Program-made: the position numbers and the translations under genes
Shown here: in pieces, positions 1-64,000 of the stretch
Layout: the number at the start of each line of letters is the position of its first letter
Position numbering within the stretch: position 1 is the stretch's first letter
Notes under the pieces: generated by a model
Databases searched by the model: none
What the model was told of the DNA's origin: nothing
The model's input: the letters and a program-made list of their open reading frames with translations, nothing else
Origin: Escherichia coli
GTDB taxonomy: Bacteria; Pseudomonadota; Gammaproteobacteria; Enterobacterales; Enterobacteriaceae
Length of the DNA stretch: 64,000 nucleotides
Reading direction: 5' to 3' (one strand)
Assembly: GCF_002854065.1 (NCBI RefSeq)
Contig: NZ_CP024147.1

Positions 1-386
1 CCATCATTTAAGGTTACGCCATTGCGCAAGGCTTCAAGTGCGTCTTGTGTGGGAATACCTTCCACCTGCACATAATAGATTTTTCCGGTGCGTTTACCCG
101 GCTGGGTTAAACGCGCCTGCAACGCGCCGTTATTGGTCAGCACCAGTAACCCTTCGCTATCGCGGTCAAGACGACCTGCTGCATAAACGCCCTGAACCGG
201 GATGAATTCTTTTAATGCTTTGCGTCCGGCTTCATCGGTGAACTGCGGAAGAACATCGTAGGGTTTATTGAACAGGATCACACGCGTGGGCTGGTTTTCA
301 GGTTTACGCTTAGTGGAGTGTTGCGAGTTTAGTCGACTAACCTGTTTTTTTCTAAAAGAAGATTTAGAATCGCTAAAGTATTTCAT
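1..386 (-). CDS. rluE: 23S rRNA pseudouridine synthase RluE, N-terminal part (gene runs off window start)
   Basis: Minus-strand reading frame from ATG at 384-386 to the window edge; translation [49 protein letters not shown]...[17 protein letters not shown] matches the RluE/RsuA pseudouridine synthase family; divergent from icd as in E. coli. Confidence 0.8.
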
Positions 387-718
387 GGTAAATTCCAAAT
401 AGAGCTATACGCAGAGGGTAGCACAGTGTCGGATTGCATTGGACTTTGAAGGTACTCGTTAGAGGTTCAGGGTTCAGGCTCTTCAGCGCGGTTTCATCAA
501 TACCTGGGTTAGTGAGCAGCGGTTGTGTGGCTGCATGGTGATAAATATGGCCCAATGAACACATTTTACATTGATGAATTGAATAAATATTGGTATGAAA
601 AATAGTGTTTCTGTATTACTGATGGGTGACAGCACTTCACTGTTCAAGTTCAGGATGATGCTTTACCACTACCATCATCAGCAGTAATAAGAGGGGCATC
701 GCAGCCTTCTTTTTTATT

Positions 719-1069
719 CTACTGATACAGCCATTTTCCCGCTTCTGCTGATTCCGCAAACATCCGTACAGTTAACGGTAAACGTGTTGTTTCTACCTCT
801 TCCCGCTTGAGCTTGAACCATCGTTGAAGCAATGGTGCAGACTCCCACGGAAGGTACAAAGACCAGTCCAGATTATCCAGGTTAATCCCAAACCTCTCTT
901 TGTATTTCCGTATAGCGTCCTCTAAATCATCTCGTGGATAGTCGAACAAATCAGAGTCCAGTTCTAACGGAATTTCCTTCCCGTGGTCATCCTGATAACC
1001 TGGAATCTCATCACGGAACAGTGCTAAAACTTCGTCTGTGATTGTTGTTGCCATTAGAAGGAAGTCCAC
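719..1069 (-). CDS. hypothetical acidic protein, 116 aa (second gene of rluE-icd intergenic cassette)
   Basis: ORF-track ORF; an internal ATG at 1052-1054 overlaps the upstream gene's stop as TAATG, suggesting translational coupling; no family recognised with certainty. Confidence 0.5.
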   Translation of the reverse strand: MDFLLMATTITDEVLALFRDEIPGYQDDHGKEIPLELDSDLFDYPRDDLEDAIRKYKERFGINLDNLDWSLYLPWESAPLLQRWFKLKREEVETTRLPLTVRMFAESAEAGKWLYQ

Positions 1070-1503
1070 TTAATACGGTCTTGAGGTTTGGCAATCAGAT
1101 TGTATTTTTCCTGGGTACGAGTCGAAACCCTGTAAAGACTCATCGACAGTGAAACCCAACCAATCCACGGGACCCAACGAGCGATAATTGCAGCAAGCTT
1201 ATTAGATTTCTGCATCCTTACACCCACTGGTGTATGAACAGAAATACCAAAAGGCATGCGTGCATCTCTCATCAGTATACGCGCATACTTTGAGACAACA
1301 CTTGTTCCCAGGGTTGCCCCTTGCGGCTTCGCTCTTGTACCCAGCCAAGGTTGACCAGATAAGATTGCTGCACCTGATACCGAATCAATCCCCAATTCCT
1401 TACAGAATTCTTCAAGGAATATGACGTTGAGTAGTTCTATTTTGGACAGGTTCGGGTGTCCTCTATAGAAATATGTTCCATTGCGTTCTTCGGTAGTATC
1501 CAT
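1054..1503 (-). CDS. hypothetical protein, 149 aa (first large gene of rluE-icd intergenic cassette)
   Basis: ORF-track ORF with ATG start at 1501-1503 and GGAG about 10 nt upstream; stop overlaps start region of downstream ORF. Confidence 0.5.
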   Translation of the reverse strand: MDTTEERNGTYFYRGHPNLSKIELLNVIFLEEFCKELGIDSVSGAAILSGQPWLGTRAKPQGATLGTSVVSKYARILMRDARMPFGISVHTPVGVRMQKSNKLAAIIARWVPWIGWVSLSMSLYRVSTRTQEKYNLIAKPQDRIKWTSF

Positions 1504-1536
1504 TTTTCAACACTCCATTGTTATATAGTGTTTCTG

Positions 1537-1629
1537 TTACTTGAAGTTGATTTCTTCGGTTGCAGCAGATGCAGAACTAGAACCAGTAAAGGCAACGAGT
1601 GTCACAGCTATCAGTGCAAAGCGTTTCAT
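1537..1629 (-). CDS. candidate 30-aa small protein with hydrophobic signal-like N-terminus (MKRFALIAVTLVAFTGSSSASAATEEINFK)
   Basis: Hand-translated minus-strand ORF below the ORF-track size cut-off; GAGGT Shine-Dalgarno 5 nt upstream of ATG; ends 33 bp upstream of the 149-aa ORF. Confidence 0.3.
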   Translation of the reverse strand: MKRFALIAVTLVAFTGSSSASAATEEINFK

Positions 1630-2089
1630 GTGAACCTCAAAAAGGGTGGATGCCATAATTTACTCGTTGCTTGTCGCTTCAACCATGACTTTTGATAATT
1701 TTCCCAATAGTGCTCAAAGTGAGTTAGTCGCTGAATCGAGTAATGTCAAATTTTGACCAAATAGCACCCTGTTAGTTATCTCTGGTGGTTTTTTTATTGC
1801 TTAAAATCTGGTGTAACTAATTGATATTTAATACTTTATTTGAAGGTCGGGAAAATACTGTCTTTGGTCTAAAAGAAGTTTTTTGCATGGTATTTTCAGA
1901 GATTATGAATTGCCGCATTATAGCCTAATAACGCGCATCTTTCATGACGGCAAACAATAGGGTAGTATTGACAAGCCAATTACAAATCATTAACAAAAAA
2001 TTGCTCTAAAGCATCCGTATCGCAGGACGCAAACGCATATGCAACGTGGTGGCAGACGAGCAAACCAGTAGCGCTCGAAGGAGAGGTGA

Positions 2090-3340
2090 ATGGAAAGTAA
2101 AGTAGTTGTTCCGGCACAAGGCAAGAAGATCACCCTGCAAAACGGCAAACTCAACGTTCCTGAAAATCCGATTATCCCTTACATTGAAGGTGATGGAATC
2201 GGTGTAGATGTAACCCCAGCCATGCTGAAAGTGGTCGACGCTGCAGTCGAGAAAGCCTATAAAGGTGAGCGTAAAATCTCCTGGATGGAAATTTACACCG
2301 GTGAAAAATCCACACAGGTTTATGGTCAGGACGTCTGGTTGCCTGCTGAAACTCTTGATCTGATTCGTGAATATCGCGTTGCTATTAAAGGCCCGCTGAC
2401 CACTCCGGTTGGTGGCGGTATTCGTTCTCTCAACGTTGCCCTGCGCCAGGAACTGGATCTCTACATCTGCCTGCGTCCGGTACGTTACTATCAGGGCACT
2501 CCAAGCCCGGTTAAACACCCTGAACTGACCGATATGGTTATCTTCCGTGAAAACTCGGAAGACATTTATGCGGGTATCGAATGGAAAGCTGACTCTGCCG
2601 ACGCCGAGAAAGTGATTAAATTCCTGCGTGAAGAGATGGGCGTGAAGAAAATTCGCTTCCCGGAACATTGCGGTATCGGTATTAAGCCGTGTTCTGAAGA
2701 AGGCACCAAACGTCTGGTTCGTGCAGCGATCGAATACGCAATTGCTAACGATCGTGACTCTGTGACCCTGGTGCACAAAGGCAACATCATGAAGTTCACC
2801 GAAGGCGCGTTTAAAGACTGGGGCTACCAGCTGGCGCGTGAAGAATTTGGCGGTGAACTGATCGACGGCGGCCCGTGGCTGAAAGTTAAAAACCCGAATA
2901 CCGGCAAAGAGATCGTCATTAAAGACGTGATTGCTGATGCATTCCTGCAACAGATCCTGCTGCGTCCGGCTGAATATGATGTTATCGCCTGTATGAACCT
3001 GAACGGTGACTACATTTCTGACGCCCTGGCAGCGCAGGTTGGCGGTATCGGTATCGCCCCTGGTGCAAACATCGGTGACGAATGCGCCCTGTTTGAAGCC
3101 ACCCACGGTACTGCGCCGAAATATGCCGGTCAGGACAAAGTAAACCCAGGCTCTATTATACTCTCTGCTGAGATGATGTTACGCCACATGGGTTGGACCG
3201 AAGCCGCAGACCTGATTGTTAAAGGTATGGAAGGCGCAATCAATGCGAAGACCGTAACCTATGACTTCGAACGTTTGATGGAAGGCGCTAAACTGCTGAA
3301 ATGTTCAGAGTTTGGTGATGCGATCATCAAGAATATGTAA
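2090..3340 (+). CDS. icd: isocitrate dehydrogenase (NADP)
   Basis: 416-aa ORF with E. coli Icd sequence ([38 protein letters not shown]...); stop TAA at 3338-3340. Confidence 0.97.
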
Positions 3341-3363
3341 TCACTACATGTGTTAAATATTTA

Positions 3364-3395
3364 AACGGGCGTATAACACGCCCGTTGTTTTATTT
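3364..3395 (+). terminator. icd rho-independent terminator (8-bp stem AACGGGCG/CGCCCGTT followed by GTTTTATTT)
   Basis: Hairpin plus T-rich tract 24 bp after the icd stop. Confidence 0.6.
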
Positions 3396-3442
3396 ATGTA
3401 GATATTATTAATAGCATATCGAGCATATTTATATAAAACCCA

Positions 3443-3766
3443 TTACTTGAGCCCATACGGGCATATTTTTATAATACAACTCTTATGCAAACATTTATTT
3501 GTTATTTCGCTTTCTCCTGGAGGACACTCTTGACTGCTTTTGAGTAAACTCCATAAATTCTTGTTGAATGGTGCAATGTTATAAATAGTAATAGGATATT
3601 CTTTATCCTTAAGGATAATACCAGGCTTAACAGGTGTAAATATACTTCCAGGAGGAAGAAATATAGTAGATTGATACCAGATGATCATTTTCATATCACC
3701 CCATATGGCTGAAAAAGATATGCCGCATGTAGGTTGAATTACCGTGTCAATTACTACCCACTTCAT
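3443..3766 (-). CDS. iraM: anti-adaptor protein IraM (RpoS stabiliser)
   Basis: 107-aa ORF in an AT-rich segment immediately after icd; size and position match IraM (ycgW) as recalled for K-12. Confidence 0.75.
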
Positions 3767-4203
3767 TTGTTATGTCTTATCCCACGGTATTTAATATAGT
3801 TCATTTGGATGTTCATTTCTTTATTTTGCATATGAGTATATTACCCCTTCAAAAAATAAATTAATTAAAACGATTGCTTATATAAAACAAAACTTAAAGC
3901 AAGGAATCTCAATGGATGTTAAACAAAATGAGATTTAGTGAAAACAATAAATTATTCACTTCGTTTTAGATTTGTTTAGCTATAATGTTATACATTCAAA
4001 TGACTGAACATCCTGTAATTAAAACATAGCCTTTATGCTACTTTGTGCCAATTTGCTAAACATTATGGTTGCCTTTTTATATAACGATAATAATGAATAT
4101 AAGCATGACATGAGAATAAGGTTTCAATTTTTGAGTTATATAGGAAAGGTTTAACCTGTTCCTGGCTAAAATACATATAACTGGATGATGACTAAACCAA
4201 AAC

Positions 4204-4255
4204 ACATGTGCGTTAAGTATTGAAACGGGCGTATGGCACGCCCGTTGGTTTTATA
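4204..4255 (+). repeat. second copy of the icd-terminator-like element (ACATGTG...AACGGGCG-loop-CGCCCGTT-GGTTTTAT)
   Basis: About 50 bp closely similar to 3347-3395, including the same 8-bp stem; direct repeat flanking the iraM segment. Confidence 0.5.
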
Positions 4256-4461
4256 AATATATTAACCGTTATAAAATAACGTATAGAAAGTCAAGTGATC
4301 ACATTTCAAATATCAATTTGATAGTATTGGCCTGGTGATTATTTATGGGTAGCAATAAAAGGACAGTATTTATCATCCATAGGGATAGTCTCTGTACTTT
4401 TATTCCCATTATGCTAATGCCTTACTGAATTATGAAGCATTTCTTAAGCATCCAACTTAAG

Positions 4462-4866
4462 CTAGATTAATGGTTTATTATTTTCTACATCTTCAATATA
4501 TAAAAGCGTATTATCAATGGCGTAGTAACTGCGTTTGTTATGATTAACATCAGTAACCCAACGGAAAACGCCCGCGTCTGCCAGTGTTGAACAGTATTCC
4601 CGAAATGTAGATTTTCCGCAAATATGAAGCAATGCGGCCTCTTTTATTTTAGCAGGGTTCTTGGTCGTACTAACTTTTAACAGGTTCCTGGTTCCTCTTA
4701 ATAACAAAACCGTGTCATCGTGAGTAATAATTCTGATGTTATCCGTAGCCAGATAATAAATGTAATGTGCAATACGGTGATGTTTTAATTCTGAATAAAA
4801 CCAGGAGAAGTTTTGCTCTTTTCTCACTTGCTCAAACATCTTTTGAAAAACAACGACCTGATCCAT
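4462..4866 (-). CDS. ycgX: uncharacterised protein YcgX
   Basis: 134-aa ORF at the expected position between iraM and bluR. Confidence 0.7.
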   Translation of the reverse strand: MDQVVVFQKMFEQVRKEQNFSWFYSELKHHRIAHYIYYLATDNIRIITHDDTVLLLRGTRNLLKVSTTKNPAKIKEAALLHICGKSTFREYCSTLADAGVFRWVTDVNHNKRSYYAIDNTLLYIEDVENNKPLI

Positions 4867-5086
4867 CAGGATAATAACCTCTTGTTAGTTGTGAGACTGC
4901 GTAGTGTGCACGATCGGTTTTACCACTTCAATCTGGTCTGTCCTTTGGCTGTGATATGTACAAAGTGTGAAAGGGGGATTACCTGAATTCTCCCGGTGAG
5001 CATTTTGTAATGGACCAGCTCCGGTACAAACGCTGTTGTGGGTTCAGATTATAACATTCTGTCTAAGGGGCGGGATAAAGGTGAAA

Positions 5087-5818
5087 TTAGGGGGCATGAA
5101 AGATGACTTTATAACCTTGCTCACCCCAGTGTTGTAAAAGTTCATTTTGCCTTCTCGTTGGTGCCATGCCTGTCCAGACAATCAATGTTTGCGTCGGGAA
5201 CAGTTCCGGGCGCGGTGATTCAATGGGATCAGCAAGAACAGAAATATGCCATCCTGACAATGATAAACGCCATGCTTCCAGCCACAATCGAGCTCTCTCT
5301 TCAACATTCCACGCCATCAGAATGGCTTCTTTACCGGGCTTACGGCGCATTTCGAAAAGCGAGGCTGCTGCGTATTCAATTAGTGCGCCGTCAAACATAC
5401 TGCTCATAATGCGGGAGGTGTTGTGATCAAGCACGAGACGCTGGCGAACAGGAAGGTAAACATGATTAATCAATTGATCTACTGGGTACTCTCGACCCAG
5501 TGAAATAATTCTCGCGCGTAGTTTGGCAGGATTAGCCATACGAAGAATTGACATCATCTCTTCTTGCAGGCGGCTCCAGTCATCTTCCGTATCCTGGCTG
5601 GTGGTTTCCAGTAATGCTTTAACTTTGCCTACAGGGACGCCATTACTTATCCAACGCTTGATCTCTTCGATACGTTGTATGTCTTCTTCATCAAAGAGTC
5701 GGTGTCCGCCTTCACTGCGCTGTGGTTTTAACAAACCGTAGCGGCGTTGCCAGGCCCGGAGAGTGACAGGATTAATCCCGCAACGTTCAGCAACATCACC
5801 AATGCTGTAATAAGCCAC
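5087..5818 (-). CDS. bluR: MerR-family transcriptional repressor BluR (YcgE)
   Basis: 243-aa ORF with N-terminal MerR HTH ([32 protein letters not shown]); divergent from ycgZ operon. Confidence 0.9.
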
Positions 5819-6022
5819 AATTCCTCCTTGCGGTCACAAATCTCCGTCGCCTGTACACGACCCAATAATACTTTGTACAATATACGCTAAAATTGTACAA
5901 AGTATAAATAAGATTTCAGCTAAATTGGATGAAACATTATTTTTAATGTGGATTAAATTAAAACATAACGTATTCATTTTCACGATGATTTCCAGAAAAC
6001 TTGCAAAATAATGTGCTGAAAA

Positions 6023-7234
6023 TTATTTTTTCTCCGGCCACGCAACTGAAGGGATACCATTCAATTTAGCTTTAGCAAACAGATCCCCCTGAAACATCTC
6101 AATTCCTGCGGATTCAAGCCACATCCACTCTTCTGGTGTTGCCACGCCCATAGCACTGACTTGAATTTCAAGTGATGTACAGCATTTTATGATCGCCTGA
6201 ATAATTGCCTGCCGTGGTCCGCTTTTATGAACATTGGTAATCAATTCCTGACTGATTTTAATTCTGTCAGGCTGGAAGCGTGACAGGAGTAACAAACCAG
6301 CAAAACCTGCGCCAAAATGATCAATTGCTACACTGATACCGGCAGCCTTTAGCGATTTAACCGCTTCGGCAAACTCATCAAACCGAGATATGACTTCACT
6401 TTCAGTAAATTCAACGATGATTTGTTCAGGCACCAGACCATTGGCCTTTATTTCATCAAGTAAAAAAGAGACTGCGTCAGGCTCGTTAACCAGGGTCATA
6501 GGTAATAGATTGATAGATATCATTTTATCACCGAGCTCAAGTGCGTGTGCCATCGCGAATACAAGCGCCTTACTTTTGAGATCCGCTGTGTAGATTTCCC
6601 CGTCTTTACGCTGCCCAACCGCTATAGCTGACGGGCTGTCTTCATTTTTTTGCACAATGGCTTCAAAAGCGATTATCCGCCGCGATAAGGGATCAACAAT
6701 AGGATGAAAGGCAAAGTGGTCGTTTATATTTGGTGAAAGGGTACAGGAATCAAGTTCTTTATCAGATCTGTCAGCGATAAAAAGCCAGGAGTCTTCAGCA
6801 GGGATCTCGAAATAGGTTGATTGTTCGGTTGCAAGGACAAAAGTACGAAAAAATTGTAGCGCTCTGTCATCATAAGTTAGCTGAAATTTTGATGTGCCTT
6901 TGTCGAATACGGCCTGTAAAACGTCATCTCGCTCGTGCAGGCGTAAATCAAATAATTCCATTCCTGCTTTACCAAAACGGCGAGCAGGCGCGTAATCGCA
7001 CAACAGTTCAACAATATTATAGTGCCGAGGATCCTGGCATATAGCCCGATATATCATTTGAACCTGTTCTTCCGGACCTTCCAGAAGCTGGAAAAAATGA
7101 GAACCATTAAACAGTAAGATCCCTGTTACGTCAGACTGCATGTTCCTGCGATTTGCTATCGAAACCATTTCTTCGATTTTTTTGACAGGTTCGTCGTCAC
7201 GTATATGGCTACGATAAATAAGGGTGGTAAGCAT
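6023..7234 (-). CDS. bluF: blue-light sensing BLUF-EAL protein BluF (YcgF)
   Basis: Conserved N-terminus MLTTLIYRSHIRDDEPVKKIEEMVSIANRRN starts at ATG 7232-7234 (403 aa); ORF track extends 26 codons upstream. Confidence 0.9.
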   Translation of the reverse strand: MLTTLIYRSHIRDDEPVKKIEEMVSIANRRNMQSDVTGILLFNGSHFFQLLEGPEEQVQMIYRAICQDPRHYNIVELLCDYAPARRFGKAGMELFDLRLHERDDVLQAVFDKGTSKFQLTYDDRALQFFRTFVLATEQSTYFEIPAEDSWLFIADRSDKELDSCTLSPNINDHFAFHPIVDPLSRRIIAFEAIVQKNEDSPSAIAVGQRKDGEIYTADLKSKALVFAMAHALELGDKMISINLLPMTLVNEPDAVSFLLDEIKANGLVPEQIIVEFTESEVISRFDEFAEAVKSLKAAGISVAIDHFGAGFAGLLLLSRFQPDRIKISQELITNVHKSGPRQAIIQAIIKCCTSLEIQVSAMGVATPEEWMWLESAGIEMFQGDLFAKAKLNGIPSVAWPEKK

Positions 7235-7547
7235 TAACTGTCCAGGGTAATGGGAGAGGCGAGAGTAAGACGGTAACAGACATATCTTCCGGTGTCTTTC
7301 TTTTAATACCAAAACATAACTGTTTCTTTACATTGATAAAAAATGGAAAAAGTTGAACACGAGTTGGCGAAAAATCTTGTATAGGTTGTCAGTTAAATGA
7401 TGCAATATGTTTTATCATAACGTATTGTTTTATATGCATTAGCACTAATTGCAAAAAATTAATTTATCATTCTGTACACATATTTCGTACAAGTTTGCTA
7501 TTGTTACCTCACTTAACATTGATTAACATTTTTAACAGAGGCGTAGC

Positions 7548-7784
7548 ATGCATCAAAATTCAGTGACTTTAGATTCTGCGGGAGCAATCACTCGTTACTT
7601 TGCAAAAGCTAACTTGCCTACTCAGCAGGAAACTCTCGGGGAAATTGTGACTGAGATTTTGAAAGATGGACGTAATCTGAGTCGAAAGTCGCTTTGTGCC
7701 AAACTTCTTTGCCGACTGGAACAAGCGACAGGGGAAGAGGAACAGAAACATTATAATGCACTAATTGGGTTGCTTTTTGAATAA
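7548..7784 (+). CDS. ycgZ: small regulatory protein YcgZ
   Basis: 78-aa ORF, first gene of the ycgZ-ymgA-ariR-ymgC cluster. Confidence 0.85.
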   Translation: MHQNSVTLDSAGAITRYFAKANLPTQQETLGEIVTEILKDGRNLSRKSLCAKLLCRLEQATGEEEQKHYNALIGLLFE

Positions 7785-7813
7785 TGCAACAGCCTGATTA
7801 TTTGGATTTGCCC

Positions 7814-8719
7814 CTATATTTCCAGACATCTGTTATCACTTAACCCATTACAAGCCCGCTGCCGCAGATATTCCCGTGGCGAGCGATAACCCAGCGCACT
7901 ATGCGGATGCCATTCGTTATAATGCTCGAACGCCTCTGCAAGGTTCTTTGCTGCCGTTAACCCGTCTGGTTTGGGCATGATACTGATGTAGTCACGCTTT
8001 ATCGTTTTCACGAAGCTCTCTGCTATTCCGTTACTCTCCGGACTCCGCACCGCCGTGTTCTTCGGTTCAAGTCCCAACATCCGGGCGAACTGGCGTGTTT
8101 CATTAGCCCGGTAGCATGAACCATTATCCGTCAGCCACTCCACTGGAGACGACGGAAGATCGTTGCCGAAGCGGCGTTCCACCGCTCCCAGCATGACGTC
8201 CTGTACTGTTTCACTGTTGAAGCCGCCGGTAGTGACCGCCCAGTGCAGTGCCTCACGATCACAGCAGTCCAGCGCGAACGTGACACGCAGTCTCTCTCCG
8301 TTATCACAGCAGAACTCGAACCCGTCAGAGCACCATCGCTGATTGCTTTCTTTCACGGCCACTCTGCCTGTATGTGCCCGTTTCGATGGCGGTACAGCAG
8401 GTTTTCGCTCAAGCAACAGCGCATTCTAGCGCATGATCCGGTAAACACGTTTGGCATTGATCGCAGGCATACCATCAAGTTCTGCCTGTCTGCGAAGCAG
8501 CGCCCATACCCGACGATAACCATACGTGGGCAGCTCTCCGATAACATGGTGTATACGGAGAAGCACATCCGTATCATCAGTGTGACGACTGCGGCGGCCA
8601 TCCATCCAGTCATCGGTTCGTCTGAGAATGACGTGCAACTGCGCACGCGACACCCGGAGACAACGGCTGACTAAGCTTACTCCCCATCCCCGGGCAATAA
8701 GGGCGCGTGCGCTATCCAC
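7814..8719 (-). pseudogene. insD: IS2 transposase InsD (orfB) interrupted by in-frame amber codon
   Basis: Two ORF-track pieces (8426..8719 and 7814..8416) lie in the same frame, separated by TAG at 8426-8428 where intact IS2 InsD reads ...[13 protein letters not shown] (Q codon); remainder matches InsD. Confidence 0.8.
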
Positions 8720-9042
8720 TTTTTTGCCCGTCCATATTCAACGGCTTCTTTGAGGAGTTCATTTTCCATCGTTTTCTTGCCGAGCAGGCGCTGGAGTTCT
8801 TTAATCTGCTTCATGGCGGCAGCAAGTTCAGAGGCAGGAACAACCTGTTCTCCGGCGGCGACAGCAGTAAGACTTCCTTCCTGGTATTGCTTACGCCAGA
8901 GAAATAACTGGCTGGCTGCTACACCATGTTGCCGGGCAACGAGGGAGACCGTCATCCCCGGTTCAAAGCTCTGCTGAACAATTGCGATCTTTTCCTGTGT
9001 GGTACGCCGTCTGCGTTTCTCCGGCCCTAAGACATCAATCAT
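8677..9042 (-). CDS. insC: IS2 protein InsC (orfA)
   Basis: 121-aa product [52 protein letters not shown]... from ATG 9040-9042. Confidence 0.9.
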
Positions 9043-9162
9043 CTGTTCTCCAATGACTAGTCTAAAAACTAGTATTAAGACTATCACTTATTTAAGTGAT
9101 ATTGGTTGTCTGGAGATTCAGGGGGCCAGTCTATTATTTAACAGGTTAGCTATGAAGTCGTT

Positions 9163-9435
9163 ATGAAGACATCTGATAATGAAAGTATAAAATATGAAAT
9201 TACTGGCCAGGCGGTGCTCCAGATACTGCGCATGAAGATAAATTTTTCGGTGCAGACTCTTATTAAGCAATTACTCGTAATGAAATCGGCTGAGGAAAAT
9301 GCTTTCCGACGAGATTTAATTGACAGCATAATTCGTGATTTTAGCAACAGTGATACAGGAGGGCCAAACCGAAGAACAGCGATAGCTGACAATAAAAGTA
9401 TGTTCAATGGTAAGAAAATAAACAGAATACATTAA
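9163..9435 (+). CDS. ymgA: two-component connector protein YmgA
   Basis: 90-aa ORF immediately downstream of the IS2 insertion. Confidence 0.8.
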   Translation: MKTSDNESIKYEITGQAVLQILRMKINFSVQTLIKQLLVMKSAEENAFRRDLIDSIIRDFSNSDTGGPNRRTAIADNKSMFNGKKINRIH

Positions 9436-9463
9436 AATTTCATAAGTAAGATGAGAGGTTACC

Positions 9464-9730
9464 ATGCTTGAAGATACTACAATTCATAATGCAATAACTG
9501 ATAAAGCGTTATCAAGTTACTTTCGCAGTTCGGGTAATTTGTTAGAAGAAGAGTCAGCAGTGTTAGGGCAGGCTGTGACTAATTTAATGCTTTCAGGCGA
9601 TAATGTTAATAATAAAAATATTATCTTAAGTCTGATACACTCCCTGGAAACAACAAGTGATATTCTCAAAGCTGACGTGATCAGAAAAACACTGGAAATC
9701 GTGTTGCGATACACAGCGGATGACATGTAA
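9464..9730 (+). CDS. ariR: regulator of acid resistance AriR (YmgB)
   Basis: 88-aa ORF at the expected position and size. Confidence 0.8.
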
Positions 9731-9842
9731 CTTTTAATTATTAAGTATAAGTTTATAGAAAACTCATTCATCTTATTTTTGTCTGTCGCTTTAGACTATA
9801 CACAGCATAATTTTATTGGGTTAATATTTCTACGAGGCTGAC

Positions 9843-10091
9843 ATGAATAATTCAATCCCAGAGAGATTTATTTTTCAATGTGCTTTGTTTAAAAATCTCG
9901 AGAGGGAGGTATTCATGACGCATGGGTATGTTGATAGTCATATTATTGATCAGGCTTTACGCTTGCGTTTAAAAGATGAAACCAGTGTGATTCTTTCTGA
10001 TCTCTATCTGCAAATCTTGCAGTACATTGAAATGCATAAGACTACACTAACGGATATCATTATTAATGACAGGGAATCCGTGCTCTCTTAG
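9843..10091 (+). CDS. ymgC: uncharacterised protein YmgC
   Basis: 82-aa ORF, last gene of the cluster. Confidence 0.75.
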   Translation: MNNSIPERFIFQCALFKNLEREVFMTHGYVDSHIIDQALRLRLKDETSVILSDLYLQILQYIEMHKTTLTDIIINDRESVLS

Positions 10092-10426
10092 AACTTGAGT
10101 AAGGTTATAGAATAAACATCAGCTGTATCATCATGCTGGTGCAAAGTGAGCATTTCAGGCGTTATGCTTTCTTAATATATCCGCAATATCAGGGGGCAAA
10201 CAGGAATGGAGAGCGCTCGTTTTCCATTCTTGACGCCTGATATCCCACCTAATTTGTTTAATTCTGCCTACATTGTGCTCAATAATTAATAGGTTAGATG
10301 AAGATGGAGAAAATTTTATCTTCGGCGTGGATATTTCTTATGCTCTCTACCATGCTCTCTGTAGACGCCAGCGCGAGCGAATGAACGTCATTTTCATGTA
10401 TTAAACCCTTTGTTCGGGACAAGCGA

Positions 10427-46762: not shown

Positions 46763-48460
46763 TTAAGGCGTAGGTTCCGCCTCTTTTTGTTTTACCGGCT
46801 GTGTTGTTGATTCACTGAGTGGACGCGTCGCCGGAACATTGTCACACGGTTGCTCTTTCGGGCAGATCAAATCCAGCATTTTCAGCGTCACGCCGTTGGT
46901 CCAGCCAAAGCCATCCTGTAATGGATATTCGCCACCGCCGCCCCCCGTTCCGGTGGTGCTGACATCATATTTTTCCACCAGCTTTTTCTCCCGGTCATAG
47001 GTGTGCTGAACATTGGTCAGGAATTGCCAGCTAATGTCCATCGCCACCTCTTTTTGCCCGTAGTTTTGTAATCCTTCTGTCGCGACCCACTGCAACGGTG
47101 CCCAGCCATTTGGCGCATCCCATTGTTGCCCACTTTTCACCGACGTGGTGTTCAGGCCGCCTGGTTGCAGCAGATGAGTTTTCGTCGCCGTCGCCATTTT
47201 GTTGGCGCGATCTTTCGCTGCCGCATTGACGTATAGCGGGAACAGGGCGGCAGCGGTTAACTGATTGCGCACTTTATGACTTTTCAGGTCGTAATCGGCA
47301 TACCAGCCTTGTTGATCGTTCCACAGGTATTTTTCGATCCCTTTTTGACGGGCATTTGCCAGCGTTTCGTACTGGTTTGCCATCGCGTTATCTCCGGCAG
47401 CCTTGCTGGCGCGGGCGAGGATTTTTTCCATTTTAAACATCAGGCTGTTCAGATCGACCGGTACGATGCTGGTGGTGCGTATGGTATTTAACTGCTGCGG
47501 ATTGTCCATCCAGCGCGAGCTGAAATCCCAGCCAGACGCAGCGGCAGAGCGCAGGTCGCGGTAAATTTCAGTGGCAGGTCGATTCGGATTGCTTTTGGCG
47601 GTGGCAATATCTTCCACCCATGACTCTGGTCGTGGCGTATCACGATCGTCCCAGTAGCGGTTGAGAAGGGTACCATCCTGAAGTTTTACAACGCGTTTTT
47701 CCTGTTGTCCGGCTTGCAGGTTTTCAACACCGTCCATCCAGTAAGCATATTCTTTTTGCATTTGCGGAAGGTATTGCTTCAATGCGGCATCGCCTTCATG
47801 CTGCGCCAGTAACTCTACCATCAGGGCAAAGAAGGGCGGCTGCGAGCGGCTTAAATAGTAACTGCGGTTGCCGTTGGGAATATGACCGTAAGTGTCTATT
47901 TCATGAGCAAAATTGGCCACCATATCCGCGACTTTATCCCAGTGACCGCTTTCGGCAAGTCCTAACATGGTGAAGTAACTGTCCCAGTAATATACCTCGC
48001 GAAAACGTCCGCCCGGCACGACATAAGGTTCCGGCAGCGGTAACAGAGAATCCCATTTTTCGGTGTTTTCGGTAGAACGCGTTAATACCGGCCAAAGTCC
48101 GTCAATATGTTCGCGCAGTGACTGTCCCTCTGGCGGAACATATTTCTCGCCCTCTGTCGGCAGGGTGAAATTGACGTTAACGAAATGGCGCAGATCAAAT
48201 CCGCTCTGGTTTTGCTGCATCCGATAATCAGCAAGGATCATCAGCGGATCGCTGTTCGGCACGGCATCGGCAAAGGTTTTTTGGTCCGGAAAAAGTTTGG
48301 CGTTTTGCACATCATTAAACAGCGGCCCTAATAAAATATCAGGCGGCTGTGGCGTTACCGGTGTTTCTTCTGCCTGCACCGATAGCGCAGCGAAACACAA
48401 AAAGATGCAGGCTGGAATTAACGCCATTTTTTGCGGGCGAGAAGGTGCGGGGGATTTCAT
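46763..48460 (-). CDS. treA: periplasmic trehalase TreA
   Basis: 565-aa product from ATG 48458-48460 ([30 protein letters not shown]...). Confidence 0.93.
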
Positions 48461-48779
48461 CAATCATTCTCCTTAGGCGAAACCGAATAAAACGGTATTC
48501 AAGTATCAGAAAACCTTAGTTCAGGATCGCACTAGCTGCATGATCGAAATCTCATTCTGCGAACTGTCAGGCATTTTAGAAAAGGGAATTAAAGGGATAA
48601 ATAACGGCGAAATAGAGTGATCAAATAACGTCTGTTTATTAGCCAGCCAGCGGCGTTTGGTTCGCGATTAGCGAAGAAAAATCATCATAAATTGGTGAAA
48701 AATATAACAGGTAGTTAAAAAACATTAGTGCTGAGTAAATTGCCGGATGACATCAGAACGATGCCATCCGAACGGTGAC

Positions 48780-50198
48780 TTAACCCTGACGGTTGAAACG
48801 TTGCGTTTTAACGTCCAGCGTTAGCTTTTCTTCTGGTTGTATCGCATACAGTTTCTCACCCTGCTGGCAAATCCAGCCAATCCCCAGTTCACGGGCGATC
48901 AGGGCGCTGTGGGATACCGGACTTCCGGCGCTAAGGCAGATACCTTTTACAACCGCCGGATCCAGTTGCAGTACTGCGGAGGGATAAATGTTCTCCGCCA
49001 GTAGAATAGTTGGCGAGTTAAACTGCGGGAGTTCTTCTTTCGTTTGGGTCAGGTGGACCAGGGTGCGATGCAGAAGATCGTCCACATCAATATAGCGAGC
49101 TTGTAGATATTCATCATCCAGTTGCTGGTATTGCTGGCTAAGTTCTTTAAGAACTTGCTGCCAGGCATATTCTGCCGTGCAATGTTCGTGCTGAAGGAGT
49201 TCGCTTGCCGCCGCCAGCAGTTCCGGATCATCTAACAGTGTATGGTGACCAGAAAAGATTGCGGCAATATCGTCAAGCCCGCTGGCTTCTGCTTTCGCTG
49301 TTAACGTCATCAGATCTAATAACGTGAAGTCAATGGCCTGGCGTAATCGTTCTTGTTCTTCTTCCACGGTCAGGGTTGATTTGGCCTGTACCGTACATAA
49401 AACCGGTTGATAATAAAAGGCTTTACCCGAAACAGGCGGAACGGGACGCAGAGTAGGTGGAGCAACTTCCTCCGTTTCACCAAAGTTATCTTCAGCCAGC
49501 TGACGGAAAGCGATCAGTGCCTCTTCAGCTTCTGGCCCTTTCGCAATCAGGCGCAGCGTATCGTTATAGCGAACTTGTAGTAACGCAATCTGGTTAATAC
49601 TCTCCGGTGTGACGCATTTGCCGTTTTTCTCCAGCAACATATCGGCATTAAATGTCGATAAGGTATAAACCAGCCGGGAGGCTGGACGTACATGCAGGCC
49701 GTTACGGTTCTTTATGACCACCGCCAGAGAACGGGCTTCTTCATCGTACGCAGGACATGAGTCAGAGATTTCAGTGTCGGAGGACGGTAAACCCAGTTGT
49801 TCACGTTTGGCTTCCAGCGCATGCATGGCGTCAAAGATAACTTTGTCGATATCCGCCCCCGAGGCCGCGCTGACCGTTGCTGCCAGTGTACCTTCGACCA
49901 ACGGCGCAGCACACAAACGTACTTTTGCGGCGATCTCGGGAGCCAGCAATTCCAGCGCAGTTTCAGCACTCAATAATGCGCTACCCATATCCATCATGAC
50001 CAGCACATGGTCGGCATCAGCAACAGATTCGATGGCCTCCATCACTTTGACGGCATCGGTACCAATGGGATTTTGTGGATCGTCAATTCCCGCGGCAATG
50101 GCGATTTTACAACTATCACTCATTAACATCTGACGGGCTAATTCACCGACACCTTCTCCCAGTCGGCTGCTATGTGAAACTATGACCAGGTTTACCAT
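48780..50198 (-). CDS. dhaM: dihydroxyacetone kinase phosphotransfer subunit DhaM
   Basis: 472-aa product from ATG 50196-50198 (MVNLVIVSHSSRLGEGVGELARQM...). Confidence 0.9.
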   Translation of the reverse strand: MVNLVIVSHSSRLGEGVGELARQMLMSDSCKIAIAAGIDDPQNPIGTDAVKVMEAIESVADADHVLVMMDMGSALLSAETALELLAPEIAAKVRLCAAPLVEGTLAATVSAASGADIDKVIFDAMHALEAKREQLGLPSSDTEISDSCPAYDEEARSLAVVIKNRNGLHVRPASRLVYTLSTFNADMLLEKNGKCVTPESINQIALLQVRYNDTLRLIAKGPEAEEALIAFRQLAEDNFGETEEVAPPTLRPVPPVSGKAFYYQPVLCTVQAKSTLTVEEEQERLRQAIDFTLLDLMTLTAKAEASGLDDIAAIFSGHHTLLDDPELLAAASELLQHEHCTAEYAWQQVLKELSQQYQQLDDEYLQARYIDVDDLLHRTLVHLTQTKEELPQFNSPTILLAENIYPSAVLQLDPAVVKGICLSAGSPVSHSALIARELGIGWICQQGEKLYAIQPEEKLTLDVKTQRFNRQG

Positions 50199-50208
50199 CA
50201 CCAATTCC

Positions 50209-50841
50209 TTACTCTTTTGCGGCTAACGCCAACATTTGCATCATAAACATCACCGAGGTTGCGCCGGGATCCTGGTGACCAATACTGCGTTCACCGAGAT
50301 AACTGGCGCGGCCTTTGCGGGCTTGCATCGTAATCGTACTTTGTGCAGCGGATTCGGCGATGCTACTGGCAGCTTCGAGCGCCGCCGGAACAGAGAGATT
50401 TTGCTCGCTGGACTGACGTAACGATTCCACCACCGGCACCCACACATCACACATGGTTTTATCGCCAGGTTCGGCTTTCCCGCGACTGATTACGCCGTCC
50501 GCGCCATCGCGGAACATCTGATAAAGCTCTTCCAGCGTCAGGCTTTGCCGTGCCTGGGTCGCCTGTGCGGCGCGGATAAAGAAGGTACCGAACAGCGGAC
50601 CACTGGCACCACCGACGCTGGAAAGCAGCGTCATACCGGTATTCTTGAGAATGAAACCGATATCTTTATCTGCAATAGCAGGGAGTTTTTCCACCACTTT
50701 GCTAAAGCCTCGGTTCATATTTAGCCCGTGGTCAGCGTCGCCAATCTCGCGATCCAGTCCGGTAAGATACTCGCTCTCAGTGTTGAAAATATCGCCACAA
50801 CGATTGAGCCAGTTAACAATTTGAGTTCTGCTCAGTGACAT
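50209..50841 (-). CDS. dhaL: dihydroxyacetone kinase ADP-binding subunit DhaL
   Basis: 210-aa product from ATG 50839-50841 (MSLSRTQIVNWLNRCGDIFNTESEYLTGLDREIGDADHG...). Confidence 0.9.
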   Translation of the reverse strand: MSLSRTQIVNWLNRCGDIFNTESEYLTGLDREIGDADHGLNMNRGFSKVVEKLPAIADKDIGFILKNTGMTLLSSVGGASGPLFGTFFIRAAQATQARQSLTLEELYQMFRDGADGVISRGKAEPGDKTMCDVWVPVVESLRQSSEQNLSVPAALEAASSIAESAAQSTITMQARKGRASYLGERSIGHQDPGATSVMFMMQMLALAAKE

Positions 50842-50851
50842 TGCTTTCTCC

Positions 50852-51922
50852 TTATTTACCCCAGTTAAGGGCCGGGGTGTGGACCGGGGCGTCCCAGAGT
50901 GCCAGCGTTTCGTCATCAACTTTCAGTAAGGTGATTGAGAAACCGGTCATATCCAGTGAGGTGCAGTACGCGCCAATTAAATTACGTTCGATAGTCAATC
51001 CCGCTTGCTGGCAACGTGTGGTCAGGCGGTTATAGACGCCGTACAGCTCAGAAAGTGGAGTTGCGCCAAGATTGTTAACCAGCGCAATCACCCTGTCGCC
51101 AGACTGGAGCGGTTGTTTGGTTTGTGGTTCTTCCTGCCAGCTGCCTTGTTGATAATCCCAGAAACGCAAAGTGCGATGGTATGAGCCATTTTCCAGCAGG
51201 GTGTCGAACATTTCATCGACGGTTTGATCAAGGGAAGAGAAGGGGCGGCGGTCAATACCCGGCTCACCATGAATGCCGACGCCAAACTCCATCTCATTGT
51301 CCGCCAGGGTAAAAGAAGGTTTGCCCGCGGCAGGAACGGTACAGGCACCGAGAGCGATACCTATTGAGTGGCCTTGATTATTCAACTTACGCCCCAGTTC
51401 CGCACAGGCGTCCAGTGAGTCGCCACGCTCCGCCGCTGCGCCTACGAGTTTTTCAATTAATACGGTGTTGGCAACGCCGCGCCGCCCGGCGGTATAAAGA
51501 CTGTCTTTTACTGCAACGTCGTCATCAATGACCACAGTGGTCACTTTTACGCCGCTATCGTGCAGTAACTCGGTTGCTGTTTCGAAGTTAAGAATATCGC
51601 CGGTGTAATTTTTGATAATCAACAGTACACCTTCGCCGCCATCAACTTGCATGGCGCATTCAAAGATTTTATCGGGCGTCGGTGAGGTGAAAATTTCGCC
51701 CGGACAGGCCCCCGAAAGCATCCCCTGACCGATATAACCACAGTGCATCGGCTCGTGTCCGCTGCCGCCACCCGACAGCAGGGCGACTTTTCCTGCAACA
51801 GGGGCATCAGCTCGGGTGACATACACCGGATCCTGATGCAGTGTCAGCGATGGATGCGCTTTCGCCAGTCCTGCCAGTTGTTCGTCCAGTACGTCTTGCA
51901 CATCATTGATCAATTTTTTCAT
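50852..51922 (-). CDS. dhaK: dihydroxyacetone kinase DHA-binding subunit DhaK
   Basis: 356-aa product from ATG 51920-51922 (MKKLINDVQDVLDEQLAGLAKAHPSLTLHQDPVYVTR...). Confidence 0.92.
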   Translation of the reverse strand: MKKLINDVQDVLDEQLAGLAKAHPSLTLHQDPVYVTRADAPVAGKVALLSGGGSGHEPMHCGYIGQGMLSGACPGEIFTSPTPDKIFECAMQVDGGEGVLLIIKNYTGDILNFETATELLHDSGVKVTTVVIDDDVAVKDSLYTAGRRGVANTVLIEKLVGAAAERGDSLDACAELGRKLNNQGHSIGIALGACTVPAAGKPSFTLADNEMEFGVGIHGEPGIDRRPFSSLDQTVDEMFDTLLENGSYHRTLRFWDYQQGSWQEEPQTKQPLQSGDRVIALVNNLGATPLSELYGVYNRLTTRCQQAGLTIERNLIGAYCTSLDMTGFSITLLKVDDETLALWDAPVHTPALNWGK

Positions 51923-52149
51923 TATTTTGCTCCAGCAATTACGGTAGGGCATGGATGATGTTCAACGACACGGCGACCACTGACTGCCGATGAATCCATT
52001 GTGCATCAGGCAAGGGAAAAGAAAATTAGCCCAAATTATGTTTCATAGTGAAACATATGCTTTAATGAATGTTCCATATTGAAACTTTTACGTGTATTAA
52101 TACTTAAAATTGCGAGCCGGAACACCTTTTGTCATAAGGGATGCGGGAT

Positions 52150-54069
52150 ATGAGTGGCGCTTTTAACAACGATGGTCGGGGCATATCTCCCTTAATTGCA
52201 ACCTCCTGGGAGCGATGCAATAAGCTGATGAAACGGGAGACATGGAACGTACCACATCAGGCCCAGGGCGTGACATTTGCTTCTATTTATCGGCGTAAGA
52301 AAGCGATGCTGACGCTCGGGCAGGCTGCGCTGGAAGATGCCTGGGAATATATGGCACCGCGAGAGTGTGCGCTGTTTATCCTCGATGAAACCGCCTGCAT
52401 TCTCAGCCGTAATGGCGATCCGCAAACCTTGCAGCAGCTAAGTGCACTGGGATTCAATGACGGCACGTATTGCGCCGAGGGAATTATTGGTACTTGTGCG
52501 CTATCGTTAGCGGCTATCTCTGGTCAGGCAGTGAAAACGATGGCCGATCAACATTTCAAACAGGCACTCTGGAACTGGGCCTTTTGTGCAACGCCGTTGT
52601 TTGACAGCAAGGGCCGATTGACGGGAACAATAGCGCTGGCGTGTCCGGTTGAGCAAACTACCGCAGCTGATTTGCCGTTGACGTTGGCAATCGCCCGCGA
52701 GGTCGGTAATTTACTGCTGACGGACAGTTTGCTCGCTGAAACTAACCGTCATTTAAATCAACTTAATGCCCTGTTAGAAAGTATGGATGATGGCGTGATT
52801 AGCTGGGACGAGCAGGGTAATTTGCAATTTATTAATGCCCAGGCGGCGCGGGTCTTGCGCCTTGACGCGACGGCAAGTCAGGGACGGGCAATCACTGAAC
52901 TCTTAACGTTACCCGCCGTATTGCAACAAGCAATAAAACAGGCACATCCGCTCAAACACGTAGAAGCCACCTTTGAAAGCCAGCACCAGTTTATTGATGC
53001 GGTGATAACCCTTAAACCGATAATAGAAACGCAGGGAACCAGCTTTATTTTGTTGCTCCATCCTGTGGAACAGATGCGGCAGTTAATGACCAGTCAATTA
53101 GGAAAAGTCAGCCATACCTTCGCTCATATGCCACAGGACGATCCGCAAACCCGCCGCTTGATTCATTTTGGTCGCCAGGCGGCGCGCAGTAGCTTTCCTG
53201 TCCTGCTTTGTGGAGAAGAGGGCGTGGGCAAGGCACTGCTAAGTCAGGCAATTCATAATGAAAGCGAGCGTGCTGCAGGTCCTTATATCGCCGTCAATTG
53301 TGAGTTATATGGTGATGCGGCACTGGCGGAAGAATTTATTGGTGGCGATCGCACGGACAATGAAAATGGCCGTCTGAGTCGGCTGGAACTGGCGCACGGC
53401 GGCACGCTGTTTCTTGAAAAGATTGAATATCTGGCGGTGGAGTTACAGTCTGCTTTGCTTCAGGTTATCAAGCAGGGTGTTATCACGCGACTGGATGCGC
53501 GGCGTTTAATACCAATTGATGTCAAAGTGATTGCTACAACGACCGCGGACCTCGCAATGCTGGTGGAACAAAATCGTTTTAGTCGCCAGCTGTATTACGC
53601 GCTGCATGCATTTGAAATTACCATCCCGCCTCTGCGTATGCGGCGTGGCAGCATTCCGGCGCTGGTGAATAACAAATTACGCAGTCTTGAAAAACGCTTC
53701 TCTACGCGGCTGAAAATTGATGACGATGCCCTCGCTCGCCTGGTTTCCTGTGCATGGCCTGGCAACGATTTTGAACTTTACAGCGTCATCGAGAATCTTG
53801 CTCTGAGTAGTGATAATGGGCGCATTCGCGTCAGTGATTTGCCGGAACATCTGTTTACCGAGCAGGCGACAGATGATGTCAGCGCCACACGCCTTTCCAC
53901 CAGTCTGTCATTTGCGGAAGTTGAAAAAGAGGCAATTATTAACGCAGCCCAGGTCACAGGCGGTCGCATTCAGGAAATGTCGGCTTTACTTGGAATCGGC
54001 CGCACTACGCTGTGGCGGAAAATGAAGCAACATGGCATTGATGCAGGGCAGTTTAAGCGCCGGGTATGA
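52150..54069 (+). CDS. dhaR: sigma-54-family transcriptional activator DhaR of dhaKLM
   Basis: 639-aa product from ATG 52150; GAF/PAS region, AAA+ domain and C-terminal HTH (..LGIGRTTLWRKMKQHGI..). Confidence 0.9.
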   Translation: MSGAFNNDGRGISPLIATSWERCNKLMKRETWNVPHQAQGVTFASIYRRKKAMLTLGQAALEDAWEYMAPRECALFILDETACILSRNGDPQTLQQLSALGFNDGTYCAEGIIGTCALSLAAISGQAVKTMADQHFKQALWNWAFCATPLFDSKGRLTGTIALACPVEQTTAADLPLTLAIAREVGNLLLTDSLLAETNRHLNQLNALLESMDDGVISWDEQGNLQFINAQAARVLRLDATASQGRAITELLTLPAVLQQAIKQAHPLKHVEATFESQHQFIDAVITLKPIIETQGTSFILLLHPVEQMRQLMTSQLGKVSHTFAHMPQDDPQTRRLIHFGRQAARSSFPVLLCGEEGVGKALLSQAIHNESERAAGPYIAVNCELYGDAALAEEFIGGDRTDNENGRLSRLELAHGGTLFLEKIEYLAVELQSALLQVIKQGVITRLDARRLIPIDVKVIATTTADLAMLVEQNRFSRQLYYALHAFEITIPPLRMRRGSIPALVNNKLRSLEKRFSTRLKIDDDALARLVSCAWPGNDFELYSVIENLALSSDNGRIRVSDLPEHLFTEQATDDVSATRLSTSLSFAEVEKEAIINAAQVTGGRIQEMSALLGIGRTTLWRKMKQHGIDAGQFKRRV

Positions 54070-54168
54070 AAGACAGAGACGATTTCTGATACATCAGAGT
54101 GATCTATATTTCATTCCGGCGCACGCTAACATTTTTCAGCATCGTTTAAGGGCTTGTCTACCCCGTAC

Positions 54169-54413
54169 TTAAAAGCTGAAGTGATATCCTCCGTTGACTT
54201 GCTTCTGATCAAAGAGGTTACCCTGCGTGTAATCCGCTTCGAGGTAGAATGTGTGCTGTTTGTTATACTGTGCACTGACTCCCACGCCGTTATTCCAGCC
54301 ATTACCTTTGAAACTGTACTTCTCCCGGGAGTTATTCAACTGATATTCTGTATCCCCTGAAAACTCGCGGATAGCGCCAGTCTTCACATAGATATTCAGC
54401 TGGCTGTTGCCTG
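54169..54413 (-). pseudogene. ycgV: C-terminal remnant of an autotransporter beta-barrel (ycgV position) truncated at the IS1 junction
   Basis: Only about 80 codons with barrel-terminal character (...QKQVNGGYHFSF) remain between dhaR and IS1; no passenger-domain coding sequence follows IS1. Confidence 0.5.
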
Positions 54414-54428
54414 GGTAATGACTCCAAC

Positions 54429-54932
54429 TTATTGATAGTGTTTTATGTTCAGATAATGCCCGATGACTTTGTCATGCAGCTCCACCGATTTTGAGAACGA
54501 CAGCGACTTCCGTCCCAGCCGTGCCAGGTGCTGCCTCAGATTCAGGTTATGCCGCTCAATTCGCTGCGTATATCGCTTGCTGATTACGTGCAGCTTTCCC
54601 TTCAGGCGGGATTCATACAGCGGCCAGCCATCCGTCATCCATATCACCACGTCAAAGGGTGACAGCAGGCTCATAAGACGCCCCAGCGTCGCCATAGTGC
54701 GTTCACCGAATACGTGCGCAACAACCGTCTTCCGGAGCCTGTCATACGCGTAAAACAGCCAGCGCTGGCGCGATTTAGCCCCGACGTATCCCCACTGTTC
54801 GTCCATTTCCGCGCAGACGATGACGTCACTGCCCGGCTGTATGCGCGAGGTTACCGACTGCGGCCTGAGTTTTTTAAATGGCGGAAAATCGTGTTGAGGC
54901 CAACGCCCATAATGCGGGCGGTTGCCCGGCAT
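54429..54932 (-). CDS. insB: IS1 protein InsB
   Basis: 167-aa ORF matching IS1 InsB (..[70 protein letters not shown]). Confidence 0.9.
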
Positions 54933-55126
54933 CCAACGCCATTCATGGCCATATCAATGATTTTCTGGTGCATACCGGGTTGAGAAGCGGTGTAAGTGAA
55001 CTGCAGTTGCCATGTTTTACGGCAGTGAGAGCAGAGATAGCGCTGATGTCCGGCAGTGCTTTTGCCGTTACGCACCACCCCGTCAGTAGCTGAACAGGAG
55101 GGACAGCTGATAGAAACAGAAGCCAC
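54851..55126 (-). CDS. insA: IS1 protein InsA
   Basis: 91-aa ORF matching IS1 InsA ([43 protein letters not shown]...). Confidence 0.9.
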
Positions 55127-55570
55127 TGGAGCACCTCAAAAACACCATCATACACTAAATCAGTAAGTTGGCAGCATCACCCATTTTTGCATTACTAATA
55201 AGAAAAAGCAAAAAACATCGATATTCATTTTTGATCAATGATTTTTCTGGCATATCGTTATTATCGTGCTATTGGTTATCATTTTCATCTTGCCAGGATC
55301 GCACGTAATCTCATTATTCGGGGACTTTATCTGCGGGATATTACCCTTCAGGTAAGTCCTTTTCTCGCCAGCATATTGGAGCGTGATCAATATTGATCAG
55401 CTGTGAAGGGGGTGATGTGTAGTGGAACAAAAACTTACGTTATATCACTACTAATGAGATATCCGTCATCTGAACACTGATGTCTTTAATTATTCTGGTG
55501 GTTCACTGTAGGCAATAAGCACAAAAGTGTAGGATGTTACAAGAATGATTAGGACTCGGTGAAATGAAAA

Positions 55571-55600
55571 ATCCACGCAATTGCGTGGATTTTATATACT
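55571..55600 (-). terminator. rho-independent terminator downstream of ychF (ATCCACGC-AATT-GCGTGGAT, then TTTTCATTTC on minus strand)
   Basis: Perfect 8-bp stem with T-rich tail, about 55 bp after the ychF stop. Confidence 0.6.
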
Positions 55601-55649
55601 TTTGCGCTCTTCATGAGATTTAGCGAAACCTCATGAGACAACAAATTAA

Positions 55650-56741
55650 TTAGACGTTGAACAGGAAGTTCATCACATCGCCATCTTTAACGATGTAATC
55701 TTTACCTTCTGCACGCATTTTGCCTGCTTCTTTCGCGCCTTGTTCACCTTTGTAATTGATGAAATCTTCAAACGAGATGGTTTGTGCACGGATAAAGCCT
55801 TTTTCAAAATCAGTATGGATTTTGCCCGCTGCCTGCGGCGCGGTTGCTCCAACCGGAATGGTCCATGCACGCACTTCTTTCACCCCAGCGGTGAAGTAAG
55901 TTTGCAGGTTCAGCAGCTTATAACCGGCACGGATCACACGGTTCAGGCCCGGCTCTTCCAGCCCAAGCTCCTGCATAAACTCGTCACGTTCTTCGTCGTC
56001 CAGTTCGGCAATGTCTGCTTCAACAGCAGCACAAACCGGAACCACAACAGAACCTTCTTTCGCCGCGATTTCACGCACCTGGTCAAGATATGGGTTGTTT
56101 TCAAAACCGTCTTCGTTGACGTTGGCGATGTACATTGTTGGTTTCAGCGTCAGGAAGCTCAGGTAACGAATAGCCGCTTTCTCTTCAGCGCTTAAATCCA
56201 GCGCGCGCAGCATACCTGCGTTTTCCAGCTGGGGCAGGCATTTTTCCAGGACCGCCAGCTCAGCTTTCGCGTCTTTATCGCCACCTTTGGCTTTCTTCTG
56301 TACGCGATGAATCGCACGTTCGCAGGTGTCGAGGTCTGCCAGCGCCAGTTCGGTGTTGATAACTTCAATATCGTCAGCCGGGTTAACTTTGCCGGAAACG
56401 TGAATGATGTTGTCATTTTCAAAGCAGCGAACAACGTGACCGATCGCTTCGGTTTCACGGATGTTGGTCAGGAACTGGTTACCCAGACCTTCGCCTTTCG
56501 ATGCGCCTTTTACCAGACCGGCGATATCGACAAATTCCATGGTCGTGGGAAGCGTACGTTGCGGTTTTACGATTTCAGCCAGTTGATCCAGGCGAGGATC
56601 AGGCATTGGTACGACGCCTGTGTTCGGCTCAATGGTGCAGAATGGAAAGTTGGCCGCTTCAATACCGGCTTTGGTCAGCGCGTTGAACAGGGTAGATTTC
56701 CCGACGTTGGGCAAACCGACGATACCGCATTTGAATCCCAT
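55650..56741 (-). CDS. ychF: ribosome-binding ATPase YchF (Obg-family GTPase-like)
   Basis: 363-aa [43 protein letters not shown]... Confidence 0.95.
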
Positions 56742-56857
56742 GATTTAAATCACCTTAATATCTTAATAATCAACCTGTTATTGCTAACAGATTGCAGAAA
56801 TGGAAATAACTTTGCCTATTATACACGGCACTCGGCAAAAATGCCGCAGACAACGAC

Positions 56858-57442
56858 TTATTGCGCTTTAAAGGCGTGCAATCGGTTCGTTGCTTTGGTC
56901 AAGCCATCTGTAAACCACATTTCAGTACAACGCGCCGCTTCGTCGATGGCTTCATCAATTAACTTCTGTTCACTAACAGGCGGTTTGCCTAACACAAAAC
57001 CAACAACTTTATTTTTATCGCCCGGATGACCGATTCCGATGCGTAAACGGTGAAAGTTAGGGTTATTACCCAATTTACTGATGATGTCTTTCAGTCCATT
57101 GTGACCACCATGGCCACCGCCCAACTTAAATTTGGCGACGCCAGGAGGCAGATCCAGTTCGTCGTGGGCCACCAGAATTTCGTCCGGATTAATGCGGAAA
57201 AAACTGGCCATCGCCGCAACGGCTTTGCCGCTGAGATTCATAAATGTAGTCGGGACTAACAGGCGAACATCTTCGCCTCCAAGGGTGACTCGCGAAGTAT
57301 AACCAAAGAATTTAGCCTCTTCGCGCAGCGGAGCGCGCAAACGCTCTGCCAGTAAGTCAACGAACCAGGCACCAGCATTATGTCGCGTTGCGGCGTATTC
57401 AGCACCGGGGTTCGCCAGGCCGACAATCAATTTAATCGTCAC
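56858..57442 (-). CDS. pth: peptidyl-tRNA hydrolase
   Basis: 194-aa [35 protein letters not shown]... Confidence 0.95.
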
Positions 57443-57719
57443 GTTTTTTTGTCCTGAGTGTGTACATAACTGGCGCGTAGTTTACTGGTTGCGGCCCCGC
57501 TTGACAAAAAACTGCGTATCAAATGCAGATAACGTAATAATTGCCTGAGTGGACTATTAGAAAGTAAAGGTGTTCAGGCGTTTATTTGTAAAGTTTTGTT
57601 GAAATAAGGGTTGTAATTGTGATCACGCCCGCACATAACCCACAGGGTGTTGTCTATACTTTACACATAAGGAAGAGGGGTATTCCCTGTTACAACCCAG
57701 AAAGTTCCGGAGGTGACAT

Positions 57720-57998
57720 ATGAAACGCAAAAACGCTTCGTTACTCGGTAACGTGCTCATGGGGTTGGGTCTGGTGGTAATGGTGGTCGGCGTGGGGTAT
57801 TCAATCCTCAACCAGTTACCACAGTTTAATATGCCCCAGTATTTCGCACATGGTGCAGTGCTAAGTATTTTCGTCGGTGCCATTCTCTGGCTGGCGGGTG
57901 CCCGTGTTGGTGGGCATGAACAGGTGTGCGACCGTTACTGGTGGGTTCGCCACTATGACAAACGTTGCCGCCGTAGCGATAATCGCCGTCATAGCTAA
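57720..57998 (+). CDS. ychH: small membrane protein YchH
   Basis: 92-aa ORF with two TM segments between pth and dauA. Confidence 0.8.
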   Translation: MKRKNASLLGNVLMGLGLVVMVVGVGYSILNQLPQFNMPQYFAHGAVLSIFVGAILWLAGARVGGHEQVCDRYWWVRHYDKRCRRSDNRRHS

Positions 57999-58052
57999 CA
58001 AATAATGCAGTTTGCTGACCAGTCAGTTTGCGCTGACTGGTCAATCTCGTAC

Positions 58053-64000: not shown

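Follow-up and report, generated by a model that had tools for sequence, protein, structure and literature searches.

Between rluE and icd, the E. coli genome analyzed here carries two overlapping minus-strand genes, one for a basic protein of 149 aa (called the toxin below) and one for an acidic DUF1493 protein of 111 aa. We consider it probable that the pair encodes an Hcp-linked T6SS effector and its cognate DUF1493 immunity protein, orphaned from hcp in Escherichia. This is the best reading of evidence that supports it jointly, namely the linkage of homologs to hcp, their fusion to Rhs proteins, the conserved pairing of the two genes, the size and charge of the products, purifying selection and the retention of invariant residues. 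At the level of the family, sequence comparison supports STM2901/DUF8209 and DUF1493 proteins as effectors and immunity proteins of the T6SS, delivered by Hcp or Rhs. A previous interpretation of the locus from its letters and ORFs (the sequence-only reading) had likened the hydrophobic 149-aa and the small acidic protein to toxin-immunity pairs, and the hcp linkage, the Rhs fusions and the conserved pairing bear this likeness out.

Organization of the Locus and Family Membership

The window, i.e., the whole stretch of 64,000 nt that was analyzed, begins within rluE (minus strand), which has its start codon at 386; icd occupies 2090–3340 on the plus strand, and three minus-strand ORFs lie between the two genes. 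The features of the locus are listed in Table 1. All three ORFs were found exactly where the sequence-only reading had placed them, together with their Shine-Dalgarno motifs and the TAATG in which the stop codon (TAA) of the 149-aa ORF overlaps the DUF1493 start. From a GTG start the DUF1493 ORF would encode 116 aa (719–1069, minus strand) with an internal ATG at 1054; the RefSeq annotation takes the 111-aa ATG form. In identical or near-identical genomes, RefSeq names the two larger products “STM2901 family protein” and “DUF1493 family protein” and leaves the remaining ORF unannotated.

Table 1. Coordinates of features at the rluE–icd locus in the window.
Feature	Position	Strand	Remarks
Replaced rluE 5′ end, new start at 386	310–386	−	32.5% GC; from alignment and translation
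Left 11-bp direct repeat, TCTAAAAGAAG	351–361		Within the 5′ coding part of rluE as it now stands
Left non-coding flank	387–718		42% GC; no homology found outside Escherichia
DUF1493 ORF	719–1054	−	111 aa from ATG; acidic, predicted cytoplasmic
STM2901/DUF8209 ORF	1054–1503	−	149 aa; GGAG 9 nt 5′ of ATG
Right non-coding flank	1504–1867		37% GC; includes the 30-aa ORF; no hcp remnant found
30-aa ORF	1537–1629	−	Signal-peptide-like sequence, GAGGT upstream; absent from RefSeq annotation
Right 11-bp direct repeat, TCTAAAAGAAG	1868–1878		K-12-type identity resumes exactly here
Stranded ancestral rluE 5′ remnant, MRQFIISENTMQKTSFR	1868–1918	−	First 17 codons; from alignment
Sigma-70 promoter-like site, ATGAAA-17-TATAAT	1917–1945	−	10/12 in consensus scan; in ancestral rluE upstream region

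A family search on the 149-aa and 116-aa proteins, which the sequence-only reading had proposed, assigned them to STM2901/DUF8209 and DUF1493, respectively. The 149-aa protein scored 157 bits against NCBIfam NF045926 (STM2901 family; E 2.8e-46, curated cutoff 110), with residues 8–142 aligned to profile positions 1–140, and its homologs carry Pfam PF26636 (DUF8209). The 111-aa protein matched Pfam PF07377 (DUF1493) with E 1.3e-29 over residues 4–110 (model positions 3–107 of 108). Pfam searches with the toxin, either as a single sequence or as a diverse alignment, gave nothing significant in the Pfam version used, and a sequence search of solved structures gave no significant match for either protein. 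Neither protein matched a known TA, defence or enzyme family in Pfam, NCBIfam or PADLOC, and the PADLOC defence-system models gave zero matches at E up to 1 for all three ORFs. The matches in PHROGs were to families of unknown function only; in part at least, they go back to Erwinia phage EtG and to a prophage record that is over-extended. Our literature searches on the STM2901/DUF8209 and DUF1493 families found no functional study. Papers on the Proteus pef operon and surveys of Hcp cargo were also considered and bear no relation to the STM2901 family.

In comparisons with other genera, dN/dS was 0.03–0.11 for both genes (dN 0.09–0.27, synonymous sites saturated) and 0.05–0.11 for the 149-aa gene alone. 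Judging from the family matches, which are far beyond chance, and from these low ratios, the STM2901 and DUF1493 ORFs are real, conserved genes under purifying selection across genera. Within Escherichia the ratio was 0.15–0.45, on very few substitutions, too few to show selection; between the two E. coli alleles there are 5 synonymous changes and 1 non-synonymous change, both genes taken together.

The 30-aa ORF, which the sequence-only reading had counted as the third member of a cassette, is probably a chance ORF or a relic and not a functional gene. The first 3.6 kb of the window contain 47 ORFs that are 25 aa or longer, so that chance alone would be expected to yield one like it. It has no family match in NCBIfam, PADLOC or PHROGs, and no counterpart of the DNA around it was found at the homologous loci of other genera. 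Nor is it conserved within Escherichia: in the majority E. coli allele, Lys replaces a Thr of the hydrophobic core and 6 nt are deleted, and in Escherichia sp. E1V33 a 1-nt deletion shifts the frame, with loss of the stop codon.

The Islet and Its Effect on rluE

The two genes lie on a foreign islet of about 1.5 kb (approximately 310–1867) that is carried by 374 of the 5,426 complete E. coli genomes (about 7%); the remaining genomes match the window at 1868–2090 only. An inserted module had been suspected from the sequence, and the K-12-type genomes indeed lack it. Its anatomy differs from that suggestion in three respects. The insert is about 1.5 kb and not 0.9 kb. The non-coding flanks, which had been taken for the K-12 spacer, belong to the insert, as the rluE–icd spacer of a K-12/BL21-type genome is 171 bp (annotated rluE start to icd). 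Finally, the location is not intergenic, since the DNA was inserted into what had been the 5′ coding end of rluE.

When the window was aligned to the K-12 type, identity stopped at 1868 and resumed at approximately 310, beyond a diverged patch. The 11-bp repeat occurs just twice in the 64-kb window and once at the empty site of K-12-type genomes. Beside its left copy, the replaced rluE 5′ end shows 13 mismatches to the K-12 type across about 50 nt. RluE of Salmonella and Kluyvera has the K-12-type N-terminus, which indicates that the islet-bearing form of rluE is the derived one. We considered whether the K-12 arrangement had arisen by simple deletion between the 11-bp repeats and rejected this because of the 13 mismatches in the 41 bp beside the left repeat and the K-12-type start of the outgroups. 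When the new N-terminus of RluE was used as a query, only fragments were recovered, and no donor was found among them.

The islet has a GC content of 42%, compared with about 50% in the neighboring genes. When its flanking DNA was compared with the loci of other genera, homology was confined to the two larger ORFs. The right flank is the part that varies most between E. coli alleles (94.8% identity). In Escherichia sp. E1V33 the islet occupies the same site and is 96–99% identical to the window, compared with 92% for the body of rluE; this difference in sequence identity points to exchange of the islet between Escherichia lineages by recombination.

Homologs Are Linked to hcp or Fused to Rhs Proteins

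In Citrobacter, Winslowiella and Enterobacteriaceae bacterium 89, an hcp gene (160 aa, PF05638) lies 10–15 nt upstream of the toxin gene and DUF1493 directly downstream. Cronobacter and one Winslowiella locus have a 3′ remnant of hcp at the same upstream position. To count such arrangements, species-representative genomes were searched, which gave 50 loci, all from Enterobacterales, that were scored by tblastn; the search used peptide patterns of the enteric subgroup and is thus biased towards this order. Intact hcp was directly upstream on the same strand at 26 of the 47 assessable loci and a remnant at 3; hcp was elsewhere within 3.5 kb at 8 loci and absent within that distance at 10. DUF1493 was directly downstream of the toxin gene at 44 of 49 assessable loci. 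At some loci of Mangrovibacter and Raoultella extra copies of DUF1493 are clustered, as is seen with orphan immunity genes. Phosphopantetheinyl transferase or biosynthetic genes did not co-occur consistently at the homologous loci. The hcp linkage that characterizes an Hcp-cargo module is thus found for the family as a whole, and not for the pair in the window.

Among 1.84 billion representative proteins, a profile search found 395 relatives of the 149-aa protein, and in many of these the domain makes up the last ∼130 residues of a longer protein. The RHS repeat-associated core (TIGR03696) was present N-terminal to the STM2901 domain in 9 of 10 long homologs scanned. The N-terminal parts of the long homologs finish with the Rhs core motif, and one has Pfam RHS/YD-shell domains. 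DUF1493 is the next gene at three distant loci (L016/L017, L070 and L071), which comprise a divergent stand-alone form, an Rhs-core fragment and a lipoprotein-like fusion. At one Rhs-type locus the small ORF downstream is unrelated and not detectably DUF1493, so that the immunity gene of Rhs-type or fused homologs is DUF1493 in 2 of the 3 cases examined. A domain that is found beside hcp or on the tip of Rhs proteins, and is usually followed by DUF1493, has the signature of a delivered toxin with its cognate immunity protein.

Properties of the Two Proteins

The toxin has a predicted mass of 16.8 kDa and a pI of 10.0 and is moderately hydrophobic. Its N-terminus, MDTTEE, is conserved, and it has a start codon of its own and consists of the free-standing domain, not fused to Rhs, PAAR, VgrG or Hcp. 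Only five residues are invariant across the wider family (L24, T67, S68, S71, and R109), and the E. coli protein has all of them. The lumen of Hcp admits cargo of up to about 20–25 kDa or less, a limit within which the 16.8-kDa toxin falls.

The most hydrophobic segment of the toxin, the Trp-rich residues 103–121, reaches a Kyte-Doolittle value of 1.37 in a 19-residue window, for which the threshold for a TM segment is 1.6. In the wider family the hydrophobic stretch is only ∼12 residues long and lies between the invariant R109 and a conserved Asp. The DUF1493 protein (13.2 kDa, pI 4.5) has neither a signal peptide nor a TM segment, and its maximum on the same scale and window is 0.34. A classical membrane pore-former was accordingly given less weight, on account of the sub-threshold value, the short stretch and the soluble immunity protein. 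A toxin that acts in the cytoplasm is favored over a pore-former by the sub-threshold segment together with the soluble partner, and a cytoplasmic site of action is suggested by an immunity protein that is soluble and acidic and by a toxin in which no TM segment is convincing. When solved structures were searched with the broad toxin profile, the one hit was a 34-residue match between the hydrophobic segment and the tape measure protein of phage Chi (E 7e-5), which may serve as a lead.

The structure model of the toxin was poor (pLDDT 61), and a fold search with it gave coiled-coil noise; no recognizable catalytic motif was found in the sequence. As the toxin has no recognizable fold or catalytic motif, finding out what it acts on could bring a new antibacterial mechanism to light. 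The AF2 model of the DUF1493 protein is of high confidence and predicts an ACP-like four-helix fold, which matches carrier proteins and not HTH, RHH or AbrB folds. As far as the model goes, an immunity protein with an ACP-like fold is unusual. Unlike ACP and PCP, DUF1493 has no conserved serine at helix II, which is predicted to start at the conserved P40-x-D42-D43; it also has about 30 extra residues, and its identity to these carriers is 6–23%.

Comparison With Known Systems

The closest characterized analogue is Ssp6-Sip6 of Serratia marcescens, an Hcp-dependent T6SS effector-immunity family (PMC6889166). As in that system, the effector is small and occurs mainly in Enterobacterales, and the immunity gene overlaps it directly downstream. 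Ssp6-like pairs likewise have variable, horizontally acquired locations, some beside an “orphan” hcp and some with no T6SS gene nearby, and they too include “silent” extra copies, as here. The likeness ends at the proteins themselves. Ssp6 forms ion-selective pores and Sip6 has 67 aa with two TM helices (PMC6889166), whereas the toxin in the window has no segment that reaches the TM threshold (it was compared with Ssp6 by description) and DUF1493 is a soluble, acidic, ACP-like protein of 111 aa, which is set apart from Sip6 by description.

Tse2 and Tse4 of Pseudomonas aeruginosa are Hcp-cargo effectors (PMC8262886). The pair resembles them in having an effector of a size compatible with the Hcp lumen, homologs that are linked to hcp and an adjoining immunity gene; this is a likeness of size and gene order, and the window lacks an hcp gene. 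As with Rhs polymorphic toxins, the homologs form the C-terminal tip after the core in 9 of 10 cases, followed by a small immunity gene, whereas the protein in the window is free-standing. The family namesake, the STM2901-STM2902 pair of Salmonella Typhimurium beside SPI-1, is also an hcp-less STM2901 gene followed by DUF1493. It differs from the pair in the window in its chromosomal site, and the protein identity is 60–70%. The papers found do no more than list STM2901-STM2902 among transcriptome results or use it as a landmark in cloning, and it is likewise uncharacterized.

Expression Signals and State of the Pair in E. coli

Judged by its sequence, the promoter-like site at 1917–1945 could drive transcription through the islet into rluE. 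Such read-through is plausible, since the ancestral rluE promoter region and rluE now lie on either side of the islet, and no terminator was predicted on the minus strand of the islet. The number of sites in the consensus scan was no higher than in shuffled sequence. A search of Rfam with window positions 300–2200 found no RNA family.

The islet is intact in 371 of the 374 carrier genomes. One strain has an IS2 insertion, and in IAI39 just half of the query is left. A second Escherichia species likewise has both ORFs intact. A tblastn search for hcp or a remnant of it, upstream of the toxin gene and across the 64-kb window, returned nothing better than E 0.24, and the hcp-toxin-immunity trio was found in no complete E. 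coli genome. The hcp genes of E. coli share 68–77% identity with the hcp of the module over at most 65% of the latter. With no trio in the species and only distantly similar hcp genes, export of the toxin from E. coli is doubtful.

Alternative Explanations

It could be argued that the pair is a self-contained toxin-antitoxin (addiction) module that acts in E. coli with no secretion, a labile DUF1493 protein opposing a stable toxin, and that it stabilizes the islet or responds to stress. The compact, overlapping genes for a basic toxin and an acidic partner fit this, as do the lack of hcp in the window and beside the pair in any complete E. coli genome and the intact state of the islet in nearly all carriers. 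Yet in most genera the toxin gene is linked to hcp, and as the tip of Rhs proteins its domain is typical of polymorphic toxins. Known TA families gave no match for either protein, and the order of toxin and then antidote is typical of effector-immunity pairs. The DUF1493 model, being ACP-like, also offers no DNA-binding domain for autoregulation. We consider such a module unlikely. The sequence-only reading had left the choice between a toxin-immunity and a TA-like pair; a classical TA system is less likely than a secreted effector with its immunity protein. It is also improbable, in our judgment, that the Escherichia copy is an inert relic, captured at rluE by recombination, hardly expressed and drifting. 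The missing hcp and the lack of a recognizable dedicated promoter would agree with decay, and so would the variable upstream flank, the IS2 insertion, the partial copy of IAI39 and the within-Escherichia dN/dS on its very few substitutions. A drifting relic is, however, difficult to reconcile with two ORFs that almost all of the 374 carriers, and a second Escherichia species as well, have kept intact, with the retention of all family-invariant residues and with alleles that differ by a single non-synonymous change next to five synonymous ones; read-through from the ancestral rluE promoter region is moreover plausible.

A third possibility is that there is no toxin system at all and DUF1493 is a carrier or adaptor with DUF8209 as its enzyme or structural partner in an Hcp-associated or lipid-related process, and we regard it as highly improbable. 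It would account for the predicted ACP-like fold and for the lack of a recognizable catalytic motif in the toxin. The equivalent of the phosphopantetheine-attachment serine, S34, is however not conserved, homologs having Y, T, F or D in its place, and helix II begins with P-x-D-D. The fusion of DUF8209 after the Rhs core is furthermore the signature of a delivered toxin, and neither a phosphopantetheinyl transferase gene nor biosynthetic genes consistently accompany the pair.

Proposed Function of the Pair

On the effector-immunity reading, the locus would be an hcp-less copy of an hcp-effector-immunity T6SS module that is common in Enterobacterales. In the full module, the toxin would be loaded into the lumen of the neighboring Hcp and fired into competitors, and DUF1493, translationally coupled to the toxin, would bind and neutralize it in the producer and its kin. 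An Escherichia lineage would have gained the effector-immunity pair only, on ∼1.5 kb of low-GC DNA whose landing in the rluE 5′ end gave rluE a new start codon. For carriers, the most likely main benefit would be immunity against the DUF8209 toxins of other enterobacteria. The pair might in addition stabilize itself, possibly in an addiction-like manner, since loss of the antidote would be costly as long as the toxin gene is intact. Export from E. coli would need a non-cognate Hcp. We infer the toxicity, its neutralization by binding, the dependence on Hcp and the role of the pair in E. coli from the evidence above.

There is a slim chance that DUF1493 is an ACP mimic and that the toxin is directed at holo-ACP or at a step that depends on ACP, or else requires ACP as a cofactor for its activation; the immunity protein would then block the toxin by occupying the ACP-binding surface. 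The acidic, ACP-like model that lacks the prosthetic-group serine, and a basic toxin with the invariant T67, S68, S71 and R109 and no known fold, would be compatible with such mimicry. If true, both the mode of action, for a T6SS- or Rhs-delivered toxin, and the logic of immunity would be new.

With the effector-immunity assignment, two DUF families of thousands of enterobacterial genomes, including a gene beside Salmonella SPI-1, gain a testable role, one as a toxin domain delivered by the T6SS or on Rhs proteins and the other as the cognate immunity protein. The E. coli islet would represent a natural case of an effector-immunity pair minus its delivery gene, fixed in particular lineages, and it bears on the persistence of orphan immunity genes and “silent” effectors. 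Through the insertion, the product of rluE, an rRNA pseudouridine synthase, has acquired a different N-terminus, and the transcription of the gene has probably changed too, which is relevant to annotation and to comparisons of rluE and icd regulation between strains.

The islet alters the start of rluE

In genomes carrying the islet, the ∼1.5-kb low-GC insertion in the ancestral 5′ end of rluE, the start of this gene is altered at both edges of the insertion. The gene has acquired a new 5′ end, and its original first codons are left behind on the other side. RluE is consequently 212 aa in carriers vs. 217 aa as annotated in K-12-type strains, which have the islet-free arrangement. The 41 bp adjoining the left copy of the 11-bp direct repeat hold 13 mismatches to the K-12 type, and this density of differences suggests that the rluE patch beside the repeat was imported by homeologous recombination.

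Features flanking the islet
Feature	Position	Strand	Remark
New 5′ end of functional rluE	310-386		AT-rich
Ancestral rluE, first 17 codons	1868-1918		stranded on icd side
iraM	3443-3766	minus	107-aa ORF directly after icd

No e14-type prophage is integrated at the icd 3′ end (window 3340-3766), which differs from K-12.

Distribution of the islet in Escherichia

The same islet was found at the identical site in a second species of the genus, Escherichia sp. E1V33 (locus L018), whose whole locus was compared with window 1-3386. Identity is 96-99% across the islet and 100% across the 222-bp spacer, but only 92% in the body of rluE. These unequal identities imply that the segment with the islet would have been exchanged between species within Escherichia.

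Among E. coli genomes, 374 carry the islet, and 1,356 have an hcp weakly similar to the one that often lies directly upstream of the putative toxin gene in other Enterobacterales. The two sets hardly overlap, the combined query returning 1,725 records. This near-absence of overlap is probably a phylogroup effect, as the islet carriers include O102:H6, MS 69-1 and IAI39-like strains. In single carriers the islet is disrupted or decaying: the region in CUWW06 (NZ_CP182139.1) is interrupted by an IS2 insertion, and IAI39 (NC_011750.1) has kept solely the half of the query with the toxin gene.

Homologs on phages, plasmids and in multi-copy loci

A record deposited as ‘Escherichia phage vB_EcoM-689R6’ (GenBank ON470584.1, locus L069) holds the host genes icd, rluE, nudJ, mnmA and hflD together with the islet. 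The entry represents an e14-like prophage at icd whose boundaries were drawn too wide, and records of this kind probably account for the PHROGs families that exist for the putative toxin and its putative immunity protein DUF1493. Erwinia phage EtG (MF276773.2/NC_047833.1) encodes a toxin homolog of 33% identity at 14453-14890, which may be a phage-borne toxin moron. It is annotated as ‘putative membrane protein.’

Toxin homologs, often with DUF1493 beside them, were also found on 153 plasmids in PLSDB, chiefly megaplasmids of Serratia, Pantoea and Rahnella; 54 of the 153 are predicted to be conjugative. At loci in Mangrovibacter (L049, L050) and Raoultella (L036), and at locus L029, several intact or fragmentary hcp genes cluster within 7 kb with DUF1493 present in two to three copies. 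These clusters look like arrays of effector-immunity modules and orphan immunity genes.

Similarity of the toxin to a tape measure protein

Positions 110-143 of the toxin profile match residues 764-797 of the phage Chi tape measure protein (PDB 8vjh chain Q; E 7e-5, 34 residues). It is the conserved toxin motif R-x-x-P-x-x-G-W-x-x-L-A-Y-D...Y-N that matches this segment of the siphophage protein. The resemblance may be convergent, or both proteins may share a motif associated with membranes or channels.

Follow-up and report, generated by a model that had tools for sequence, protein, structure and literature searches.

Among the elements described at icd, the isocitrate dehydrogenase gene and a well-known integration hotspot of Escherichia coli, is e14 of K-12, with its attL and attR at icd and an icd/icdC pseudogene arrangement (Hill et al. 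1989, as summarised in PMC6379469). This element supplies an icd end together with a terminator, while the old end and terminator are left at its far side. The anti-adaptor gene iraM has been described as lying on e14, and iraL, which offers a comparison for an IraM-like moron, as lying on the potB island of CFT073 (PMC4045071). A second system is phage 21, whose record is annotated with an ICDH-like pseudogene, a terminator, arm-type sites and then int; the phage carries sitA beside its att region, and a phage 21-like layout is also found in the O157 prophage at icd and in E. albertii. According to published accounts, the crossover of icd-integrating elements lies at the start of the phage-borne icd homology, about 160 nt before the icd stop codon. 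In addition, some iraM-less E. coli carry a sitABCD-bearing island at icd (sitA ... icdC-T-ymgL-ycgX, with T for the terminator), in which a decayed icd insert leaves a displaced icd pseudogene and terminator abutting ymgL-ycgX, a layout that resembles the iraM locus described here. We take this island to be PAI-CFT073-icdA of extraintestinal pathogenic strains.

We analysed a stretch of 64,000 nucleotides of E. coli DNA (hereafter the window), the icd region of which is laid out in Table 1. Two copies of a terminator-containing repeat, T1 and T2, flank iraM in the window as well as in K-12, where the order is icd-e14-icdC-T1-iraM-T2-ycgX and the icdC pseudogene precedes T1-iraM. In K-12, iraM lies beyond the right end of e14, contrary to its published placement on the element (PMC4045071). 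The e14 genes that stand between icd and icdC (ymfD/E, lit, intE, pin and mcrA) were not found in the window, where the order is icd-T1-iraM, and no prophage genes appear between icd and bluR in the ORF list. An earlier note, made from the letters of the window, had reported that e14 is missing here, that icd is followed by iraM, ycgX and bluR, and that K-12 carries e14 at this point, all of which proved correct.

Table 1. Features of the icd-bluF region, in window positions.
Feature	Position	Strand	Basis or remark
icd (isocitrate dehydrogenase)	2090-3340	+	Intact, 416 aa; ORF list and icd annotation in matching genomes
icd 3' end plus terminator module (replacement end of icd-integrating phages)	3180-3393	+	26 phage records
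T1, repeat copy 1, the working icd terminator	3346-3395	+	Hairpin 3364-3386 and T-run
AT-rich iraM segment	3396-4203	n/a	25-35% GC; with one repeat copy, missing as a unit in 1,128 E. coli genomes
iraM (anti-adaptor IraM, 107 aa)	3443-3766	-	Annotation in matching genomes; phrog_4407, E=1e-50
ymgK, small ORF, 14 aa	4019-4063	-	Identical to the annotated ymgK of K-12; within the iraM upstream region
T2, repeat copy 2, probable relic of an older icd 3' end and terminator	4204-4256	+	Hairpin 4224-4246; left edge between ACAT and GTG
ymgL, small ORF, 36 aa	4299-4409	-	PF23691, E=7e-24; annotated in related genomes
ycgX (DUF1398)	4462-4866	-	Member of a lambdoid-phage moron family
bluR	5087-5818	-	No prophage genes between icd and bluR
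bluF	6023-7312	-	Beyond bluR in the window

Several other features of the surroundings were recorded. The rluE-icd interval of the window holds a two-gene module on the minus strand (719-1503). One product, of 149 aa, is assigned to the STM2901 family in the annotation of CUWW06, a nearly identical strain, and the other is a DUF1493 protein of 116 aa. In K-12, O157 and the other genomes examined, rluE directly adjoins icd. An IS2-type (IS3 family) insertion is located at ~7800-9130, just after ycgZ in the ycgZ-ymgA-ariR region, and the closest matching genomes have an IS2 transposase annotated at this site. Besides, 41 nt at 16519-16559 are 93% identical to positions 13498-13538 of the locus L038, downstream of trkG, and may represent a small dispersed repeat.

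A repeat finder recovered 3349-3391 and 4209-4251 as a direct repeat of 43 nt, ungapped and 86% identical, with a spacing of 860 bp. When gaps are allowed, the repeat covers ~51 nt (~3346-3395 and 4204-4256), with 46 of 56 columns matching and three small gaps, and its local alignment score of 34 compares with 12.8 +/- 1.4 (maximum 16) for shuffled sequence. Neither upstream of ACATGT nor downstream of GTTTTAT was any similarity between the copies detected above that of shuffles, and no icd coding remnants above shuffles were found upstream of T2 in the window. GC content between T1 and T2 is 25-35%, versus ~50% in icd. Both copies match the plus-strand terminator consensus and also fold, with a GC-rich stem-loop followed by a T-run. 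The 23-nt hairpin AACGGGCGTAT..CACGCCCGTT occurs in the 64-kb window at the T1 and T2 sites only, none being expected by chance. The earlier note had described these same traits, namely an icd-terminator sequence of ~50 bp that recurs, an AT-rich iraM segment of ~0.86 kb bracketed by direct repeats, and a second copy with a plus-strand terminator shape between minus-strand genes; the shuffled alignments, the base composition together with the 860-bp spacing, and the consensus scan, respectively, bear them out. T1 is the working terminator of icd. Its minus-strand fold lies just past the iraM stop codon, from which we infer that T1 may terminate iraM as well.

To place the hairpin in a wider context, a degenerate pattern of it was run against one genome per species (~100,000 species). 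Seven loci matched, five of them directly after icd (in E. albertii, three Citrobacter and one E. coli-like contig) and two unrelated; the E. coli representative, E. fergusonii and E. marmotae were not among the seven, and hence the scan gives no direct outgroup for the downstream flank. The T1 hairpin is identical to those at the icd 3' ends of E. albertii and Citrobacter. Judged by this distribution, the hairpin sequence is the conserved icd terminator and not a generic one.

The same module is carried by phages. Phage 21-type phages match the window at 3180-3393 with 92-99% identity, covering the last ~160 nt of icd and the terminator, and 26 phage records match positions 1/3-214 of a query comprising window 3180-3420. 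Their homology sets in at window ~3180, ~160 nt short of the icd stop, and breaks off at 3393, the right edge of the T1/T2 repeat. The repeat unit thus derives from the icd 3' end and terminator, and its right edge falls at the end of the phage/host homology, as in an att duplication. Since these phages bring an icd end and a terminator of their own, integration installs a new gene end and terminator and moves the former ones aside. Between strains (L001, L002, L003, L011 and L031), the ~185 nt that precede the hairpin (window 3179-3363) differ by 3-13%, compared with no more than 1.6% among typical strains over the first 1,060 nt of icd; the divergent 3' end fits repeated overwriting by phage-borne copies.

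Phage 21-type phages share with T1 and T2 the terminator sequence and the base at which homology ends, and they are lambdoid, as are the carriers of iraM and ycgX homologs. Their arm, with its TCTTCCCCAAAA repeats, differs from the right flank of T1 in the window apart from a few bases, and no iraM was found in the phage 21-type phages of the collection searched. The e14 element is more distant. Of its repeat, ~165 nt are coding sequence of icd, whereas the T1/T2 repeat lacks a coding part and has no integrase nearby; its terminator copy has a different stem (AACGGGAGCG...CGCTCCCGTT), and the arm of the e14 family is different, too. In comparisons of the right flanks of T1 and T2 with the e14 arm, 21-65 of 500 shuffles reached the score overall, the T2 flank being marginal (21-39 of 500) and the T1 flank not significant, and this likeness was given no weight as evidence. 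E. coli O157 strain Al Ain carries at icd a DLP12-like lambdoid prophage that has a phage 21-type arm, with int, xis, emrE, ybcK, rusA, Q, lysis genes, bor and ybcV, and no match to ymgL-ycgX was found anywhere in this genome.

We surveyed the locus in 5,426 complete E. coli genomes. The two-copy form with iraM, matched over the whole 1.4-kb stretch, is present in 3,844 of them, K-12 and a strain 99.9% identical to the window included, and the repeat is therefore no assembly artefact, a possibility that the earlier note had left to be checked. A form exactly 860 bp shorter, with neither iraM nor a second copy, accounts for 1,128 genomes (~21%); the presence of iraM thus correlates with that of the repeat, a point that the earlier note had asked to check. 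The shorter form reads icd or an icd pseudogene, one terminator, ymgL and ycgX. Its single terminator is a hybrid in position, with the icd side as left flank and the T2 side as right flank: the sequence after it equals the right flank of T2, and the ycgX flank follows directly. In six iraM-less genomes that were sampled, the terminator is of the native type, the left parts are mosaic and the right flank does not vary. Remodelling of the locus by IS1 was seen in E. coli O25:H16 F5505-C1 (L014) and CUWW06 (L043): in one of the two, IS1 lies between T1 and iraM, and in the other iraM is truncated by IS1, with a deletion running from there to pdeG that includes T2 and ycgX-bluF.

A divergent form of the locus, represented by L036 and L038, occurs in 19 of the 5,426 complete genomes and in several draft assemblies. 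Between icd and an orthologous T2 it has ~6.5 kb of DNA: a terminator whose arm is of the e14 type, a gene for a protein of 455 aa, a fragment of a transposase gene, trkG, a homolog of iraM and an extra ymgB-like gene. This T2 agrees with that of the window in its right flank and in the derived TTAAG. Before it stands ATCAAGAATATGT, which equals the last 13 nt of icd, is in register with the icd reading frame and is spaced 24 nt from the hairpin (25 nt in the native arrangement). A BLAST alignment of window 3326-3391 with the divergent T2 gives 82% identity over 66 nt with E about 1e-12. Recognisable icd before the L036 T2 amounts to ~13-16 nt only, and an unconstrained alignment of the upstream DNA with 300 nt of icd returned the 13-mer only, a score reached by 78 of 500 shuffles; the case for a putative icd tail is carried by its position, its register and the 66-nt alignment, not by the score of the 13-mer. 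In the alignment of the window with L036, a gap of ~230 nt is flanked by matching sequence on either side, and its joint is an ACAT microhomology. Because the divergent genomes keep the last 13 nt of icd before T2, and because of this gapped alignment at ACAT, the left edge of the T1/T2 repeat, 5 nt after the icd stop, is best read as the joint of a later ~230-nt deletion and not as a recombination core.

Both forms have a junction at the left edge of the iraM segment (~3398), which lies after T1 in the window and after a different hairpin in the L036 type. This terminator-like hairpin, GAGCCCCTCTACGAAGGGGCAGTTTTT, precedes the iraM-like gene in L038 13380-14100 (E. coli 2017-02-2CC) and is the same in L036; a stretch of 91 nt in the DNA just left of its junction in L038 is 71% identical to a lambdoid late region of E. 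albertii, a match that is weak and not collinear.

The genes of the segment and its neighbourhood point to phages. Over its whole length, the iraM coding sequence is 71% identical at the nucleotide level to that of Stx2-converting phages, and the IraM homologs of lambdoid prophages, Stx2 prophages included, lie on the opposite strand between Q/stx and nanS-holin in all cases found. IraM was assigned to phrog_4407, YcgX to phrog_413 and TrkG to phrog_1916. A Pfam scan of the window IraM gave no match at E<=0.01; the protein is 92-95% identical to proteins named IraM, which carry a precomputed PF11183 assignment (IraM/PmrD-like anti-adaptor family). Proteins of this family were found in Escherichia only. 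Phage paralogs of YcgX lie between Rz and cos in lambdoid prophages, and in one Citrobacter ycgX adjoins icd without iraM and without T2. YcgX homologs of 70-77% identity in Escherichia sp. E10V10 and E. albertii were considered as orthologs at the icd locus and rejected, being paralogs located elsewhere or in prophages.

With its phage-family genes, foreign base composition, known integration site and variable presence, the iraM segment has the marks of a prophage remnant. It resembles the morons of lambdoid phages in protein family, AT-richness, variable presence and an orientation opposite to that of the surrounding genes. It differs from them in lying outside any prophage, with flanks that match no phage in the collection; its noncoding parts likewise found no match in the phage collection, nor in the Stx or E. 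albertii prophage loci.

Taken together, we consider it probable that T2 is the fossil of an earlier icd 3' end and terminator, displaced by an element that carried its own icd end, and that the iraM unit was later lost in an iraM-less clade. For the order of these events, the delivering element and the mode of deletion we infer the following. A crossover ~160 nt before the icd stop would have made the incoming icd end and terminator the working end of the gene (T1) and pushed the original end and terminator to the far side of the insert, so that T2 would be the older, host copy. At least one such integration would have taken place in the ancestor of most E. coli, the insert being phage-type DNA with iraM, which would then have decayed to ~0.8 kb, giving icd-T1-[iraM]-T2-ymgL-ycgX. 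In the window lineage, the further deletion of ~230 nt would have removed the icd coding tail before T2, after which the repeat starts 5 nt past the stop. The two copies of ~50 nt would finally make the unit deletable, and recombination of T1 with T2, homologous or slipped, would yield the iraM-less form. The far-side placement of the displaced end is the same as in e14 of K-12, and the sitABCD island shows a comparable decay, but the island retains its icd pseudogene at the full length of 168 nt, along with cargo of many kb, whereas the presumed iraM remnant comprises 0.8 kb and would have lost its coding tail.

The earlier note had suggested an att-like footprint of a past integration or excision at the icd hotspot, and this suggestion holds in part. 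The origin from the icd 3' flank stands, and a past integration is what we favour; the repeat itself, however, is not the att core, as the phage homology starts ~160 nt before the icd stop. Instead of starting at the icd crossover core with an icd pseudogene at the far end, the repeat begins 5 nt after the stop, with nothing similar upstream. Neither an integrase ORF nor arm-type sites were found beside the left repeat in the window. Because integrase, arm sites and a recognisable icd pseudogene beside T2 are all missing from the window, an att-type origin is suggested by the comparison with other genomes. Also weighing against the displacement reading are the ~3398 junction common to both locus forms and the noncoding parts of the segment, which have no counterpart in the phage collection. 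Excision as the source of the arrangement was not upheld: the iraM-less form is most simply explained by homologous or slipped deletion between the copies, which implies no excision activity.

The direction of the change deserves closer attention, as the single-terminator form might instead be ancestral. The iraM elements would then have integrated independently, or once with subsequent spread by recombination, and nothing would have been deleted in the 21% of genomes without iraM. We regard this as a real possibility, though clearly the less probable one. All six sampled iraM-less genomes have native-type terminators without the changes seen in T2 (TTAAG, a GC insertion and a GG loop), as this polarity would predict; yet a T1 x T2 crossover to the right of TTAAG would likewise leave a native-looking terminator. 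The Citrobacter with adjacent icd and ycgX but neither iraM nor T2, and the restriction of the IraM-family proteins found to Escherichia, are also in its favour, as is the observation that over the first 215 nt after the terminator K-12 is nearer to an iraM-less strain than to the window. Against it stand the flanks. Over ycgX-bluR-bluF, the iraM-less genomes form a tight cluster (<=0.9%) that is 2.1-2.4% from the window, the main iraM-bearing type, and ~5% from the iraM-bearing L036 type, which falls outside; this comparison covers six iraM-less and a few iraM-bearing genomes, and recombination is frequent and may confound polarity. Moreover, the derived TTAAG is present in T2 of both iraM-bearing types, and the iraM segment and the DNA on its right side have diverged together: in the comparison of the window with the L036 type, identity is 81% in the iraM coding sequence, ~72% in the noncoding parts of the segment, 70% in the T2-ycgX intergenic region and 89% in ycgX. 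The flank distances and this co-divergence favour a single, old insertion and a recombination between T1 and T2 that later removed the unit from one clade. The iraM-less form is therefore most likely a secondary loss of this kind, the six sampled genomes belonging to one flank clade.

It may be asked whether T2 has been kept as a working terminator or insulator, which would either keep plus-strand read-through or antisense transcripts of the iraM region from entering ymgL-ycgX, or end the transcripts of ycgX-ymgL. The perfect 9-bp stem and partial T-run of T2 in the window, its folding on both strands and its retention in 3,844 genomes would agree with such a role. In K-12, however, mismatches interrupt the T2 stem, which no longer folds as a terminator. 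The T-run of T2 is weakened (GGTTTTATAA), its two neighbouring genes are on the opposite strand, and one variant (L035) lacks T2 altogether. A maintained function of T2 is unlikely because its stem is lost in K-12 and T2 is missing in that variant, and we hold this explanation of the second copy to be correspondingly improbable.

Two further explanations treat the segment as mobile in its present form. The terminator copies might serve as portable homology for swapping small cargo between icd phages and the chromosome, the iraM unit being picked up and dropped by icd prophages. We think this very unlikely; if true, iraM, which stabilises RpoS, would be a phage-exchangeable cassette and not a dead relic. 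Alternatively, the iraM segment might be a small cassette moved by site-specific recombination within the terminator, with the ~50-nt repeats as true att sites. The forms with and without the unit indeed differ precisely by one repeat period (860 bp), and the segment has the repeat at either edge, but the ORF list contains no recombinase in or near the segment, and the homology of icd phages starts at the published crossover place, ~160 nt upstream of the stop. In addition, the orthologous T2 of the divergent form appears to include the end of the icd reading frame, the left edge in the window would be a deletion joint, and the segment was found beside a terminator copy in no phage or other locus, so that we assign this cassette a very small probability. 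Finally, half of the repeat is a GC-rich hairpin of a common kind, and the earlier note had allowed that the likeness might be that of a generic terminator, but a chance resemblance of two unrelated terminators can practically be dismissed, given a match that far exceeds shuffles and reaches past the hairpin on both sides, a hairpin unique to T1 and T2 in the window and nearly exclusive to icd across ~100,000 genomes, and the exact hybrid junction of the iraM-less genomes.

The preferred reading, displacement of an older icd end by an incoming element, makes the feature an ordinary layered integration scar at a well-known hotspot, and its novelty is modest: it adds a further example of a known process, corrects the place of iraM relative to e14 and provides a count for an exact presence/absence polymorphism. 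It may be of use in annotating the icd region and in interpreting strain differences in RpoS control, and it invokes no new mechanism. As to iraM, which regulates RpoS, the sigma factor of the general stress response, it suggests a history as a phage-type leftover at the icd hotspot. More generally, repeated integrations at icd would leave stacked terminator copies, which record layers of past events and at the same time form repeats that are prone to deletion.

Follow-up and report, generated by a model that had tools for sequence, protein, structure and literature searches.

An IS2 copy with an amber-interrupted insD between ycgZ and ymgA in an Escherichia coli strain

Between the small genes ycgZ and ymgA, a 64-kb stretch of Escherichia coli DNA (referred to here as the window) carries a complete copy of IS2 whose transposase reading frame is interrupted by an amber codon. 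The locus raises the question of whether this copy can still transpose, how the element and its nonsense codon came to be there, and what the insertion means for the genes that lie beyond it. The explanation that best accommodates the evidence as a whole, and in which we have high confidence, is a private and simple insertion of IS2, a copy made non-autonomous by the amber codon, and polarity on the downstream genes. A recent, strain-private transposition would have placed IS2 in an AT-rich TTATT within the 42-nt ycgZ-ymgA spacer, one C-to-T change on the coding strand would have turned Gln206 of OrfAB into an amber stop, and 1.3 kb of untranslated antisense IS2 would largely cut ymgA-ariR-ymgC off by polarity, with ycgZ still expressed. 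The input lost to the three downstream genes would be that of the ycgZ promoter, which is controlled by BluR/BluF, sigma-S, and MarA. Both the element and the type of event are already known; this is an ordinary insertion in a non-essential operon, and its importance beyond the strain itself is slight.

The element and its amber codon

The element occupies positions 7803-9133 on the minus strand. Its right inverted repeat (IRR; 7803-7843, minus strand, 41 bp), which contains an outward-reading -35 hexamer (TGGAAA), adjoins the 3′ end of ycgZ, and its left inverted repeat (IRL; 9092-9133, minus strand, 42 bp) adjoins ymgA. Direct reading of the plus strand revealed that the element starts at 7803 with TGGATTTGCCCC and ends at 9133 with GGCCAGTCTA; longer reads of the termini give TGGATTTGCCCCTATATTTCC as the first bases and GGGGGCCAGTCTA as the last. 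The IS2-specific termini TGGATTTGCC and GGCCAGTCTA are both present, the two repeats are imperfect, and inverted-repeat detection recovered them as 7811-7843 paired with 9092-9124. The window contains a single occurrence of each 30-nt IS2 terminus, compared to zero expected from shuffles. The flanking TTATT copies, at 7798-7802 and 9134-9138, form the perfect 5-bp target-site duplication that an earlier note on this DNA had described, and all the coordinates in that note proved correct. These include the placement of the element, for which the ORF coordinates give 18 nt between the ycgZ stop codon and IS2 and 29 nt between IS2 and the ymgA ATG, as claimed.

Base-by-base comparison with other IS2 copies revealed two differences from the copy in K-12 MG1655 (1329 of 1331 bases identical; positions 8428 and 8528, the latter synonymous), three from the copy in ABW_A19, two from that in strain 639, and a single difference, at 8428, from that in strain CUWW06 (1330 of 1331 bases identical). 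insC (orfA; 8677-9042, minus strand), which encodes the 121-aa IS2 repressor and DNA-binding protein, is intact, as is the A6G (AAAAAAG) programmed -1 frameshift site (8719-8725, minus strand). When a -1 slip was simulated at A6G and the TAG was restored to CAG, we obtained an OrfAB of 409 aa. This restored protein matched the NCBIfam model for IS2 transposase TnpB with 723.9 bits (cut-off 597); the models for IS2 repressor TnpA and IS3 family transposase scored 238.8 bits (cut-off 229) and 279.5 bits (cut-off 160). Pfam domains on restored OrfAB were HTH_Tnp_1 (8-87), HTH_21 (172-212), rve (232-335), and rve_3 (324-389). By sequence, the element is an IS2 (IS3 family, IS2 subgroup), and the identity to reference copies, together with the NCBIfam and Pfam matches, bears out the claim that it is a complete 1331-bp IS2. 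It shares with the K-12 element (insC/insD) the length of 1331 bp, the terminal repeats, insC, the A6G site, and a 5-bp duplication. It differs from the K-12 element in the change from CAG to TAG at nt 706 (Q206*), in the synonymous base at 8528, and in an insertion site that is absent from K-12.

The amber codon is a plus-strand CTA at 8426-8428, which gives TAG on the minus strand, the coding one. This codon stands in place of CAG, the codon for Gln206 of OrfAB (Gln98 of InsD), and divides insD into a 5′ fragment of 97 codons followed by TAG (8426-8719, minus strand) and a 3′ part (7814-8425, minus strand) that encodes the whole DDE catalytic core and is cut off from translation; the ORF that remains on the 3′ side has 200 codons (7814-8416). 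On the plus strand, base 8428 is A in the window and G in all four compared copies (K-12 MG1655, ABW_A19, 639, and CUWW06). The change is therefore C to T on the coding strand, at IS2 nt 706, and G to A on the plus strand. The four reference copies show that the earlier note was right, for the plus strand, in proposing that a single G-to-A change made TAG from a Gln codon. They have no stop at this position, which disposes of the concern, raised in the same note, that reference IS2 might carry one too. We rejected a methylation-linked mutation or sequencing hotspot, since the wild-type context, GCGCCAGAATG, is neither a Dcm site (CCWGG) nor a Dam site (GATC).

A 61-nt probe centred on the amber codon matched at 17,365 places, spread over 4,192 of the 5,426 complete E. 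coli genomes. None of these ~17,000 IS2 copies matched the TAG probe exactly; no record had a match better than 98.4%, corresponding to at least one mismatch. Similarly, a 25-nt string around the TAG had no exact match in GTDB representative genomes or JGI metagenome contigs.

The coding sequence for rve and rve_3 is present in the window copy, but it lies behind the stop at codon 206, leaving no translatable DDE domain. Since this stop precedes both Pfam rve and the IS2 catalytic core, which comprises residues 236-398 (Lewis et al., 2011, PMC3219604), the entire DDE domain is lost. As the reading frames demonstrate, catalytic transposase cannot be translated from this IS2 unless UAG is read through. 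No tRNA genes, including any for an amber suppressor, were detected within the 64-kb window. The products left would be the InsC repressor and a 205-residue OrfAB stub that includes the DNA-binding region, the leucine-zipper-like region (residues 73-100 of IS2 transposase; PMC3219604), and most of the middle domain. Speculatively, InsC and the 205-aa stub may damp other IS2 copies.

Low-level transposition of transposase-null IS2 has been attributed to chromosomal IS2 copies (Lewis et al., 2011, PMC3219604). Since its ends are intact and null IS2 can receive such help, we infer that the window IS2 is non-autonomous yet mobilisable in trans; unless helped in this way, the copy would be a dead end. 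The description of the copy as "probably transposition-defective" in the earlier note stands insofar as its own transposase is lost. However, "non-autonomous" is the better term for an element in which the ends, InsC, and the frameshift site are all intact.

Origin of the insertion and of the nonsense change

CUWW06 (NZ_CP182139.1), a wastewater E. coli isolate from Thailand, is 100.0% identical to the window over 24.9 kb, with ~22 substitutions across the shared window backbone. Its ycgZ-ymgA spacer is an empty site, identical to the window once IS2 and one of the two TTATT copies are taken away, so that a single TTATT is left, and the near-identical CUWW06 stretch that includes ycgZ has one mismatch in 1511 nt. 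This exact empty site demonstrates what had been proposed earlier, namely a simple insertion without adjacent rearrangement.

CUWW06 carries an IS2 of its own in the same orientation, 6.7 kb upstream, where it is flanked by a GAAGT duplication and lies between DUF1493 and STM2901-family genes (locus L005, positions 5000-6330). This copy resembles the window copy in all but one base, in orientation, and in its near-identical backbone; it differs in its site, in its duplication (GAAGT, not TTATT), and in carrying CAG at the amber position, apart from which the two elements are identical. The site of the CUWW06 copy is cleanly empty in the window (1061-1065). IS2 transposes by copy-out and paste-in, via a figure-of-eight and a minicircle (PMC3219604). 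Since each genome is empty at the site occupied in the other, and transposition is copy-out, the two copies represent two independent insertions, which would stem from a shared IS2 pool. We rejected a local hop from the CUWW06 site, 6.7 kb away, because the window's version of that site is clean and unoccupied and transposition is copy-out.

Other IS elements also distinguish the two genomes. CUWW06 has three IS1 copies that are absent from the window: after icd, inside bluF, and inside ycgH (window equivalents 3435-3443, 6293-6301, and 13190-13198). An intact 887-aa ORF at 12700-15363 of the window is the ycgH autotransporter gene, which in CUWW06 is broken by the IS1 and carries a partial annotation. 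The window contains a 768-bp IS1 at 54414-55181 that lacks a target-site duplication (its flanks read ...gttgcctg and catttttgc...) and adjoins the remnant of a C-terminal autotransporter beta-barrel gene (54169-54387, minus strand), of which CUWW06 retains 197 bp more. The sequence at this site suggests that DNA next to the IS1 was deleted in the strain of the window. Judging from the two genomes, IS turnover in the window/CUWW06 lineage is fast relative to point mutation.

To gauge how widespread the insertion is, 100-nt probes across either IS2 boundary were compared to the 5,426 complete E. coli genomes. Neither the ycgZ-IS2 nor the IS2-ymgA junction was present in any of them; the only two high-coverage matches were separate pieces of a different insertion, in ymgA. 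A 30-nt junction string also had no exact match in GTDB representative genomes or JGI metagenome contigs. By these sequence searches, the insertion is private to the strain in the collections examined, and its junction is a good clonal marker.

The nonsense change itself was found in one other IS2 variant. An exact look-up of the 97-aa InsD fragment showed 10 places, of which we rejected six as evidence because the contigs stop at that codon, where they have either the wild-type C or no base at all. The ends of these unrelated public contigs fall precisely 706-707 nt into IS2. Such ends are most simply a selection effect of the exact 97-aa look-up, and they could also mark a point at which IS2 variants commonly branch in assembly graphs. 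The other four places are SRA assemblies of one locus, at which an IS2 variant with the same TAG, and the same 97-aa fragment, lies between iss and a CobW-family gene. The flank of this variant had 100% matches in 645 complete E. coli genomes, and the matching places were almost all on plasmids. The variant, which lies on a ColV-type plasmid, shares the C-to-T change at nt 706 with the window copy and differs from it at 21 bases, in being plasmid-borne, and in its site. Since the complete plasmid NZ_CP058875.1 carries the same variant copy, identical except for CAG, the plasmid TAG is an independent mutation. On the sequences compared, C to T at IS2 nt 706 arose at least twice independently. 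As the product was searched for specifically in a very large collection, such recurrence is expected and gives no evidence of a hotspot.

Because the amber codon rests on one base of one assembly, it could be a base-calling or assembly error, such as a consensus of mixed reads from several IS2 copies, and the copy would then be a normal, autonomous IS2. In favour of an error, the sibling copy differs at this one base alone, the change was unseen in the ~17,000 IS2 copies of complete genomes, and repeats are the hardest places to polish. However, the rest of the element and its 64-kb flanks look clean, the neighbouring genes have no frameshifts, and identity to CUWW06 is 99.9-100%. A substitution is also an unusual type of long-read error, the site matches neither the Dcm (CCWGG) nor the Dam motif, and the presence of the same C-to-T change in four SRA assemblies of the plasmid-borne variant indicates that the mutation is biologically plausible. 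An error of this kind is, in our judgement, very improbable. A genuine amber codon could instead predate the insertion, in which case transposase from another IS2 in the same cell would have moved, in trans, a copy that was already non-autonomous. Such a history would be compatible with the intact ends and perfect 5-bp duplication, and with the transposition of null IS2 that has been attributed to chromosomal copies (Lewis et al., 2011, PMC3219604). Against it, the CUWW06 sibling, the only close one available, has CAG, and searches of complete E. coli genomes, GTDB, and JGI revealed no second TAG copy of the window IS2 type at another site. Moreover, IS3-family transposases act preferentially in cis. 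We therefore find it quite doubtful that the amber codon came first. Since the closest sibling copy, that of CUWW06, has CAG, a nonsense mutation that followed the insertion is the more parsimonious order of events.

Consequences for ymgA, ariR, and ymgC

The four small genes keep their order and lie downstream of two intact genes that diverge from them, bluF (6023-7312, minus strand) and bluR (5087-5818, minus strand). The four are ycgZ (7548-7784, plus strand, 78 aa), which matches NCBIfam YcgZ_fam with 123.8 bits (cut-off 80) and is named ycgZ by RefSeq in CUWW06; ymgA (9163-9435, plus strand, 90 aa); ariR, also called ymgB (9464-9730, plus strand, 88 aa); and ymgC (9843-10091, plus strand, 82 aa). 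The last three are intact ORFs whose names follow the annotation of CUWW06. With IS2 in the ycgZ-ymgA spacer and the RefSeq names in CUWW06 in agreement, the insertion splits the ycgZ-ymgA-ariR-ymgC cluster, as the earlier note had stated. In K-12, ycgZ-ymgA-ymgB(ariR)-ymgC are transcribed as a single polycistronic mRNA from the sigma-S-dependent ycgZ promoter, which is repressed by BluR, and BluF relieves this repression (Tschowri et al., 2012, PMC3509220). The ycgZ promoter is also activated by MarA (Kettles et al., 2019, PMC6900184).

The insertion increases the distance from the ycgZ stop codon to the ymgA ATG from 42 to 1378 nt. This gap has stops in all three frames and contains 80-nt segments in which the fraction of C is 0.36 and that of G is 0.17. 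There were no intrinsic terminator-like sites on either strand of 7300-9500, and a consensus scan revealed no promoter-like site directed from IRL to ymgA. Since the 1378-nt gap is untranslated, its C-rich stretches are compatible with Rho loading, and the genes form a polycistronic mRNA, the most likely outcome is that polarity uncouples ymgA-ariR-ymgC from the ycgZ promoter. As no intrinsic terminator was found within IS2 on the plus strand, some read-through into ymgA is possible. For the strain, we predict that blue-light, cold, or MarA input via the ycgZ promoter would still give YcgZ and would give little YmgA, AriR, and YmgC. These three proteins have roles in activating the Rcs phosphorelay and down-regulating curli, and contribute to acid resistance and to the control of biofilm.

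At the IRR, we noted a candidate hybrid promoter (7797-7824, minus strand) in which the -35 hexamer TGGAAA is separated by a 16-nt spacer from AATAAT, a -10-like hexamer supplied by the target duplication; it scored 9/12 in the consensus scan. If active, it would read antisense into ycgZ, towards bluF on the same strand. The outward -35 of IS2 has been located in the right end (Lewis et al., 2011, PMC3219604), and a further paper also places it in IRR (PMC9330008). The candidate resembles the Pjunc promoter of the IS2 minicircle, as well as the fusion promoter that IS2 created at ampC (Jaurin and Normark, 1983, cited by PMC9330008), in that the IRR -35 hexamer lies beside a flanking -10-like hexamer. 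Unlike Pjunc, for which a 17-nt spacer is reported to be mandatory (PMC3219604), the window site has a spacer of 16 nt, and its transcript would run antisense to ycgZ instead of into a gene downstream. Both the 16-nt spacer and the weak -35 argue against promoter activity, and promoter-like sites in the region overall are no more numerous than in shuffles.

An alternative to polar uncoupling is that ymgA-ariR-ymgC are not silenced, with read-through, or a new or internal promoter, altering their output. The lack of an intrinsic terminator-like site on either strand of 7300-9500 fits with this idea, as does the fact that ymgA still has 29 nt of its native leader, ribosome-binding region included, and IS2 is known for creating fusion promoters (Jaurin and Normark, 1983, cited by PMC9330008). 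However, the known outward -35 is in IRR and faces away from ymgA, no promoter-like site reads out of IRL, and Rho typically acts on long stretches of untranslated RNA that are rich in C. We consider continued expression of the three genes unlikely, and polar uncoupling from the ycgZ promoter is the reading that we favour.

IS2 insertions elsewhere in the ymgA-pdeG region

Comparison of the locus across the 5,426 complete genomes revealed IS2-family elements within ~1.5 kb in 80 of them, 26 in the orientation of the window copy and 54 in the opposite orientation. These counts derive from searches in which IS2 was joined to its flanks, with pieces up to 1.5 kb apart. An orientation bias of IS2 was rejected, as the first query could see only the window orientation and an inverted query gave the 54 opposite insertions against 26. 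With the 61-nt probe, we counted 14,828 chromosomal IS2 copies, which, if spread uniformly, would place ~11 in 3.7 kb. The 80 observed thus represent a roughly sevenfold excess, a rough figure that ignores clonal inheritance and shared ancestry. The GC content of the region is 36%, compared to 48% for the window, and the excess may reflect either the AT-richness of the region or its dispensability.

We examined eight of these loci, each of which is an independent insertion, a full-length element of 1331 bp flanked by a perfect 5-bp duplication of its own. Seven have insertion points equivalent to window positions 9230 (in ymgA), 9738 and 9837 (in the ariR-ymgC spacer), 9993 (in ymgC), and 10567, 10722, and 10780 (in pdeG); the eighth is in the ymgC-pdeG spacer, with a flank that did not map to the window. 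Like the window insertion, these natural insertions in ymgA, ariR-ymgC, ymgC, and pdeG involve full-length IS2 or IS2-like elements and interrupt the same module. Unlike it, they extend from 9230 to 10780, with none in the ycgZ-ymgA spacer, their transposases are annotated as intact, and they occur in both orientations.

The recurrence of IS2 hits hints that loss of the module is tolerated or favoured. A broader reading would join these observations to those on the window copy. In this scenario, many independent natural insertions would selectively remove either the branch from YmgA/AriR to Rcs or pdeG, leaving ycgZ intact in the cases examined. The window insertion would in addition give rise, from the hybrid promoter, to an RNA that is sense to bluF and antisense to ycgZ, and the stub, with its domains for DNA binding and dimerisation, could act together with InsC as a trans-dominant brake on other IS2 copies. 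We give this combination little credence. Our literature search found nothing specific on IS insertions in ycgZ-ymgABC; one evolved K-12 clone in which ariR carries an insertion was noted.

Follow-up and report, generated by a model that had tools for sequence, protein, structure and literature searches.

Gene content of the locus

The window analysed here is a stretch of 64,000 nucleotides of the Escherichia coli chromosome, in which dhaK, dhaR, (ycgV), ychF, pth, and ychH follow one another. The intact left neighbour of the ycgV position is dhaR (52141-54069, plus strand), an open reading frame whose orthologous loci are annotated as dhaR, with the start annotated at about 52150 in relatives. 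The intact right neighbour is ychF (55650-56741, minus strand). Between them lie a remnant of ycgV, one IS1 element, and a part of the ycgV-ychF spacer.

The ycgV remnant (54169-54413, minus strand) is 245 bp long, and consists of the last 80 codons, the stop codon, and 2 nt of the next codon. It belongs to a type Va autotransporter β-barrel; it matches positions 352-432 of the 432 positions of TIGR01414 (E=7e-15), and shows 100% identity to the C-terminal end of YcgV (961 aa) in strain XJ34. A sequence-only reading of the window had recognised about 80 codons of an autotransporter barrel C-terminus at this place, which these two comparisons bear out. The complete C-terminal β-barrel translocator domain is absent, as only the TIGR01414 positions named above remain. 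The remnant lies between dhaR and ychF, in the same order as in K-12, XJ34, and other strains. The YcgV (b1202) of E. coli K-12 is a type Va autotransporter adhesin of Group 4, together with Ag43, AIDA-I, and TibA, and this group member is associated with biofilm formation (PMC9289746). The window shares with K-12 the ycgV position between dhaR and ychF, and its last 80 residues are identical to those of a close relative; in contrast to K-12, it keeps about 8% of the gene, and the signal peptide, the passenger domain, and most of the barrel are lost with the region for residues 1-880 of 961. Judged from its sequence, the remnant is a pseudogene fragment, and a barrel stump of 80 codons is predicted to be unable to function.

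The ychF-proximal part of the AT-rich ycgV-ychF spacer (55182-55649) is 468 bp long, non-coding, and colinear with XJ34, with a GC content of 37%. The earlier reading had placed about 470 bp of non-coding DNA before ychF. The length agrees, but the DNA precedes ychF in window coordinates only, and the spacer is transcriptionally downstream of ychF. A hairpin with T runs (55568-55593), found by the promoter/terminator scan and as an inverted self-match, is the probable ychF terminator and is intact; it was the only feature of that scan above shuffled expectation. An Rfam scan of 53500-56500 gave only two Leu_leader matches (33.6 and 31.1 bits, threshold 50), located at 55477-55635 on both strands, over the terminator hairpin. 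A Leu_leader identity was dismissed for these sub-threshold matches, which most likely reflect a chance resemblance to the terminator stem-loop.

The IS1 element occupies 54414-55181, exactly 768 bp with both ends read directly, and its transposase genes lie on the minus strand. The imperfect 23-bp inverted repeats of IS1 (GGTGATGCTGCCAACTTACTGAT / GGTAATGACTCCAACTTATTGAT) are both present: the left end is GGTAATGACTCCAACTTATTGAT, and the right end is the reverse complement of GGTGATGCTGCCAACTTACTGAT. Thus the right inverted repeat (IRR, 54414-54436), with its end GGTAATGACTCC..., is on the left of the window copy, and the left inverted repeat (IRL, 55159-55181), with its end ...GGCAGCATCACC, is on the right. 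The insA frame (54851-55126, minus strand, 91 aa) is open, as is the insB' reading frame (54429-54932, minus strand), which is joined to insA by a -1 frameshift; the A6C motif (AAAAAAC) for the programmed frameshift of IS1 is found at 54869-54875 on the minus strand. The NCBIfam IS1 transposase model NF033558 gave 143.8 bits for InsB' (cut-off 100) and 90.2 bits for InsA alone. A near-identical copy in strain CUWW06 is annotated as an IS1B-family transposase with programmed frameshift. This IS1 is the only one in the window. It has a private A at 54972, where every other copy compared at this site has G; the G-to-A change turns a Thr of InsA into Met (QPGTHQ to QPGMHQ). The intact 768-bp IS1 that had been reported between dhaR and ychF from the sequence alone is thereby confirmed, and, being intact, this copy could supply transposase.

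Extent of the deletion

The reference for mapping was XJ34, the closest IS1-free relative, which has the same haplotype as the window and shows identities of 99.8% and 99.97% over the left and right flanks, respectively. XJ34 contains an intact ycgV of 2886 bp (961 aa) and an 842-bp spacer. The left flank of the window stops at reverse-complement position 2759 of XJ34, and the right flank resumes at 5775. The missing segment (2760-5774) is 3015 bp long, and runs from ycgV codon 881 to 374 bp upstream of the start codon; it holds 2641 of the 2886 bp of ycgV (91.5%) and the 374 bp of upstream DNA. One end of the deletion coincides with an IS1 terminus: the element, kept intact, begins at 54414, directly after the base matching XJ34 position 2759. 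The comparison with K-12 MG1655 gave the same picture at about 97.5% identity. The earlier reading had supposed the loss of most of an autotransporter gene of about 2.9 kb, and had proposed an alignment to an intact ycgV locus; the alignments to K-12 and XJ34 map this loss, with one end at the IS1 terminus. They also refine it: the deletion took, in addition, the 374 bp of ycgV upstream region and one copy of a target duplication.

The 9 bp to the left of IS1 (TGTTGCCTG, 54405-54413) represent the deletion endpoint inside ycgV, and differ from the 9 bp to the right (CATTTTTGC, 55182-55190). The mismatch of the flanks noted from the sequence alone is therefore real, and no target duplication surrounds the window copy. 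A full duplication shifted by a few bases, which had been named as the finding that would speak against a deletion, was ruled out, as both flanks are colinear with XJ34, uninterrupted, and 3015 bp apart. Comparison with EC190486, CM194533, K-12, and XJ34 indicates that CATTTTTG (55182-55189) is the remaining copy of an 8-bp target duplication from the original IS1 insertion. It is single-copy at the IS1-free sites of K-12 and XJ34. IS1 is expected to carry a duplication of 8-9 bp; this is lacking at the window copy, and present in EC190486 and CM194533, with CATTTTTG on both sides. The missing duplication is the trace of a later deletion, and no argument against the identity of the element as IS1. 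These alignments put the original duplication at 8 bp, not 9.

IS1 alleles in related genomes

A survey of related genomes, as the earlier reading had suggested, was carried out on 5426 complete E. coli genomes. The right junction was searched with a 240-bp probe, and a match was defined as one piece of high identity covering at least 99% of the probe. Five of the 5426 genomes matched, and in all five IS1 ends at the same nucleotide, followed by CATTTTTGCATTACTAATAAG; the junction at the IRL end is thus common to all six alleles, the window included. The IS1 of EC190486 and CM194533 shares its nucleotide position and its orientation with that of the window, the 8-bp duplication CATTTTTG is found on both sides, and ycgV is full length. 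This simple insertion, with no loss of DNA, is the undeleted state. The other alleles have lost DNA from the IRR end, which is the start point of all the nested deletions. AZ147 has lost 277 bp, and its ycgV ORF is intact. CUWW06 and 100416 have lost 2818 bp and keep 450 bp of ycgV. The window, which keeps 245 bp of ycgV, has lost 3023 bp counted in the same way (the 3015 bp above and the left copy of the 8-bp duplication). These three alleles share the right junction, and show progressively larger losses from one IS1 end. A fixed junction with nested variable deletions is the classical signature of deletions promoted from one IS end. The survey therefore supplied the undeleted allele and two further alleles with the same right junction.

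Over 24.4 kb, the identity of CUWW06 and 100416 to the window is about 100.0%, with 0-2 differences in about 3 kb on each side of IS1, and their IS1 differs from the window IS1 by 1 nt, at 54972. Two deletion endpoints thus coexist in one lineage, that of the window and that of CUWW06/100416. The window allele cannot be the ancestor of CUWW06/100416, because they keep 205 bp more of ycgV. Two left endpoints on one junction within one lineage also mean that IS1 was anchored there before at least one deletion. Either the window carries a CUWW06-type deletion extended by 205 bp, or it carries a separate deletion from the same anchored IS1.

The left junction of the window is private, as it was found in 0 of the 5426 complete E. 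coli genomes; only 100416 reaches 80% coverage in this search, as two pieces with a 205-bp gap. It was not found in metagenome contigs or in contigs of species-representative genomes (GTDB) either. Neither of these two contig collections contains the right-junction pattern, probably because IS1 breaks short-read contigs. A junction seen in no other genome, at an element that is a multicopy repeat, might be produced by an assembly artefact, the repeat having been collapsed in a genome that actually keeps an intact locus or has one IS1 copy on each side of ycgV. This is very improbable. The same architecture, but for a slightly shifted endpoint, recurs in the independent complete assemblies of CUWW06 and 100416, both junctions of the window are clean to the base, and its IS1 is of full length.

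Mechanism of the deletion

The IRR terminus marks the exact start of the deleted interval, and from CATTTTTG on the opposite flank runs colinear with XJ34. The junction also matches that of the undeleted allele, and one IS end is shared by variable endpoints. These features are those of an IS1-mediated adjacent deletion by intramolecular replicative transposition, which probably accounts for the locus, through insertion, deletion, and a possible extension. The sequence-only reading had proposed such an adjacent deletion, and the undeleted allele, the nested series, and the XJ34 mapping lend it strong support. In the first step, IS1 would have entered the spacer where it is richest in AT, at 375-382 bp upstream of the ycgV start, with the formation of the 8-bp CATTTTTG duplication. 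This step is seen in other strains, and we infer it for the window lineage. In the second step, InsAB' would drive intramolecular replicative transposition into a ycgV target on the same chromosome, and the IRR end of the resident IS1 would be fused directly to the new target. One of the two orientations open to this reaction would excise the DNA lying between IS1 end and target, here 3023 bp (the left duplication copy, the 374 bp upstream, and 2641 bp of ycgV), which would be lost as a non-replicating circle. This would leave a single intact IS1 without target duplication, the ychF-side junction as it was, and the 80-codon stump. In a possible third step, a CUWW06-type deletion might have been lengthened by 205 bp; a separate deletion from the same anchored IS1 is the alternative. 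The dependence of the deletion on transposase is likewise inferred from the structure of the alleles.

Replicative deletions caused by IS1 are an established phenomenon. Adjacent deletions promoted by IS1 were reportedly described in gal and in plasmids by Reif and Saedler in 1975 and by Turlan and Chandler in 1995 (EMBO J 14:5410), a paper cited in PMC12428005. Like the classical deletions, the window deletion starts at one IS1 terminus, leaves IS1 intact and the other junction unchanged, lacks a target duplication, and belongs to a set of nested variable endpoints in independent isolates. It differs in being a natural chromosomal allele, which was not selected in the laboratory and is read from sequence; the mechanism would be no different. 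In the long-term evolution experiment with E. coli, a stepwise process of IS insertion, adjacent deletion, and then deletion extension was observed, in events that involved IS150 (PMC11708052). The two systems share an insertion with duplication, an adjacent deletion that removes the duplication, and an extension over time. The differences are that the experiment concerns IS150 in a laboratory E. coli B lineage, whereas IS1 in wild isolates is concerned here, and that the order of events here comes from strain comparison instead of a time series.

The same structure could be produced by homologous recombination. A second IS1 in the same orientation might have been inserted inside ycgV at 54405-54413, and RecA-dependent recombination might have removed the intervening DNA together with one IS1. 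A transposase-driven deletion and a recombination with a since-lost second IS1 leave the same sequence, so that the product is indistinguishable from the observed structure. The closest relatives are also rich in IS1, each genome matching it at about 39-40 places, and recombination between IS copies is known to leave insertions without target duplications (PMC11708052). However, an extra insertion of specific orientation would be needed for each of the three endpoints. An IS1 at the ycgV endpoint of the window was found in 0 of 5426 genomes, and in none of the metagenome or GTDB contigs. Moreover, the window IS1 shows no sign of being a chimera, with one private base compared with the IS1 of CUWW06, although this point is weak if the IS1 copies of the genome are all alike. 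Recombination between two IS1 copies is thus considered unlikely, and the adjacent deletion is preferred.

Haplotype of the insertion

A 75-bp segment of the spacer (55292-55366), bounded by 5-bp GCCAG direct repeats, serves as a haplotype marker outside the IS1 event. It is present in the window, CUWW06, 100416, XJ34, and apparently GN4741, and absent from K-12, M719, AZ147, EC190486, and PK8217. The pattern of this indel resembles the result of slippage between short repeats, with deletion in the K-12-type haplotype. The undeleted alleles that bear the duplication have a K-12-like flank without the 75-bp segment, and differ in this from the window haplotype. In the 5426 complete genomes, no undeleted IS1 allele was found in the lineage of the window.

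This absence from the window's own haplotype would be expected if IS1 had inserted in one step into the double-strand break of an unrelated deletion, with no duplication-bearing progenitor in the lineage. Insertion with deletion was proposed for IS5 and IS481 by Ngan et al. 2024, and the model is described in PMC11708052. Such an event is hardly credible for the window. The ychF-side junction is nucleotide-identical to that of duplication-bearing insertions in other strains, and the two left endpoints on one junction in one lineage would still need an IS1 anchored before at least one deletion. The two-step course, with an adjacent deletion from a resident IS1, is therefore retained.

The IS1 of CM194533 is divergent (32 nt differences), at the identical site and with the identical 8-bp duplication. 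Comparison of these copies suggests either repeated insertion at this nucleotide, or transfer or conversion of the insertion by recombination. Because the spacer is a recurrent IS1 target, IS1 may have reached this nucleotide independently in EC190486. CM194533 contains a second IS1 180 bp further, past which unrelated DNA (hypothetical genes, ISSen4) takes the place of the ychF side. This arrangement suggests an IS1-mediated rearrangement, together with re-insertion or gene conversion at the same nucleotide.

The spacer as a recurrent target of IS1

In the ycgV-ychF spacer, at least five distinct IS1 sites could be placed at base resolution; four fall in a stretch of about 36 bp, and the neighbourhood holds no fewer than six additional alleles. 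PK8217 (duplication AACAAAAAC), CUWW10 (TATCTGCA), and GN4741 have IS1 at 10-35 bp from the window site. M719, YJ4, and M505 have IS1 at about 300 bp from the window site, with a 9-bp duplication. These and the other spacer insertions (PK8277 and others) share with the window the AT-rich spacer, the orientation, and duplications of 8-9 bp; they differ in lying at other nucleotides, 10-35 bp or about 300 bp away, and most are simple insertions with ycgV intact. All the spacer insertions are oriented like the window IS1, and this count is to be read with the fact that the searches joined same-strand pieces only, and hence favour that orientation. In GN4741, where the right end of IS1 lies 28 bp from the window site, a resistance island has entered the chromosome at the hot spot: an IS4 fragment, IS26, and a class 1 integron (dfrA17-aadA5-qacEdelta1) stand in place of the ycgV/dhaR side.

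IS1 prefers AT-rich targets, and it inserted where the spacer is richest in AT, at a GC content of about 30%. By coordinate conversion, the insertion site also falls within the ycgV/ychF 'promoter island' of K-12 (PMC3661553).

The deletion endpoints were compared with the ends of IS1. Reverse-complement positions 2760-2767 of XJ34 read C and then GGTGATG, which is the exact outer 7-mer of the IS1 IRL. This sequence follows directly past the window endpoint (54413/54414), oriented like the IS1 end that now occupies this point. Only four 7-mers of the GGTGATG type occur in 3.3 kb of ycgV and upstream DNA, which gives a rough post-hoc chance of about 0.006. An IRL-like match (8/10) precedes the CUWW06 endpoint by 5 nt, and there is none at the AZ147 endpoint. 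A microhomology join between IRR (GGTAATGAC) and the IS1-like GGTGATGTC in ycgV was rejected, as the junction is without the intervening C, 1 nt off a clean join.

It might be suggested, with considerable doubt, that the spacer is a genuine and possibly orientation-biased IS1 hot spot which starts repeated erosion of ycgV, and that the endpoints are perhaps guided by sequences resembling IS1 ends. If so, the loss of the cryptic ycgV adhesin would be recurrent, IS1-channelled, and perhaps selected, rather than a one-off accident.

Biological consequences

The window offers a clean natural example of a phenomenon already known, in genes already known, and adds no new kind of event. The isolates show the empty site, the duplication-flanked insertion, and three nested deletions from one IS1 end, and thus provide a natural textbook illustration. 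The private left junction could serve as a strain- or lineage-specific marker.

The ycgV gene is dispensable and often decayed. Together with its upstream spacer, it is at least 80% present at the site in only 3931 of the 5426 genomes, a number which also dispels the doubt, raised in the earlier reading, that a ycgV-like gene might never occur there in related genomes. The routes of decay are various and independent of one another: ycgV is frameshifted in two strains (GDSC2227PM and CM194533), partly deleted in O157:H7 genomes, and down to an 87-bp trace beside ychF in many genomes. Because dhaR, ychF, and the ychF terminator are untouched in the window, the only predicted consequence of the deletion is the loss of the YcgV adhesin. 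The segment 54169-54413 should therefore be labelled as a ycgV pseudogene fragment, and the strain scored as being without the YcgV adhesin.
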